Shown here piece by piece: positions 1 to 64,000 of a stretch of 64,000 nt of DNA. The translations under genes and the position numbers were made by a program. Position 1 is the first letter of the stretch. The number at the start of each line of letters is the position of its first letter. Below the pieces are notes generated by a model, which searched no databases, had not been told where the DNA came from, and was given only the letters and a program-made list of their open reading frames with translations. Origin of the DNA: Verrucomicrobiota bacterium (GTDB lineage: Bacteria > Verrucomicrobiota > Verrucomicrobiia > Limisphaerales > CANJXF01); NCBI GenBank assembly GCA_038214755.1, contig JBBQRQ010000006.1, positions 26,142 through 90,141 of the forward strand, given 5' to 3'.

Positions 1-699
1 TCCTGGCATATCTATCACAGCGACCCGGAATATTTTCGCAAAAGCATCCGAGACATTAAGGCGAAGCTGGCGAAGTTTCCGCGATTGAAAGAGACGGAAA
101 CAATCATCGACGAATGGAACATGTCGCTCGATCAACCGGTGCTCAATCCGGCCTTCCAGCCTGCATTCATTCTGGAGACGACGCGCATCTTTCACGAGGA
201 AGGATTGAATCGCGGCGCGTATTATCACATCCGGGATTCGTTCGTGGATGAGAAGCAATTTGCAGGTTTCATGTCGAAACCCGGCGCGGCGTTCGTCGCG
301 CAATGGTGGAATGACACGCCGCAATATGACGGGCTGTTCGACCATCAAGGTCGCGCGCGGCCAGGTTATTTTGCCTTTAAACTGATGAGCTTGTTGCAGG
401 GCGAGCAACTTGCCGTTTCTGGCAGCACTGCAAAGGTCCACGCGTTAGCGGCGCAGCGAGGCAAAACTATCAATGTGTTGATTTGGAACTTTGCGCATGA
501 GCAACCCAACAGCGAAGAAGTGACGCTCCAGTTTTCCGCGATCAAGGCGGGAGAGTTTCGGATGTTTCAATTGAATGCGGCGACGAAGTTGAACGAACTC
601 GAATTACTGCAGCGCGGCAACGCGGGCGATTTGTTGCGGCAACCTCTCAAGTTCACTCTGGCGCCTTACGGCATTCGTTGGGTAACGCTCACCCGTTGA
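1..699 (+). CDS. Glycoside hydrolase, GH39-like/clan GH-A (5'-truncated by window edge)
   Basis: Frame is open from base 1 (SWHIYHSDPEYF...TIIDEWN), with the S-W-H-x-Y and I-x-E-W-N motifs of GH39-like TIM barrels and a C-terminal beta-sandwich ending LAPYGIRWVTL. Confidence 0.6.
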   Translation, partial: SWHIYHSDPEYFRKSIRDIKAKLAKFPRLKETETIIDEWNMSLDQPVLNPAFQPAFILETTRIFHEEGLNRGAYYHIRDSFVDEKQFAGFMSKPGAAFVAQWWNDTPQYDGLFDHQGRARPGYFAFKLMSLLQGEQLAVSGSTAKVHALAAQRGKTINVLIWNFAHEQPNSEEVTLQFSAIKAGEFRMFQLNAATKLNELELLQRGNAGDLLRQPLKFTLAPYGIRWVTLTR

Positions 700-780
700 T
701 CAGAAAAAAAGGCGCTCCTGGAGCTTGGGGATCGAGCGGCGTCCGCGATGAGTTCGCCGAAGTTTTGCAAGTCCGAGCAG

Positions 781-1836
781 CTAAAACTGTTTCAAAAACC
801 GCACATCGTTTTCGTAGAACAGGCGGAGGTCGTTGATGCCGTAACGAATCATGGCGATGCGCTCGATGCCGAAACCAAACGCCCAGCCGCTCCAAACTTC
901 GGGATCGTAGCCGACGTTTTCAAAAACTTGCGGATGCACCATTCCGCAACCGGCGATTTCCAGCCAGTCCTTGCCCATTTTTTTTACGAGCGAACTGGAG
1001 AAATCAATTTCAAAACTTGGCTCGGTGTAGGAAAAATAGTGGGGTCGAAATCTCACCTTCACGTCCGGTCCCATCAACTCTTTGAAAACAAATTCCACCG
1101 TCCCCTTCAAGTCGCCGACGGTCACATTTTTATCCACATACAACCCTTCGATTTGATGAAAGGTCGGATTGTGCGTGGCGTCGGCGTTGTCGCGACGAAA
1201 AACGCGACCGAGTGAAATGATGCGCACGGGCGGCGGCTGTTTTTGCATCACGCGTATTTGGACGGAGGAGGTGTGAGTGCGCAGGAGTAATTTACCTTGG
1301 CCTTCACCCCGGCCCTCTCCCCCAGGAGAGGGAGATAGATTCGCGGCGCTCGTCGTCAGATAAAACGTATCCTGGGAATCGCGCGCGGGATGATCGGCCG
1401 GCGTGTTCAGCGCGTCGAAACAATGGAACTCATCTTCAATCTCCGGCCCGTCCGCCACGGCGAAACCGATTTTGCGAAAGGCACGAACGACGTCGTCAGA
1501 AACCTGCGTGAGCGGATGAAATTTGCCGATGGCGCGACGGCGACCGGGCAAAGTAAAATCGGTCGGCTCTTTCGGCAGGGCGGCTTTCGCTTCCAATTCT
1601 GCGCGCCGCTCGGTTAAGGCGTTTTCCAATTCTGTTTTCGTTTGGTTGATGAGTTTTCCGGCGGCGGGACGTTCTTCTTTTGAGAGCGCACCGAGTTGCT
1701 TCATCAGTGCGGTAAATTTTCCGTTCGCGCCCAGGTAAATTCCCTTGGTTTGTTCCAGCGCCGCCAAATCGGAGGCGGATTTTAAATCGCCCAACGCCGC
1801 CGTTTTGAGCGGATCAAGTTCGTTCAGAAAAGACAT
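781..1836 (-). CDS. pheS: Phenylalanine--tRNA ligase alpha subunit
   Basis: HPARDSQDTFY, LLRTHTSSVQIR, FHQIEGL, YFSYTEPSFE, EIAGCGMVHP, GFGIERIAM motifs. Confidence 0.98.
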   Translation of the reverse strand: MSFLNELDPLKTAALGDLKSASDLAALEQTKGIYLGANGKFTALMKQLGALSKEERPAAGKLINQTKTELENALTERRAELEAKAALPKEPTDFTLPGRRRAIGKFHPLTQVSDDVVRAFRKIGFAVADGPEIEDEFHCFDALNTPADHPARDSQDTFYLTTSAANLSPSPGGEGRGEGQGKLLLRTHTSSVQIRVMQKQPPPVRIISLGRVFRRDNADATHNPTFHQIEGLYVDKNVTVGDLKGTVEFVFKELMGPDVKVRFRPHYFSYTEPSFEIDFSSSLVKKMGKDWLEIAGCGMVHPQVFENVGYDPEVWSGWAFGFGIERIAMIRYGINDLRLFYENDVRFLKQF

Positions 1837-2068
1837 AATGCGCAGGGAGTTTTGACAGAATTAACGAAATTCACAGAATTATTTTTTCCTCAGTTTCATT
1901 TGGCCGGGCGCGGTCCAAGTAGTTGGACGGGCTTTTATTCTGTCAAACAATTCCGGACGCGAATGGAGAACGACTTCGCACCCGCCGGAGGCAGATGCTA
2001 CCCGTGCGCAAAGCGGCTCAGAAATTTCCCCGCTTGTTAAGCACTGCACTTTCGGCGAAAAATTCCCG

Positions 2069-3211
2069 ATGCAATCTGCCCCGGCCAACCATTTTTTGCG
2101 CGTGCTTTTTTTGTTCGGCTTCATCGCGTCGGCTTCTGGTCAGACGAATATTTCGGGGAGTGGTTTGACCGAACCAGAGCGATTTCACATCGCGGTGGAG
2201 GCGTTAAGCCGCTTGCACGGAACTGACATCGAGAAAAATCCTGAGTTCAAGCGCGCCGTCGAAAAGATTTTGTCGGCCACGCACGGCACGCCGCGATTTG
2301 TCCAGTTGGTCAAACAGCTTCAACTTAAAAATCAAGACGAAGGTCTTTTGGAGGTTGCGGAAAATTTTCCTGCGAGCGAAGCCGGCGTCGAGGCGATTCG
2401 CCTTATCTTTGAGAATGGAAATTACGGTTTGATGGAAATTTCTTTGCGCGGCACGAACAGCATGAAGCTGGTGGAGGCGCTGGGAAATTCTGGAAAAAAA
2501 GAAGCTTTGTCTCTGCTGATACCGCTGCTGACCGATAGCAGGCGCGATTTAAATCTTCGCAAACAGGCTGTACGCGCGACGGCCCAGACCTCCGATGGTG
2601 CGAATCAGTTGCTGACCTTAGCGAAAGAGGAAAAGTTGCCGCCGGATTTGAAGCTGATCGCGAGCGCCGAATTAAACAAAGCGCGCTGGGAAAATGTGAA
2701 GAGTGAGGCGGAAAAAATTTTACCCCTTCCGCAAAGCCACGATTCCAAACCGCTGCCGTCGCTCGCCGAGTTATCAAAAATGAAAGGGGACGTGGCCAAT
2801 GGTGAGAAAGTTTTTTTCCGCACGGATACCGCGTGCGGCACTTGTCATCAGGTCAGAGGACGCGGCGGCGAAATTGGCCCGGCTCTTTCGGAAATTGGGA
2901 CCAAGCTCGGCAAAGAGGCGTTGTTCGAATCGATTCTCGAACCGAGCGCGGGAATTTCTGTCGGCTACGAAGCGAACCAGGTGGAGCTGAAATCCGGCGA
3001 TGAAGCTTACGGGCTGGTCGTGAGCGAGACGGTTGACGAACTGGTGATGAAAGATTTGAAGGGAATTGTCGCGCGCTACAAAAAAAATGAAATTGAGAAA
3101 CGGCAACAATTGAAAACTTCGATTATGCCGGCGGGTCTGGAACGAACCATGTCAGCGCAGGAGTTGGTGGACCTGGTGGAGTTTCTTTCCACGCTGCGAA
3201 AGACAAATTGA
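2069..3211 (+). CDS. Exported HEAT-repeat protein with PVC-type c-type heme-binding domain
   Basis: Signal peptide; CGTCH heme motif followed by GGEIGPALSEIG...ESILEPSA...SIMPAGL. Confidence 0.8.
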   Translation: MQSAPANHFLRVLFLFGFIASASGQTNISGSGLTEPERFHIAVEALSRLHGTDIEKNPEFKRAVEKILSATHGTPRFVQLVKQLQLKNQDEGLLEVAENFPASEAGVEAIRLIFENGNYGLMEISLRGTNSMKLVEALGNSGKKEALSLLIPLLTDSRRDLNLRKQAVRATAQTSDGANQLLTLAKEEKLPPDLKLIASAELNKARWENVKSEAEKILPLPQSHDSKPLPSLAELSKMKGDVANGEKVFFRTDTACGTCHQVRGRGGEIGPALSEIGTKLGKEALFESILEPSAGISVGYEANQVELKSGDEAYGLVVSETVDELVMKDLKGIVARYKKNEIEKRQQLKTSIMPAGLERTMSAQELVDLVEFLSTLRKTN

Positions 3212-3225
3212 CTTTGTTCACGTTG

Positions 3226-3885
3226 ATGAGCGCAGAAAAATTAATTCCATTGCATGGCGGCTATCGGAAGTTGAAAAGTTTTCAGGTGGCGCAGTTGGCC
3301 TACGATGTGACGGTTCGTTTCTGCGAGCGTTACGTGGAGTGGAAAAGCCGCACCCGCGACCAGATGGTGCAGGCGGCGCGTTCGGGCGTGCAAAATATCG
3401 CGGAGGGCAGCCAAGCCAGCGGGACATCCAAAAAGATGGAACTCAAGCTCACGAGCGTGGCGCGCGCCAGTCTGGAGGAACTGCGGCTGGACTATGAAGA
3501 TTTTTTGAGGCAGCGCGGTCTGGCGCAGTGGCCACGGGAAGACCCGCGCCGGACGGAACTGATAGCGCGGCGGTGCGCCACGGCTGATGAGGTGGCGGAT
3601 TGGGCGCAGGATATGCGCCGACATGGACTGAGTGGACAACGTGAACAGAGTGGACGGGAGAAAGAAAAACAGGAGTCTATCGCGTCCATTCAGTCCACAG
3701 CGTCCACAAAGTCCACTACGTCCACCTATGCGGAAATTTCAGCCAACGGCGTCCTCACACTCCTCGCAGTAGCGTGCAGCCTGCTCGACCGCCAAATCGC
3801 CGCGCAAGAAAAAGCATTCGTGGAAGAAGGCGGTTTCACGGAACGACTCTACCGGGTGCGCAACCACAGGAGAAACCAACCATGA
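3226..3885 (+). CDS. Four-helix-bundle (suffix-domain type) protein
   Basis: GGYRKLKSFQ, DQMVQAARSGVQNIAEGS, VARASLEELRLDYEDFLRQR, EEGGFTERLY; ATG at 3226 preferred. Confidence 0.88.
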   Translation: MSAEKLIPLHGGYRKLKSFQVAQLAYDVTVRFCERYVEWKSRTRDQMVQAARSGVQNIAEGSQASGTSKKMELKLTSVARASLEELRLDYEDFLRQRGLAQWPREDPRRTELIARRCATADEVADWAQDMRRHGLSGQREQSGREKEKQESIASIQSTASTKSTTSTYAEISANGVLTLLAVACSLLDRQIAAQEKAFVEEGGFTERLYRVRNHRRNQP

Positions 3886-3962
3886 TGCCCGTCAAGCGCT
3901 CGTCCCGCACATTGAAAAAGAATGCCTGCCTCGCCTGAATTCAGGCCGGCCCGCGCTGACCG

Positions 3963-5258
3963 CTAAAAAAATGACGCGCTCAATTTTGTTCCGGCGGGCA
4001 CCACGAAGTCAAAATCCTGTTTGGTCAATGGCTGGTTGATTTCGATGTTTTGATAAGTCTCGGTCATCGTGCCCTTCATCTGAGAAGCGAGGGCGCTCAT
4101 ATTTTTCGCGACGGCCTTCATCTGCGCTTGTTGCTCAGTGGTCGGCTTGCCGCCAAGTTGTTTCATTCCTTGCTGGAGTTTTTCCGCGCTCATCTCGGGC
4201 ATTTCCGCTTTTCCACCGAGCACCGTTTGTTTTTGTTTAATCAACGAATTGCTTTTATCGATCCACAAAATCATTTTCAATCCCTGAAGAGTGCCGGCCA
4301 AAACGTAGCAATCGGCGCCATCAATCGTTTCGTCAGCGGTGCGCGTAATGTTCGTCAAGGAGCTTAAAGGATTCGATTCGGTTTTGAAAAAAATCGCGGG
4401 CATGCTTCCGGCCAGACCCCCGGAAATTCCTGTCGCTGCCGCAAGAGCCAAATCGCGATTCTCCATTTTCACGTACTTGGGTGGCGTGCTGGCCCGGAAA
4501 AGAAAATCGCCTGTGCCCGATGACCAGACCGCGCCTTTATTTTTCGTCGGCCCCATTTGACCTTCCCAATCGATGCGATAAAAATCGGGCTTGCCGAGCT
4601 TGATCTGAAATTCCCACTCCTGTTTTTGCGGTTTACTCATCGCTTCCTTGAACTCCTTTGAATCTTTCAAGTCTTTCGGAACCTTGCCCGCCAGGCCTGG
4701 AATATTTTCCGGATCAAGGCCCGACAGATCAAAGATAGAAACGGCGTTGCCGCGGGAACTGTAACTGGTCAACGCTTCGTATTGCGCGGTGACTTTCTGA
4801 AGAATTTCTTCCGCGCCTGGAGTTGGCGAATCGCTCGAACGCGCTGTGCCGCCGGACACACCCTTTGTTTTCTTACTGAGGATTTTTGGCGTAACTGATT
4901 TGCCAGAAGTTGCGCTCCCAGATTTTTCTGCGGAAGGAGGAAAAATCCTGGGAACAAAAACGTAGGCCAGCGCGCCAATCAAAACCAAGCCAACGACGCT
5001 GCCCACGACCACCCCCTTGATTTTGGATTTTGGCTTCGCCGTAAATGGAGGGGGATTGGCAAATGGCGCGGCGGTTTGCGGACGGGTCGGCGGTGACGGT
5101 GCCACAGACAGCCCGGACTTTGACGCGACCGCTCCGGGCGCTGGAGGAACAACGATTTGATTCTTACAAGTTGGACAACCGATCTGTCTCCCGGAGTAGG
5201 CATCGTTGACTTGAATGTGCTGGCCGCAATTCGGGCAGGAAAATTTGAACTCAATCAT
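3963..5258 (-). CDS. Zinc-ribbon + TM-anchored LolA-like (DUF2092-like) protein
   Basis: N-terminal CPNC..CPTC, Pro-rich linker, one TM helix, C-terminus ending INQPLTKQDFDFVVPAGTKL typical of the LolA fold. Confidence 0.65.
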   Translation of the reverse strand: MIEFKFSCPNCGQHIQVNDAYSGRQIGCPTCKNQIVVPPAPGAVASKSGLSVAPSPPTRPQTAAPFANPPPFTAKPKSKIKGVVVGSVVGLVLIGALAYVFVPRIFPPSAEKSGSATSGKSVTPKILSKKTKGVSGGTARSSDSPTPGAEEILQKVTAQYEALTSYSSRGNAVSIFDLSGLDPENIPGLAGKVPKDLKDSKEFKEAMSKPQKQEWEFQIKLGKPDFYRIDWEGQMGPTKNKGAVWSSGTGDFLFRASTPPKYVKMENRDLALAAATGISGGLAGSMPAIFFKTESNPLSSLTNITRTADETIDGADCYVLAGTLQGLKMILWIDKSNSLIKQKQTVLGGKAEMPEMSAEKLQQGMKQLGGKPTTEQQAQMKAVAKNMSALASQMKGTMTETYQNIEINQPLTKQDFDFVVPAGTKLSASFF

Positions 5259-5396
5259 GTGGGCTGCGCTTGGTTGAATGTTGTCGGATTCTCACAGCGA
5301 TGAACGAACTCATTTTCGCAAAAATTTGCAAGAGCGCTTATCCATCGGGGTGATTCGGTGTGATTAAAGTGGGTGAGGTTGGAAGCGATCTGATTC

Positions 5397-5520
5397 TTGG
5401 ACTGCGGGGACACGCCCCCGCTTTGGCTGCACGGTGAAAAAGCCCGCAACCTCATTCTTTTCGAGCACTTCCTCCATCGCGTAACGCGCAGGAAAAGCGG
5501 CGCCATGCCGCCGCAGTCCA
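5397..5520. repeat. REP-like doublet (TTGGACTGCGG...CCGCAGTCCA family)
   Basis: Inverted palindromic pair; related copies at 27378-27478, 28510-28633, 34245-34346, 49082-49170. Confidence 0.8.
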
Positions 5521-5588
5521 CGGAAACCAAATCCCGCCTCACCCGGTTTCAATCACACCCGATTGCACCCCCTACCTGAAGCGGGCCG

Positions 5589-5616
5589 TTGACAACTTCG
5601 CGCTATCCGATACCGT
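5589..5616 (+). promoter_or_regulatory. Putative sigma70 promoter of rpsT
   Basis: TTGACA-16 nt-TACCGT, 26 nt upstream of the ATG. Confidence 0.5.
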
Positions 5617-5642
5617 TCGCCGCTCTGAATTAACAAGAATTT

Positions 5643-5906
5643 ATGCCGAACACAAAATCCGCCGGACGTCGCATGCGCAACAGCGCGCGCAAACAGTTGA
5701 AAAACCGCAGCACGAAATCACGCCTCGGAACGTTGGAAAAAAAATACGCTGATTTTGTCACCGCCGGAAAAAAAACCGAAGCGACCGCCGCTTACGGGGA
5801 ACTCAGTTCCGCTCTGGATAAAGCCGCAAAAAAAGGATCGTTGCATCGCTCAACCGCGAGCCGAAAGAAATCCCGCCTGGCCCTTCGCCTGAATAAAGTT
5901 AAATAA
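5643..5906 (+). CDS. rpsT: 30S ribosomal protein S20
   Basis: MPNTKSA.RRMR...LDKAAKKGSLHRSTASRKKSRL. Confidence 0.98.
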   Translation: MPNTKSAGRRMRNSARKQLKNRSTKSRLGTLEKKYADFVTAGKKTEATAAYGELSSALDKAAKKGSLHRSTASRKKSRLALRLNKVK

Positions 5907-5917
5907 GTCCGATGTGA

Positions 5918-6011
5918 GGAGCGCGGACAGCCTTGTCCGCGTGTTTGGAAAGGACAAAACCCAGGCGTTTCCACTGCTTGAGATTCTCGCGGACAAAGCT
6001 GTCCGCGCTCC
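5918..6011. repeat. REP-like doublet (GGAGCGCGGAC...GTCCGCGCTCC family)
   Basis: Inverted pair between convergent genes; relatives at 14788/15326, 38610-38707, 46782-46849. Confidence 0.8.
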
Positions 6012-6016
6012 ACCCT

Positions 6017-8413
6017 TTAGCGCGATGCCGTGTCTTTTTCGGCGGGCGTCGAAACAATTTGTTGTTCGCCGCGGCGTAATTGGAACGGAACACTTCTCAC
6101 GACTTCGAGAATCAAGTCGTTGAACTTGTAGCCCTTTTTTTCGAGACGCTTGGAAATCTGTTCAATGGCGCAACGATCATACATCTCCATCCCACGGCCC
6201 AGCGCATAAGTCAGCAATTTCTCCGACAGGCAGCGAACAAAGTCGTCGCGTTTTTTCGACGCAAGAATTTTCCGCAGGTCGGTGGCGTCACGAAACGTTT
6301 CTCCGCTGGTCAATTCGCCCGTGGAATCAATCGGCAGATCGCCATCCTGTTTTCGCCACGCGCCGACTCCGTCAAAATTTTCAAAAGCAAAACCGATCGG
6401 ATCCATCCGCGCGTGACAGGAAGCGCACAGCGGGTTGGCGCGGTGTTGTTCCATGCGTTGCCGCAGTGTGCCACTGAGCGCCGCGCCTTTTTCCTCCTCG
6501 AGGTTGGGGACATTTGGCGGTGGCGGAGGCGGTGGGGTTCCAAGAATATTTTCCAAAACCCATTTGCCGCGCTTGACGGGCGAAGTGCGCGTTGGATTCG
6601 ACGTGAGCGTCAGAATGCTGCCCTGCGTCAAAATTCCCGCGCGCCCCGTTCCTTTCAAACTGACGCGCTGAAATTGTTCGCCGAAATTCCCCGCAATCCC
6701 GTAGTGCGATGCTAGTCGTTGATTGACGAACGTGTAGTTGGCGGTGAGGAAATCGAAGACGCTGCGATTTTCTTTCAAGACCGATGCGAAGAACAACTCG
6801 GTTTCCTTGCGCATGTCCGCGCGAAGGTCGTCATCGAAGGTTGGAAATTTTTCCGAGTCGGGCATGACGAGATTCAAATTGCGAATTTGCAACCATTGCC
6901 CGGCGAAATTCTCGACGAGTGCGGAAGATTTTTTGTCGCCCAACATCCGGCGGATTTGTCGCTCCAAATTTTTGCGCAACGTCCCCTGCTCCGCCAGCCG
7001 CACCAGTTCGTCATCGGGCATGCTGCTCCACAAGAAATAGGAAAGACGCGACGCCAGAGCAAACTCGTCAATCGGGTGAATAGACTTGGAATCGTTCGGG
7101 TCGGTCTGCAATTCGCCGCGAAAAAGAAAATGGGGAGAGACGAGCACCGCTTGCAACGCCAGTTTAATTCCACTCTCGAAATTTTCTCCCTCGCTTTGCG
7201 CGAGATCGACGAACCGGACAAGACGCTCCACTTCGCCGGAAGAAATGGGGCGGCGATAGGCGCGCCGCACAAAATTATTTATGACTTCACGAGCGTAAGT
7301 TTTCCTTTCGTTGGTGTCGGCAGGAACGGCTTTGGTGAAAATACGTTGATGAGATTCGGGTAAAACTGGCGGCCCGGCCGGCCCGATTATTTCCAAATAT
7401 TCAATGACAAGATTGCGGTCGCGCCGGTCGGGGTCCGGCTCATCTTTGTTGTAATAATTATTGATATAAGCCGCCGCGATTTTTTTTGCGCCGCCGCTCG
7501 TATGAAAAGGAAATTCGTAAGTGGCCGGAGCGCTTTCGACGGCGGCCACATCGAACGTTTTCAAAACTTCGCCATCGATTTTCAATTCCATTTTGGGCGG
7601 TTCACGGCCGGCTTGTTCGCCGAAAGCGCGCGCGCGAAAGATGTAATCGCCCTCCCTCGGAAAATTGCAGGAGGTAAAGATTTCGCCCTCGCGCGACAAC
7701 CGGTAGCTGCGACCCTGAACATTTCCATCTTTCGTGGTGGACTGAATTTTTCCCGCCTCAAATCGCACGGTGGTTCCGTTTGTGGAAAAGTCCGTGACAA
7801 TCGCTTTGCGCAAAATCTTTTCCGCCGCCGCCAGATATTTTTCCAACAAGATCGGCGACAGGGAAAGAACATCGCCAATGTTGTCGAAGCCGTAACCGGT
7901 ATCGTCGGCGGGGAAATCATCGGCTGGATGAAAATCGACTCCGAGCAAATCGCGAATCGTGTTGTTGTATTCAGTGCGATTGAGCCGATGCAGCGTAACG
8001 CGGCCCGGATCGGGATGGTCGCAATCGCAGTTAAAAATTTCCGCTTCGATCCATTTGGTGAGGAGCGCTCGTTCCGCCTCGGAAGGTTGCGGTTTGTTTT
8101 CCGGCGGCATTTCGCGGGTCTGGACATTGTGCAAAACTTTTTCCCAAATCGGTTTCTCTTTCAAAACGGCGGCTAAATTTTCGAACGTCTGGAGAGAAAG
8201 ATCGGCTTTTTTCTTCGTCTCTCCGTGACAGCCATAACAATATTTTCCGAGCAGCGGCTTAACGTCTTGCTCAAAACTTTTTGGCAATGCGCTGCCGGCA
8301 TGTTTGCTTTTTCCGGAAACTGCGGCAATGGAATGCGGCGCGAATGCGAGGACGAGCAGAGCGACAACCGCCCGCGCGATGGAGAAAGGTTGAAAAACAA
8401 TTTGGCAACGCAT
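6017..8413 (-). CDS. DUF1592/DUF1588/DUF1595/DUF1587 protein with planctomycete cytochrome c domain
   Basis: CYGCH, RLNRTEYNNTIRDLLG, LASRLSYFLWSSMPD, RTSPVKRGKWVL, CASCHARMDPIGF; start at 8413 preferred because the upstream extension is REP sequence. Confidence 0.92.
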   Translation of the reverse strand: MRCQIVFQPFSIARAVVALLVLAFAPHSIAAVSGKSKHAGSALPKSFEQDVKPLLGKYCYGCHGETKKKADLSLQTFENLAAVLKEKPIWEKVLHNVQTREMPPENKPQPSEAERALLTKWIEAEIFNCDCDHPDPGRVTLHRLNRTEYNNTIRDLLGVDFHPADDFPADDTGYGFDNIGDVLSLSPILLEKYLAAAEKILRKAIVTDFSTNGTTVRFEAGKIQSTTKDGNVQGRSYRLSREGEIFTSCNFPREGDYIFRARAFGEQAGREPPKMELKIDGEVLKTFDVAAVESAPATYEFPFHTSGGAKKIAAAYINNYYNKDEPDPDRRDRNLVIEYLEIIGPAGPPVLPESHQRIFTKAVPADTNERKTYAREVINNFVRRAYRRPISSGEVERLVRFVDLAQSEGENFESGIKLALQAVLVSPHFLFRGELQTDPNDSKSIHPIDEFALASRLSYFLWSSMPDDELVRLAEQGTLRKNLERQIRRMLGDKKSSALVENFAGQWLQIRNLNLVMPDSEKFPTFDDDLRADMRKETELFFASVLKENRSVFDFLTANYTFVNQRLASHYGIAGNFGEQFQRVSLKGTGRAGILTQGSILTLTSNPTRTSPVKRGKWVLENILGTPPPPPPPNVPNLEEEKGAALSGTLRQRMEQHRANPLCASCHARMDPIGFAFENFDGVGAWRKQDGDLPIDSTGELTSGETFRDATDLRKILASKKRDDFVRCLSEKLLTYALGRGMEMYDRCAIEQISKRLEKKGYKFNDLILEVVRSVPFQLRRGEQQIVSTPAEKDTASR

Positions 8414-8483
8414 CGTGCTGGAATCTAGCGGCGGTCGGTCGCAAAAACAATTCGAGACAAAAGAATTTTGCGGGGCTGAAGAG

Positions 8484-8591
8484 GTAGCGCAGGTTTGGAA
8501 CCTGCCGTATCGCAGGTTTGCAACCTGCTGGATGTCGCGACGTCCTGCCGGTTGCAAACCGGCGATACAGCAGCTTGCAAAGCTGCGCTAC
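8484..8591. repeat. REP-like element (GTAGCGCAG...CTGCGCTAC family)
   Basis: GTAG-terminated composite inverted repeat; copies at 13380-13531, 43039-43478 (interrupted), 52395-52509, 54658-54766. Confidence 0.85.
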
Positions 8592-8607
8592 GCTCTACTC
8601 ACAATTC

Positions 8608-8705
8608 AGCCGTTTTAACGGCTTCCGTGCGTTGCGATAAGCCGTTGAAACGGCTGAATCTCTCGTCGCACGCCAGACACCGGGCTAAAGCCACGGCGCT
8701 AGTGA
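8608..8705. repeat. REP-like element (AGCCGTTTTAACGGCT / CCGGGCTAAAGCCACGG family)
   Basis: Same motifs recur at 62270-62512. Confidence 0.75.
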
Positions 8706-8906
8706 GAAATGGAAATGGAGACACGTTGAGCCAAAAGAATTTTGCCGTGAGGAAACCGAACGCGTCATCCAAATCCGTTGTCGAAATAAATTTCCGGACC
8801 GACGCGCCGATTTCCAAATCGGCACGACGTCATTGCAACGAGCCGCACCGGAGTTCGGCGTTCCGTTGGCAAGACGCCTTTCGGGAAATTATTTTGGCAA
8901 CCCGGT

Positions 8907-9929
8907 TCAAAACTTTATCCCAATGGTCGAACGAATTTGTAAATCGTTTCGTCCTACGGTCGGAGCGGGTTGGGTGTCGTAAAGATCAACCACCGTTAAA
9001 TTGAACGAGAGATTTTCCAGAAGCCAATAGCGGAGATTGCTTTCGAAACGCAACCGAAAATCCTGGAGATTGACCTGGGGAAAGAATTCAAACTTTTCGT
9101 CGAAGGACAAGGACTTGGAAATTTTCCAGGTTAAATCTTCGGCAAGACGATAAAAAAAACGTTCAGTGCGCGCGGCGTTTTGGAGATATTGCACCTGATA
9201 GTTCATGCCGACTTCCGTGTTGAAAACCAGATTGCTGCGAGTCAGCACGTGGTAGCCGAGGCCCGGGCCGAATTCGTAACGCAAATCGATCTTGCGGATT
9301 TCGTCGAAACCCGCGCCGACCACGTTGTAAGCGAAGAAGCGGCGTTCCTTGCCCAAATCGAAATCGGTTTTCGAGTTGCCGTCCATCCGGTTGGCCGAGA
9401 GGAGTCCGTCGGTCGTCCCGTAAGCCGCATTGTATTCGAAGATGTTTCGGAAACGGTCGATCAATCTCGATCCGCCAATCGGTCCTGTCGGCAGCGGCGT
9501 GTAAGCGATTCTGAATTTTCCATAATAAAGTTGGCGGGTCGTCTCACTCAGACCGACATCCGCGCCGACTTGAACGTCTCCATGCCAGGCCGTTGGCGCC
9601 TTGGATTTTTCGGGGGATTTTGCAGGCGGAATGACTGGCGCGGTTTTGACCAATGGAACTGCGTTGGTCAGCGGAGCGTTAGTCGCGGCCAGGACTGTGG
9701 GTGAAACTATTTCGCGCGCTTGGATTTCCACAATTGGAATGACGATGGCCGCCGCCCAACTATTGCTGATGGTAACTTGATTGGTCGTTTCAAAAATTAT
9801 TTTCCCAGTCAATCGATCTCCATTGCGCAGCTTGAACGCGACGGTTTGAGAATGCAGCGCGACGGGGAATATCGACAGCAGACCAATCAATATGACCGCT
9901 GGTGAAAAATTATTTTTTAGGTGGCGCAT
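8907..9929 (-). CDS. DUF481-like outer-membrane beta-barrel protein
   Basis: Signal peptide, LRNGDRLTG N-terminal motif, amphipathic strands, terminal Phe (STIGIKF). Confidence 0.8.
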   Translation of the reverse strand: MRHLKNNFSPAVILIGLLSIFPVALHSQTVAFKLRNGDRLTGKIIFETTNQVTISNSWAAAIVIPIVEIQAREIVSPTVLAATNAPLTNAVPLVKTAPVIPPAKSPEKSKAPTAWHGDVQVGADVGLSETTRQLYYGKFRIAYTPLPTGPIGGSRLIDRFRNIFEYNAAYGTTDGLLSANRMDGNSKTDFDLGKERRFFAYNVVGAGFDEIRKIDLRYEFGPGLGYHVLTRSNLVFNTEVGMNYQVQYLQNAARTERFFYRLAEDLTWKISKSLSFDEKFEFFPQVNLQDFRLRFESNLRYWLLENLSFNLTVVDLYDTQPAPTVGRNDLQIRSTIGIKF

Positions 9930-10776
9930 CCTGAACGGGAGCGGGTTTTGGCAAAGTGTTCGCGGTCATTCGCTGCACGCCGCCGGAGACAAAAATTTTT
10001 CCATCGGCATCCGTCTTGAGCACGGGGCGAGTCGTGGTGTAGTCGTGGATTTCCTGGCGCATTACTTCGCCGTTGGGATTGATCACGCTGTAATTGAACG
10101 AGTGGCTGTAGATTTGATGGAGCACATGCAGGTTGCTGAATTTATCCACCTGCGCTTCGGGTTGGCTGAAAGAAACCATGGTGGCGATGGGAAATACACG
10201 AAAAGTAATCGTGCCCGTGGAATCAGTCAGCCGCAAATACAACCGCATCTGGCTGAGATAAACTGCCTGTTGCAAAACATATTTGCGCATTTCCGGTTGC
10301 GCATTGATCGCGGCGGTTGGAACGCCAAAATCGAATTCTTTTAATTTCGTTCCCGTGATGATGTCGAAGACGGCCGGGCGGCTGGTGATTTCTTTGCTCC
10401 ATTGTGGAATTTTCATGCTGGCCGTCACCTGATAACGCCCCGGCTGGCGAAAATCAAAATGCGGAGTCAGGTTCACGCGTTTGGTGCCGGTCTCCGACGA
10501 CTCGAGAGAAAATTCACCCGTGACCGGCACGTCGCTCAATTGGTTAACAACATAGTGATCGCGCGACTCGACGGTGAAAGTGAGCCAATCATTTTCTTTT
10601 CCAAACCCGAGAGTTTGCCCGGAGCGATTAGTGATTCGCACCGCCAGGCGAACATCTTCGTTGGACAAAAATTGATCCTGATCGAGCGAGAGCGCGATGG
10701 AGACCGCGTTGACTTGCGCCTGAATTGCGGGCACCGCTGTCATCCACAAAATCAGGATGAACGAAAATATTTTCAT
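9910..10776 (-). CDS. Exported hypothetical protein
   Basis: 288-aa ORF with signal peptide, overlapping the downstream gene in an operon. Confidence 0.75.
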   Translation of the reverse strand: MKIFSFILILWMTAVPAIQAQVNAVSIALSLDQDQFLSNEDVRLAVRITNRSGQTLGFGKENDWLTFTVESRDHYVVNQLSDVPVTGEFSLESSETGTKRVNLTPHFDFRQPGRYQVTASMKIPQWSKEITSRPAVFDIITGTKLKEFDFGVPTAAINAQPEMRKYVLQQAVYLSQMRLYLRLTDSTGTITFRVFPIATMVSFSQPEAQVDKFSNLHVLHQIYSHSFNYSVINPNGEVMRQEIHDYTTTRPVLKTDADGKIFVSGGVQRMTANTLPKPAPVQDAPPKK

Positions 10777-10849
10777 CGGACGAGTTTAGTGTTCAACCGC
10801 TGACGAGCAAGCCGCAAAACCGTAACTGGTTTCATAAGTTCGAGGGCCC

Positions 10850-10914
10850 GTAGCCACCGACGTGAGGAGGCGGAGTTGCCGGTGTGAAATCCGCCTCCTC
10901 ACGGCGGCGGCTAC
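10850..10914. repeat. REP-like doublet (GTAGCCGCCGACGTGAGGAGGCGG family)
   Basis: Inverted pair; copies at 14971/15167, 32666, 49001. Confidence 0.8.
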
Positions 10915-11942
10915 AATTTTCGTCTGCGAATTTCCGCGCCGACGAACTGCGGCGTGATCGCGCGCAAGCATTCCATCGGCTTCGGGTACGCGCAAAAATC
11001 TTTCAGGCACGGGCTGCATGGTAACTTGATGCGCAGAGCATGATCGAGTTGTCCATACGGCCCGGTGCGTCGCGGATCAGTCGGCCCAAACATCGCAACC
11101 ACAGGTTTTTTTAAAGCGGCGGCAACATGCATCGGTCCAGTGTCGTTCGTGACGATGAACTCGCTGCGGCGAATCCACTCGACCATTTCGAGCAAAGAAG
11201 TTTGGCCGGTTAAATTCAAACAACGATTCGGTTCGGCGCGCGAAATAATTTCACCAAGAGGCTGGTCATCTTTTCCTCCGAGAATGACGAATCGAGCGCC
11301 GTCATTTTTCGCGGCCAACTCCTGAACAAGCTGCGCAAAATATTCTGCCGGCCAGCGTTTGTTGACCCAGCGCGCGCCGGGGTTGACCGCGATCCAGCGC
11401 GCGCGTTCGCCGGCCATTTTTTCAACGGCATTTTTGGTTGCGGCGTGCGCCGGAAGCCACTCGAAATTTTCATGGATTGGAACATCCAAGATTTTCAACA
11501 CTCGGAGATACCAATCAACGGCGTGGGTTTGAAACGACGGACGCGCCACGGCGATGTCGTAAAAGCCCGACGCTCCCTCCCGCAAGTCAGCCACACCGAC
11601 GGTCAATTTTCCATTCGCCAGCCACGCGAACGCGCCGCTGCGCGCCAGGCCCTGCAAATCGATCACCAGATCAAATTTTTTTGCTCGCATCGCCAAAATA
11701 CTTTTGAGCATATCGATCCACTCCAATGGCGACGACCACCGGCGACGGTGAAAAATAAAGAGACCGCGCAGGTCAGGATCGTGTTCGAGCAACGGAGCTA
11801 AATTGGAACGGACCCACCAATAAATTTCGCTCGCCGGATAATGCAATTTGAGCAGGCGCAAAACGGGCAAGGCCTGAATCACGTCGCCGAGGGAACTGGG
11901 TTTGAGGATAAGTATTTTCAAAAACGGTCTCAGGCATCTCAC
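10911..11942 (-). CDS. Glycosyltransferase family 9 (LPS heptosyltransferase-like)
   Basis: KPSSLGDV, DLQGLARS, NPGARWVNKRWP, TNDTGPMHVAAAL, FGPTDP. Confidence 0.93.
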   Translation of the reverse strand: MRCLRPFLKILILKPSSLGDVIQALPVLRLLKLHYPASEIYWWVRSNLAPLLEHDPDLRGLFIFHRRRWSSPLEWIDMLKSILAMRAKKFDLVIDLQGLARSGAFAWLANGKLTVGVADLREGASGFYDIAVARPSFQTHAVDWYLRVLKILDVPIHENFEWLPAHAATKNAVEKMAGERARWIAVNPGARWVNKRWPAEYFAQLVQELAAKNDGARFVILGGKDDQPLGEIISRAEPNRCLNLTGQTSLLEMVEWIRRSEFIVTNDTGPMHVAAALKKPVVAMFGPTDPRRTGPYGQLDHALRIKLPCSPCLKDFCAYPKPMECLRAITPQFVGAEIRRRKL

Positions 11943-12253
11943 TCTCCCGGATAGATATGTTGGACCTTTCCATCGTCGGTAATCTCAACGGTGCAAAAGC
12001 CACCGGGCATTTTCGGCTCCCTCCAAACAGTGACCCACCACTCGTGCCCGTCTCGCGATGCTTCGAATGAAACCTCGTCTTTTCTAAAATTCGCGTTGGA
12101 GGAAACTGCCAGCCAGGCAATCTCGATGGCCTTTTTTTTATCGAGTTGTGGCAAAGACGCCGCCAGTTGATCCCGCTTTAGCGAGGTGTCCGAGGATTGT
12201 TTTGTGCAACCGACACAGACTAAAAAGACAAAAAAGAAAACTACGCGATGCAT
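11939..12253 (-). CDS. Small putative lipoprotein
   Basis: Lipobox-like CVGC after a hydrophobic stretch; 4-bp overlap with the next gene. Confidence 0.65.
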   Translation of the reverse strand: MHRVVFFFVFLVCVGCTKQSSDTSLKRDQLAASLPQLDKKKAIEIAWLAVSSNANFRKDEVSFEASRDGHEWWVTVWREPKMPGGFCTVEITDDGKVQHIYPGE

Positions 12254-12275
12254 GATTTCGAGGAGAAACGATCCG

Positions 12276-12998
12276 TTACTTGCCTACCGCAAGCCGTTCA
12301 GCCAGACGAGGCGGCAGGCCTGCATCCAGAATTTTTTTCTGCGCGCCGGCAATATCATAATCGAGTTTGCGCAATTCAATCGAGCCTTCATCCATGTCGT
12401 ACACGACGTATTTCGCTTTCGGATCGCCATCGCGCGGCTGTCCCACGCTGCCGACGTTAACAAAATATTTTCGGCCCGGTTCAACTTTGAATTTTGAATA
12501 AGTCCCTCCGCGCACGACGCTGTCACGGATAAAAGCCAGCGGCACATGCGTGTGCCCGAAAAAACAAACGGCCGTGTTTTGATAGGTGAAACTGGCGGCG
12601 GCCATCAATTTGTCGAAGACGTAGCCCCAGCGTTGCGGAACATCGAGCGTCGCGTGAACGATGGTAAAACTGGAAACGAGTCGAAGATATTTCAACTCGC
12701 GCAACCATTTGCGATCCTCCTCCGGCAATTGCTGGCGCGTCCAATTCACGGCGGCGGCGGCGTGCGGATTGAAGCCTTCAAGATTTTCGTCGGAGGAACA
12801 ATATTCATCGTGATTGCCTTTGACGCAGGGAATGTTCATGTCGCGAACCATATCCAGGCATTCCTTGGGACTCGCGTTGTATCCGACGACATCGCCGAGA
12901 CAGGCCACGTGCGTGCATTTTTGGGCCTTGATGTCGTCGAGCACGACTTTGAACGCCTCAAGATTGGCGTGGATGTCGGCGATGATGGCGTACTTCAT
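12276..12998 (-). CDS. Metallophosphoesterase (YfcE/calcineurin-like)
   Basis: DIHAN, GDVVGY, GNHD, GHTH, NVGSVGQPRDGD. Confidence 0.95.
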   Translation of the reverse strand: MKYAIIADIHANLEAFKVVLDDIKAQKCTHVACLGDVVGYNASPKECLDMVRDMNIPCVKGNHDEYCSSDENLEGFNPHAAAAVNWTRQQLPEEDRKWLRELKYLRLVSSFTIVHATLDVPQRWGYVFDKLMAAASFTYQNTAVCFFGHTHVPLAFIRDSVVRGGTYSKFKVEPGRKYFVNVGSVGQPRDGDPKAKYVVYDMDEGSIELRKLDYDIAGAQKKILDAGLPPRLAERLAVGK

Positions 12999-13010
12999 TC
13001 AGTTTCCAGT

Positions 13011-13289
13011 CTAACTAGTAATTTCAAAACCGCGAAATTCATTTTTTGCTTCTGACCACGACACTGTTTCGTTACGAATGAAACGGCCAATTTCCGAATC
13101 CTGGATGGCCCGTTGAAAACTTTCCAACTCCTCTTTCGCTCCTTCTGCGATTAATTCAACGCGGCTGTCCTCCAAATTTCGGATTGCTCCCGTCACGTCA
13201 AATCCCGTCGCGACCGATTTCACCGCGTAACGAAATCCAACATTTTGCACTCGGCCGGAATAAAAAATCTTCATCTGCTCCCGCTTCAT
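13011..13289 (-). CDS. acyP: Acylphosphatase
   Basis: GRVQNVGFR, IRNLEDSRVE. Confidence 0.92.
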   Translation of the reverse strand: MKREQMKIFYSGRVQNVGFRYAVKSVATGFDVTGAIRNLEDSRVELIAEGAKEELESFQRAIQDSEIGRFIRNETVSWSEAKNEFRGFEITS

Positions 13290-13379
13290 ACGCCCTTATC
13301 GCATCGCGAAATAAAGCCACAACCGCGTTTGCTCGCGCAACGAATTTGTTTTGAGAAGCAAGAGTCGCGACAACGCAAC

Positions 13380-13531
13380 GTAGCGCAGGATTGCATCCTG
13401 CCGTATCGCAGGTTTTCAACCTGCGAGATGCCCTCAGAATCGGGGACTTTCGAATGCTAAAAGGCTTTCTCTACTTGCGACGTTCAGCCGGTTTCAAACC
13501 GGCGATACAGCAGGATGCAATCCTGCGCTAC
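13380..13531. repeat. REP-like element (GTAGCGCAG family)
   Basis: GTAGCGCAGGATTGCATCCTG / CAGGATGCAATCCTGCGCTAC perfect inverted arms. Confidence 0.85.
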
Positions 13532-13565
13532 GATTGCCTCCGCAAAAATTTCCAGCCTGCAAATT

Positions 13566-14723
13566 TCATCGCTCCAATTCCTGTGATCGACCGAGTTGAT
13601 GAAATAATTGCTGAACGAACGCAACGTTATCGCATTGGAGATAGCGCATCGCGCCGCCCATGCGTGAGTAACTTTTGCAAAAGCGCAGGTAGTAGGCCGG
13701 GTTGTCCTTTGGCGGTTCGCCCTTCGTCCAGTCCCAATTCCCGCCGTCCTGCAAATCGACCACGTAAATGGTGTGATCGCGCACGATTTTTTTCCCCGCT
13801 TGAATGCGCAAATTATTCACGCACGAAATGCTTTTTTCAAAAACTTGCGGGCCCATGATCGCCGAGCCGATCGAGAGCACCACGCCGCCGTCAAGATTTT
13901 CCACCGCGCCACCGAATTTTCTAAAATCAATGGTAGCCGCGCGGCCAATGACCGCGCCGTTGAACATCGGATGATTCGAAATGATATCGTAACCGATGCC
14001 GGGATGGACGGTGAGTGGAATTTTATTTTTCCAGGCATTGGCGAGGACAGAACTATTTTTCCAGGGATGTTTTATTTCGTGGCGGCCTGTGGCGAGATGG
14101 TGGACGCGCATCGCCTGCAACAAATCTGCGCGCGCCGGAGAAAGCGGATGCGACGGTTCGTCTCGCAAAAATTTTTCCAGGGACTCAATCGAGGGAAGAT
14201 CGATGCCATCTTCTGAAATAAATTTGCCAAGACTTTCGCCGTAACCCATCGGAACGCCGATCTCCTGATCGGCCAGTTTCGAGTCCTGGAGCGCACCACC
14301 CAGTAGCGAGAGATGAATATTGCGCCCCGTCTCGTCCCACGTTCCGAAAGTCCCCGTCGCGACATTTTTTTCCACGCTTTCAGTGGAGCGACCCAGAAAG
14401 GCAAATTCCCAATCGTGGATCGTGCCCGCGCCATTGGTGGCAAGATGCGTGACCCAACCGCGCTCCATCAATTCGATGAGAATTTTTTGTCCGCCATTTT
14501 TCAACAAGTGCGCGCCGTAAATCAGCATCACGCTGGCGTCACGATGCCGGGCCGCCCGAATTTTTTCGGCGCACTCCCTGATCGATTTTAAATTTTCCGG
14601 CGAGCAAGGAGGCAACGGTGCGTCCGGCGGTACCACAATTTCTTCGATGCGCGATTCACTACGACGTTCCGCTAATGGAAAAACTTTTAATTTGGTCAAA
14701 TCCAGTGGGGCGAGGCGTTTCAT
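13566..14723 (-). CDS. Conserved hypothetical protein, deoxyhypusine-synthase-like fold
   Basis: GAHLLKNG, LATNGAGTIHDWE, TVHPGIGYDI, SIGSAIMGPQVFEK; ATG at 14723 preferred. Confidence 0.65.
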   Translation of the reverse strand: MKRLAPLDLTKLKVFPLAERRSESRIEEIVVPPDAPLPPCSPENLKSIRECAEKIRAARHRDASVMLIYGAHLLKNGGQKILIELMERGWVTHLATNGAGTIHDWEFAFLGRSTESVEKNVATGTFGTWDETGRNIHLSLLGGALQDSKLADQEIGVPMGYGESLGKFISEDGIDLPSIESLEKFLRDEPSHPLSPARADLLQAMRVHHLATGRHEIKHPWKNSSVLANAWKNKIPLTVHPGIGYDIISNHPMFNGAVIGRAATIDFRKFGGAVENLDGGVVLSIGSAIMGPQVFEKSISCVNNLRIQAGKKIVRDHTIYVVDLQDGGNWDWTKGEPPKDNPAYYLRFCKSYSRMGGAMRYLQCDNVAFVQQLFHQLGRSQELER

Positions 14724-14787
14724 TTTTCCATCGCAAGAATGGCGCGAAAAGTTTTTCTCGCCAGCAAAAATCATTTGCGAACCGAGA

Positions 14788-15349
14788 GGAGCGCGGACGT
14801 TCTTCGTCCGCGTGAATCCACACTAAGCCGAAAGGATTCAGTTGGACAAACGGCTCGCCCTCACCCCCACCCTCTCCCCCGAGGAGAGGGAACCCGCAAT
14901 CAGCACACGCAATCGGTCACTCAAAGGGAACTCTTCCAGCGCTGTATAACATTCCCCCCCATGAACCCTTGTAGCCGCCGACGTGAGGAGGCGGAACCTT
15001 GCCTGGCCCGCATTTCTCACCGTAAGGCTGAATACGACAGGAGCGCGGCATTTATGCCGCTTCAACTGTCGAACTGGAAAAATCTGTTCCACCGCTGGCT
15101 GCCCAGCGACGACGAAGCGGCATAAATGCCGCGCTCCGGCGAGCAATGCGGGCTAGCAGCCCAAATCCGCCTCCTAACGTCGGCGGCTACGGTTCAGGGG
15201 TTCAATGCGCGAAATTTTCGTTCGGGGAAATCTCTCCTTGGAGGAAAGGCACGAGGTGAGGTCGAGCGTTGCTTTGCGCTTAATCGTTCCGGCTAACCGC
15301 CGATTCTCCCGGTGAGAATGGAACTCGCGGACGAGAACGTCCGCGCTCC
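14788..15349. repeat. Nested multi-family REP cluster
   Basis: Six concentric inverted-repeat pairs (see findings). Confidence 0.88.
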
Positions 15350-15420
15350 CATGTTTTCCCCAGGGAAAATTTCCCCACCCAGACTTGTCTGGAAATTTTT
15401 TTGGCGGAATATCCCGGCTC

Positions 15421-17076
15421 ATGCAGACAATCGTCATTGGCCATCGCAACCCGGACATGGACTCCATTTGCTCGGCGTTGGGTTATGCCCGCCTCAAACA
15501 ATTGCTGGGAATGCGAGACGTGATCGCCGCGCGCGCCGGCAACACCAATGCGCGAATCGATTTTGTTCTGCAAAAATTCCACGTCGAGCCGCCCATTTTT
15601 TTGAGCGACGTTTCCCCGCGCGTCAGCGACGTGATGAAACGCGACGTGGTTTCTGTCCGGGCTGATTCCGCGATTTACGACGCCGTTCTTTTGATCGAAC
15701 AAAAACAATTGCGCGGTCTGCCCGTGACCGACGAAAACAATCGCTGCCTCGGTCTGCTCTCCTCCTCGAAAATCAGTCATCACCTTTTTCCGGCCCGCGA
15801 AGAAGCGGCCAACGCCAGAGTGATCGTCGCGTCACTGGCCAGCATTGTCGCCACCTTCGGCGGAAAAGTTTTGACGGGCGAACTTCCCACCGAGCCGACC
15901 GAGCAAGTTCTGATGATCGGCGCGATGAATGCCGACACCTTTTCAAAACGATTGCAGCTTCATCATCCCGAAAAAGTTTTGGTCATCGTCGGCGACCGCG
16001 ATGACATTCAAATGCGCGCCATCGATTCCAAAGTGCGCGCGATCATCATCACCGGCGGTTTGGAAATTTTGGGAACGGTCAAGCGCGCGGCCAAAGAAGC
16101 CGGCGTGACCATCATCAGTTCTCCGCACGACAGCGCCACGACCGTTTTGCTGGCGCGCGGTGCGGTGCGGGCCGACCAAATGGTGGGCGCGGATTTCACG
16201 AGCTTCCATCCCGACACGCTGCTGGAAGTGGCGCGCGAACAAGTGGCGAATTTGCCCGCTTATTTATTTCCCATTATCACCGAGGACGGCGCGATGGTCG
16301 GCGTTTTGTCCAAAAGCGATTTCATCAAGCCGGTGCCGCGGCGGTTGATCCTTGTCGATCACAACGAAGTTGCACACGCCGTTTCGGGCGCGGACAAAAT
16401 TTCCATCATCGAAATTCTCGACCATCATCGCCTCGGCGGATTCACCAGCGAATCGCCCATTCATTTTTGGAACAATCCGGTCGGCTCAACCAGCACCATC
16501 GTCGCGCTTTGCTATCAACAAATGAGCGTGCCGATTCCGCCGGACATTGCCGGGTTGCTCATGGCCGGGTTAATTTCCGACACGCTCAATCTTTCTTCTC
16601 CCACGGCAACGCAAGTGGACAAAGACGTTCTCGAACATCTCTCGAAAATCGCTAAAACCGATCCGACGAAATTGGCCAAGGAGATTTTCGCAGTCGGTTC
16701 GCCGTTGCTGACCATGACCCCGCGACAAGTCATCACGGCGGATTGCAAAGAGTATGAAGAAGTTGGCAAGCGCTTCACCGTCTCGCAGATCGAGGAGTTG
16801 AGCTTCTCGCATTTGCCGGAAAAACAAGCCGCGCTGATCGAAGCGCTCGACCGCCATTGCCGCAACAAAGATTTATTTTTCGCCGCGTTGCTCGTGACCG
16901 ACATCAACACCCAGAATTCCCTCCTGCTCGTGTGCGGCGCGCCGGAATTTTTGCAGCGAATAAATTTCCCATCGCACGGCCCGCATGTTTGGGAACTGCC
17001 CGGAGTCGTTTCGCGCAAGAAACAATTATTGCCTTACCTGTTGCAATGTCTTTCCGGCATCGTGCGAGCTGGGTAA
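15421..17076 (+). CDS. ppaC: Mn-dependent inorganic pyrophosphatase, family II with CBS and DRTGG domains
   Basis: GHRNPDMDSICSA, CBS pair, VGDRDD, LVDHNE, ILDHH, PVGSTSTI, ISDTL, VVSRKKQ. Confidence 0.95.
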   Translation: MQTIVIGHRNPDMDSICSALGYARLKQLLGMRDVIAARAGNTNARIDFVLQKFHVEPPIFLSDVSPRVSDVMKRDVVSVRADSAIYDAVLLIEQKQLRGLPVTDENNRCLGLLSSSKISHHLFPAREEAANARVIVASLASIVATFGGKVLTGELPTEPTEQVLMIGAMNADTFSKRLQLHHPEKVLVIVGDRDDIQMRAIDSKVRAIIITGGLEILGTVKRAAKEAGVTIISSPHDSATTVLLARGAVRADQMVGADFTSFHPDTLLEVAREQVANLPAYLFPIITEDGAMVGVLSKSDFIKPVPRRLILVDHNEVAHAVSGADKISIIEILDHHRLGGFTSESPIHFWNNPVGSTSTIVALCYQQMSVPIPPDIAGLLMAGLISDTLNLSSPTATQVDKDVLEHLSKIAKTDPTKLAKEIFAVGSPLLTMTPRQVITADCKEYEEVGKRFTVSQIEELSFSHLPEKQAALIEALDRHCRNKDLFFAALLVTDINTQNSLLLVCGAPEFLQRINFPSHGPHVWELPGVVSRKKQLLPYLLQCLSGIVRAG

Positions 17077-17161
17077 TTCCAACTCATAATTTTCAAAACG
17101 GACGCGTGCGGTTACATCTGGCAATCGCCGATGGCTATCAGCTACGTTCCTCAGTCAAAAA

Positions 17162-17191
17162 AAACCGGCGAACGAGTCGCCGGTTTAATTT
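17162..17191. terminator. Hairpin, probable bidirectional intrinsic terminator after ppaC
   Basis: AAACCGGCGA-ACGAG-TCGCCGGTTT with an A-run on the left and an AT-rich tail on the right. Confidence 0.65.
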
Positions 17192-17267
17192 AAGAAACGC
17201 TTTTGTTACTTTCGTAACGAACTGGTGTAAACGCATGGCGCTTAGATTTTCCAGCTTGCGTTATCTA

Positions 17268-17303
17268 ACTTTGTCTTGATTCCAATTTAGACAGGCAGAA
17301 CCT
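17268..17303 (+). CRISPR. Orphan degenerate CRISPR repeat in the cas9 leader (crRNA orientation)
   Basis: ACTTTGTCTTGATTCCAATT matches 18/20 of the crRNA-sense repeat 5' part GCTTTGCCTTGATTCCAATT. Confidence 0.85.
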
Positions 17304-17317
17304 ACCGATTCCACACC

Positions 17318-20300
17318 ATGAGCGCCAAGCAAAAAATTTCTCTCGCAACTAACCCTGCCGATTTGCAACTCGCGTTTGATGTCGGTCACAGTTCCATCGG
17401 CTGGGGCGTGCTTCAAGCGGCGGGGCGAGAATCTTCGCAAGCCAAACTTTCTCCGGCTCTTTCCATCAATATTCTCGGCTGCGGTGCGGTAACATATCGT
17501 GCAGATGATTGCCTTGCCAGCGCACGGCGTGGCTACCGCCGTCAGCGCCGACACATCCGCTCCACGCGCCAGCGCATTGCCCGAATGAAAATTCTACTGA
17601 AACATCTCGGAACGTTGAGTGAAAAAGAATTGAATGCGCCCGGTTGCGCATGGCCGTGGCTGTTGGCCTCGCAGGTTTTAAGCAAAGGAAAATTGCTCAC
17701 ATGGCCGGAACTTTGGGATGTGCTGCGTTGGTATTCGCACAATCGTGGCTACGATGGAAATCGGCGTTGGAGTGCCGTCGAGGTCGAGGCGCAAAAAGAA
17801 GATTCGGAGAAAGAGGAAAACGCTCGAACATTGATGGGCAAGCATGGCACGCAGAGCATGGCAGAAACATTCTGCAAAGAACTTGGCGTCGATCTGTCCG
17901 GTAAAAAGAAATCTTCCATGAAGCGTTTCAAAGGTTTGAACGCGGCTTTCCCACGCGAAATCGTGGAAGGTGAAGTTCAAAAAATCCTACGCGCGCACTT
18001 TGGCAAATTAAAAGACGTGGATGTAAATCTCGAAAAGGTCTTGTTCACTGATTGGCGGGCGGTCCTCTGCTCTGATTTGAAGCTTCCCAACCGTTACCAA
18101 GGGGGTTTGCTTTTCGGACAACTTGTTCCGCGTTTTGACAACCGCATCATTTCCATTTGTCCGATCAGCGGAGGGAAAGTTCCATCCCGCAATTGTCCGG
18201 AGTTTCTGAATTTCCGATGGGCGATGCAATTGGCGAATGTTCAAGTCGCGCGATTTGGCGAGCAAAAACTTTCATGCCTCACTGCCAAAGAGCGTGTTGA
18301 ACTCGACAAACAGATGCGCGCCGTCGGCAGCATGACCGCGGAACAGTTCAAGAAAGCCGTGCGCGCCACCACCAGCGCGATTCGTGACAATCTGGACACG
18401 ATGCTCATGCACCCTGACGCCAAGGAAGCCTTGTTGCTTGATCCGATCCAAAAGCTCGTTTGCTCCGACGACCTCGAATCATTTTGGATACTGCTCCCAG
18501 TGCGTTTGCAAAAACGACTGCGCGGGCAATGCCGGCGCGGGAAAGTTTTTTCTCTCTCTCAAATTCGCGCGCAACTGGAATCACTCGGCGATGTCAGCGG
18601 GTTTGACATGGAATTGCAAAGCCAACTAGATGCCCGCAACACCAAAGGGAAAAAGAAAGACAAGCAAGTAACTCAGGAGGAACTGCTGCAACGTCACTTC
18701 CCGTCCAAGCCAATCAGACTGGATGGCCGCGCTGCTTTTGCCCGGCATTTACTTAAACAGGCTTATCAGGAAGTCCTTGCCGGCAAACATCCCAAAGAAG
18801 AAGGTGGTTGTCTATTCATCACCGAGGAAATTCGGCAAAAGCAGATGAACCGCGAGATTGCGGAGCAGACAAACAATCATCTTGTCCGCCATCGGCTTTT
18901 GATTTTGGAACGATTGCTCGGTGACATCATCAAGGAATACGCCACGGGCGACAAAAAGCGCATCGGCAAAATCACCATCGAAGTGAATCGCGACTTGCGG
19001 GAGATGTCAGGCAAGACGGCAAAAGCGAAAGCGCAGGACTTGGGATTACGCATCGCAAATCATCACGCAGTTACGGAGAAATTGGAAAAGGCCTTTGATG
19101 GACAACGTTTCAATGGCAAACCGATTCGCATTGGATACGGACTGATTAAAATGGGGCGTGTCGCCGAAGACCTCGGCTGGCTTTGTCCTTACACCGGCCA
19201 ACGGTTTGAACCGATTGATCTCGTGTCGCGGCGCGTGGACAAGGACCACATTATTCCGCGTTCAAGTCGTCCGTCCGATTCCTTGGATTCTCTCGTCATC
19301 ACCTATTCAGCCATCAATAAATGGAAAGGCAATCGCACGGCATGGCAGTTTGTTGAACAGGAACAAGGGAAGCCAATTCCCGATCTCCCAAATCTTTCCG
19401 TCATGACTTTAACCCGCTTCAAACAATTCGTTGAGGGTCTTGAAACATACAAAGGCCACGACGATGACAAGCGCCGGAAGAAGCGTCGGAAAGATTTAAT
19501 GCTGCTTCCGAAATATGAGGAAAAAGAATTTGTTCCGCGAGACCTGACGCAGACTTCGCAGCTTGTTCGGCTCGGCGCACAAGTGCTGAAGCGCGCGTTT
19601 GCCGATTGCAAAGAAAAACCCATTGTTGTTTCTCTGCCTGGCTCGGTCACAGGCGCAGTTCGCAAATCATGGAAGGTTCTTGGCTGCCTGGCTCTCGCCA
19701 ATCCGCAAGTGCTCGATGAAAACGGCGAAGTAAAAAATAAGACCGACATTCGCGAAATCACGCATCTGCATCACGCGCTGGATGCGTGTGTGCTTGGATT
19801 GGCTTCACATTTCATTCCGAACAACGGTCGGGTTTGGGAATTGATCGTAAGACGCAACTTGAGAGACGAAGAGCAAAAAGAACTCATGCCGCTTGGCGTG
19901 TTCGGCTTTGGCGTTGAGAAACGTTTTGGTCTTCGCGATTTAGATGACAAATTAAAAGAACAAATTTGCCAACGGCTCGCGGAGAAGCGCGTCGTGCAGC
20001 ATATCCCCGCGCGCATGGACGGTTTACATGTCGAGCAAAACACTTGGGGGGTGGTAGCTAAAAATCAAGATGGCACCGTGCTGCTTCGCCAGCGAATTCG
20101 CCAAGCGGACGGTTCACGGAAGAAGAAAGAGGTGCCTGAGAAAAAAATAAAATTACTCGGGTTTGCGCCTTCAAAAGGTGTTGGAAAGCTTGCGACTAAC
20201 AAGGGCGTGCTTGTCATCCCTGACAACTACGGTGTTGCCATTCTCGACCACGCGAAGGATGAAAAGGATAGATTTGTCATCATCCCTTGGCACATGGTTT

Positions 20301-20689
20301 ATGTTCGAATCTTCAAAGGGTTTAAAGACAAAGATGGCGAAATTTTAGAAAAAAGTCTCATTGAACGCAACGGCGGGAAGATGCCGCGCATTTTGCGAAA
20401 TGGCCAAATGGTTCAAATCATCGGCGGAACTTATAAGGGAGCTTGGAAAATTACTTCCATTAAGAACCAAAAGACCGGAATCAAATTAAACCTGGCACAA
20501 CCAGACACGGTGAACACTGAAGAAGAAGTGCTGGATTCAGAAAGTGGAAAGAAGATACGGAAAGTGCGGCCCGAATGCAGACACGAAGCGAGCCTTGCGT
20601 CAATAGTCAGCGGCGGGCTTGAGATTCTCGCACTACCCTTGACGGGCTTTCGTATTCAGCGGACTGAAACCAAAAAGCCTAAACGGTAA
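17318..20689 (+). CDS. cas9: Type II-C CRISPR endonuclease Cas9 (1123 aa)
   Basis: RuvC-I AFDVGHSSIGW, Arg-rich bridge helix ARRGYRRQRR, RuvC-II IEVNRD, HNH DKDHIIP...INKWKGNRT, RuvC-III HHALDA; followed by cas1-cas2 with no csn2 or cas4. Confidence 0.98.
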   Translation: MSAKQKISLATNPADLQLAFDVGHSSIGWGVLQAAGRESSQAKLSPALSINILGCGAVTYRADDCLASARRGYRRQRRHIRSTRQRIARMKILLKHLGTLSEKELNAPGCAWPWLLASQVLSKGKLLTWPELWDVLRWYSHNRGYDGNRRWSAVEVEAQKEDSEKEENARTLMGKHGTQSMAETFCKELGVDLSGKKKSSMKRFKGLNAAFPREIVEGEVQKILRAHFGKLKDVDVNLEKVLFTDWRAVLCSDLKLPNRYQGGLLFGQLVPRFDNRIISICPISGGKVPSRNCPEFLNFRWAMQLANVQVARFGEQKLSCLTAKERVELDKQMRAVGSMTAEQFKKAVRATTSAIRDNLDTMLMHPDAKEALLLDPIQKLVCSDDLESFWILLPVRLQKRLRGQCRRGKVFSLSQIRAQLESLGDVSGFDMELQSQLDARNTKGKKKDKQVTQEELLQRHFPSKPIRLDGRAAFARHLLKQAYQEVLAGKHPKEEGGCLFITEEIRQKQMNREIAEQTNNHLVRHRLLILERLLGDIIKEYATGDKKRIGKITIEVNRDLREMSGKTAKAKAQDLGLRIANHHAVTEKLEKAFDGQRFNGKPIRIGYGLIKMGRVAEDLGWLCPYTGQRFEPIDLVSRRVDKDHIIPRSSRPSDSLDSLVITYSAINKWKGNRTAWQFVEQEQGKPIPDLPNLSVMTLTRFKQFVEGLETYKGHDDDKRRKKRRKDLMLLPKYEEKEFVPRDLTQTSQLVRLGAQVLKRAFADCKEKPIVVSLPGSVTGAVRKSWKVLGCLALANPQVLDENGEVKNKTDIREITHLHHALDACVLGLASHFIPNNGRVWELIVRRNLRDEEQKELMPLGVFGFGVEKRFGLRDLDDKLKEQICQRLAEKRVVQHIPARMDGLHVEQNTWGVVAKNQDGTVLLRQRIRQADGSRKKKEVPEKKIKLLGFAPSKGVGKLATNKGVLVIPDNYGVAILDHAKDEKDRFVIIPWHMVYVRIFKGFKDKDGEILEKSLIERNGGKMPRILRNGQMVQIIGGTYKGAWKITSIKNQKTGIKLNLAQPDTVNTEEEVLDSESGKKIRKVRPECRHEASLASIVSGGLEILALPLTGFRIQRTETKKPKR

Positions 20690-20699
20690 CACTACCGTT

Positions 20700-20845
20700 T
20701 AGGCGTGGAATCAAGGCTAAGCTGAAAATATCAGTTATGTTGATGTTCATAACATGAATCTTCATTCACCAAAAAGACAACGCCGTGAAGGAGCGCTTTT
20801 AACGGCGCTCACCCCACGGCGAAGCTATCAAAGCAAGACCTTTTA
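20700..20845 (+). ncRNA. tracrRNA (ends approximate)
   Basis: Anti-repeat TGGAATCAAGGCTAAGC (20706-20722, 16/17 complementary to the crRNA repeat), followed by hairpins at 20721-20735, 20734-20753, 20755-20768 and 20781-20821, and TTTT at 20841-20844. Confidence 0.88.
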
Positions 20846-21058
20846 CTCGAATCGCCGAGAACTTCGACGCAAACTGACGTTGATAAAAACCGAATTTGTT
20901 ATTTCACCGCCAGTTGTTTGGTTCGTTTCCGAACACATGAACGTAGCGAATATTTTCATAGCCTCGCCAAGACAGGACACTGATACGCCTACAGACACAC
21001 AACGACAAGAAAATATTTGATATGAAATTGTGGATACATTTTTTTACACAAAACTGGC

Positions 21059-21979
21059 ATGTCCTACCATATCGTCAGCATAGACTCGCCGCAATGTTCG
21101 CTTAGTTGCAAAGACGGCCAGTTGACCTGCAAAGTCCCCGGCGAAAAGGACAAGTCCTTGCCGCTGGAAGATGTGGCATCAATTATTATCACCAGCTTCT
21201 CGGCAAATATTCATAGCCATCTCTTTCTCGAAGCCGCCAAACATGGCGTCGCCTTGATCATTTGCGAATCGTTCAAACCGGTCAGTCTCGTGCTTCCAGC
21301 GAATCGTTCCACTGATACGTTGCTCACTCGCGCCGTACTAAAACTGTCGCCGAAAACACGGCTGCAACTTTGGCAAAAAACCATTGACGCGAAATGCCAG
21401 AATCAATTATCGCTCGCCGAACACATCGCGCCCAATGACGAACGATTGGAAGGAATGCGCAAAACCGCCTTCGGAAAAAAGCCACACAAAGAAGCCATCT
21501 GCGCGAAAATATTCTGGCAAATTCTTGGACGCGTTCTTGATGAAGATGAGTTTGTCCGGGAACGTGCCGCAGGTGGTTTGAATAATTTGTTGAACTACGG
21601 ATACGCCGTTTTGCTTTCAACGGTTCTGCAAAAATTATTCGGTGTCGGACTCGATCCAACCTTCGGCCTCTCGCATGTCGCGCGCGAACGCAGCACACCG
21701 TTGGCTTACGATTTGATGGAGCCGTTTCGTCCGTGCGTCGATTGGCGCGTCATTCAATGGGTGAGAAAACATCCCGAAAATAAAGAATGGGAAGTGACGA
21801 AGGAATTTCGCGGCTGGGTAACGGGTTTTCCATTGGAGCGCATTGACTATCTCGATTTCACTTTGGAAATCCAAGGCTGCATCGAAGGGGTAATTCGCGG
21901 CTTCCGTCGCTCCGTCATGGAAAACCACGCGCGGAATTATAAACCATGGACACCGAGAAATTCAAAATGGGTTGGCTGA
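21059..21979 (+). CDS. cas1: Type II CRISPR-associated integrase Cas1
   Basis: LPLEDVASII, NNLLNYGYAVL, GLDPTFGLSH, LAYDLMEPFRPCVD. Confidence 0.97.
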   Translation: MSYHIVSIDSPQCSLSCKDGQLTCKVPGEKDKSLPLEDVASIIITSFSANIHSHLFLEAAKHGVALIICESFKPVSLVLPANRSTDTLLTRAVLKLSPKTRLQLWQKTIDAKCQNQLSLAEHIAPNDERLEGMRKTAFGKKPHKEAICAKIFWQILGRVLDEDEFVRERAAGGLNNLLNYGYAVLLSTVLQKLFGVGLDPTFGLSHVARERSTPLAYDLMEPFRPCVDWRVIQWVRKHPENKEWEVTKEFRGWVTGFPLERIDYLDFTLEIQGCIEGVIRGFRRSVMENHARNYKPWTPRNSKWVG

Positions 21980-22281
21980 TTGTTGCATTTGATTTGCCGG
22001 TCGTTGAAAAAAAACAGCGCAAGCGCGCGACTGATTTTCGCAACTTTCTTCTCGATGACGGCTATCAGATGATGCAATTCAGCGTTTATGCGCGAGCCTG
22101 TGTTTCGTTCGCGCGACAGGAAACTCACATCGAACGACTCAAGAAAAATCTACCGCCCGAAGGAAGCGTGCGCGCCATTTTCGTTACCCGCGCCCAATGG
22201 GAGCGCTCGCACGTAATACAGGGTTCTCCTGCTTCTGAAGTAAAAGCGGAAGATTTGCCAGAACAAATTCAGCTCTGGTAG
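21946..22281 (+). CDS. cas2: CRISPR-associated Cas2
   Basis: WLIVAFDLPV, FRNFLLDDGYQMMQFSVYAR, LPPEGSVR. Confidence 0.97.
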   Translation: MDTEKFKMGWLIVAFDLPVVEKKQRKRATDFRNFLLDDGYQMMQFSVYARACVSFARQETHIERLKKNLPPEGSVRAIFVTRAQWERSHVIQGSPASEVKAEDLPEQIQLW

Positions 22282-22294
22282 CTGTCCCTCGCGT

Positions 22295-22344
22295 GGCCTG
22301 CTTGCCCCGACTTTCCTCCGAAGGAAAATCGGCTCAAGCAGGCC
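22295..22344. terminator. Long stem-loop between cas2 and the array (convergent-transcript junction)
   Basis: GGCCTGCTTG...CAAGCAGGCC outer stem enclosing CCGA-C-TTTCCT / AGGAAA-A-TCGG. Confidence 0.55.
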
Positions 22345-22387
22345 GTTTACGCCTAAGGCATTTGCTTTGCCCGGTTTGCGCTTCGCG

Positions 22388-22687
22388 AGTCTGCGCCCCC
22401 CGGAATTGGAATCAAGGCAAAGCTACGCCCAGCACCATGAGGGTGCGTTCCTTAGTCTGCGCCCCCCGGAATTGGAATCAAGGCAAAGCTGCGTGAGAGT
22501 GTCCCCGCTAGCGCGCAAAAGTCTGCGCCCCCCGGAATTGGAATCAAGGCAAAGCTGCAGGTTAGAAAATAAAATTCCGGTGTTTAGTCTGCGCCCCCCG
22601 GAATTGGAATCAAGGCAAAGCGAGTCTGGACGGGCTCTCTGCCTAGTAAACAGTCTGCGCCCCCCGGAATTGGAATCAAGGCAAAGC
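22388..22687 (-). CRISPR. CRISPR array: 5 identical 36-bp repeats, 4 spacers of 30 bp
   Basis: Plus-strand repeat AGTCTGCGCCCCCCGGAATTGGAATCAAGGCAAAGC at 22388, 22454, 22520, 22586, 22652; minus-strand transcription inferred from complementarity to the plus-strand tracrRNA. Confidence 0.98.
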
Positions 22688-22793
22688 TAAAACCATCGGC
22701 GGGCGAGTCGCTGCAATATCGGGTTCAAGAAATCCTTCATTCCAAAATCAACCCTTCATTTAATCGGCAGCGACTCGCCCGCCGATGGTTTTA
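22688..22793. repeat. Perfect 27-bp inverted repeat abutting the array
   Basis: TAAAACCATCGGCGGGCGAGTCGCTGC (22688-22714) and its exact reverse complement (22767-22793). Confidence 0.95.
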
Positions 22794-22847
22794 AATTCTC
22801 CTCGCCTACAGCAGGTAGCGGATTAAGCAATACGCATTCACACTAAG

Positions 22848-23066
22848 TTAACGAAAGTCATCCGCGTTCAAGCCGCTGCCGCGCACAATGTTTTTCAATG
22901 TGCCAATGGGAATCGGTTTGCTGCCGTGCATTGGAACGATGACCTGTCGGCCATCTGGATGACGCCACTTTTGATGACTGCCACGTTGGTCGAGAAAAAT
23001 GAATCCATGACGACGAAGAACACGAACGACATCGTGCGCGTTGCACACCGGAAAATGCTGGCTCAC
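22848..23066 (-). CDS. hicA: HicA-family toxin
   Basis: LRRHGF...QRGSHQKWRHPDGRQVIVPMH...IPIGTLKNI; GTG start overlapping the hicB stop. Confidence 0.92.
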   Translation of the reverse strand: MSQHFPVCNAHDVVRVLRRHGFIFLDQRGSHQKWRHPDGRQVIVPMHGSKPIPIGTLKNIVRGSGLNADDFR

Positions 23067-23266
23067 GGCAGGACCACTTCCATCAGCTTGGCGCCTTCGC
23101 GCAACTCCACTGGCGACGGCGCGAACCATAGCGCCAATGCTTCCTTCGCATTGACCACGGATTCATCTTCCGTGTCGCCGGCCGATCCGCAGCCGGGGAG
23201 TTCGGGAAAAATCGCTGACCACCGTTTGGTGGTGGGATCGAACTCAATCAGCAATCGAAATTTCAT
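23063..23266 (-). CDS. hicB: Short HicB-family antitoxin (no DNA-binding domain)
   Basis: WSAIFPELPGCGSAGDTEDE...NAKEALALW. Confidence 0.9.
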   Translation of the reverse strand: MKFRLLIEFDPTTKRWSAIFPELPGCGSAGDTEDESVVNAKEALALWFAPSPVELREGAKLMEVVLP

Positions 23267-23365
23267 GCGACGCACCGTAATCGAAAACATTTTTATCGGC
23301 AAGCAAGTAGCTGCGGCATTGCGCAGCTACGCCATTGCGCAGGTGCCGGCGAAAAGTTTTGCGGC

Positions 23366-23393
23366 TTGAAGGGCGGGATTCTTATCATACAAT
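23366..23393 (+). promoter_or_regulatory. Putative promoter of the antitoxin-VapC operon (likely leaderless)
   Basis: TTGAAG-16 nt-TACAAT, 6 nt before the GTG start. Confidence 0.5.
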
Positions 23394-23399
23394 TGAAGC

Positions 23400-23657
23400 G
23401 TGGAAACTGTAATGACCGTCACAGATTTGGTGAGGGACACCTGCAAGGCCGCGACTCGCATGGTGCAGCGCGGCGATAAAATCACGATCAAGAGCGGGGA
23501 CCGAACCCTGTTCAAAGTGGTTCCCGCCGAAAACTACGAGGTGAAGATGACGCCCAGGCAATACAAGGCGTTCGTCAAAAGCATCGACGGGATGGCCAAA
23601 GGGTTTGATCCCGACAAAAGCCCGATCATTCAAATGCGCCTCCGGAGACGCCTGTGA
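23400..23657 (+). CDS. Phd/YefM-like antitoxin
   Basis: MTVTDLVRD...VQRGDKITIK; overlaps the PIN gene (GTGA). Confidence 0.7.
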   Translation: METVMTVTDLVRDTCKAATRMVQRGDKITIKSGDRTLFKVVPAENYEVKMTPRQYKAFVKSIDGMAKGFDPDKSPIIQMRLRRRL

Positions 23658-24094
23658 TTGTTTTTGCCGACACCAGTTTTCTTTATAGCAGCTATTTCCC
23701 GGACCAGTCGCGTCATGCAGATGCCGCCCGCCGTTTTTGGAAGCAGGGCGTTTCCATCAGCGTTAGTCCCGCCGTCGTGTTGGAGCTTCGGTTGGGAGCC
23801 ATCTACGACGCTAAAAACGAAACCGGGTGGGAATTATTTCTGCGCGACAAGCAGGCAAAAAAAATAAACGAGATTTCCGTGGAATGGGAAAAGCTTTTTT
23901 ACCGCTTCGAGCCAATCGCGCTGCAGCATCCTTCCAAACGGGTGGGACTGGCCGATGGCTTGCATGTTTTGGCCGCACTCCAGTCGGGGGCCACCCATTT
24001 TCTGAGTTTTGATTTTCGTTCTGGCCAGCGCGCCATTGCCCGCGCCGTGGGACTGACCGTCCTGCCCGAGCGCATGGCCGGCGAGTTCAACTAG
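23654..24094 (+). CDS. vapC: PIN-domain VapC-like toxin
   Basis: VFADTSFL, LADGLHVLAA, FLSFD..QRAIARAVGL. Confidence 0.85.
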   Translation: MIVFADTSFLYSSYFPDQSRHADAARRFWKQGVSISVSPAVVLELRLGAIYDAKNETGWELFLRDKQAKKINEISVEWEKLFYRFEPIALQHPSKRVGLADGLHVLAALQSGATHFLSFDFRSGQRAIARAVGLTVLPERMAGEFN

Positions 24095-24247
24095 CTCAAA
24101 AATATTTTCCGAAAAGCCGAGAACGCCGAGGGCGAATCTGTCTTTGTGCAAATGTTCCCGGAGTGAAATCGCCGTCACCGCGAGTTCAGAAATCTTGAGG
24201 CGGCTTAAAGCAATAACCGTAAATTTTTCCCGCATCATGCGAACGGC

Positions 24248-24982
24248 TTAATTCCAACCCATGATTTTCAAAACCTCCGCGCGCCAAGTCGCGTAGGCCT
24301 TCTGGTTTAAATGCAAACCGTCCGCCGTCAATTCCTCTTTCAACTCGCCTTGATCGTCCACCATGAATTTGTGCAGGTCGATATAGTCGTAGCCAAATTC
24401 TGCGGCGAGTTTTCGCAAGCGTTCATTAAATTCACGAACCGGCGCGTTGTGTTTGGCATAGTTTCCCCGCGTGGGAAGAACCGACTGAACATGAACCCGC
24501 ACGGCGGGAGCCGTCTCATGAATGCGTTTTAAAATTTCGCGATAACCTTGTTCCATGACATCAACGCTGCGGCCCGAACCGAGGTCGTTGATACCGATCA
24601 ATAAAAACACATCCGTCGCAGCGCACTCGAACACGGAGTTATCCAGTCGCCGCAAAACACCGCGCGCATCGTTCGTCGCGAGGGCATTGCCGATGACATC
24701 CCCACCGATGCCGCGATTGAGAACTCGTCGGCCACCGAAATGTTTACTCACATCGAACCCTTCCGTGATGCTGTCGCCCAACAAAACAACATTTCGCCAG
24801 GCGAGGTTCTGCTCTTTGAACGCGCGAACCCGAGTGTCGTAGTGCATCCGAAACAAGGCGCCGAGATCGACTGGCTTGTCCGATTTAGCCGGTGAATTGG
24901 TTTGAACAGGCGAGTTAGTCTGCTCTGCCGCAGTGACAAAAAAAGTGACAATCAAAAACACGAACGAGATGAAAAATTTCAT
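24248..24982 (-). CDS. SGNH/GDSL hydrolase
   Basis: LGDSITE, NRGIGGD, IGIND, DGLH. Confidence 0.92.
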   Translation of the reverse strand: MKFFISFVFLIVTFFVTAAEQTNSPVQTNSPAKSDKPVDLGALFRMHYDTRVRAFKEQNLAWRNVVLLGDSITEGFDVSKHFGGRRVLNRGIGGDVIGNALATNDARGVLRRLDNSVFECAATDVFLLIGINDLGSGRSVDVMEQGYREILKRIHETAPAVRVHVQSVLPTRGNYAKHNAPVREFNERLRKLAAEFGYDYIDLHKFMVDDQGELKEELTADGLHLNQKAYATWRAEVLKIMGWN

Positions 24983-25124
24983 AGAAACGAAACTACTAAA
25001 ATCCGTGCGGCAAGGTTATCTATTTTTGAAGCACCAAAATAGCCGGGGGCAAAAGATTTTTCAGGGTTGCTCTGAACACCGCAACCTTGCGCCCGCCCGG
25101 CGGCCCCGTTATTTTTTGCTCAAT

Positions 25125-25201
25125 GCGCCCGTAGCTCAGTTGGATAGAGCATCTGCCTTCTAAGCAGAGGGTCGCGCGTTCGAGTCGCGCCGGGCGCACC
25201 A
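25125..25201 (+). tRNA. tRNA-Arg(TCT)
   Basis: GCGCCCGTAGCTCAGTTGGATAGAGC, anticodon arm TCTGC-CTTCTAA-GCAGA, GTTCGAGTC T-loop, encoded CCA. Confidence 0.97.
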
Positions 25202-25252
25202 CTTCCACACTTGGCATTTACGACTGACGATTTTGGATTTACGATTTTCTCC

Positions 25253-26140
25253 GTGCTTTCTCTCGAATATCTCGCCGCCCTTCTTGAAAAAAATTGCGAT
25301 GCCGTTTCGGCGCGAGTGAAAGAATTTTCCATTGGCGAAAAACAATTTGATTTCAACGCGCAACCTTTTCTCATGGGCGTCATCAATCTCTCGCCCGACT
25401 CGTGGTATCGCGAAAGCGTTTGTCTCTCCACCGATGGCGCCATTCAGCGAGGTACAATTCTTTCTGCACAAGGAGCAGCCATTATTGATGTTGGAGCGGA
25501 ATCTTCTTTGTCAAATGCCGGTCGCGTTGATGCCGCAGCACAAACCAGCCGGCTCATTCCGGTGATCCACGGTTTGCGTCACGAAAATATTTTAGTGTCG
25601 GTTGAAACCTACGAGCCGTCGGTTGCCAAAACTTGTTTGGAAGCAGGCGCGAACGTGTTGAATCTCACCGGGACAAAATCCAGCGATGAAATTTTTCGCA
25701 TGGCTGCCGCGAATTCTGCTGCGGTAATAATTTGTTTTGTGCAGGGGCCAAACGTCCGCGAAGTCAGCGAGTTCGACATGAGCGCTGATCCGATTGCCAT
25801 GATGTCGGAATTTTTCTCGCGTCACATTGAAGCAGCGACGCACCTCGGCGTGGAGAAAATTTTCATCGATCCCGGTCTCGGCTTTTACTACCGGAATCTG
25901 CAAGACAGCGCGGTGCGGGTGCGCCACCAAATGAATATTTTTCTGAACACGTTTCGGCTGCGCGCGCTCGGTTTTCCCGTCTGCCACGCGTTACCGCACG
26001 CGTTTGAATTTTTCGGCGAGGAGGTTCGCATCGCTGAACCTTTCTTCGCTGTTCTCGCCGCGTTGGGAAAAACCGACTTATTCCGCACCCACGAAATTGC
26101 TCGAACCAAGGCTGTGCTGGAAACGTTGAAAATTTTCTAA
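25253..26140 (+). CDS. Dihydropteroate-synthase-like pterin-binding protein (divergent)
   Basis: MGVINLSPDS, IIDVGAES, IDPGLGF, FRTHE; GTG at 25253 preferred because the upstream in-frame part is tandem repeat. Confidence 0.8.
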   Translation: MLSLEYLAALLEKNCDAVSARVKEFSIGEKQFDFNAQPFLMGVINLSPDSWYRESVCLSTDGAIQRGTILSAQGAAIIDVGAESSLSNAGRVDAAAQTSRLIPVIHGLRHENILVSVETYEPSVAKTCLEAGANVLNLTGTKSSDEIFRMAAANSAAVIICFVQGPNVREVSEFDMSADPIAMMSEFFSRHIEAATHLGVEKIFIDPGLGFYYRNLQDSAVRVRHQMNIFLNTFRLRALGFPVCHALPHAFEFFGEEVRIAEPFFAVLAALGKTDLFRTHEIARTKAVLETLKIF

Positions 26141-26156
26141 GCTCCTATTGGAAAAA

Positions 26157-26253
26157 GTGGGGCAGGCAGTCTGCCTGCCTGCCGGGCTTCCAGCCTGCGA
26201 AATTCCAAACTCGGGCAAGATGCCCACAGTGGCAGGCTGGAAGCGTGCCCCAC
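26157..26253. repeat. REP-like element (GTGGGGCAGGC...GCCCCAC family)
   Basis: Related copy at 27555-27645. Confidence 0.7.
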
Positions 26254-26281
26254 TATTATGCCCGGTGATTTTAACCCGGCG

Positions 26282-27265
26282 CTATCGCAACTTGTGGCAG
26301 AGAAAAACTCCTTCCTCTTGCGACTTCGTAATCCATTGGTCAACCACCGTAATTCCATAATCGTGCAGGAAGCGGCTCAACTTCGCGGGAGTGTGACGGT
26401 ACGAAAAAAATAATCGGATGCGTTCTCCCGCGAAAAATTCCAATCGCTCTTCCGCCACGTGAATCTGGCACCGCTTGGAAAAAATAAAATGCGCCACCAC
26501 TCGTTTTAACGACGTGTAACAATCCTCGATGTCAAAACGCACAACGCCGTCGGATTTTTCCACACCCAGGTCGAACAAAAAAGTTTGCAGCCAATCACGA
26601 GTCAACTCGTTGTCGTAAAGCGGTAGAATTTTTTTGACGCCAGCCAGATAATTTTTTCCCGGCGCGAGATTGGCGCTCAGCAACATCCAATCTTTCGGAC
26701 GCAGCAGGTCCGCCAGCACAGGCAAAATTTGTTGCGGCTCAAAATTTGGAATCATTCCGAAAAAAGTCAGGAGCCGGGCCGCGCGCAAATCCTTTACGCC
26801 GGAAAATATTTCGGAGACATCGTGGGCTGCAGCCAGATCGCAGACAAAAGGAAAACAATTTTTTTCGGCGACAACAGACCTGGCCGTTTGCTGCGCGATC
26901 AACACCATTGCCACGCTCACATCCGAGGGCGTGTAAAAAATTTCCTTCCCCTGCAGTTTTGCCAACTGCAACAAGCGCTTATCTTTTTGTCCACCGCCGC
27001 ATCCCAATCCGATTACATGAATTCGCGGTAGCCCAATGCGCTTCGTTGCGGCCGCAAAACTTTTGTCGTAAACCCCCGCGCCGTCCGCATCCGTGCGCGA
27101 AGGAGAAAAGACGTCATGCAAGGCGAGCCATTTTTGCGTTTGCTTGATACTGTCGTAATGAAACTTGTGATTGATCTGGCGCGACCGCAGCGACTCCAAC
27201 AAATCTTGCCGGACATTTTCTGGAAATTGGCTGGGATCAATTCGGACGAACACAGCGCGAGGCAT
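26282..27265 (-). CDS. EgtD-like (Methyltransf_33) SAM-dependent methyltransferase
   Basis: INHKFHYDS, GLGCGGGQKD, YTPSDVS, FFGMIPNFEP, GERIRLFFSYR; ATG at 27265. Confidence 0.72.
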   Translation of the reverse strand: MPRAVFVRIDPSQFPENVRQDLLESLRSRQINHKFHYDSIKQTQKWLALHDVFSPSRTDADGAGVYDKSFAAATKRIGLPRIHVIGLGCGGGQKDKRLLQLAKLQGKEIFYTPSDVSVAMVLIAQQTARSVVAEKNCFPFVCDLAAAHDVSEIFSGVKDLRAARLLTFFGMIPNFEPQQILPVLADLLRPKDWMLLSANLAPGKNYLAGVKKILPLYDNELTRDWLQTFLFDLGVEKSDGVVRFDIEDCYTSLKRVVAHFIFSKRCQIHVAEERLEFFAGERIRLFFSYRHTPAKLSRFLHDYGITVVDQWITKSQEEGVFLCHKLR

Positions 27266-27701
27266 GAGATTTCTTAGATAGAATTTACGGGAATGAACAG
27301 AATTTGTTTTCGACAGGATAATTTGTTTCCGCGCGTTTGGCTCTCGCGGGTGTGATTCAAACTGTCGGTCAGAACAAGAGCGCCAGGAGGGCTGGCGCAC
27401 TCTAAGACGCTTCGCGCCATTCATGCGCTATCAAAATTCGCGCGAGCGTCTTGGAGTGCGGCGGCCCTCCGCCGCTTTTAACAGCGCCGGTAGTAACCGC
27501 CACTTGGAATCACACGGGCGCATCTTGACACCACTACCACTCCAATCAGAGGGAGTGGGGCAGGCTACCAGCCTGTCTGAGCGGGCATCTTGCCCGCGAA
27601 TCCTGGGGCTGGAAGCCCCGATGGCAGACAGGATGTCTGCCCCACTACTTTGGTGGTGGTGTCAAGATGCGCCCGAATCACACCCGTTCTCGCTCCGCGC
27701 G

Positions 27702-27729
27702 TTGACTTGGCCATCGTGGACGGTAATAT
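27702..27729 (+). promoter_or_regulatory. Putative sigma70 promoter (likely leaderless mRNA)
   Basis: TTGACT-16 nt-TAATAT, 7 nt before ATG 27737. Confidence 0.55.
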
Positions 27730-27736
27730 TCGGACA

Positions 27737-28495
27737 ATGAACTTCGACATTTCGCAGGTCCTTGAGCAATGGGATTACGAGTCAGGCCAGGTCGTGGTAA
27801 GAAAATTCAAAGCCAAAGATGGGCAGGAAAAAATTCAACTTCGCGTAGACCTGGGTCTGTTGCAGATGAATGCGACTGGCCGTCCCGATGGAAAAAAACC
27901 TTTCGGACAGCAATCGTTGCTCGATCATCATATCGCCCAGTTGGAAAAATTCCGAAAATCGCACGACGGCGATGACGACGGTTTCGCGTTGAAGGCCGAG
28001 GATTGCTCCCGGCTGCAACAAGAGGCCATCCAATATCATCATCGCTACATTTGTCTTTTTCAGTTGGAGGATTACGAAGGCGTGATTCGCGACACGGAAC
28101 GGAACCTGGAGGCGTTTGATTTTGTCCAACATTATTCCGAGTCCGAGGAAATGTCGTGGGCACTGCAACAATTTCGTCCGCAACTTTTGATGATGCGCAT
28201 TCGCGCGCGCGGCGCCATTGCCCTCCGCGAAAATGGCCACAACAAAGTCATCAAGTTGATCGAGGAAGGGTTGGAGGAGATTCGCAATTTCTATCGCGAA
28301 CATTCCCGACACGACCTGCTTGAGCAGAGCGGAGAAATCCAATCGCTGGAAGCCTGGTTGCAGGAGGTGACTTCCAAACGTCCCCAGACCGAGCGGGAAA
28401 AACTTGAGACTGCGCTCGACGAAGCGGTGCGAGCCGAGAATTACGAAAAGGCGGCCAAGGTGCGCGATGCTCTGCGCAATTTGAAAACGATTTGA
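27737..28495 (+). CDS. UvrB/UvrC-motif-containing protein
   Basis: IQLRVDLGLLQM..GRPDG; C-terminal UVR motif LDEAVRAENYEKAAKVRD. Confidence 0.85.
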   Translation: MNFDISQVLEQWDYESGQVVVRKFKAKDGQEKIQLRVDLGLLQMNATGRPDGKKPFGQQSLLDHHIAQLEKFRKSHDGDDDGFALKAEDCSRLQQEAIQYHHRYICLFQLEDYEGVIRDTERNLEAFDFVQHYSESEEMSWALQQFRPQLLMMRIRARGAIALRENGHNKVIKLIEEGLEEIRNFYREHSRHDLLEQSGEIQSLEAWLQEVTSKRPQTEREKLETALDEAVRAENYEKAAKVRDALRNLKTI

Positions 28496-28690
28496 TCCGC
28501 GGAATGACTTTGGACTGCGGGGACATGTCCCCGCTTTAGCTGCACCGTGAAAAGAGCGGGAGACTCCAGCAGTCGCAAGTTTCATCTATCAATCAGGGCG
28601 AAGGAAAAGCGGCGTCATGCCGCCGCAATCACAAGGAATGGTGGGATGTTTCTTTTTCTTAACTGGCTAAATCCATGAATAAATAACTTT

Positions 28691-29137
28691 ATGACCTTGC
28701 AGGAACGTCTCTCTCAAGAAATCAAATCCGCCATGCTCGCCAAAGATGCCGCGCGCCTCGGCACGTTGCGCCTTCTGAAATCCGCGCTGGGCTACGCTCA
28801 AATGGAAAAGAAAACCGAATCAACTTCCGACGCGGATTTTGTGGCGCTGGCGCAAAAGGAAATTAAAAAACGCCGCGATTCCATCGAGCAATTTGAAAAA
28901 GGCGGACGCCCCGAACTCGCAGAAAAAGAAAAAGAAGAAATCACCGTGCTCGAAACATTTATGCCTCAAGCCATGTCCGCCGAGGAGTTAGAGCAACTCG
29001 TCCGCGCGACGATCCAGGAATTGGGTGCCACGTCCAAAAAAGAGATGGGACCTGTGATCAAAGCCGCGCAAGCGAAAGCGGCCGGGCGCGCGGAAGGAAA
29101 AACGATCAGCGCACTGGCGGGTCAGTTGTTGCCATGA
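28691..29137 (+). CDS. GatB/YqeY domain protein
   Basis: KEIKKRRDSIEQFEKGGRPELAEKE, KEMGPVIK. Confidence 0.93.
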   Translation: MTLQERLSQEIKSAMLAKDAARLGTLRLLKSALGYAQMEKKTESTSDADFVALAQKEIKKRRDSIEQFEKGGRPELAEKEKEEITVLETFMPQAMSAEELEQLVRATIQELGATSKKEMGPVIKAAQAKAAGRAEGKTISALAGQLLP

Positions 29138-29216
29138 TTTTTGGTTGGCACTCTTCGCGCTAGACCAGAAATCGCTCTCGCCCTCGGTCCTCCGGCGGGT
29201 GCGAAGACATTTTTTC

Positions 29217-29285
29217 GGAGCGCCGATCTCCCGATCGGCGCGAACCGCTGTCATGACAACGAGCCGATCGGGAGATCGGCGCTCC
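29217..29285. repeat. REP-like doublet (GGAGCGCCGATCTCCCGATCGGC)
   Basis: Perfect 23-bp inverted arms. Confidence 0.85.
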
Positions 29286-29356
29286 GAATAGGCAGCAAAA
29301 AAAACTTCGCGCTTTTCAATTTGCCCAACTAATTTCCCGTCACACCAATCCGCGCC

Positions 29357-30457
29357 ATGACGAGCCATCTTCACAATGGTCAAACGCACGAAAGCAACGC
29401 AGATCGCGCGCCGGAAGTTCTCGAAAAATTGATCCAGCAAGCCGAACGCGCGGGAGCAAGTGACGTTCATCTTCAGATGCGCGGAAAAACTGCGGAAGTC
29501 GGTTTTCGCCTCGACGGAATTATTACTCCAACAACTGAGTTTTTCGGCGACGTGGCCGAGCGCGTTTTTGGGCGAATTAAATTTCTCGCGCGATTGAAAA
29601 CCTACCAGGAATCGCTCCCACAAGATGGGCGCATTCCGCACGAAGAACTTGGCAGCCGCAATGACATTCGCGTCGCCACCTATCCGACTGTGACCGGCGA
29701 AAAAATTGTCCTGCGTCTTTTTAATTCTTCCATGGCGAAATCCCTCCACGAATTAGATTTTCCTGACGATGTCGTCCTTGAACTGAAAACTTTTCTTCGT
29801 CAACCAAACGGTTTGTTGCTGCTCACCGGACCCGCCGGCAGCGGAAAAACGACAACGATCTACGCTTGTCTGCGGCACCTCGTTGAACTCGGCGGACGGC
29901 AGATTATTTCCGTTGAAGATCCGGTCGAACAAATTATTCCCGGCACGATGCAAACCGAAGTGAACGAAGCCATCGGACTCGATTTCGCGCGCGCCGCAAA
30001 ACATTTGCTTCGGCAGGATCCGCAAGTTTTGGTCATCGGCGAAATTCGCGACGAAGCCACCGCGCAACTCGCGGTTCGCGCCGGCTTGACCGGGCATCTG
30101 GTGATTTCAACTTTGCACGCCGGTTCCTGCAAAGGCGTTTTCGAGCGACTGCTCGTGATGTGCGCCGACCATTCCGCGGTCGCGAGTTCTGTTGAAATGA
30201 TTTTGAATGAGCGGCTCATTCGCAAACTTTGCGGCGAGTGCAAAGGCGCCGGTTGCGATGCTTGTTTGCAAACCGGTTTTCAAGGCCGCGTGCCACTCGT
30301 TGAATGGCTGCGTGTGAATGAAACAATGCGTTCAGAAATTCGTCGGCACGAATTGCAATCGCTCGTTCCGGCGCAATCGTTGGAAACTTCCGCGTGCTCG
30401 CTCGTCGATCAAGGCGTGACCAGCGAAACAGAATTGCGGCGCGTGTTTGGATTATGA
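29357..30457 (+). CDS. GspE/PulE/PilB-family secretion ATPase (short form)
   Basis: ASDVH, PQDGR, GPAGSGKTTT, EDPVE, LRQDPQVLVIGEIRD, TGHLVISTLH, CxxC pairs. Confidence 0.93.
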   Translation: MTSHLHNGQTHESNADRAPEVLEKLIQQAERAGASDVHLQMRGKTAEVGFRLDGIITPTTEFFGDVAERVFGRIKFLARLKTYQESLPQDGRIPHEELGSRNDIRVATYPTVTGEKIVLRLFNSSMAKSLHELDFPDDVVLELKTFLRQPNGLLLLTGPAGSGKTTTIYACLRHLVELGGRQIISVEDPVEQIIPGTMQTEVNEAIGLDFARAAKHLLRQDPQVLVIGEIRDEATAQLAVRAGLTGHLVISTLHAGSCKGVFERLLVMCADHSAVASSVEMILNERLIRKLCGECKGAGCDACLQTGFQGRVPLVEWLRVNETMRSEIRRHELQSLVPAQSLETSACSLVDQGVTSETELRRVFGL

Positions 30458-31452
30458 ACTACGACGAATTCAGCTTCTTCAACCAACAACTCGCCGCAAT
30501 GTTGCGCGACGGAATTCCGCTGGAGGGCGCGCTCCGCCGACTCTGTGAAGAAATGCGAAGCGGCGGACTGCGCACTGAACTGGAGCTTCTCGAAACGGAC
30601 CTCGCAAAAGGCGTGCCTCTCGCCCATGCGCTCGACGCGCGCAAACTCCCTGAACTTTACAAACAGATGATTCGCGTCGGTGTCGAAAGCGACAATCTTC
30701 CCGGCGCATTGACGATGCTGGCTGATTATTATCATTGGCAAAATAATCTCTGGGTGCGGCTGAAAGGCTTGATGGTTTATCCGCTGATCGTGCTGTTCGT
30801 CGCCTTTCTGGTTTCAACTTTTTGCACCGTCATGTGGCGGAAAATTTTGGAGCCAAATCTTTTTTCGTTGTTTGTTTATTCGGAGGAAGGAATGGACCGC
30901 TCAATCTCAAATGCTGGACAATTACTGCTGCATTCGTGGATTTTCCCCCTCGTCTTCGGCTCTTTGTTTTTAATTTGCCTAACAATTATTTTTATTCCGA
31001 AGCTGCGCGAGAAAGTCCGCTGGAAGTTACCCGCCTTCAAGGAAGCCAGCGTTGCGCGCGTCGCTTCTACCATGACTTTGCTGCTCAAAGGCGGAGTCAA
31101 TTTCCCCGATGCAATTCGTCTGCTCGCGAAACTTGAAACCAATCCAATCGTGGCGGCGGATTTGCAGCGCTGGCAGGAAAATATCTCCCAGGGAATGAAA
31201 AAATTTTCTGAAATCGCCGCAAAAAATTGCCTCTTTCCTCCGTTGTTCGTCTGGATCGTTTCCAACGCGGGCGAAGATTTGCCCACCGGTTTTCAACGCT
31301 CCGCTGAGATGTATCAATCGCGGGCGTTTTATCGCACTGAAATCGCGCTCTACTCGTTGCTCCCGATTTCGGTTTTGTTTTTGGGCGCAATTGTTTTGTC
31401 GCAAGCCTATCTGCTGGCGAGTGCGTTTGAAATTTTCACTTTCCTGTCTTAA
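30454..31452 (+). CDS. GspF/PilC-family platform protein
   Basis: QQLAAMLRDGIPL, MIRVGVES, LMVYP; translationally coupled. Confidence 0.88.
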   Translation: MNYDEFSFFNQQLAAMLRDGIPLEGALRRLCEEMRSGGLRTELELLETDLAKGVPLAHALDARKLPELYKQMIRVGVESDNLPGALTMLADYYHWQNNLWVRLKGLMVYPLIVLFVAFLVSTFCTVMWRKILEPNLFSLFVYSEEGMDRSISNAGQLLLHSWIFPLVFGSLFLICLTIIFIPKLREKVRWKLPAFKEASVARVASTMTLLLKGGVNFPDAIRLLAKLETNPIVAADLQRWQENISQGMKKFSEIAAKNCLFPPLFVWIVSNAGEDLPTGFQRSAEMYQSRAFYRTEIALYSLLPISVLFLGAIVLSQAYLLASAFEIFTFLS

Positions 31453-32627
31453 TGAAATTGTTCGCCTTCATTGAATTTTTTTTCGACGAGGACTCGCCGT
31501 TCCTCATTTTCATTCCAGTGCTGAAAAGTATTTTCTGGTATGCGACTCATTTTCTTTTGCCGGTGGCGATTTTAGCCGTCGTTCTGCACGCCTTCTTTTC
31601 GCTCCCATTGCGCCGCCGGGAACGCGCGCGATTTTTTCTCGACTTGATTGAGTCGTCACTGGCTCAAGGACGCGCCGTCGAACAAACCATCGTTTCCGCC
31701 GCCGAAAGCCGCGATCGCGCCATGGGCGTTCGCTTTCATCTGCTCGCCGCGCACATCGAATTAGGTTTGAGCCTTGGTGAAGCGTTGAAAAACGTCCCTC
31801 GTTTTTTGCCGCCGCAAATTTCCTGCATCCTGCGCGCTGGAGAAAAACTCGGCGACCTGGCCCGCGTCCTTCCGGCGTGCCGCGAATGTTTGCGCGGCCA
31901 ATCTATTTTTGCGAAAAGCGCGATTCAATACATGTTCGTCCTGCTGCTTGCATTTTCGGTCATCGCGATTTTTTTGACTTCCGTAACGATTCCGCAAATC
32001 GACCAAATTTTGATTGGAATGCAAATGACTCATCCATCGAGCGCCGCGCCAGCCAGTCATTTATTGATGTTCGTTCAAATCATCGTTGCGTCTGTTTTGA
32101 TTCTCGGAATATCAATTTATGTTGGCGGCCCGCGCTTGATTCGTTGGTTTCGTTTTCGCGGTTTGCCATTTGTCGATTGGATTGCGTGGCGAATTCCGTG
32201 GAAACAAAAACGATTGCAGAAAACTTTTTCCGCAATGCTCGCCGTGCTGCTTGACGCCCGAGTGCCGGAAATGGAAGCCGTCCAACTCGCCGGCGATTGC
32301 ACGGCAAACGCCCTCTGCCAACGTCAAAGCCAGCGCGTGATCTCCGGATTGAAAAATGGAATCAAACTCGATGAGGCCGTTCGCGCCTTCGACGAAACTG
32401 GCGAATTTCACTGGCGGCTGGCCAATGCCATTCACGCGCAAAACGGATTCCTGGGCGCATTGCGCGGCTGGCACGAAGCGCTGGCCGCAAAAGCGTTTCA
32501 ACAAGAAGAAACCGCTGCGCACATCTTCACCTGCGGTTTGATTATTTTGAACGGCGCGCTCGTGGCGCTGGTGGCCACGACTCTTTTTTGGACGCTGATC
32601 TCCATTCTCGACGGAGCCTCATTATGA
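31452..32627 (+). CDS. Second GspF/PilC-family platform protein
   Basis: GLSLGEAL, ILRAGEKLGDL, LAVLLDARVP. Confidence 0.8.
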   Translation: MKLFAFIEFFFDEDSPFLIFIPVLKSIFWYATHFLLPVAILAVVLHAFFSLPLRRRERARFFLDLIESSLAQGRAVEQTIVSAAESRDRAMGVRFHLLAAHIELGLSLGEALKNVPRFLPPQISCILRAGEKLGDLARVLPACRECLRGQSIFAKSAIQYMFVLLLAFSVIAIFLTSVTIPQIDQILIGMQMTHPSSAAPASHLLMFVQIIVASVLILGISIYVGGPRLIRWFRFRGLPFVDWIAWRIPWKQKRLQKTFSAMLAVLLDARVPEMEAVQLAGDCTANALCQRQSQRVISGLKNGIKLDEAVRAFDETGEFHWRLANAIHAQNGFLGALRGWHEALAAKAFQQEETAAHIFTCGLIILNGALVALVATTLFWTLISILDGASL

Positions 32628-33193
32628 AAATGGCTAGAACTGGTTTCATAAGTCTCCACCGCCCCGTAGCCGCCGACGTGAAGAGGCGGTTTGGCCAAGT
32701 TTTCCCAAGTCCGCCTCTCCACGAACCTCAAGGTAGGGCGCGTCACTCCGTGCGCGCCGGGGTGCCACACGACCAAGGGTGGCACGCACGGAGTGACGCG
32801 CCCTACCAACCCAGTTCTCCGCAAAATATTCGCGCGTCTGGCAAAAAGGAACGCGGCTTTCTCATGGTTGATTTGCTGGTGGGAATTTCGATTTTAGCCA
32901 TTGCGATTTTGCCACTGGCGTTTTCGTTCACGCGCCAGACGCGATTGTTGCGCGATGAATATTTCCGCGCTGCCGCCATGGAAATCGTCGATGGCGAAAT
33001 GGAGATTCTGGCAGCAGGCGAAGGTAAAAATTTTCCCGAGGGCGTCCAAACTTACGAAGTTCATTCCGCCACGGTTACGAATTTGCCGCCCGGCAAATTC
33101 CAACTGACCAAGACGGCCTCTCATTTGCGGCTCGAATGGAAAGCAGACAAGCGACGCGACAGCAGCGTCGTTCGCGAGGTGACGCTTAAATGA
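32624..33193 (+). CDS. Pseudopilin-like protein with REP-expanded leader
   Basis: G/FLMVDLLVGISILAI prepilin-type segment; ATG overlaps the upstream stop. Confidence 0.7.
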   Translation: MKMARTGFISLHRPVAADVKRRFGQVFPSPPLHEPQGRARHSVRAGVPHDQGWHARSDAPYQPSSPQNIRASGKKERGFLMVDLLVGISILAIAILPLAFSFTRQTRLLRDEYFRAAAMEIVDGEMEILAAGEGKNFPEGVQTYEVHSATVTNLPPGKFQLTKTASHLRLEWKADKRRDSSVVREVTLK

Positions 33194-33684
33194 AATTGCC
33201 CGTTTCCAATTCGTGTTCCCGCGCCGGATTTTTGCTCATCGAATGTCTGGTTTACATGTCGGTGCTGGCGATCATTCTCGGAATTGGTTTCGCCGCATTT
33301 TATCGTTGCTTGGAAAATTCAAAAACTCTGCGTTACGCGACAGATGACATGGCCGCAGCATTGCGGAGCGGTGAACGTTGGCGGGCGGACATCCGAGGTG
33401 CGACCGGGAAAATCATTGTCGAAACAACTCCCGACGAACAAATTTTACGCATTCCTCGCGGAACAAACGTGGTGCTTTATCATTTTAGCGCCAACCAGAT
33501 TCATCGAAATAGTTCATTGGCCAATTCCTTCGAGCTAATTTTGCAGAAAGTGAAAACATCGCGCATGGAAAAACAAACGCGCGGCCCGGTCACGGCATGG
33601 CGTTGGGAAATGGAGTTATCGCCGCGCCGAGGAAAAACCAAACTGCGGCCCATGTTCACGTTCGAAGCTGTTTCTTCCGAATGA
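33190..33684 (+). CDS. Pseudopilin-like protein
   Basis: AG/FLLIECLVYMSVLAII cleavage/methylation motif. Confidence 0.8.
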   Translation: MKLPVSNSCSRAGFLLIECLVYMSVLAIILGIGFAAFYRCLENSKTLRYATDDMAAALRSGERWRADIRGATGKIIVETTPDEQILRIPRGTNVVLYHFSANQIHRNSSLANSFELILQKVKTSRMEKQTRGPVTAWRWEMELSPRRGKTKLRPMFTFEAVSSE

Positions 33685-33905
33685 AGATTTTCCGATCCAA
33701 CTTCAAAAACAGAAAACATCGCGCTCAATGTCGCGGCTCGGCCGTGATCGTTTTTCTGGCGCTGCTCGGAATCATGCTCCTGCTGATTGCGGCCAGCGAC
33801 AAAGCGATTTTCCATTTTCAACGCGAATTGAAGCTGACGGAACAACGGCAGATTCAACGATTGAATTCTCAAACGAATGCGCCGGCAAAAACTTCCGAAA
33901 AATAA
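33681..33905 (+). CDS. Small GspK/PilX/ComGG-like pilin
   Basis: RG/SAVIVFLALLGIMLLL; ATGA overlap. Confidence 0.6.
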   Translation: MKIFRSNFKNRKHRAQCRGSAVIVFLALLGIMLLLIAASDKAIFHFQRELKLTEQRQIQRLNSQTNAPAKTSEK

Positions 33906-33912
33906 TTTCTCC

Positions 33913-34191
33913 ATGAGCGGCAAAGACTCCATTGCTAAAATCGAAATGCTGAAAAATTCGCTGCGCTGTTTCGTTTTTGGTTTGGTTGGCCTTCTTCCAA
34001 TTATCGGTTTTCCATTCGCAATCGTCTCGCTGCTTTTTTCGGCAAAAGTCCGCACCGGACAAAAGCATTTCTGGAATGCGGCGCGTCCCTACTGGATTGG
34101 CGGACTTGTTTTCAGTGGGTTGGGAATTTTATTTTCGCTCACGTTAGCCGGAATTATTTTCTTCCACGCGGAACTCGAACTTCGGCAATGA
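33913..34191 (+). CDS. Small two-TM membrane protein (DUF4190-like)
   Basis: CFVFGLVGLLPIIGFPFAIVSL...ARPYWIGGL. Confidence 0.6.
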   Translation: MSGKDSIAKIEMLKNSLRCFVFGLVGLLPIIGFPFAIVSLLFSAKVRTGQKHFWNAARPYWIGGLVFSGLGILFSLTLAGIIFFHAELELRQ

Positions 34192-34429
34192 GTGATAAAC
34201 GGTTCTTCGACATCTTCAGTGGAATAGAAGCCGGTTGTTCCCAAAAAGCGGTGGAGGACCACCGCAGTCCAAGACGCTGTCGCGCGATTCATGCACCATC
34301 GAAATTCGCGCGAGCGTCTTGGACTGCGGTGGCCCTCCACCGCTCTTGTCACGGAGACCTCAAAGCTTCGCGGTTGATGGTGAAGAAAACTTGTCTCAAC
34401 TTCTTTGATGGTTAATCTCGCGCCTCAAA

Positions 34430-35215
34430 ATGGAAGTCATCATTCAGCCCGACCACGCAGCCGCCGCCCAACTCGTCGCGAACATCGTCGCCAAAGATTT
34501 GCGCGCCAATCCGCAAATGGTTTTGGGTCTCGCCACCGGCCGCACGATGGAATCGGTTTACGCATTGCTCGCGACAATGCATCGCGAGGAGAAACTGGAT
34601 TTCTCCCGCGCCAAAAGTTTTAACCTCGACGAATATGTTGGCCTCGCCGGGACCGACCCGCATTCCTATCGCTACTACATGAATCAACAGTTGTTCAGTC
34701 GTGTGAATATCAAATTGGAGAACACGTTTTTGCCCAATGGCGTCGCTGATGATTTGGACGCTGAATGTGCGAGTTACGAAAAGAAAATTACCGACCTCGG
34801 CGGAATTGATCTCCAACTATTGGGAATTGGGAAATCAGGTCACATCGGTTTTAACGAACCGCTTTCCGCGCTGTTCTCGCGCACGCGAGTGAAACCGCTT
34901 TCGCCCGCGACCCGAGAACAAAACTCCGGTCTCTTCGAGCGACCCGAACAGATGCCGCGCCGCGCGATCACGATGGGCGTCGGAACAATTCTCGATGCGC
35001 GCCGCTGCATCCTGCTCGCGACGGGGGCTGAAAAAGCCGACATCATCGCCAAAGCTGTGGAAGGCCCGATTACCTCGATGATTTCCGCAACGGCGCTGCA
35101 ACTGCATCGCCGCTGCACCGTCATCGTGGATGAATCGGCTGCCACGAAATTGCAAGGCGCAGATTATTACCGCTGGGTTTTCGCGAACGAGCCGGAGTGG
35201 CAGGAGTTTCAGTAA
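34430..35215 (+). CDS. nagB: Glucosamine-6-phosphate deaminase
   Basis: LGLATGRT, FNLDEYVG, QLLGIGKSGHIGFNEP, ITMGVGTI. Confidence 0.96.
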   Translation: MEVIIQPDHAAAAQLVANIVAKDLRANPQMVLGLATGRTMESVYALLATMHREEKLDFSRAKSFNLDEYVGLAGTDPHSYRYYMNQQLFSRVNIKLENTFLPNGVADDLDAECASYEKKITDLGGIDLQLLGIGKSGHIGFNEPLSALFSRTRVKPLSPATREQNSGLFERPEQMPRRAITMGVGTILDARRCILLATGAEKADIIAKAVEGPITSMISATALQLHRRCTVIVDESAATKLQGADYYRWVFANEPEWQEFQ

Positions 35216-35264
35216 TACGTTCGAGACGTTGCGTTTTCCGTTTCGTTCTCAAATCGGAATAAAA

Positions 35265-35663
35265 CTATTCCTCCAAAACTAACTTTCGCTCCGCTACTAC
35301 GCGATCAAATCCACGGTTACTAATTATCATTGGAAGCCAACTCGACGCAAAGACAAGTCCGGCTATCAAAAAAAACATTAAGCGGCGTTTTTTGAAGCCG
35401 GCAATAATTCCGAGTAATGAACAAAAACTTCCGAAAACGCCAGTACCTGTTGAAATAAGACCGAGCCAAAGAGTAGTGCCCATTGGTCGAATCCCGTTTC
35501 CGGGTGAAAGTGTGGCGGCATTTTTTGAAAATCCGGACAAGATATAAGAATTAGCAACCAACGCTAACGCAATAACTATACAAGGTCGCCAAATCCACGC
35601 CAACTCACCTGTTTTTCGGGTTGAGGAAACTCGTAGTAATGGAGGAGGTTGCATGACGCACAA
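35265..35663 (-). CDS. Hypothetical membrane protein
   Basis: 132-aa ORF with three hydrophobic segments, AT-richer than the flanks. Confidence 0.55.
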   Translation of the reverse strand: MCVMQPPPLLRVSSTRKTGELAWIWRPCIVIALALVANSYILSGFSKNAATLSPGNGIRPMGTTLWLGLISTGTGVFGSFCSLLGIIAGFKKRRLMFFLIAGLVFASSWLPMIISNRGFDRVVAERKLVLEE

Positions 35664-35675
35664 TACAGAATCTCT

Positions 35676-36575
35676 CTAAACTGATTTCTTCGCCAACTCC
35701 GCCTTGATTTCCAAAATCATTTTCTCCAACTGCCGACCGTATTTCACGTAGCTGTTGTAAACGATTTTGTCGTCGGCTTTCACGGAGGCGTCGTGGAAAA
35801 CGACGGCGACGTGCGGCTCGATGGAGATTCCCGCATCGTAGCCGCGTGAAAATGCGTCCTTCAAAATATCGCGCACTCGGCCTTTTCCTTCCCCGGGGTA
35901 ATTGTAATCCGCATCGTTCTTCGCCGGGTTCCAAGTCGCGTCTTTGACGTGAATGTGCGCGGTGTGATCGCGCAGGTGCGTCCAGAATTCCCACGGATCT
36001 TGTTTGCTCCACGGTTTCGGTTTGCTGCGGTCATTGTTGAAAATCGGGTTGGCGGTGTCGAAAACCCATTTCAAACCGGGAACTTTTTCGAGCAACTCAA
36101 GTCCATGCTGCCAACTCATCCCGCCGTAGTTCATGCAATTTTCGTGAACAGGCTGGATGCCGGCATCAAGAAACATTTTCGTCACGTCGCGGATGCGTTC
36201 AAAAACCACGGCGGGCGTTTTGTCTTCCTCGTCCTTCGGCTTGAAACTCATGATGCGCACAAATTTCGTGCCGAGCTTCTGCATTCGCGGGATGCAACGT
36301 TTCACTTCGCCCGCGGTGACATCCCACGGCGTGTCCACATTTTTCCCCCAATTGGCAATGGCGGAACCAAACGCGTAAACGCTGATGCCATTTTGATTTA
36401 ATTTTTCGACGGCGATGTCGAATGCCGCGTCAGGAATGTCGTGAAAATTTCCTTTCGGAAAACCCGGCACTTCGACTGTGCGCATCTCGAGATGTTTCCA
36501 GCCCAGTTCTTTCGTCGCTTTGATTTGCGCGTCGATATTCGCGCCCGCTTCGTCGCCAATTCCTGTGAGAGTCAT
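35676..36575 (-). CDS. Sugar phosphate isomerase/epimerase (xylose-isomerase-like TIM barrel)
   Basis: GIGDEA, VHEN, VFDTAN, HIHVKDA, ISIEPH. Confidence 0.9.
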   Translation of the reverse strand: MTLTGIGDEAGANIDAQIKATKELGWKHLEMRTVEVPGFPKGNFHDIPDAAFDIAVEKLNQNGISVYAFGSAIANWGKNVDTPWDVTAGEVKRCIPRMQKLGTKFVRIMSFKPKDEEDKTPAVVFERIRDVTKMFLDAGIQPVHENCMNYGGMSWQHGLELLEKVPGLKWVFDTANPIFNNDRSKPKPWSKQDPWEFWTHLRDHTAHIHVKDATWNPAKNDADYNYPGEGKGRVRDILKDAFSRGYDAGISIEPHVAVVFHDASVKADDKIVYNSYVKYGRQLEKMILEIKAELAKKSV

Positions 36576-36578
36576 ATT

Positions 36579-36836
36579 TTAAAAACGAATTTTCTGAATA
36601 TTTACGATGCGTACTTCCGAGACGAATGCGTCGGGCCAAAACGTTATGAGAAAAGGTCGCGTTGCCCAAATTGAAAGAGTTCGTCCAGTGGAATCTTTGC
36701 TCTGATAGTCTGGTCGTCGGTTTGGATTATTCCTTAATTGATCAAACGCCGAGAAAAGTTTGCGTCGTTCGCCAGCGGAGACAGAAACGAAATACTGAAA
36801 TGCTGCTTCATCGAGAACCAGTTTCCAGTCCATCAC
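36579..36836 (-). CDS. RelE/ParE-like toxin
   Basis: Size, WKLVLDEAA start, LRNNP, ITFWPD...EVRIVNI; coupled to the upstream small gene. Confidence 0.6.
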   Translation of the reverse strand: MMDWKLVLDEAAFQYFVSVSAGERRKLFSAFDQLRNNPNRRPDYQSKDSTGRTLSIWATRPFLITFWPDAFVSEVRIVNIQKIRF

Positions 36837-37045
36837 AATCCTTCGGATTCCAGAGTTTCGTGAACGCGATGGACTTGTTCGAGAGTTACTTTTTTGCCCG
36901 CATCCATGCGGTTCATTCGCTCAGCCAGCATGGCTTGGTAAGCGGGATCACTCTCCTGTGCGCGATGCTGCAAATAAGCCGCCGCGAAAAACCTTTCTTC
37001 ATCGGTCAACTTGTCGATGCTGTCTTTAATTTCCGAAGTCGTCAT
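36833..37045 (-). CDS. Putative antitoxin
   Basis: MTTSEIKDSIDKLTDEER...MDAGKKVTLEQV, 4-bp overlap with the toxin-like gene. Confidence 0.6.
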   Translation of the reverse strand: MTTSEIKDSIDKLTDEERFFAAAYLQHRAQESDPAYQAMLAERMNRMDAGKKVTLEQVHRVHETLESEGL

Positions 37046-37095
37046 AAATCAAAAGTAATTTTTCCAAGCAGGTTTCGCAAGCGCAGTGTCGTCTC

Positions 37096-37242
37096 GTGGC
37101 GGCGGACGTCTCGCCTGCCGTGGAGGGCGGGCGTCTCGCCCCCCGATTGGATTGGCAGGTTTGAATGCGGCTGAAACAGTCACGCAACTCCGCCGGGCTG
37201 GAAGCCACGGCTCTACGGCAGGCAGAGGATGCCCGCCGCTAC
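37096..37242. repeat. REP-like element
   Basis: GTGGCGGCGGACGTCTCGCCTGCCGT / ACGGCAGGCAGAGGATGCCCGCCGCTAC inverted arms. Confidence 0.7.
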
Positions 37243-37246
37243 AAAA

Positions 37247-38407
37247 TTAACGATTGCCCGCAAATGATTTGGTGAAATCTTCGCCCACTGCAGCCTTCAC
37301 CACTTTTTTCTCGAACTTCGATTCAGCCATCAGTTGATTCAATTTCTTTTCGTAAGCCGCGGCGTCCAGCGGCATGTCAATCGTCTGGCCGAGCAACGAT
37401 GAATACAAAATCGCGTTGGCCAATTCCACCGACCACACGCCTTCTTCTGCCGGCGCAATCAATGGCGCGCCGTCGAGAATGGCATCGACGAAATTTTGCG
37501 CGATGTCCTCGTGTTTTCCGCCGCTGTTTTCAATTGGAATTTCCACGTTCCAGATTTCGGGTCGGGCGAAACCGGCCGTCGCTGTTTTGCTGAATAGCAA
37601 CATTGAAACTTCGTTGCGCGTGAAACTTATTTTCCCGTGTTCTACGACAATTTTCCCGCGCTCGCCCGCGATTTCCAAACGGTTCGTTCCGGGCGCTTCT
37701 CCAGTGGAAGTGATGAAGCAACCTGTCGCGCCACTCGAATATTCAAAGTAGGCCGTCACGTTGTCCTCCACTTCGATGTCGTGATAGCGGCCGAGTTGGC
37801 AGAAGCCGCGCACTTTGTTTGGCCGACCGCAAAGCCACTGCAAAATATCCAGGTTGTGCGGACATTGGTTGAGCAGCACACCGCCGCCCTCGCCCTTCCA
37901 CGTCGCGCGCCACCCGCCGCTCGCGTAATACGCCTCAGTGCGAAACCAATCCGTCACAATCCAATTCGTGCGGACAATTTTTCCAAGCTCACCATCATCA
38001 ATCAGTTTTTTGATTTTTTTCCAGCGCGATTCGGTGCGCGATTGAAACATCGCCGAGAAAATAATTTTTTTATCTTGGTGCGCGGCGATCAACCTTTCGC
38101 AATCGGCTTTGTGAACGGAAATCGGTTTCTCGACGAGGACGTGAATTCCATTTTGCAACGCATCGATCCCAATGGTCGTGTGCAGAAAATGCGGCGTGGC
38201 GATAATCACCGCGTCAACTTCTCCCGAGCGAATCATCTTCCCGGCGTCGTCAAAAGTTTTTAGCTGTTTATAATTTTCGAGATTGGCGGTAAACGCGTCG
38301 CTCACCGCGGTGAGAACGCAGCGATTGATTTTTCCTCCCAGCAAATAAGCCGCGTGATATTTGCCCATGTTGCCCAGGCCGACGATTCCGATGCGCACTT
38401 GTTTCAT
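37247..38407 (-). CDS. Gfo/Idh/MocA oxidoreductase
   Basis: IGIVGLGNMG, ATPHFLH, VLVEKP, GGGVLLNQCPHNLD; ATG at 38407. Confidence 0.93.
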   Translation of the reverse strand: MKQVRIGIVGLGNMGKYHAAYLLGGKINRCVLTAVSDAFTANLENYKQLKTFDDAGKMIRSGEVDAVIIATPHFLHTTIGIDALQNGIHVLVEKPISVHKADCERLIAAHQDKKIIFSAMFQSRTESRWKKIKKLIDDGELGKIVRTNWIVTDWFRTEAYYASGGWRATWKGEGGGVLLNQCPHNLDILQWLCGRPNKVRGFCQLGRYHDIEVEDNVTAYFEYSSGATGCFITSTGEAPGTNRLEIAGERGKIVVEHGKISFTRNEVSMLLFSKTATAGFARPEIWNVEIPIENSGGKHEDIAQNFVDAILDGAPLIAPAEEGVWSVELANAILYSSLLGQTIDMPLDAAAYEKKLNQLMAESKFEKKVVKAAVGEDFTKSFAGNR

Positions 38408-38609
38408 GTTGGATTTGAAAAATTTTGTTGGGCGAGTATCGGGCGAGCGCCAAAACCCTTTCAAGTGAATTCGCGGAGGTCTCCCTCTCGCGCATTCCCG
38501 CCTCGAAATTCGTGGGCCAGCCGCTTGCTGAACTGCGCGACGGTCTAAGCCGGAACAAGGCAGTTGGGAAATGACGCCAAGCACGCCAATGAAGTTGCTC
38601 TGACGAATA

Positions 38610-38707
38610 GGAGCGCGGAATTTATTCCGCTTCAATGTGGTTCATCGTTTGGGGTTCGAGACCTGTAGGCCGAGATTACGTTGCAGCGGAATAAATTCCG
38701 CGCTCCT
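38610..38707. repeat. REP-like doublet
   Basis: GGAGCGCGGAATTTATTCCGCT / AGCGGAATAAATTCCGCGCTCC. Confidence 0.85.
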
Positions 38708-38856
38708 GCCGCATCGCCTGTGACCCCTACTGGATGGTTACGGCTAAGGCCAAATCCCGCTTTCGTTTGTCCCTTGCCGTGGAAATTTTGGAACGTTAAT
38801 TTGTTCGCGCTTAAAACGCCTTTCGCGCCACAGAAAATTCTGGAGAAATTCACGTT

Positions 38857-40632
38857 ATGCCAAATGAAAAAATCGGCCAGCCCAACACATCAAACCAGAC
38901 CGTCATCACCTGGGTCGATCAAATGGCCGCGCTGTGTCAGCCCGCGAAAATTTTTTGGTGCGACGGTTCTGAAGAAGAAAAAAAATCTCTCACCGCAGAA
39001 GCTGTCGCCACTGGAATTTTAGTCGAGTTGAACCAGAAAAAACTTCCCGGCTGTTATTATCATCGATCTCATCCCGGCGATGTCGCGCGCGTCGAGCAAT
39101 GCACTTACATCTGCACCGACACGCGAGAGGAAGCAGGCCCGACCAACAATTGGGCCGCGCCTCGCGAGATGTATTCCAAGCTCCACAAACTTTGCTCAGG
39201 CGCGATGGCCGGAAAAACGATGTATGTCATTCCATATCTCATGGGTCCCGCCGGTTCGCCGATGACGAAAGTCGGAATCGAATTGACCGATTCCATTTAC
39301 GTCGTGTTGAGCATGAGAATCATGACGCGCATGGGAAAAATCGCCTTCGACCATCTCGGCGGGAGCGAAGATTTTAATCGCGGGCTTCATTGCATGTTGG
39401 ACTTGAGCGCGGAGAAACGGTTCATCGCGCATTTCCCGCAGGACAACGCGATCATTTCCACCGGCTCAAATTACGGCGGAAATGTTTTGCTCGGAAAAAA
39501 ATGTCTGGCGCTGCGCATCGGTTCGTATCTCGGACGCAAAGAAGGCTGGCTTGCCGAACATATGCTGATCCTCGGAGTCGAATCTCCCGCGGGCGAAAAA
39601 ACTTTCGTCGCCGCCGCCTTTCCGAGTTCGTGTGGAAAAACGAATTTCGCCATGATGATTCCCCCGCCCCATTTCAAAGGTTGGAAAGTCTGGACGGTCG
39701 GCGACGACATCGCCTGGATGAAACCGGGCGCGGATGGAAAACTCTACGCGATCAATCCCGAAGCCGGTTATTTCGGCGTCGCGCCCGGCACCAATTGGAA
39801 AACGAATCCGAATGCGATGCAGACCATTTCGCGCGACACGATTTACACCAATGTCGCGCTGACGCCCGACCTCGATGTTTGGTGGGAAGGCAAAGATGAA
39901 ACGCCGCCGCCCAAACTGACCGATTGGAAAGGAAATCCCTGGACGCCGGACTCCAAAGAAAAAGCCGCGCATCCGAACAGCCGCTTCGCCGCGCCGATGA
40001 CGAACAACCCCATGCTCGCCAAAGAAGTGAATGATCCCAATGGCGTCCCGATCAGCGCGATTATTTTTGGCGGACGCCGCAGCACGACCATTCCGCTGGT
40101 CTATTCGGCGTTCAATTGGATTCACGGAGTTTACGTGGGCGCGACGATGAGTTCTGAAACGACCGCCGCCGCCAGTGGCGCAGTCGGGCAAGTACGGCGC
40201 GATCCGATGGCGATGCTCCCCTTCTGCGGTTACAACATGGGAGAATATTTCAAGCACTGGCTCAACATGCGGAAACTCATCACCATTCCTCCGCGGATTT
40301 TTCACGTGAATTGGTTTCGCAAAGATGAGCAGGGAAAATTTCTTTGGCCCGGCTTCGGCGAAAATATGCGCGTGCTCAAATGGATTATCGAGCGATGCCG
40401 TGGTCGCGCCGCCGCCAACGAAACGCCGCTCGGCTGGGTGCCTGGTCCCGAAGATTTTGACCTCGAAGAAATGGATGGGTTCGATTCAAAACGTCTGGCC
40501 GCCGCGCAGTGCATGGATATGGAAGATTGGAAACGCGAAGCGCTCTCGCAGGACGAATTGTTCATCAAACTGTATTCGCATCTGCCGAAGGAACTGATTT
40601 TCCAACGCGAGTTGCTAGTGGCGCGTTTGTAG
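38857..40632 (+). CDS. pckG: Phosphoenolpyruvate carboxykinase (GTP)
   Basis: DVARVE, YGGNVLLGKKC, AFPSSCGKTN, VGDDIAW, AHPNSRF, DPMAMLPFCGYN, VNWFRK. Confidence 0.97.
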   Translation: MPNEKIGQPNTSNQTVITWVDQMAALCQPAKIFWCDGSEEEKKSLTAEAVATGILVELNQKKLPGCYYHRSHPGDVARVEQCTYICTDTREEAGPTNNWAAPREMYSKLHKLCSGAMAGKTMYVIPYLMGPAGSPMTKVGIELTDSIYVVLSMRIMTRMGKIAFDHLGGSEDFNRGLHCMLDLSAEKRFIAHFPQDNAIISTGSNYGGNVLLGKKCLALRIGSYLGRKEGWLAEHMLILGVESPAGEKTFVAAAFPSSCGKTNFAMMIPPPHFKGWKVWTVGDDIAWMKPGADGKLYAINPEAGYFGVAPGTNWKTNPNAMQTISRDTIYTNVALTPDLDVWWEGKDETPPPKLTDWKGNPWTPDSKEKAAHPNSRFAAPMTNNPMLAKEVNDPNGVPISAIIFGGRRSTTIPLVYSAFNWIHGVYVGATMSSETTAAASGAVGQVRRDPMAMLPFCGYNMGEYFKHWLNMRKLITIPPRIFHVNWFRKDEQGKFLWPGFGENMRVLKWIIERCRGRAAANETPLGWVPGPEDFDLEEMDGFDSKRLAAAQCMDMEDWKREALSQDELFIKLYSHLPKELIFQRELLVARL

Positions 40633-40642
40633 GCCGCAACCG

Positions 40643-41599
40643 ATGGCGATAGATTTGAGAAAAATTCTAAAATCCTTTTGCGCTGCGATTGTTTTCGGAT
40701 TGCTCTTCTCCGGCTGCGCCGTGTTCGAGCGCGTGGGGATCAAGGTTTTTTTCAAAGAGGCAACTCTGCCGACGAATCAGATTTTAAAAAATATTTCTTA
40801 CCAGAAAGGTTCCGATTCAGCGGCGCAACGCCTCGACCTTTTTCTCCCGGCAAAAACGAATTGGCCAGTCGTGATTTTTGTCCACGGAGGCGGCTGGGAT
40901 TCAGGAGACAAAAATCTTCGCGTGGGCGGCGCGGATGTTTACGGAAATATCGGACGTTATTTTGCGGCTCGCGGAGTGGGAGTTGCCGTCATCAATTATC
41001 GTTTGCAGCCGCAGGTGCAGTGGCGCGATCAAGCGACGGACGTGGCCAGCGCCGTCGCCTGGGTTCACTCACACATCGCCCAATATTCCGGAGATGCGCG
41101 CCGCATTTTTTTAATGGGACATTCTGCGGGCGCGCAACTCGCCGCGCATGTCGCGCTTCATCCGACGGAATTTTGTCTTCAACCAGGTGCCCCTCTTCCA
41201 TCGGTCGTCGGAGTTATTTCAATCAGTGGCGCGGCTCTCGATTTAAGCGATGCGCAAACTTACGCGCTGGGAGAAAAAATTTCCTACTATGAAACTCGAT
41301 TCCGCGACAGAGGTTTACACTGGAAAGAAGACGCTTCGCCGATCAATTTCATCACGCCGCGCGCTCCTCCATTTCTCGTTTTATACGCAAGCGGCGAAAG
41401 GAAACCGTTCCAACGCCAATCGCGATTATTCAACGACGCCCTGCTCACGCATGGTGGAAAAAGTAAACTGATCGTCGTTCCCGGCCAGAGCCATGCGCGC
41501 ATCGTTCTCACTCTCAGCCGCGACGACAAAATCGCCGGCCCGGCGATATTAAACTTTATTGAAACCACGCGCTCTCCGGCTCCGTCCTTTCAACAGTAA
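40643..41599 (+). CDS. Alpha/beta hydrolase (esterase), putative lipoprotein
   Basis: HGGGW, GHSAG, lipobox FSGC. Confidence 0.9.
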   Translation: MAIDLRKILKSFCAAIVFGLLFSGCAVFERVGIKVFFKEATLPTNQILKNISYQKGSDSAAQRLDLFLPAKTNWPVVIFVHGGGWDSGDKNLRVGGADVYGNIGRYFAARGVGVAVINYRLQPQVQWRDQATDVASAVAWVHSHIAQYSGDARRIFLMGHSAGAQLAAHVALHPTEFCLQPGAPLPSVVGVISISGAALDLSDAQTYALGEKISYYETRFRDRGLHWKEDASPINFITPRAPPFLVLYASGERKPFQRQSRLFNDALLTHGGKSKLIVVPGQSHARIVLTLSRDDKIAGPAILNFIETTRSPAPSFQQ

Positions 41600-41665
41600 A
41601 CCAACACCGCCTTCACCTCCGCCCTTGTTTTTGAAGGTTTAAAACGTTATGTTCGTCAAGATTTG

Positions 41666-43027
41666 ATGCATAAAAATTGGCACATTCCACGGCGGACTTT
41701 TTTGCGGGGTCTCGGCACCGCGATGGCCTTGCCGATGCTTGAAGCGATGTCGCCTGTGGCCAAACTTTTCGCGGCCAACGGCGAACCCGCCAAACAATTT
41801 CCAAAACGGATGGCGTTTATCTACGTGCCAAACGGTGCGAACATGGTGGATTGGACTCCGAAGACTCTTGGCGCAGATTTTGATTTTCCCTACATTCTCG
41901 AACCGCTCAAACCGTTTCAAAAAGATTTGCTCGTGTTGAGCGGACTGGCTCACGACAAAGCCCGCCCTCACGGTGATGGCGCAGGCGATCATGCTCGTGC
42001 ATCGGCGACTTTTCTCACCGGCTGCCAGGCGCGCAAAACTCCGGGGGTGGACATCAAGATTGGTATATCCGCCGACCAAGTTGCTGCGCAAAAAATTGGA
42101 AAGCATACTCGTTTCAGTTCACTCGAACTGGGCTGCGAAGGGAACCGGCAGGCGGGCAATTGTGATTCCGGTTACAGTTGCGCGTATCAGGCCAATCTTT
42201 CCTGGAAGTCCGAATCGACGCCGATGCCGCCGGAGATTAATCCGCGTCTGGTCTTTGAACGTCTTTTTGCCAGCAGTTTGTCCGGCGATGTTTCCGAAAA
42301 TCTAGCGCGGCGAAAACTCTACCAGAAAAGCATTCTCGATTTCGTTCTCGAAGACGCGAAACAACTTCAATCAAATCTCGGCGCCACGGACCGTCGCAAG
42401 GTGGATGAATATTTGACCGCCGTCCGCGAACTCGAAGAACGGATTGAGAAGGCGGAAAAATTTGCCACGACGTTTCCGGGGGGCGCGCGTCCCACTGGAA
42501 TTCCGGGCGGCCCTGAGGGTTTTGAAAAACATATTCGCCTCATGTACGATTTGCAGGCTGTCGCTTTCCAAACGGATTCCACTCGCATTTCCACGTTGAT
42601 GGTTGCCTACGACGGGAGCAATCGGAGTTACAAACAGATTGGGATTTCAGAGGGACATCACGATTTGTCGCATCACGGCAACGACGAAACGAAGAAAGAA
42701 AAAATCGCGAAGATAAATCATTTTCACTCGACCCAATTCGCTTACTTCCTGGAAAAATTAAAATCCATTCCCGAAGGCGCAGGCAATCTTCTGGACAACT
42801 GCATGATCGTTTACGGCAGCGGCATCGGCGATGGCAACGCGCACAATCACGATAATCTGCCGGTGCTCTTCGCGGGTCGTGGCGGCGGGACAATCCAAAC
42901 GGGCCGTCACATTCGTTTCGAAAAAGAAACGCCGATGACCAATCTCTACGTCTCCATGCTCGACCAATTGGGAGTTTCGGTCGAACGCATCGGCGACAGC
43001 ACGGGAAAGCTCAAAGAAATTTCCTGA
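41666..43027 (+). CDS. DUF1552 domain protein (Tat-like signal)
   Basis: RRTFLRGLG..MALPMLEAM, YVPNG, CDSGYSCAY, NPRLVFERLF, HHDLSHH, HNHDNLP, IGDSTG. Confidence 0.92.
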   Translation: MHKNWHIPRRTFLRGLGTAMALPMLEAMSPVAKLFAANGEPAKQFPKRMAFIYVPNGANMVDWTPKTLGADFDFPYILEPLKPFQKDLLVLSGLAHDKARPHGDGAGDHARASATFLTGCQARKTPGVDIKIGISADQVAAQKIGKHTRFSSLELGCEGNRQAGNCDSGYSCAYQANLSWKSESTPMPPEINPRLVFERLFASSLSGDVSENLARRKLYQKSILDFVLEDAKQLQSNLGATDRRKVDEYLTAVRELEERIEKAEKFATTFPGGARPTGIPGGPEGFEKHIRLMYDLQAVAFQTDSTRISTLMVAYDGSNRSYKQIGISEGHHDLSHHGNDETKKEKIAKINHFHSTQFAYFLEKLKSIPEGAGNLLDNCMIVYGSGIGDGNAHNHDNLPVLFAGRGGGTIQTGRHIRFEKETPMTNLYVSMLDQLGVSVERIGDSTGKLKEIS

Positions 43028-43038
43028 GCGGGATTATC

Positions 43039-43478
43039 GTAGCGCAGCTTTGCAAGCTGCCGTATCGCCGATTTGCAATCGGCAGGGCGTCTTTGATTGC
43101 GAGGCGTGTGCAGGTTGCAAACCCTTTTTATTACTCACATCTCAGTCCGTGTTTCTTCAATCCTGAAAGGATTGGTCTCACTCAGCCCAGCGTTGCGAGG
43201 AACGAGCTACGCTAGGGGAAGGCAAAGAAAGGTTCACCAACTCGGAACGAGTTGGATCAAATCGCGAAATTAATCCCAAACATACGGTTAATCGAATTGG
43301 ATTTCGTAGCTGGTGAGAGAGCATTTGATTCAACCTTCTCATGGTTGATGAATTGTTTGCACGCCGACCCAGCGTAGCTCGTTCCTCGCAACGCTGGGCT
43401 GAGTGATTTCAATTCCGGTTGGATTGAATAACCGCCGACGAATTGTGGGTAATGGCAAGGGTTAAAAATCTGCGCTAC
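43039..43478. repeat. REP element interrupted by a nested inverted-repeat insert
   Basis: GTAGCGCAG-family ends at 43039 and 43478; internal doublet CAGCCCAGCGTTGCGAGGAACGAGCTACGCT with its inverse. Confidence 0.8.
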
Positions 43479-44239
43479 GGAACGTGGAGCGGCATCACTT
43501 GTTTTTCTGAGAGCCAGCCCGTCCGTCGAGAGCGGTCCACGATTTCCAACCACTCATTTTTTCGATCGAGCACTTTGACTTCCGTTCCATCGCGCAACGT
43601 GAAAACACTCGGCGATTCGTCCCACGGCCCGCGACGCACCACCGCTTCAGGGACGATCACCACCGAGATCGGCATTGATTGTTGATGGAGCGCGGAGACC
43701 AAACAAACCACCAGCATCAGCGCAAGAAATCCAAGTGTTGCGCTAAGTCCGCGAAAAGAATTTTTCCAACCTGCGCGCCATTGTCGGATCGCCAAAATCA
43801 AAAACCAGAAGCTCAAGACGCTTGAAGTTAGAATCGTCCACTCGTTCAGCGTTAATATTTTAATCCACTTTTCCCAAAGGCTTTCGCCCGCTGATTTTCC
43901 TCCACCAGCCTGGTTTCGCGCAAACTGAAGGTTCGCCCGAATTTCAGGATCTCGCGGCGATAATCTTTCGGCGTTGCGGTAGGCGAGGACAGCGCGACCA
44001 AGCTGGCCGGATTTGAAATACGCGTTGCCCAAATTAAAATAGAGCGGCGCGGAAATGGATTTGCTCTGAATAATTTTTTCGTAACGACTGACCGCCTCCG
44101 AAAATTTCCCTTGTTCGTAAAGTTTATTCGCATCGTTGAATGCGCTCGCAACATCATCGGCGTTTGAGAGTCCCGCGAACAAGAAAAGAGACAAAATCCA
44201 GAGGAGAATTTCGCGAAATTTAAAAAAACGGGCCTTCAT
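43475..44239 (-). CDS. BatE-like TPR + SH3 protein
   Basis: ANKLYEQGKF, LYFNLGNAYFKSGQLGRAVLAY, TM pair, C-terminal SH3b (GTEVKVL...TGW). Confidence 0.85.
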   Translation of the reverse strand: MKARFFKFREILLWILSLFLFAGLSNADDVASAFNDANKLYEQGKFSEAVSRYEKIIQSKSISAPLYFNLGNAYFKSGQLGRAVLAYRNAERLSPRDPEIRANLQFARNQAGGGKSAGESLWEKWIKILTLNEWTILTSSVLSFWFLILAIRQWRAGWKNSFRGLSATLGFLALMLVVCLVSALHQQSMPISVVIVPEAVVRRGPWDESPSVFTLRDGTEVKVLDRKNEWLEIVDRSRRTGWLSEKQVMPLHVP

Positions 44240-45987
44240 TCTATTTTCCGCAAATAGGCAATCGCGCTCTCCACTTTTGGAATGAACGATGCCAGTTCTT
44301 CGCTCGTCCGTTGCCGGGCGTAACGAGTTTGATTGCACGCCTGAAAAAGTTCTTCCACCAGAGCCACTGTCGCGGCATCGATGCCCAATGGTTGAAATTC
44401 TTCTTTGATGACCGCCTCGGTGATCGCTGAGGCCGGCAAATCCAGTCGCTCGCCAATTTGCTCCTGGAGCAAACGAAATACTCCCGCGAAAAATTTCTCC
44501 GAATCGTTGGCCGCGGCGTGCTGAGATAAATCTTTCAAGCCGCGCGACACAATTTGCGCCACGGCGCGTTGCCTGCGCAGCCGCGGATTTTTCTCAAACG
44601 CTTCCCGGCGTTTTCGATAAACCATAGAACCAATCCAGAGCAGCGGCGCGACACTTTGTAAAACCAGGAACCACGACTGTCGCAGCGTCGGCGGGGAAAA
44701 AGTTTCCAACGCTCCAAGCTGCGGTTTGATCGGAGCGATGTCCCGCGCAGTCGGTTTTTCCGCAGTGTCAGGATTATTTGAAAACACCGTCGGCTGCGGA
44801 GTGGCCGCGGCCGGATGCACGATCAGCGGAATCGGGCCCTGCGTGAGGGTGCGATAGATTCTCTTCTCTGGATCGAAGAAGCTGAAAGAAAATTGCGGCA
44901 ATTCTTTGACCTCGGAATTTTGCGGGACAACAACTTGCTCGAAAATTTTTGTTCCTTCCAAACCAAGTGGGTCGGCGGACTCAATTTTACTCGTGGCCGG
45001 ATACGTTTTGAACTCGCGCCACTCGGTCTGAGACGGCAATGAAAGCAAATCCAGCGAGCCACGCCCGGCAATTTTTATTTTCAACGTGACCGGATCGCCT
45101 ACCGCAACGTTGGTTGGGTTGGCGCTCAACTGCATCGAAAAATTTCCAATCGCTCCATTGAACTGCGCGGGCTTGTTCGCCTCTGGCAAAGGCAACACTT
45201 GCATGGTTTGGGTTTCGCTGCGCAAAGACACCTGCCGCGTCTGAGTGAATTGCCCAAAAAAATCACGCGGGCCGGAAAATATTTTCAAGCCGCATGTCGC
45301 CGGACCGAGCGCCAGCGAGCCGACTTTGGTCGCGGCCACCGGCGTTTTGAAAACCGCGAGATTATAAATTTCATTTTCAACGCGCGTGCGGGTTTGAGTC
45401 GGCTGTTGAAAATTTCCGGTGGTAAATCCGTCGCTCTGTAGTTGGAGCGCAGACAAGTCGCGCGCCTCCTGATAATAGAGTTGGATTTCCACCGGGATCG
45501 TTTCGCTCAAATAAATTTGCGTTTTCGGAACAACCAATTTGAGGAATGCGGGAAGTTTTTGTCCGGGAGCCGTCGGCGTTTGGCCTTGCACCACCTTTAA
45601 CTTCAATGCGCGGCTCGTCAAAATTTTTGCGCCCGCTTTGATTTGCAACGCGGGAATCACAAAATCTCCGGCGGCTTGTGGGGCGAGTTCGTAGGTGTAA
45701 ATCACGCTCGAAGAAGTCGCGCCGTTGACGATTTGAAATTGGCTCGATTGCCCCATGTGGACAACGCGCAGGTTCGGAACGGCGGGTAGGTTCGGTGCTT
45801 CTTGAGACGAAACTTCCGTGAAGGTCAGCGTCAAAGTCGCCGTCTCGCCGAGGCTGATGGTAGCGCGGTCAAGACTGGCGCTGAAATTCGGCGCGCCCAA
45901 AACCGAATGGCAAATCGACAAAAACAAAACAGCCGCAAAAAGGGCACGGCTGCAAAAAAAATTTGTCCCTGAGAAATTTTTCACCAT
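44236..45987 (-). CDS. BatD-family protein
   Basis: ASLDRATISLGE, SSQFQIVNG, FNGAIGNF, VAVGDPVTL, FSFFDP. Confidence 0.85.
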   Translation of the reverse strand: MVKNFSGTNFFCSRALFAAVLFLSICHSVLGAPNFSASLDRATISLGETATLTLTFTEVSSQEAPNLPAVPNLRVVHMGQSSQFQIVNGATSSSVIYTYELAPQAAGDFVIPALQIKAGAKILTSRALKLKVVQGQTPTAPGQKLPAFLKLVVPKTQIYLSETIPVEIQLYYQEARDLSALQLQSDGFTTGNFQQPTQTRTRVENEIYNLAVFKTPVAATKVGSLALGPATCGLKIFSGPRDFFGQFTQTRQVSLRSETQTMQVLPLPEANKPAQFNGAIGNFSMQLSANPTNVAVGDPVTLKIKIAGRGSLDLLSLPSQTEWREFKTYPATSKIESADPLGLEGTKIFEQVVVPQNSEVKELPQFSFSFFDPEKRIYRTLTQGPIPLIVHPAAATPQPTVFSNNPDTAEKPTARDIAPIKPQLGALETFSPPTLRQSWFLVLQSVAPLLWIGSMVYRKRREAFEKNPRLRRQRAVAQIVSRGLKDLSQHAAANDSEKFFAGVFRLLQEQIGERLDLPASAITEAVIKEEFQPLGIDAATVALVEELFQACNQTRYARQRTSEELASFIPKVESAIAYLRKIE

Positions 45988-46097
45988 GAAACAAGACACG
46001 GAAGGTTTGCTTTTGTTCAGACGGGAGGCAAGGGATTTTGGAATTTACGATTGAGGATTTACGATTTTCGATTCAGAAAAAAATTTTCGACGGCGCG

Positions 46098-48941
46098 TCA
46101 ATCGTCAATCGTCAATCGTAAATCCTGCCCACCTGCCGCCCAGGCGATTCCGCGCAAAATCAAAATTCGATAAAACGGATCTTCCTGCGTCCAGGTGTAG
46201 TGGCCAATCACACTGCCGAACACGCGGCCTTTTCCTTTCTCAAATGTCCAGACCTGCGGCCAATCCGCGCCTTCCATGGTCACCGTCGCGATCACGTTCA
46301 CTTTATTGGTGTCGCCGATGAGCGGCCAATATGGTTCGTCCAGAAAATGAATTTGTTTTGGAAAATTTTCGGCGATGGGATTTTTCGCTTCCGAAAATTT
46401 CAAATCCAACGGCGTGTGCAAATATTTCGACCGTTTGGATTGCGAGGCCAAACCGATGGTCTGGGACAAACGCTCGGGATCATTGTCGGAAATCGTCGCG
46501 GAATGGAGCACGACGACTCCACCGCCGCGCTCCAAAAAGTCATCGAGTTGTTTCAATCGTTCTGCGCTCCAGTTGTGGTTCCAAAAATAAAAAACAATGA
46601 CGTTCGCCTCGGCAAATTGTTTTTCGTCCATCCACTCCCAGGCATTCGTCGCAACAACTTCCGGCGATTTATTCAAAAGCGAAATCCACACCTTCTGCGC
46701 AGCGGGATAATCGTGCTCGCCCGGCCCGTGATCTTGTTTGCTCGCGACCCAAATTATTTTTAAATTATGGGAACTTCGGGCGGAGTGCGGACGTTCTCCT
46801 CCGTGCGTTTCCGATTGCGCAGACGCGCGGAGGAGAACGTCCGCGCTTCCACGCCAGACGCGCTCGACCGCTGCGCGTGTTCGCTTCGGCGGCTCGGAGG
46901 ATAAAAACGTCAGCAGATCGCGAATCTCACTTTCCTTCAATCCATCCAACAGACCCGTCGGCATCAGCGAAACCGCGCTGGCGCGAAGTTCCTTCACATT
47001 CGTTTGCGCGACGACCGTTTCTTTTCCATCAACGCCAAGCACCGTCAGCGAATCTTCTTTTTGCGCGCGAACGAAGCCGGTGACTGCCTCGTCGTCCTTG
47101 AGGAAAACATTGAACGCGACGTAATCGGGATGGATCGTCGCGCTCGGCTCCTTGATGTCGCGCAAAATGGAACCGACATCGCGACTCGCGAGATTGCTCA
47201 AGTCTGGCGCGATCAATTTTCCTTCACCGCGAATCATGTGGCAGGACGCGCACTTCAATTTGTCGCCGAAGAACAAATGTTTCCCGCGCTGGAAATCGCC
47301 GCCGACGATTGCAGGATTTTCTTTCGGCAAAATGGAAAACGGTTCATGCGGAGGCAACCACGCGGGACGAACCTCTTTGACCAACTCGACTTGGGTCGAA
47401 TCGGATTTTTTCGACACGACACTTTGCACCCCGCGCAAATCGTAATCGACATCAATGGTCGCGCCGCCGCCCTGCTCTCCTTTTGCTTTCACGTTCGAAA
47501 TCGGAAAAGCGTATTTTGTCGCGAGCGGATGTGGCGCAGTAGAGAGAACAAGTATTTTCTGATTGTTTTCCAACTTCGCAGAAAAGATTTTCAATTTTCC
47601 GCGCGGCACTTGCGCCTGAAGTCCGACAACTTTGTAAGGAGGTTTCAAAACTTCGTAGCGGTCCGCCGCAGAAACATATTCGCCAAACTCAATTTCTTTT
47701 CCGGCGAGTTCCTTCGTTATCGCCGAATCCACGGGCCGGTCAAACGCCACGCGGACTTCGCTTTGCCCAAAGGCCCAGGTTGTCACGGGTTGCGGCGCGG
47801 TTTTGTCCGTGTAGGAAATTTTGAAAATTTTTCCTTCACCCTTCGGGCCGGTACCCCAATCCGGTTTGCCGCTATGACAACAAACGTACAAATCGCCCTT
47901 CGGAGAAATGGCGACATCCATCGTGAGCATCGAGAGTCGGGCGATTAAAAATTCTTTGCCGATGTAGCCGTTTGGAGTTTTCACCAGTTTCACGCGCCAG
48001 ATTTTTCCGCGCGATTCTCCCGCGACAAAGGCATCGTCTTCCCACCATTTTGGCCCGAACAAACCGCGACCAGGCTGGCTCTTAGTTTTTGCTTCAGGCT
48101 CGTTGAAAACCAATCCGCACGTCGATTGATGTTGCGGACCGAAGGCGACGACGGGCGGTTCGCTCACCAAATTAGGCAGCCATTTTTCGTCGCGGGGCGG
48201 GAACCCATAATTTTTTCCGAGGACGATGTGGTTCAATTCGTCGAGGGGATTTCCGTTGGGGCACCAGGTCTCGCCTTCCTGATCGGTGTTGAATAAATCG
48301 CCGGCTCTATTAAATGCCAGCGAGTAGGGAACGCGAATGCCGGTGGCGACAGCCTCGAGCTTTTTCGTTTTCGCATTCCACTTTTGAATCGTGCCGCGCA
48401 TCCCGTTTGTGTCGTAACGCGAGACGCCATCCTTCACCCGATACGGATTGGAATAATCCGCCGTAAGCAAACCGAAATAAATATTCCCCTCGTTGTCGAG
48501 CGTGACCGCCGACGCGTCCACGCCGCCTGAGCCAACATCCGTGGGCGGCCAACCGCTGGCGATAATTTCTTCTTCATCGGCTTTGCCATCGCCGTCGGTG
48601 TCGCGCAACAATGAAACTTTTCCGTGAGACGAAACGTAGAGTCCGTTCGTTGACCACGCCATTCCCACGGGAACCGTGATGGTGGTTTTGTCCCAAAAAA
48701 GTTTGTCGGAATCTTCGAGGCCATCGCCATCCGTGTCGCGCAAAAGATGAACGCGCCCATCGTAACCGAGCGAAGTGAGCGTTCCATCCGGGGCAAATCG
48801 CAGGTTGTTCTGATTGGAAATTTTCAGAGGCAATTCCTGAACGGTGAATCCCGGCACGAGCATTTTGACAAGGGGTTCATCGGCCACGCACGTCATGGAA
48901 AATAAAGTCCAGGCGAGACGAAAAAAGAAATGGGGGCGCAT
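46098..48941 (-). CDS. PVC-type beta-propeller + cytochrome c + ThuA-like domain protein
   Basis: DTDGDG repeats, CASCH heme motif, SLMPTGL, C-terminal DHGPGEHDY...GRVFGSVIGH; ATG at 48941 preferred. Confidence 0.85.
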   Translation of the reverse strand: MRPHFFFRLAWTLFSMTCVADEPLVKMLVPGFTVQELPLKISNQNNLRFAPDGTLTSLGYDGRVHLLRDTDGDGLEDSDKLFWDKTTITVPVGMAWSTNGLYVSSHGKVSLLRDTDGDGKADEEEIIASGWPPTDVGSGGVDASAVTLDNEGNIYFGLLTADYSNPYRVKDGVSRYDTNGMRGTIQKWNAKTKKLEAVATGIRVPYSLAFNRAGDLFNTDQEGETWCPNGNPLDELNHIVLGKNYGFPPRDEKWLPNLVSEPPVVAFGPQHQSTCGLVFNEPEAKTKSQPGRGLFGPKWWEDDAFVAGESRGKIWRVKLVKTPNGYIGKEFLIARLSMLTMDVAISPKGDLYVCCHSGKPDWGTGPKGEGKIFKISYTDKTAPQPVTTWAFGQSEVRVAFDRPVDSAITKELAGKEIEFGEYVSAADRYEVLKPPYKVVGLQAQVPRGKLKIFSAKLENNQKILVLSTAPHPLATKYAFPISNVKAKGEQGGGATIDVDYDLRGVQSVVSKKSDSTQVELVKEVRPAWLPPHEPFSILPKENPAIVGGDFQRGKHLFFGDKLKCASCHMIRGEGKLIAPDLSNLASRDVGSILRDIKEPSATIHPDYVAFNVFLKDDEAVTGFVRAQKEDSLTVLGVDGKETVVAQTNVKELRASAVSLMPTGLLDGLKESEIRDLLTFLSSEPPKRTRAAVERVWRGSADVLLRASAQSETHGGERPHSARSSHNLKIIWVASKQDHGPGEHDYPAAQKVWISLLNKSPEVVATNAWEWMDEKQFAEANVIVFYFWNHNWSAERLKQLDDFLERGGGVVVLHSATISDNDPERLSQTIGLASQSKRSKYLHTPLDLKFSEAKNPIAENFPKQIHFLDEPYWPLIGDTNKVNVIATVTMEGADWPQVWTFEKGKGRVFGSVIGHYTWTQEDPFYRILILRGIAWAAGGQDLRLTIDD

Positions 48942-49233
48942 GATGTTACCGCGAAAATTAAATCCGTCGAATGCAGCACTGCAAGCTTGAAGCAAAGTGG
49001 TAGCCGCCGAGGTGAGGGGGCGGTTTGGATTACCACGAAAAATCAGGCCGCTTATGAATGAACCGTCGAAAAATCCGCAAGGTCTTGGACTGCGCCAGTC
49101 CTCTGTCGCTTTGGATTGCCGGGACGTTCCAAAGCGCCAGAGGACTGGCGCACTCCAAGACGCTCCGCGCACAATTTAGGTTCCTGGTCACAGTGCCCGA
49201 TGGCAGATCGCAAAATTCTTTTCCCGTCAGCGG

Positions 49234-49629
49234 CTACAACTTGACCAGCGGATTTTTCCAGATGGGGACAACGCGTTTCATTTCGTCGATCAACCATTGG
49301 CAGGAGGCGAACGCTTCGCCCCGATGAGGCGCGGTGATTTCCGCCCAGAGTGATAGCTCGCCCACTTTCACAACGCCGATGCGATGAACGAGACGAACCG
49401 ATTCAATGGGCCAGCGTTTTTCCATTTCGTCGAAGAGCAAGTTGAACTGGTGCTCGGCCATTTTTTGAAACGTTTCGTATTCGATTGCGGAAATTTTTCC
49501 CGCGCCTTCGCTCTCGCGCACGACGCCGAGAAAATAAATCGCCGCGCCCATGCCGGAGGACATTTTGCGCTGTGCGAGCAAAGCAGCTTCGTTGATCGAT
49601 TCGCCTGTAATGGTGAGTTCGCGCGTCAT
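49234..49629 (-). CDS. moaE: Molybdopterin synthase catalytic subunit
   Basis: FLGVVRE, HRIGVVKVGE, PHRGEAF, MKRVVPIWK. Confidence 0.92.
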   Translation of the reverse strand: MTRELTITGESINEAALLAQRKMSSGMGAAIYFLGVVRESEGAGKISAIEYETFQKMAEHQFNLLFDEMEKRWPIESVRLVHRIGVVKVGELSLWAEITAPHRGEAFASCQWLIDEMKRVVPIWKNPLVKL

Positions 49630-49706
49630 GGAGACCTGAAGCGTAAAACGTGAAACGTGATGTGCCGTTCCGCGCGTAAATCGTAAATCGCAAATCGTAA
49701 ATTCAT

Positions 49707-49952
49707 TCAGCCTCCTTGCACGGGCGGAAACAGCGACACTTCATCGCCGTTTTTCAGGACGTAATCCCACGTTTGATACTCCACTCCGACCGCGACCAGC
49801 GTCGATTTTTTCATCGCATTGAGCTTCGGAAATTTTTGCGAAAGCTGGCGAAACAAATCGGCAATCGTCGCGCCGTCCGAAAGTTCCTCGCGCGTCTCGG
49901 CGCAGCCAGTCAGTTCCTTGAAATAGGAATAAAAATGGACGCTGATTTGCAT
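49707..49952 (-). CDS. moaD: Molybdopterin synthase sulfur carrier
   Basis: GDEVSLFPPVQGG C-terminus. Confidence 0.93.
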   Translation of the reverse strand: MQISVHFYSYFKELTGCAETREELSDGATIADLFRQLSQKFPKLNAMKKSTLVAVGVEYQTWDYVLKNGDEVSLFPPVQGG

Positions 49953-49998
49953 GGGGAATTGAAACGTGAAACGTAAAACGCGATTCTCTTTTTACGCC

Positions 49999-50607
49999 TT
50001 ACGTTTCACGCTTCACGCTATACATCTCCGGTTTCAACACGCCGACAAAAGGCAGATTCCGATAGCGCTCCGCATAATCCAAACCGTAACCGACAACAAA
50101 TTGATTCGGAATTTTGAAGCCAACGTAATCGCCCTCCACCTTTTCTACGCGGCGTTCCGGTTTGTCGAGCAACACGCAGGTTTTGATTTCGCGCGGTTTT
50201 AGTTTTCGCAACTTCGCCAGCACGCGATGCAGCGTGCGGCCGGTATCGAGAATGTCGTCCACCAGCAGCACGTCACGACCGCGAACATCAAGGCGCAATT
50301 CTTTGGTGAAAACCAGATCGCCGGATTCGGTGCCCGCGCCGTAGCTCGAAACGCCGATGAAATCCAGTCGCAGCGGCAAAGAAATGTTGCGAATCAAGTC
50401 CGCGAGAAACATCACCGTGCCGTTGAGCAGCGAGACGATGACCATTTCTTTTCCGATGTAATCCTTTTCAATTTGCTGCGCTAGAGTTTTGACGCGCTCT
50501 GCCAAATCCGCTTCTGTGATCAAAATGGTTTCCACTTCCTTACTCCAAGTGGCGGGAACACGGTTGGCTGCCTGTGGAGAAAGGTTAAGTGTTCGCATGC
50601 CGGACAT
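49999..50607 (-). CDS. hpt: Hypoxanthine phosphoribosyltransferase
   Basis: LLVDDILDTGRTL, LLDKPERR, FVVGYGLDYAERYRNLP; start uncertain (50598/50607). Confidence 0.95.
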   Translation of the reverse strand: MSGMRTLNLSPQAANRVPATWSKEVETILITEADLAERVKTLAQQIEKDYIGKEMVIVSLLNGTVMFLADLIRNISLPLRLDFIGVSSYGAGTESGDLVFTKELRLDVRGRDVLLVDDILDTGRTLHRVLAKLRKLKPREIKTCVLLDKPERRVEKVEGDYVGFKIPNQFVVGYGLDYAERYRNLPFVGVLKPEMYSVKRET

Positions 50608-50980
50608 GAGGATAGGAAAGAATTTTATGATCAACGGTAACTATTGGCGCATCAAGAATCCGCGCTGTCGCCACGATGATTTGGTCCGCTGGATCTTTAT
50701 GAAACGTGCCGGGAAGCTCGGCGGATTCGACGCAAATGCGAGGTGAAAGTTCGATCAATTGAATGCCTGGATAAGCCAATGATTGTCGAAGCCAATCGAA
50801 TACAGGACATGGGAGGGAGAGTCGTTGGCGTCTAACTAACTTGGAAATTTCCCAGCATGAAATAGCGCTAACTCCGATACCGGTTTCCTGTGAGGAATCA
50901 ATCAACGCGCGGTGCGACGCGGACAACTCCGAAGTGCCATGCACCCACCAGACCCAAATGTGAGTATCAAGGATTATCAC
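50585..50980 (-). CDS. vapC: PIN-domain VapC toxin
   Basis: ILDTHIWVWW, VSAISCWEI, FHKDPADQIIVATAR, VTVD; GTG at 50980. Confidence 0.92.
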   Translation of the reverse strand: MIILDTHIWVWWVHGTSELSASHRALIDSSQETGIGVSAISCWEISKLVRRQRLSLPCPVFDWLRQSLAYPGIQLIELSPRICVESAELPGTFHKDPADQIIVATARILDAPIVTVDHKILSYPHVRHANT

Positions 50981-51191
50981 CGTCCGCCTCCCAATCCATA
51001 TCCGCGACTGGCTCTGTCGGTGATTCCAAGAAAACAGGCGTGTCGCGCAACGGATAGCGCGAAGTCGAGAGCGACGGCGTGGGAAACGGCAAGACAATGA
51101 CTTCAACGGATTGTCCGCTCTGAAATGGCAAGTCGCGTAAAGTGATGACGCCATCGTCTGACACCACGGTTTCTGTGCGGTGGGCTTGCAT
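50967..51191 (-). CDS. AbrB-like antitoxin
   Basis: VSDDGVITLRDLPFQSGQSVEVIV...PTEPVADMDWE, overlapping vapC. Confidence 0.75.
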   Translation of the reverse strand: MQAHRTETVVSDDGVITLRDLPFQSGQSVEVIVLPFPTPSLSTSRYPLRDTPVFLESPTEPVADMDWEADGDNP

Positions 51192-51293
51192 GAAAAAAAG
51201 ATAAAGAGGGTTTTGTTTTTGGGCAAGAACGGAAGAGGGTATAAAAATATTAGCATGTTGAGAACAGCGGCGGGAAAAGTTAAAGTCGGTTAG

Positions 51294-51491
51294 ATGAGAA
51301 CCTTGAACGCGCATTTCGACGGGAAATTCGTCGTGCTGGATGAACCTGCCGAACTGAAGCCGAACGCAAAGGTCAAAGTCATCGCGCCCGACGCCGAGGA
51401 CGATGTGGTCCGCGATTTTGCGCGTTTGTCTGAACCCGCCTTTCAGAAAATTTGGGACAACCCGCTCGATGCCGATTACGACAAACTTTAG
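51294..51491 (+). CDS. Orphan antitoxin-like protein (AF2212/DUF104-like)
   Basis: AHFDGKFVVLDEP.ELKPNAKVKV N-terminus; acidic IWDNPLDADYDKL tail. Confidence 0.65.
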   Translation: MRTLNAHFDGKFVVLDEPAELKPNAKVKVIAPDAEDDVVRDFARLSEPAFQKIWDNPLDADYDKL

Positions 51492-51503
51492 TCGTCGCGT
51501 GGA

Positions 51504-51968
51504 TTACTGGGGGTAACGATCCGTCTTTGCTTCGCTCGTTAAAATTGCAGGTGCCCACACACGCCAAAGATTATAAACTCGTCGGTGATCCGACCATTGA
51601 TTAGAGCCAGAAAAATTTTCAGAAAGTCGCCCATTTCGAAAACGCAGACGCCCAATAGTTTTTCCGTCTTCTGCCAACGCGTCCCATTGATCGTTGTTCC
51701 CGCGAATAGAAAACAAACGGTCCCGGTTCGCGTGACCGGGAGAATAACGAAAGTAGCCGTCGTTTTTGATTTGGATGAACACCGGATAACCACAGAGGCA
51801 TCGGCCATCCTCATAGTAGCCGCTGCGCCCTGTGAAAGTAATCGCGGTGAATGCGAGCGGAATTAAAAACAAGGCCAGAACCAATCCGATCATCGTCAGA
51901 ATTACAATTCGAAAAATTTTCACAAAAGCTGTTTTTAACGACTCGTTAATTAAAAGGCAAAATATCAA
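51504..51968 (-). CDS. Hypothetical membrane-anchored protein
   Basis: One TM segment, CLCG; ATGA overlap with the dUTPase gene. Confidence 0.55.
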   Translation of the reverse strand: MIFCLLINESLKTAFVKIFRIVILTMIGLVLALFLIPLAFTAITFTGRSGYYEDGRCLCGYPVFIQIKNDGYFRYSPGHANRDRLFSIRGNNDQWDALAEDGKTIGRLRFRNGRLSENFSGSNQWSDHRRVYNLWRVWAPAILTSEAKTDRYPQ

Positions 51969-52345
51969 ATATGCTTTGAATCCTCATGATCTTTTTTCAC
52001 ATAACCGGATTCCTGACGCTGAAAATTCACTTCATTCTTTTTCGCGTAGGCATTGAAAACGTCATCCGCGCTCATGCCTAAAACTTGCGCCATGCTGATG
52101 AGAAAATGAAATAAATCCACGACTTCAACACGCGCATTTTGTTCGTCGAACTTTTGATATTTCGCCCACCATTTCCACGGGACGCTGTCGGTCAACTCGG
52201 CCATTTCCTGCGACATCGCGCGGCAATAATTTAAAATCCATTTCGTTTTTTCCTCTTCGGTCATGCTCTCGGTATGCACGCCGATGCGTTGGTTGAGGGA
52301 GTGTTGCATGCGAAAAAGTTCGCGAAGCTGGTCGGGTTTTTCCAT
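51965..52345 (-). CDS. All-alpha dimeric dUTPase-like NTP pyrophosphatase
   Basis: EMAELTDSVPWKWW, VEVVDLFHFLIS, KKNEVNFQRQESGY. Confidence 0.88.
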   Translation of the reverse strand: MEKPDQLRELFRMQHSLNQRIGVHTESMTEEEKTKWILNYCRAMSQEMAELTDSVPWKWWAKYQKFDEQNARVEVVDLFHFLISMAQVLGMSADDVFNAYAKKNEVNFQRQESGYVKKDHEDSKHI

Positions 52346-52359
52346 CGGGAAAAAGTAGG

Positions 52360-52557
52360 GTTCAAAGTTTAATGTTTAAAGTTCAAAGTTGGCCGTAGCG
52401 CAAGTTTGCAACCTGCCGTATCGCCGATTTGTAATCGGCATGGCCTCCCAATAGCGAGGCGTCTGCGGGTTGCAAACCCGCGATACTGCAGGTTGCAAAC
52501 CTGCGCTACCACGACCGGCAGACAACTTTGAACTTTGAACTTCAAACTTTGAACTTT
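52360..52557. repeat. Inverted heptamer arrays (AAAGTTC / GAACTTT) enclosing a REP
   Basis: Arrays at 52360-52390 and 52524-52557; REP at 52395-52509. Confidence 0.85.
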
Positions 52558-52568
52558 ATAAATATTTC

Positions 52569-53195
52569 ATGTTGCCGCGTTTTCTTGCTGATGGCGGGCC
52601 GATGATCTGGGTCATCCTGGCCACGAGCGCCGCGGGCGTCGCCGTGTTCATCGAACGAATGCTGCATTATCATCGCGCCCAAATTAACTCGACGGAATTT
52701 CTCAACGGAATTCGCAACGTGCTCAAACGCGATAATGTCGTCGAAGCCCTCGCCATTTGCGACGCCACGGCGGGGCCGATTCCGCGCCTCGTCAAAGTTG
52801 CTATTCTCAATCGCGACCGTGGACGCGACGGCGTGCGCGAAGCTCTGGAAGACGCGGGGTTTCTGGAAGTTCCTCGGCTCGAAGAAAAACTAAATTTGCT
52901 CGCGACCATTGCGCAGATCGCGCCGTTGATGGGATTGCTCGGAACCGCGATGGGGTTCATTCATATTTTCGGTGTGATTGAAGACGCCGGTTTGCAGGCG
53001 CACGTCGGCCAACTTTCACGCGGGATCTGGCAGGCGTTGATTTGCACGGCGGCGGGTTTGGCCGTGGCGATTCCGAGTTACGCCGCTTACAATTATCTGG
53101 TGAGCCGCGTCAACTCCATCGTTCTCGACATGGAACAAATCTCCACGGAAATTTTGAATCTCGTCACTGAGGCGAATCCACCGCGAGCGTCATGA
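52569..53195 (+). CDS. MotA/TolQ/ExbB proton channel protein
   Basis: LATIAQIAPLMGLLGT, GIWQALICTAAGLAVAIP. Confidence 0.92.
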   Translation: MLPRFLADGGPMIWVILATSAAGVAVFIERMLHYHRAQINSTEFLNGIRNVLKRDNVVEALAICDATAGPIPRLVKVAILNRDRGRDGVREALEDAGFLEVPRLEEKLNLLATIAQIAPLMGLLGTAMGFIHIFGVIEDAGLQAHVGQLSRGIWQALICTAAGLAVAIPSYAAYNYLVSRVNSIVLDMEQISTEILNLVTEANPPRAS

Positions 53196-53860
53196 GGTTC
53201 CCGCGTCACGCAAAAATTTTTCGCGGGCAACTCGACGCCGCGCCGCTCGCCGGGGTTTTTTTTCTGCTCGTGATTTTTCTCTTGTTGACCTCGCTCACTT
53301 ACACTACCGGCGTGCCGATCCAACTTTCATCAACTTTTGCGCCTCCGACAAAAAATATTTCGATCACGAAAGCCAACGAAATTGTTTTTGAAAACAAAAC
53401 TTACAAAACCAATTCGCTCGAACAACTCCGCGACGTTTTGAAAAATTTACCGAGGCAAACCACGCTGCTCGCGAAAGTCGATCCCGCGGCACGACGCGAT
53501 TTGGTGAATCAGTTGCGCGACATGTCAGACCTTTTAAATTTGCGCATGGAAAATCCGGGCGCCGGAATTCAACTTCCCCTCGCGCAAAATACGACGGGCG
53601 TGGAGGGGCCGACCGCGGTGGTGACCGTGAACATCGCCGGTCAGTTTTTTTTTGAGAACCAATTGATTGCCGAGAGGCCATTGGAAAGAAGACTGGCGGC
53701 GCTGGCCAAACAATCCCGAACGCCGCTGACGCTGATCGTGCGGGCGGACGATGGCGTCCGATATGGCGTCATTCACAAATTGACTCAACTGGCGGAGGAA
53801 GCTGGCATCACCAATGGTTTGTTGCAGAGCCGGCCCGCCGCGAAAAAAGCGCGCGAATGA
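53192..53860 (+). CDS. ExbD/TolR-family protein
   Basis: APLAGVFFLLVIFLLL, LIVRADDGVRYG. Confidence 0.82.
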   Translation: MRFPRHAKIFRGQLDAAPLAGVFFLLVIFLLLTSLTYTTGVPIQLSSTFAPPTKNISITKANEIVFENKTYKTNSLEQLRDVLKNLPRQTTLLAKVDPAARRDLVNQLRDMSDLLNLRMENPGAGIQLPLAQNTTGVEGPTAVVTVNIAGQFFFENQLIAERPLERRLAALAKQSRTPLTLIVRADDGVRYGVIHKLTQLAEEAGITNGLLQSRPAAKKARE

Positions 53861-54636
53861 ATCCGGGGATTCTTGAAGTCAGTTGGGGACTCCGGCGGTG
53901 GGCGGTCGCGGCGGGTTTGATTTTTCTCGGGCAACTTTTCCTCATTTATTTTTTGGCGGCAGGCCATCGTCATTTTGCGAGTCCTCCCCCGCCCCGCGCG
54001 TCCTTTCAATTTGCGGGCGAACCGCTTTCCGAATCTCAATTTTCAGAAACATTTTTACTGAGTGATCCGACTTTATTTGCTCTGCCGAACCGCCACGGAT
54101 TTTCGGGGCCAGCCTGGCTGAACGCCCCACCGCGCCAATATGATTTGGCCGAACAAACCGAATCCCCGTTTTGGTTGCCGTTGAATTCCGAGCAACTGGG
54201 AAATGTGATCAGCCGATTTGTTCTGACGAACGCGCTATCGTCGCTGCCGATTTCGGAAACTCCGCCACCGAAAATCCTGACTTCTCCCATTTTCGATTTT
54301 ACCAGTAACGCAAAATCCAATTCGACTCTGCGGCTCGAAGGCGAACTGGCTGCGCGCCGATTGCTCAACGTTCCCTTGCTGAGATGGTGGGCCACTAACG
54401 AAATTTTGAGCAACTCCGTCGCGCAAATTGCCGTCGATAAAAAGGGTTCGGTGATTTTGGCGCGGCTCATTTCACGCAGCGGATTTAGCGAAGCGGATCG
54501 TTCGGCGTTGGAGATCGCCCGTCTTCTTCAATTCACGCCGGGTGTTAACGAAATGGTTTGGGGCAATTTAATTTTCGATTGGCATACCGTTCCGATTGCG
54601 GCAACTAACAACACGACAAAAACAAACGCTCCTTAA
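53857..54636 (+). CDS. TonB-like protein
   Basis: N-terminal TM, Pro-rich segment, C-terminal VDKKGSV...SRSGFSEADRSAL. Confidence 0.65.
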   Translation: MNPGILEVSWGLRRWAVAAGLIFLGQLFLIYFLAAGHRHFASPPPPRASFQFAGEPLSESQFSETFLLSDPTLFALPNRHGFSGPAWLNAPPRQYDLAEQTESPFWLPLNSEQLGNVISRFVLTNALSSLPISETPPPKILTSPIFDFTSNAKSNSTLRLEGELAARRLLNVPLLRWWATNEILSNSVAQIAVDKKGSVILARLISRSGFSEADRSALEIARLLQFTPGVNEMVWGNLIFDWHTVPIAATNNTTKTNAP

Positions 54637-54657
54637 AATCCGGAGTTTTCATTAGAC

Positions 54658-54766
54658 GTAGCGCAACTTTGCCAGTTGCTGTATCGCCGGTTTGCCACCG
54701 GCAACGCGCTGGCGATGTCCAGCGGGTTGCCAACCCGCGATACGGCAGGTTGAAAACCTGCGCTAC
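54658..54766. repeat. REP-like element (GTAGCGCA family)
   Basis: GTAGCGCA...TGCGCTAC with internal GTATCGC/GCGATAC arms. Confidence 0.8.
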
Positions 54767-54795
54767 GACTTTAACCCAAAATCGGAGTTGAAATA

Positions 54796-55020
54796 ATGTC
54801 TGCCGACGCGCTGTTGTTCGTTTATGTGGTTTCGTTGCTGGCCATGATTTGCGTTGCCGCGATTTATTCGGATATTCGCAGCCGCCGATTCCGTCCCACG
54901 CGAAATCAGGACCAGGTTTTTCGTTGTGAGAAATGCGGCTTCGTTTACACGGACGATGCGGATGTCGCTCGTTCGCGGTGTTCCCAATGCGGGGCGATGA
55001 ATGACGCGATTGAATTTTAA
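54796..55020 (+). CDS. Small membrane-anchored zinc-ribbon protein
   Basis: TM helix then CEKC...CSQC. Confidence 0.7.
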   Translation: MSADALLFVYVVSLLAMICVAAIYSDIRSRRFRPTRNQDQVFRCEKCGFVYTDDADVARSRCSQCGAMNDAIEF

Positions 55021-55030
55021 ATCAAAATCT

Positions 55031-55146
55031 TGTAGCGGCGGTCTGTGACGGCCGCTAATTTTATTTCAACAATTTCCGGCGGTCACAGACACGCCGCTAC
55101 AATATTTAACAAATAAATTTCCGGCGGTCATAGACGCGCCGCTACA
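55031..55146. repeat. REP triplet
   Basis: TGTAGCGGCGGTCTGTGAC followed by two tandem inverse copies ending GCCGCTACAA. Confidence 0.8.
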
Positions 55147-55158
55147 ACAAAAAATATT

Positions 55159-56337
55159 ATGGGAATGTGGATTGGCCGAAATCGAAAAGCCCGCGTCACT
55201 TATGGATTTGACGAAATCGCGCTCGTGCCGGGCGAAGTGACCATCAACCCAGCGGAGGTCGATACGACATTTAAAATTCCGCGCAAAGACGGCAGCGCGA
55301 TTGAATTGAAAATCCCCATCATCGCCAGCGCGATGGATGGCGTGACCGATGTGCGGTTCTGCATCGAGATGGGAAAGCTCGGCGGACTTGGCGTGATCAA
55401 TCTCGAAGGGGTGCAAACGCGTTACGAAAATCCGCGCGAAGTTTTGGAGAAAGTGGTTAACGCGAATAAAGACGAAGTCACCACCCTGATCCAAAAACTT
55501 TATCTCGAACCGATCAAAGAAGAATTGATCGCCAGGCGCGTGCAGGAATTGAAAGCCGCCGGTGTGCTCGCGGCCGTTAGTTCCATTCCGCAAAAGGCCG
55601 AGCGATTTGGTTGCATCGCGCAGGAAGCCGGCGCGGATATTTTCATCGTGCAATCGACTGTTGCCGCCGTGCGACACGTTTCCACGCAATACAAAATGTT
55701 CGACCTCGGCGCCTTCACCAGGATGTTGAATATTCCGGTCATCATTGGAAACGCCGTCACTTACAACGTCACACTGGAACTGATGCAAAGTGGTGTGGCG
55801 GGAGTTTTGATTGGCGTCGGACCGGGCGCGGCTTGCACGAGTCGCGGCGTTCTCGGACTTGGTGTTCCACAAGTGACGGCGACGGTTGACTGTGCTGCAG
55901 CGCGCGATGCCTTTCACAAAAAAACCGGGATATATATTCCCATTATCACCGACGGAGGCATGAGCAAAGGAGGCGACGTTTGCAAAGCGCTCGCGTGTGG
56001 TTCGGATGCTGTCATGGTCGGCAGCGCCTTCGCTCGCGCGGAAGAAGCGCCCGGCAAAGGAAATCATTGGGGCATGGCGACACCTCACGCGAATCTGCCG
56101 CGCGGCACGCGAATAAAAGTCGGCGTGACGGGTTCGCTCAAACAAATTCTCTACGGCCCGGCGACGGTGGATGACGGCTCGCAAAATCTCGTCGGCGCAA
56201 TCACGACTTGCATGGGCAACGTCGGCGCGGCGAGTATCCGCCAATTTCAGGAAACGGAAATCATCATCGCGCCGAGCATCAAGACGGAAGGGAAATTATT
56301 TCAAACGGTGCAGAGTGTGGGAATGGGGACGCGATAG
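55159..56337 (+). CDS. GuaB3-family IMP dehydrogenase-related protein
   Basis: YGFDEIALVP, ASAMDGV, GVGPGAACTSRGVLG, HWGMATP..NLPRGTRI. Confidence 0.92.
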   Translation: MGMWIGRNRKARVTYGFDEIALVPGEVTINPAEVDTTFKIPRKDGSAIELKIPIIASAMDGVTDVRFCIEMGKLGGLGVINLEGVQTRYENPREVLEKVVNANKDEVTTLIQKLYLEPIKEELIARRVQELKAAGVLAAVSSIPQKAERFGCIAQEAGADIFIVQSTVAAVRHVSTQYKMFDLGAFTRMLNIPVIIGNAVTYNVTLELMQSGVAGVLIGVGPGAACTSRGVLGLGVPQVTATVDCAAARDAFHKKTGIYIPIITDGGMSKGGDVCKALACGSDAVMVGSAFARAEEAPGKGNHWGMATPHANLPRGTRIKVGVTGSLKQILYGPATVDDGSQNLVGAITTCMGNVGAASIRQFQETEIIIAPSIKTEGKLFQTVQSVGMGTR

Positions 56338-56615
56338 AATATTTTATAGTGAAAACCATGCCGACGCCCGCGCCGCTGAATGTTGCCAGACCATTAAACG
56401 CCTGAGGTAAACCATATGGGGCGACATTTTATCCGTGTGCTTGACCTTCCAGATAAATACATGAGGTTAGGTTTCTGCTTGGGGATTACACAGGGGTCAC
56501 TAGTATGAATACTCAACTCGGTTCCGGAAGGCCAGCATATCGTTATAATGAATCAATAAAACCAGTCCCCCTGTAAATCTGTGAAAACGCGCAATTCCTA
56601 TCCCCGCTTCTAGCT

Positions 56616-57554
56616 ATGTGGCATCTATTCGCCAGAGCGGTTAGTATTGGGACAATTCTGATCATTGCTTATGGAACCCAAGCGCAAAACCTGTTTGTGT
56701 CATATTTGAGCAATGGCAGGATTAATCAATTCACTCCGGGCGGGGTGGAAAGTGCTTTTGCCTCCGGGTCTGGCACTTGGGGACTGGCCTTTAACAATGC
56801 AGGCGATCTGTTTGAGGCATCCAATAGCAAAGGGAATATCTATAAATTTAAGAATAATAACGGTGCGTTAAGCTCAATTCCAACGCTTTTCGCTTCGGGA
56901 TTGAATGGGCCACAGGAACTGGCATTTGACAGCGCAGGCAATCTGTTTGTTTCGAATGCGCAATATGGCGATATCTATAAGATTACGTCGGCGGGAGTGA
57001 TTAGCACTTTTGCCTCCGGATTGAGTTGGCCCGAGGGACTTGCGTTTAACAGGGCAGGCGACCTGTTTGAAGCAGATTGGGATAGTGGCCACATTTATAA
57101 ATTTACGCCCGATGGAGTGCGAAGCACCTTTGCCTCCGGTGTCTACGGTTCGATTGCCCTAGCCTTTGACAGCGCTGGCGATCTGTTTGCGGCCAATCAA
57201 ACTTACAATAACATTACTAAATTTGCGCCAGACGGAACACAAAGCCTCTTTGCATCTGGTTTGAATGTACCCGCTCATCTGGCCTTTGATAATGCGGGCG
57301 AGCTATTTGTGTCGGAGACCGATAATGGCAGAATCATCAAGTTCATGCCCGACGGAACACAAAGCACCTTCGCCGACGGGCTAAATGAACCTCTTGGACT
57401 TGCTTTCCAACCAGTGCCTGAACCATCAAGTTCTTGGATGTTGGTCCTTGGCGCTCCCGTCTTCCTCGCCTTCAGACATCGGTTACCGCATCGCCTCAGG
57501 CAGCCTTCCGAAGTCAAAAAAATATTTTTTTTGGAATCCTATCCTCCCCGGTGA
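56616..57554 (+). CDS. NHL-repeat beta-propeller protein with PEP-CTERM sorting signal
   Basis: Six ~38-aa FASGL..P.GLAFD.AGDLF-type repeats; PVPEPSS + TM + basic tail. Confidence 0.88.
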   Translation: MWHLFARAVSIGTILIIAYGTQAQNLFVSYLSNGRINQFTPGGVESAFASGSGTWGLAFNNAGDLFEASNSKGNIYKFKNNNGALSSIPTLFASGLNGPQELAFDSAGNLFVSNAQYGDIYKITSAGVISTFASGLSWPEGLAFNRAGDLFEADWDSGHIYKFTPDGVRSTFASGVYGSIALAFDSAGDLFAANQTYNNITKFAPDGTQSLFASGLNVPAHLAFDNAGELFVSETDNGRIIKFMPDGTQSTFADGLNEPLGLAFQPVPEPSSSWMLVLGAPVFLAFRHRLPHRLRQPSEVKKIFFLESYPPR

Positions 57555-57806
57555 AAAATCGCCCTGTCTTAAACTGATTCACCAATTCATCCATCGTTAT
57601 CAGATATAATACATCTTCTCTTTCGCCACGCCCGCATCAAGCAGTTGTCGGAAATTAATTCCCTCGGCGGTGTCGTCCAAGCGTTTTGCGAAAGACGAGA
57701 TAAGAACTATGCGTGTAAAATTAAGTCGCGCTTCAGGCCAACCGACAAAATGATTTTTATCGAACCACAAATTGCCGCCCCTTCACCTCTTCGGTAAAAT
57801 CGTCTC

Positions 57807-58421
57807 GTGCAAAAGAACCGGCTCGAAGCCTTCAGCGACGGCGTGCTCGCCATTATCATCACCATCATGGTGCTGGAATTGAAAGTGCCACACGCGGCTG
57901 AACTTTCCGATTTGAAACCGGTGCTGCCGGTGCTCTTGAGTTACGTTTTGAGTTTCCTCTACGTCGGCATTTATTGGAACAACCATCATCATATGTTCCA
58001 TTCCACCCAATACGTCACTGGCGGGATCCTGTGGGCGAACCTGCACCTGTTGTTCTGGCTGTCGCTCTTTCCTTTCACCACAGGATGGATGGGTGAAAAC
58101 CATCTGGCTCCCACGCCCACCGCCGTCTATGGCTTTGTCCTGCTGATGGCGGCAATCGCATATTATATTTTGCAACGCACCATCATCTGGCAGCAAGGAC
58201 GCGACTCCCTGCTCAAAGCGGCGATTGGCGAAGACTGGAAAGGAAAACTCTCGCCCGTGCTCTATCTCATCGCCATTCCGCTCGCGTTCGTCAGTCCGTG
58301 GATTGCCAGCGGCCTGTATGTATTCGTTGCACTCATGTGGCTTGTTCCCGACCGCCGTATCGAGCGCGTGCTGATCAAGCGAGAGAAGAGCAAACGATTC
58401 AATCCAGATGAACGGCGCTGA
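57807..58421 (+). CDS. TMEM175-family (DUF1211) potassium channel
   Basis: RLEAFSDGVLAIIITIMVLE, YWNNHHH. Confidence 0.93.
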   Translation: MQKNRLEAFSDGVLAIIITIMVLELKVPHAAELSDLKPVLPVLLSYVLSFLYVGIYWNNHHHMFHSTQYVTGGILWANLHLLFWLSLFPFTTGWMGENHLAPTPTAVYGFVLLMAAIAYYILQRTIIWQQGRDSLLKAAIGEDWKGKLSPVLYLIAIPLAFVSPWIASGLYVFVALMWLVPDRRIERVLIKREKSKRFNPDERR

Positions 58422-58498
58422 AGTCGGTTTAAAAGTTATTGTCGAAAATTTCTGTCAACGCCCAACGAGAACGACACCGACAAAATAAATCGAGGCTC

Positions 58499-58957
58499 TC
58501 AATATTTGAAAAATCGTTCGACTCCCGGTTGAAAGCTGTCGTGAAAAACTGAATACCGCCGGGCGGTATTAGCTCGATCAATGATACTGCCATTAACCCT
58601 AAAGTCTTCCAATACTATCCGGAGCAGCCGCTCGGCAGCTTTGTTGGCGGCACGTTGGGCGTCCGCAGAAGTAGAGCCGATGACAAAAATGTGAATTAGC
58701 GTCCCGTTGGTAGTAACTGGAATTCCTGGACTCGGAACGCTGAATATCGGAGTCACTTCCAATCGGAGAACTCCTGGAATGGTCTTACTCACGTGCTCTT
58801 CGAAGGACCGCGTGAAAACAGCATTTGTATAAGCTCGGACGAGAACTATTGATTGCGCGCGGTAGCGAGAACTCCCAGACAAGGCAATACCGCAAATGGC
58901 GATCCCTAGCGCGACGCATAAAAATGCGAACAATAAGCGTCTCGATTTAGTTGTCAT
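58499..58957 (-). CDS. Hypothetical exported protein
   Basis: 152-aa ORF with N-terminal TM, directly after the RND gene. Confidence 0.55.
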   Translation of the reverse strand: MTTKSRRLLFAFLCVALGIAICGIALSGSSRYRAQSIVLVRAYTNAVFTRSFEEHVSKTIPGVLRLEVTPIFSVPSPGIPVTTNGTLIHIFVIGSTSADAQRAANKAAERLLRIVLEDFRVNGSIIDRANTARRYSVFHDSFQPGVERFFKY

Positions 58958-58969
58958 AGCACGAAATAA

Positions 58970-61900
58970 TCACACCTTTACCGTCGGTTCCGCGATAATT
59001 TTTTCAGGCGTAACTTTTTTGCGCTGCCAGTTCCAAAATCGTCCTGAACCTAAATCGTCGAAGATCGAATAGCTGATCGGCGTCACGAGCAACGTCAGCA
59101 ACAGACAAAGCATTTGCCCGCCGATAATTACTTCCGCCATGGCCGCACGACCTGCCGCTCCTGGCCCTTTTCCCAACGCGATTGGAATCATCGAGGCGAC
59201 GAGCATGATGGTCGTCATCAGAATCGGGCGAAGCCGAACACGGTTGGCCTGGACGATCGCTTCGTCTCGCTCCATTCCTCGAGCGCGCAGCGTATTCGTA
59301 TAATCGATTTGCAGAATTCCGTTTTTCTTCACGATGCCGAAGAGCATGAACAAACCGAAGATGGCGTAAATGTTCAAAGGTTGATTGAGCAAAATCATGG
59401 TCAGCAACGCGAAGGGAAGCGACAGCGGCACCGCGAGCATGATGGAAATCGGGTGAATGAAATGTTCAAATTGCGCCGCCAAAATCATGTACACGAAAAT
59501 CATCGCCAGCCCGAATGCGACGAGAAAATTGTGCAGGGTCTCGTCCAGTTGCTTCGCCCGTCCGGTGAAAATGACTTGGTAATCGAGCGGTAAATTTTCT
59601 TCAGCGATGACTTTTTTCACCGAGGCAATGGCGTCGCCCAGCGCGTAAGTCGGATCGATGTTGGCCACCACTGTCACTTTTCGCTGGCGTTGAAAGCGGT
59701 CGATTTGATTTGGCCCGCGCGCTTCGCGCAATTTCACAAAGTTGGAGAGTTGCACAAGATTGGCGGGAGCATTTGTCGCCGGTGAACGAACGCGCAGCAT
59801 GATTTGATCAAGCGCTTCTTCCGTGTTGCGGCCTTCAGGCGACGCGCGTAACCACACATCATATTGATCGTCGTTTTCCTTGAACGTGCCTTGAATTTCC
59901 CCGCCGACCAGTGTGCGCAAAGTCCCGGCGATGTCCGTAATGCGCAAACCAAACTGACTGGCTTTGTCGCGATCAATGTGAACCTGCAATTCCGGTTTTC
60001 GGTTGGACAAAGTTGTATCCATGTCCACCAGTTTTTTGTTGGCGCGGAGTTTGGCGATGATGTTGGCCGCGTAGCTGGTCAGCTTATCGAGGTCGGGGCC
60101 GAGCAAATTAAATTGCAAATCTGAACTGCGCCCGCCGCCGCCGATGTTGGAAATATTTTGCACGCTGGCGCGAACGTCGGGATAGTCCGCAAGAATTTTT
60201 CGCGCGCGAGCCATCACTTCAAACTGCGACCAGTGTCGCGTCTTGCCGAGAAGCGTTTCCCAAAAACCGCCCAACTCCGGCAGACGACAATAAACGTTCG
60301 CGACCGTCACATCGCCTTCGCCTTTGCCGACGCGTCCCGAAGTGTCACCGACCGTCACGAGCGTATCGGTCACGGCCTGCTGATTATTTAATTTTACGGA
60401 TTTTAATTTCCGCTCGATTTGCGCGCAGATTGCAGCGGTGCGTTCGAGCGTGGAACCTTCGGGCGACTGCAAAGAAATTTCAAATTCACTGCGGTCATCC
60501 TGCGGAATGAAAGTGAACTTTGTGAATTTTCCTAAAAAGTAAGTCGAACTCATCACGCACAAACTCACGACGACAATGACCCAGCGATGGCGCAGACTCC
60601 AAGTCAGCACGTTCGTATAAAAATTTGAAAGCCAATGCATCAACCACCCGCCGTGCGCTTTTTTCTCGCGGTCTTTTTCGTTCTTCGCATGGCGCAAAAA
60701 CCGCGACGCGAGCATCGGCGTCAACGTGAACGAAATGAAAAGTGAAACCATGATCGCGAACGCGACTGTTACGCCATAGCTCGAGAAAAACATTCCGGTG
60801 CGTCCTTTCATGAACGCGAGCGGGAGAAAAATCACGACAAGTGAAAGTGTCGTTGCCATGACGGCCAGAGCAATTTCGCGCGTGGCGATTCCAGCGGCTT
60901 GCAGCGCGGTCCAATTTTTTTCCTCCATCGTGCGATGAATGTTTTCCAAAACAACAATCGCGTCGTCAATGACAATGCCGACGGAGAAGACGAGTCCGAG
61001 CATCGTGAAATTGTTGAGGGTGTAATTCATCACGCGCATCAAGGCGAACGTGGCGACAATCGACGCGGGAATGGCGACCGACGCGATGACGGTTCCGCGC
61101 CAATCGTGAAGAAAAAAGAAAACGGTGAGCGCGACAAGAACCGCTCCGATAAATAAATGCAAACTGACTTCGTGCAACGAACGATTGATGAAAGTGGATT
61201 GATCGCGAATGACGACGATTTTGAAATCTGGCGGCAGAACGGATTTCAATTCTTCGAGCCGTTTTTTTACACCATCGATCAGCGTGACCGTATTCGCGCC
61301 GGATTGTTTTTGGACGACGAGCGTGATCGCGTTGATGCTATTCAAGCGCGAGAGCGAACGCGGTTCTTCGATGGAATCAGAAATTTTCGCGATGTCTTTC
61401 AGATAAATCGGTTGCCCGCCGACATTGGAAACGATGAGGTTATTAAAATCTTTTACCTGCCGCATTCGACCGAGAGTTCGCAAGACCAATTCGCGCGAAC
61501 CTTGCTCGACGCGACCGCCGGGCACTTCGATATTTTGCAACTGGAGCGCAGTGGAAACGTCTTCGATGGTCAAATTCCGCGCGCGTAATTTCGCGATATC
61601 GACCGTCACTTGCACTGCGCGAGTGCGCGAGCCGACCATGTTGACCGCGCCGACATCGGGAACGGTTTCGAGATTTTCCTTAATTTGTTTTTCGGTGATA
61701 TAGCTGATTTCCTTCAAGTCGCGCGGGGCGCTGACGCTGATGGACATGACGGGAACGGAATCCAAATCAAATTTGTCGATGATGGGCGTCTGGGTGCCGG
61801 GCGGCAGTTGCGAGAGAATGGTGTTCACTTTGTCGCGGACATCTTGCGCGGCGATGTCGCGATTTCGTTCGAGGAGGAATTGCACTGTGATACGCGACAC

Positions 61901-62212
61901 TCCTTCGAGGGTGATGCTGTTCAATTCGTCGATTCCTTGAACGGTGTTGATGATTTCTTCGAGCGGTTTGGTCACGCTGGTTTCCATTTCCTCGGGCGAC
62001 GCGCCGCGCAACGTGGTTGTCACGGTAACAATCGGCAGTTCGACATTGGGAAATTGGTCAACGCCGATTTGTTGAAAGGAAAAAAAACCGAGCACCACGA
62101 ATAGCAAATTCATCATCGTCGCGAACACCGGGCGCTTGATGCATAAATCCGCGATACCCAAACCTTTTTCGGTTGGCGGCGGTGAGGGCGTGTTCTTTTC
62201 TGGAGCAGACAT
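58970..62212 (-). CDS. RND efflux permease (AcrB/MdtB-like)
   Basis: IKRPVFA, GASPEEME, GIVIDDAIVVLENI, GIVKKNGIL, RLRPILMTT. Confidence 0.96.
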   Translation of the reverse strand: MSAPEKNTPSPPPTEKGLGIADLCIKRPVFATMMNLLFVVLGFFSFQQIGVDQFPNVELPIVTVTTTLRGASPEEMETSVTKPLEEIINTVQGIDELNSITLEGVSRITVQFLLERNRDIAAQDVRDKVNTILSQLPPGTQTPIIDKFDLDSVPVMSISVSAPRDLKEISYITEKQIKENLETVPDVGAVNMVGSRTRAVQVTVDIAKLRARNLTIEDVSTALQLQNIEVPGGRVEQGSRELVLRTLGRMRQVKDFNNLIVSNVGGQPIYLKDIAKISDSIEEPRSLSRLNSINAITLVVQKQSGANTVTLIDGVKKRLEELKSVLPPDFKIVVIRDQSTFINRSLHEVSLHLFIGAVLVALTVFFFLHDWRGTVIASVAIPASIVATFALMRVMNYTLNNFTMLGLVFSVGIVIDDAIVVLENIHRTMEEKNWTALQAAGIATREIALAVMATTLSLVVIFLPLAFMKGRTGMFFSSYGVTVAFAIMVSLFISFTLTPMLASRFLRHAKNEKDREKKAHGGWLMHWLSNFYTNVLTWSLRHRWVIVVVSLCVMSSTYFLGKFTKFTFIPQDDRSEFEISLQSPEGSTLERTAAICAQIERKLKSVKLNNQQAVTDTLVTVGDTSGRVGKGEGDVTVANVYCRLPELGGFWETLLGKTRHWSQFEVMARARKILADYPDVRASVQNISNIGGGGRSSDLQFNLLGPDLDKLTSYAANIIAKLRANKKLVDMDTTLSNRKPELQVHIDRDKASQFGLRITDIAGTLRTLVGGEIQGTFKENDDQYDVWLRASPEGRNTEEALDQIMLRVRSPATNAPANLVQLSNFVKLREARGPNQIDRFQRQRKVTVVANIDPTYALGDAIASVKKVIAEENLPLDYQVIFTGRAKQLDETLHNFLVAFGLAMIFVYMILAAQFEHFIHPISIMLAVPLSLPFALLTMILLNQPLNIYAIFGLFMLFGIVKKNGILQIDYTNTLRARGMERDEAIVQANRVRLRPILMTTIMLVASMIPIALGKGPGAAGRAAMAEVIIGGQMLCLLLTLLVTPISYSIFDDLGSGRFWNWQRKKVTPEKIIAEPTVKV

Positions 62213-62273
62213 TCGAGAATTATTTACGCGTGAGGATGAATGAATCTCTAATTCGTTTGCATTCGGTATCTCA

Positions 62274-63650
62274 TTAGCACCGTGGCTTTAGCCCGGTGGA
62301 AGCGAGGGGAAAATGAGTCCCAGCCGTTTCAACGGCTTCGGTCGCTGGAGAAAAGCCGTTAAAACGGCTAAGATTTACGCCGCACGTTAACCACCGGGCT
62401 AAAGCCACGGTGCTAATGAGATAAAACCGAGAATTTAAATGCGTCTGTTCGGATTTATCATGCGCGGTGCGAATGAGGGTTGACCACCGGGCAAAAGCCG
62501 CGGTGCTAATGAGATGAGCGGGCGAATTGAGACGCGTCTGCCCTGATTTATCAGCCGGCTGTTCTTCTTTTTTCACCTGCACTTTCGAGCCGTCATGAAG
62601 TTTCGTTTGACCGGTCAAGACCACCGTCTCACCGGGATTCAATCCGGAATGAATTTCCTGGAAACCATTTTTAATTCTCCCCACCTGCACCTCGCGCGCG
62701 TGAGCAGTTCCATTTTCGACGACGAAAATTTTCGTGACCCCGGCGAAATTCATCACTGCATCGAGCGGGACAACTTGGGTGAAAACATTTTTTTCCAGAA
62801 TCAATTCCCCGCGCGCAAAAGTGTTGGCGCGCAATTTTCGTTCGGAATTTTGCACCAGCGCGCCGAAAGCAAACGCCCGCGTCGTGGTGTTGACTTGGGG
62901 GCTGATGAGAAAAACTTTGCCCTCAAATTGGTTTGTTGGAAAAGCATCAACAGTGAAGACAACCGGCTGCTCTTTTTTGACAAGACCGGCGTAACTTTCC
63001 GGCGCCTGGACGATGAATTTGAGAACCCCGTCGTTCACGAGGCGAAAAAGCGGCGTCCCGATTTTCATGTAATCGCCGACGCTGGCGATGCGCTCGGCAA
63101 TCGCGCCATCAAAAGGCGCGCGCACGTGCGAATGTTCCAGATTCAATTTCGCAATCACCAACGCCGCTTCGGCCGCTTTGATATCCGCTTCCGCTTGCCC
63201 CGCATCATTGATGGCTTTGTCCAATTCGCTCTGCGGAGAAATTTTCTCTTTTTGCAACGTTTGTGCCCGACTCAAATTTTGCTGAGCGTTCGTCGCGTTG
63301 GCGTTCGCTCGAGCGAGATTGGCTTCCGCTTGTTGGGCGAGCGCTTCGTAAGTCTTCGTGTCGATCAAGGCGAGTTCCTGTCCAGCCGTCACGCGATCGC
63401 CGAAATCCACTTTGGTTTTTTCAACCTGCCCTTCGACTTGCGCGGCGACCGTCGCTTCGTCTTTGGCAAAAAGTGTTCCGACGATCGGAAGAGTGCGATC
63501 CATTGGAATTGTTTTCACCGTCGCCACCGTCACAGGAATTGCGTCGTCACGAATCTGTTTTGCGTCTTTGACCGGTTCGCGTTTGGAGCACGAAACAAAA
63601 ATCAACAAGCTGGCGAGAAGCAACGGAACGATTCCGGAATGCAATTTCAT
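62274..63650 (-). CDS. RND periplasmic adaptor (MFP) with repeat-derived C-terminal tail
   Basis: Lipobox FVSC, lipoyl halves (VDFGDRVTAGQEL / VRAPFDGAI), GLNPGETVV. Confidence 0.92.
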   Translation of the reverse strand: MKLHSGIVPLLLASLLIFVSCSKREPVKDAKQIRDDAIPVTVATVKTIPMDRTLPIVGTLFAKDEATVAAQVEGQVEKTKVDFGDRVTAGQELALIDTKTYEALAQQAEANLARANANATNAQQNLSRAQTLQKEKISPQSELDKAINDAGQAEADIKAAEAALVIAKLNLEHSHVRAPFDGAIAERIASVGDYMKIGTPLFRLVNDGVLKFIVQAPESYAGLVKKEQPVVFTVDAFPTNQFEGKVFLISPQVNTTTRAFAFGALVQNSERKLRANTFARGELILEKNVFTQVVPLDAVMNFAGVTKIFVVENGTAHAREVQVGRIKNGFQEIHSGLNPGETVVLTGQTKLHDGSKVQVKKEEQPADKSGQTRLNSPAHLISTAAFARWSTLIRTAHDKSEQTHLNSRFYLISTVALARWLTCGVNLSRFNGFSPATEAVETAGTHFPLASTGLKPRC

Positions 63651-64000
63651 TTGGCCAAAACCGCAGTGGGTTCTGGGCTGGAGTTCTTCACTTTGGTTTT
63701 GCGTGAAAAAATTCGCTCCGACAAATCACTGAAGACGGTGTAAACGACGGGGATGACGAGCAGTGTCAAGAAGGTGCTCGTCAACATCCCGCCGACCACG
63801 GCGACGCCCATCGGACGGCGACTTTCGGCTCCCGCACCGAAGCCAATCGCAATCGGCAGAATTCCCGCGATGGTGGAAAATGCGGTCATTAAAATTGGCC
63901 GGAGACGAACGATGCCCGCCTGCAACATGGCGTCGTGGGCACTGGCTCCTTTTTCACGTTGTTGATTGGCAAATTCCACGAGGAGAATTGAATTCTTTGT
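63647..64000 (-). CDS. Second RND permease, C-terminal part (runs off the window)
   Basis: KNSILLVEFA, RLRPILMT, PMGVAVVGGMLTSTFLTLLVIP. Confidence 0.93.
   Translation of the reverse strand, partial: TKNSILLVEFANQQREKGASAHDAMLQAGIVRLRPILMTAFSTIAGILPIAIGFGAGAESRRPMGVAVVGGMLTSTFLTLLVIPVVYTVFSDLSERIFSRKTKVKNSSPEPTAVLAK

What the first reader, a model, noticed from the sequence alone, without database searches (positions are those of the whole stretch)
22688..22793. Perfect 27-bp inverted repeat starts at the first base outside the array
Seen: the left arm begins exactly at the repeat boundary, and the arms are 27/27 complementary around a 52-nt loop. On the minus-strand pre-crRNA the arm next to the first repeat is the sequence that would become the guide of the extraneous crRNA. 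Established: type II crRNAs are spacer-repeat, so the first repeat makes a leader-derived extraneous crRNA, and leader structures that suppress it have been described. Inference: the hairpin sequesters that guide or presents it to RNase III. Alternatively the guide (GCAGCGACTCGCCCGCCGATGGTTTTA) targets the identical distal arm (followed by AATTCTCC) and autoregulates array transcription. A mundane alternative is a REP doublet or TA-flanked MITE, since each arm is itself an imperfect palindrome.
Basis: partly seen in the sequence, partly recalled or inferred. Interest (0 to 1): 0.7.

Follow-up and report, generated by a model that had tools for sequence, protein, structure and literature searches.

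The report
Conserved hairpin cap on CRISPR array
A long hairpin-forming sequence sits at the outer edge of this bacterium's Cas9 CRISPR array, recurs next to related arrays in other bacteria, and most likely stops stray transcripts from turning the spare first repeat into a useless guide RNA.

Summary
Arms 22688-22714 and 22767-22793 are 27/27 complementary around a 52-nt loop, and the inner arm abuts the last base (22687) of a type II-C array read on the minus strand.

It is not a REP or MITE. It is single-copy in its genome, whereas another palindromic element in the window has 39 further copies. No dispersed copies were found in 400 genomes of the phylum.

A homologous inverted repeat with a 17-27 bp perfect core sits at the same place in about 20 related Verrucomicrobiota arrays. 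The neighbouring genes differ in every case. The arms differ between loci but stay complementary: 24 of 49 pairs change on both sides.

The stem continues, with many G-U pairs, into about the first 9-17 nt of the first repeat. This holds only on the crRNA-sense strand, so the structure is RNA. These are the nucleotides that pair with tracrRNA.

Best reading (about 0.6): an RNA cap at the transcription-upstream, oldest end of the array. It would terminate or sequester incoming transcripts and so suppress the extraneous crRNA. Feussner et al. 2025 described this class for type II-C, but this version is far longer, alignable, and includes flank-repeat pairing that they did not find.

PAM-dependent self-targeting is not supported. 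No RNA data exist.

The parts
17318..20689 (+). cas9 (1123 aa)
   Evidence: HNH_4 and RuvC_III domains; ORF
20706..20722 (+). Putative tracrRNA anti-repeat. The tracrRNA body probably runs on to about 20830.
   Evidence: Direct-repeat family D2. Duplex with nt 1-17 of the minus-strand repeat inside a -34.9 kcal/mol interaction. The ends of the tracrRNA are not determined.
21059..21979 (+). cas1
   Evidence: Pfam Cas_Cas1, E 6.5e-35
21946..22281 (+). cas2
   Evidence: Pfam CRISPR_Cas2, E 2.8e-18
22295..22344 (.). Imperfect 23-bp hairpin between the cas2 stop and the cas-proximal (newest) repeat, in the probable acquisition leader
   Evidence: I2, 87% complementary, 4-nt loop. Function not studied.
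22388..22687 (-). CRISPR array: five identical 36-nt repeats and four 30-nt spacers; crRNA sense is the minus strand
22652..22687 (-). Extra repeat: first in transcription order, oldest, 36/36 intact. In the predicted fold its nt 1, 3-5 and 7-11 pair with the 5' flank.
22688..22714 (-). Proximal arm of the inverted repeat; this is the would-be guide of an extraneous crRNA
22715..22766 (-). 52-nt loop. It carries TTGAACCCGAT, a motif shared with genus relatives and, in related form, with other loci. It is not significantly structured on its own.
22767..22793 (-). Distal arm of the inverted repeat
22794..22806 (-). Anti-repeat-like 5' flank that extends the stem by pairing with the start of the extra repeat, on the sense strand only
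22848..23129 (-). hicA-like toxin gene, co-oriented with the crRNAs. It ends 41 nt upstream of the paired flank and is a possible source of read-through.
   Evidence: Pfam HicA_toxin, E 4.7e-18
23063..23302 (-). hicB-like antitoxin gene
   Evidence: Pfam HicB_lk_antitox, E 4e-08

Best explanation
The inverted repeat is the core of a structured RNA 'cap' that belongs to the type II-C CRISPR cassette. It sits at the transcription-upstream, oldest end of the array. Transcripts that enter from outside (here from hicBA) would fold into a rod of roughly 40-50 bp. The inner 27 bp lock up the sequence that would otherwise become the guide of an extraneous crRNA. The outer, G-U-rich part pairs the 5' flank with the first 9-17 nt of the extra repeat, which are the nucleotides tracrRNA needs. 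The GC-rich stem is followed by a T-rich stretch (TTTTAGCTTTGCCTT), so it probably also terminates part of the incoming transcription. Genuine crRNAs would be unaffected because they start from -10-like promoters inside each repeat. What is shown: the anatomy, the conservation, the compensatory changes, and the strand bias of the pairing. What is inferred: termination, competition with tracrRNA, and any role of RNase III.
For: A 22-27 bp perfect inverted repeat (13 bp plus a bulge in L151) ends 0-12 nt from the first repeat in 10 of 60 arrays of this repeat family that had at least 110 nt of flank. It is also present in 13 of 14 metagenome loci with 200 nt of flank. Those loci were selected only on the outer 7 nt of the proximal arm plus the repeat. 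In the alignment of 20 loci, 24 of 49 pairs change on both sides (98 cells). None of 500 shuffles reach this, and slid controls give 5-10 pairs. The outer helix onto the invariant repeat is 69.0% paired, against 37-54% when slid. It holds 67 G-U cells against 27 A-C cells, so it is biased to the crRNA-sense strand. The sense fold is more stable than the antisense fold in 18 of 20 loci, by 10.5 kcal/mol on average, and on average 14.4 of the first 20 repeat nt are paired. For G000 the energies are -87.4 and -75.4 kcal/mol. The upstream neighbour differs in every locus: hicA, nuoB-like, dnaG, pnp and a radical-SAM gene are co-oriented; aroC, GSDH and pfk are divergent. So the element travels with the array. 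The tracrRNA anti-repeat pairs with repeat nt 1-17. The 3' ends of the repeats look like -10 boxes: A32 and T36 in 66 of 68 distinct repeats. The extra repeat is intact in 10 of 10 arrays with the inverted repeat and in 34 of 48 without it (one-sided Fisher p 0.048; related genomes are not independent). This fits the idea that the hairpin and repeat decay are alternative solutions. An orphan single repeat (L164) has lost the distal arm. The class of mechanism is published for type II-C (PMC12080349).
Against: There are no RNA data: no RNA run is listed, so no transcript, 3' end or cleavage site is known. The simple terminator scan did not call the element, because its loop limit is 3-8 nt. A 52-nt loop and a 27-bp stem are atypical for intrinsic terminators, and the T-tract is modest (5 T in 12 nt in G000; mean 6.0 in the 20 loci). 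The inner core is almost free of G-U pairs, which is unusual for a stem selected only as RNA and leaves room for a DNA-level constraint or for template-switch correction. Three of the eight loci whose upstream gene was identified have a divergent neighbour, so read-through from that gene is not an issue there. Only a minority of related arrays carry the element (10 of 60), and the closest genus relatives lack the long form. The structure used for the pair counts was derived from the same sequences.
Confidence: 0.6

Rival explanations
1. A DNA-level element. The perfect palindrome would be read as double-stranded or cruciform DNA, for example as a binding site for a dimeric protein or as a boundary or recombination element of the array, and not as RNA.
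For: The inner 22-27 bp are perfect Watson-Crick in nearly all loci. In G000 the core pairs equally on both strands. The outer arm motif GCGGCGGG is conserved in sequence.
Against: The stem extension and the few imperfections in the core (L158, L169) are G-U on the sense strand only. The inner halves of the arms vary freely as long as they stay complementary, which is not how a protein site evolves. In type II-C, acquisition takes place at the other end of the array (PMC12080349 Introduction; PMC12477760 passages), so a role in integration is unlikely.
Confidence: 0.12
2. A neutral relic. The array end (flank plus part of the repeat) was once duplicated in inverted orientation, and quasi-palindrome template switching has kept it perfect, with no function.
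For: The distal flank looks like a decayed inverted copy of repeat nt 1-18. Perfection of the core could come from templated correction (recalled mechanism, not tested here). The element is patchy among close relatives.
Against: The element is retained across at least six divergent arm types and unrelated genomic contexts. The decay of the flank is biased towards G-U on the sense strand (67 against 27), where neutral transitions would give about 1:1. The similarity stops at about the stretch of the repeat that pairs with tracrRNA (about nt 18 against nt 1-17).
Confidence: 0.1
3. An ordinary, possibly bidirectional, terminator of the neighbouring genes (hicBA on one strand, read-through of the cas operon and array on the other), with no specific link to ecrRNA.
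For: In G000 hicA ends 54 nt upstream of the inverted repeat (41 nt upstream of the paired flank) on the same strand. Both strands carry T-rich tails after the stem in G000 and in the group-1 loci.
Against: The element keeps its place at the array while the neighbouring gene changes in every locus, and three neighbours are divergent. The group-2 loci lack a T-tract on the antisense side. The pairing with the repeat is not explained.
Confidence: 0.08
4. Self-targeting autoregulation. A crRNA derived from the flank, with the proximal arm as its guide, would direct Cas9 to the identical distal arm and control transcription into the array.
For: By construction an identical protospacer exists in the distal arm in every locus. 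RNase III is encoded and could shorten the guide.
Against: The sequence after the distal-arm protospacer imitates the start of the repeat, which by the logic of self-avoidance should not be a PAM (inference). The guide is buried in a 27-bp stem. No PAM could be derived. There are no RNA data.
Confidence: 0.05
5. A REP doublet or TA-flanked MITE that happens to lie beside the array.
For: The window is rich in palindromic repeat families. In G000 the arms start and end with TA.
Against: The element is single-copy in G000: the only full match is itself, and the other hits are 14-27 nt with E of 0.47 or more. A control element at 13379-13532 has 39 further copies among the 40 of 161 candidates that were scored. 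Only one 30-nt partial match was found in 400 other genomes of the phylum, and it is not at an array. The L053 version gave two chance partial matches; in these searches only 2 candidates per genome were scored. The arms alone do not fold.
Confidence: 0.03

Closest known systems
Structures upstream of type II-C arrays that counteract the extraneous crRNA: a Rho-independent terminator and a guide-sequestering hairpin, tested in Campylobacter jejuni NCTC 11168 (Feussner et al. 2025, PMC12080349; Introduction, Results and Discussion read)
   Same: The position is directly upstream of the extra (first-transcribed, oldest) repeat of a type II-C array. The hairpin includes the 25 nt that would be the ecrRNA guide. 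A U-rich stretch runs into the repeat. The hairpin appears to be an alternative to mutation of the extra repeat.
   Different: The published helices are 8-12 bp and were found as a statistical enrichment, not as an alignable family. Here the core is 22-27 bp and perfect, the loop is 35-65 nt, the element is homologous across about 20 loci with compensatory changes, and the stem extends into the repeat itself. The paper states that no flank-repeat hairpin was found in type II-C. Verrucomicrobia are not mentioned in its main text or in the one supplement held.
Type II-A leader-repeat hairpin of Streptococcus pyogenes (Liao et al. 2022; known here only through its summary in PMC12080349)
   Same: Upstream RNA pairs with the extra repeat and would keep tracrRNA off it.
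   Different: In type II-A the partner is the acquisition leader, which also holds the array promoter, and the extra repeat is the newest. Here the flank is the old end and no leader promoter is expected.
Leader-repeat hairpin that blocks ecrRNA in Cas13 systems (EMBO J 2026, PMC13187072; search listing and start of abstract only)
   Same: The same logic of hiding the extra repeat.
   Different: A different CRISPR type with no tracrRNA. The paper was not read beyond the listing.
Dispersed palindromic elements (REP/MITE-like) of the same genome, for example window 13379-13532
   Same: Paired inverted arms of 24-46 nt with a spacer of tens of nt, in intergenic DNA.
   Different: Those are multi-copy (39 further copies) and unrelated in sequence. 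The CRISPR-adjacent element is single-copy and tied to arrays.

Membership tests
Type II-C upstream anti-ecrRNA structure (Feussner et al. 2025) | Lies within 180 nt upstream of the first-transcribed (extra) repeat of a type II-C array | tested here: met
   The arm starts at 22688, one base after the repeat. Orientation. The locus is cas9-cas1-cas2-array.
Type II-C upstream anti-ecrRNA structure (Feussner et al. 2025) | The helix involves the ~25 nt that would form the ecrRNA guide | tested here: met
   All 27 nt next to the repeat are paired.
Type II-C upstream anti-ecrRNA structure (Feussner et al. 2025) | Hairpin plus U-tract that qualifies as a Rho-independent terminator | tested here: inconclusive
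   The tail is T-rich (5 of 12 in G000; mean 6.0 of 12 in 20 loci). The consensus scan did not list it because of its loop limit of 3-8 nt. RNIE is not available.
Type II-C upstream anti-ecrRNA structure (Feussner et al. 2025) | Lowers downstream transcription or ecrRNA activity | not testable with these tools
   No RNA run is listed. This needs a reporter, TXTL or Term-seq.
Type II-A style leader-repeat hairpin (Liao et al. 2022) | The upstream RNA base-pairs with the extra repeat itself | tested here: met
   By prediction only. In-register pairing is 69.0% against 37-54% when slid. Between 9 and 17 of the first 20 repeat nt are paired in the MFE folds. For G000.
Type II-A style leader-repeat hairpin (Liao et al. 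2022) | The partner is the acquisition leader that carries the array promoter | tested here: not met
   cas2 lies at the opposite end in 49 of 54 arrays and never on this side. Degenerate terminal repeats are mostly on this side. The literature places type II-C acquisition at the last repeat.
REP / MITE | Many dispersed copies in the genome | tested here: not met
   Single copy, with a positive control. Not found as an element in 400 genomes of the phylum.
REP / MITE | Each arm is itself a stable palindrome (REP), or the element has target-site duplications (MITE) | tested here: not met
   The arms fold no better than shuffles. The TA ends are part of the stem in G000 and are absent from the group-2 loci.
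Type II-C CRISPR-Cas locus | cas9, cas1 and cas2 only; tracrRNA anti-repeat; 36-nt repeats; array convergent with the cas genes | tested here: met
   No further ORF with a Pfam hit lies between cas9 and the array. csn2 and cas4 were not searched for separately.
Any Rfam family | Match to a curated covariance model | tested here: not met
   Only a chance snoRNA hit at E 4.8 elsewhere in 20000-24000.

The most novel reading that the evidence does not exclude
The cap may be more than a passive plug. Its perfect 24-27 bp core could be kept perfect because it is an RNase III substrate. Cleavage would leave a short-guide RNA joined to the extra repeat. That RNA would program Cas9 to bind, not cut, the identical distal arm. 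The result would be a self-contained feedback roadblock that rides with the type II-C cassette and shields it from transcription wherever it lands.
Probability: 0.05. Interest if true: 0.85.

Novelty: new variant of a known kind. Interest (0 to 1): 0.55.

Why it matters
Until now, structures that suppress the extraneous crRNA in type II-C systems were known as a statistical enrichment of short helices and from one tested Campylobacter example. Here there is a defined, alignable RNA motif with compensatory changes. It moves with the CRISPR cassette and also covers the tracrRNA-binding part of the extra repeat, a feature reported as not found in type II-C. This gives a clean system for testing how Cas9 arrays are insulated. 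It also gives a marker for array orientation and array ends in metagenomes, and a natural part for building compact Cas9 arrays without a spurious first guide. The near-perfect core next to a G-U-rich outer stem is an unexplained contrast worth testing.

Tried and rejected
RNA evidence: no RNA holder is listed for window 21900-23400. Read laying was not used because only DNA contigs were on offer.

PAM: BLAST of the spacer block against the phage records gave only four chance 27-nt hits spanning a repeat-spacer border. Viral-contig scans with typed spacers were not run, so the PAM remains unknown.

Spacer sharing, to fix the polarity of the arrays: none was found among 829 spacers except between duplicate records (L032/L079, L055/L056).

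Duplex energy of 100 nt of flank against repeat nt 1-20, compared with shuffles: this test was badly designed for the loci with the inverted repeat, because the pairing flank lies beyond 100 nt. It showed no general signal in the 48 arrays without the inverted repeat (median z -0.33; 5 with z below -2). Flank-repeat pairing is therefore not claimed for the family as a whole.

Promoter scan: no sigma-70-like site lies between the arms. This is weak evidence only.

Rfam: no family matched.

Acquisition-leader role: rejected, because type II-C acquires at the other end.

Earlier findings of this scan: nothing near the site. A word query failed on a format limit and was not repeated.

The weak hits in family genomes G004 and G009 were not used.

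Full report
WHAT IS THERE. The window holds a type II-C CRISPR-Cas locus:
- cas9 (17318-20689), with HNH and RuvC domains
- cas1 (21059-21979)
- cas2 (21946-22281)
- an array of five identical 36-nt repeats with four 30-nt spacers (22388-22687)
. A stretch in the cas9-cas1 gap (20706-20722, plus strand) repeats the end of the array repeat in direct orientation. As RNA it would pair with nt 1-17 of the minus-strand repeat. The inverted repeat is exactly as described: 22688-22714 and 22767-22793, 27/27 complementary, a 52-nt loop, starting one base after the repeat. The 27-mer occurs nowhere else in the window, and none is expected by chance. Beyond the element lie a hicA/hicB pair on the minus strand and a PIN-domain pair on the plus strand.

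NOT A DISPERSED REPEAT. In the window's own genome (5.1 Mb, 175 contigs, 97% complete) the 106-nt element matches only itself. The other hits are fragments of 14-27 nt with E of 0.47 or more. This is a meaningful negative. The window is full of other long inverted repeats (28 pairs). One of them, 13379-13532, has 39 further copies at 83-93% identity among the 40 of 161 candidates that were scored. Another, 15040-15137, has one further full copy and several arm copies. In 400 other genomes sampled from the phylum, the G000 element gave one 30-nt partial match that is not at an array. A related element from locus L053 gave two chance GC-rich partial matches. In these searches only two candidates per genome were scored. 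The arms alone fold no better than shuffled sequence, so they are not REP-like.

THE SAME ARCHITECTURE NEXT TO RELATED ARRAYS. An 18-nt piece of the repeat was used to scan one genome per species. Most are Verrucomicrobiota. Of 81 arrays with at least two repeats, 60 had at least 110 nt on the side in question. This count includes G000, two genus relatives and two duplicate records. Ten of the 60 carry a perfect inverted repeat of 22-27 bp (13 bp plus a one-base bulge in L151). Its inner arm ends 0-12 nt from the first repeat, and its loop is 35-52 nt. A metagenome scan required only the outer 7 nt of the proximal arm plus the repeat. It gave 18 loci, all at the same end of an array. Of the 14 with 200 nt of flank, 13 have the inverted repeat, with cores of 17-27 bp. 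The exception, L164, is an orphan single repeat that keeps the proximal arm but has lost the distal one. The gene beyond the element is different in every locus examined. Co-oriented neighbours are hicA (G000), a NuoB-like gene, dnaG, pnp and a radical-SAM gene. Divergent neighbours are aroC, a GSDH-family gene and pfk. One neighbour has no Pfam hit. At the other end of the array, cas2 lies convergent in 49 of 54 arrays and is never on the inverted-repeat side. The element therefore belongs to the CRISPR cassette, not to its neighbours. The two genus relatives (G008, G001) lack the long form. They share a short flank motif (CTGAACC(C)G) with the G000 loop, and G008 has a much shorter, imperfect inverted repeat around it.

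COVARIATION AND STRAND. The arms share an outer motif (GCGGCGGG) but differ in their inner halves between loci, and the two arms change together. In the 20-sequence alignment, 24 of 49 pairs show changes on both sides (98 cells). No shuffle in 500 reaches this, and controls with the partner slid by 1-3 columns give 5-10 such pairs and 38-47% pairing, against 81.9% observed. One caveat applies: the structure was taken from these sequences, and related loci are not independent.

The stem does not stop at the perfect core. In register it continues onto the invariant first repeat. This outer helix is 69.0% paired, against 37-54% when slid. Nine of its pairs vary on one side only, switching between A-U and G-U or between C-G and U-G. 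Over the 20 outer pairs there are 202 Watson-Crick, 67 G-U, 27 A-C and 94 other cells. G-U on the crRNA-sense strand is A-C on the other strand, so the excess points to a single-stranded structure of the sense strand. The few imperfections next to the cores (L158, L169) are also G-U in sense, read from the printed arms. Folding agrees: the sense strand is more stable in 18 of 20 loci, by 10.5 kcal/mol on average, and 9-17 (mean 14.4) of the first 20 repeat nucleotides are paired with the 5' flank. For G000 the energies are -87.4 kcal/mol (z -7.2) for sense and -75.4 kcal/mol for antisense. Only the sense fold extends the stem, pairing 22794-22806 with repeat nt 1, 3-5 and 7-11. These are the nucleotides that the anti-repeat would bind.

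WHICH END OF THE ARRAY THIS IS. Feussner et al. 2025 (PMC12080349; Introduction, Results and Discussion read) state that type II-C arrays acquire spacers at the last repeat and that each repeat carries a promoter. The first-transcribed repeat is therefore the oldest and is the 'extra' one. An extraneous crRNA then arises only from transcription that enters from outside. Passages of PMC12477760 say the same for Neisseria: promoters are embedded in the repeats, and the leader sits at the other end. The data here fit this. Degenerate terminal repeats lie mostly on the inverted-repeat side (14 of 48 arrays without the inverted repeat). cas2 lies at the other end. The last six bases of the repeats read C-A-n-A-(A/C)-T, with A32 and T36 in 66 of 68 distinct repeats. 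That is the signature of a -10 box (calling it a promoter is an inference).

MECHANISM. Feussner et al. list three ways in which type II-C systems may neutralise the extra repeat: mutations in it, a Rho-independent terminator upstream, and a hairpin that hides the ecrRNA guide. They also say that no flank-repeat hairpin was found in type II-C. The element here fits the second and third ways and adds the feature they did not find.

My model is a two-step one. When a transcript enters from outside (hicBA in G000), the GC-rich core forms as soon as the proximal arm emerges, while the polymerase sits on TTTTAGCTTTGCCTT. This should terminate part of the transcripts. Transcripts that read through then close the outer helix, which hides both the would-be guide and repeat nt 1 to about 17 from tracrRNA. 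Genuine crRNAs, which start inside the repeats, never contain the cap.

In line with the idea of alternative solutions, the extra repeat is intact in 10 of 10 arrays with the inverted repeat and in 34 of 48 without it (one-sided p 0.048, related loci not independent). Termination, competition with tracrRNA and RNase III cleavage are all inferred. RNase III is encoded.

WHAT DOES NOT FIT, AND THE RIVALS. The loop is long and the simple terminator scan does not list the site. The core has almost no G-U pairs, unlike the outer helix. This leaves room for a constraint at the DNA level, or for correction of quasi-palindromes by template switching (a recalled mechanism). Three loci have a divergent neighbour. 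Most relatives lack the element.

The conserved AATTC(A/T)CC or GCTyCGCC-type flank after the distal arm is accounted for as the pairing partner of the start of the repeat. It also resembles the repeat, which should not be a PAM. The PAM itself could not be derived. The promoter scan found none there, which is weak evidence.

VERDICT. The feature is real and conserved. It is best read as an RNA cap against extraneous crRNA and incoming transcription. It is a new, much larger and alignable variant of a mechanism class published in 2025.

Noticed in passing
window 13379-13532 (also 8484-8591 and 52395-52509): A palindromic element of about 154 nt (arms of 46 nt, 89% complementary). It has 39 further copies at 83-93% identity across contigs of the same genome, counted among the 40 of 161 candidates scored. 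This is a genuine MITE/REP-like family.
   Followed up: partly
window 15040-15137 (related arms at 38609-38707 and 5918-6011): A perfect 24-bp inverted repeat with a 50-nt loop, whose arms are themselves palindromic (GGAGCGCGG...CCGCTTC). There is one further full copy on contig C75 and several single-arm copies.
   Followed up: partly
window 62267-62423: A perfect 33-bp inverted repeat with 91 nt between the arms. Not examined.
   Followed up: no
window 22282-22387: The gap between the cas2 stop and the newest repeat is 110 nt by the script's count and holds a 23-bp imperfect hairpin (22295-22344). Most relatives have only 34-67 nt here. This is the probable acquisition leader.
   Followed up: partly
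window 22848-24094: Two toxin-antitoxin-like pairs lie directly beside the array: hicA/hicB on the minus strand, and an 85-aa ORF plus a PIN-domain protein on the plus strand.
   Followed up: partly
L164 (metagenome contig, locus coordinates about 200-435): An orphan single repeat that keeps the proximal arm and the loop-end motif but has no distal arm. This may be decay of the cap once the array is lost.
   Followed up: partly
L062: An array that carries the inverted repeat but has no cas1 or cas2 within 1482 nt downstream. Its last repeat is degenerate (33/36).
   Followed up: no
L091, L089, L048, L049 (5' flanks of arrays without the long inverted repeat): Other, non-homologous 14-bp hairpins or T-runs lie just upstream of the extra repeat. 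This suggests that the same need is met by different sequences.
   Followed up: no
all arrays (repeat positions 31-36): The 3' ends of the repeats keep C-A-n-A-(A/C)-T while positions 19-30 vary. This fits promoters embedded in the repeats, as in Neisseria and Campylobacter.
   Followed up: partly
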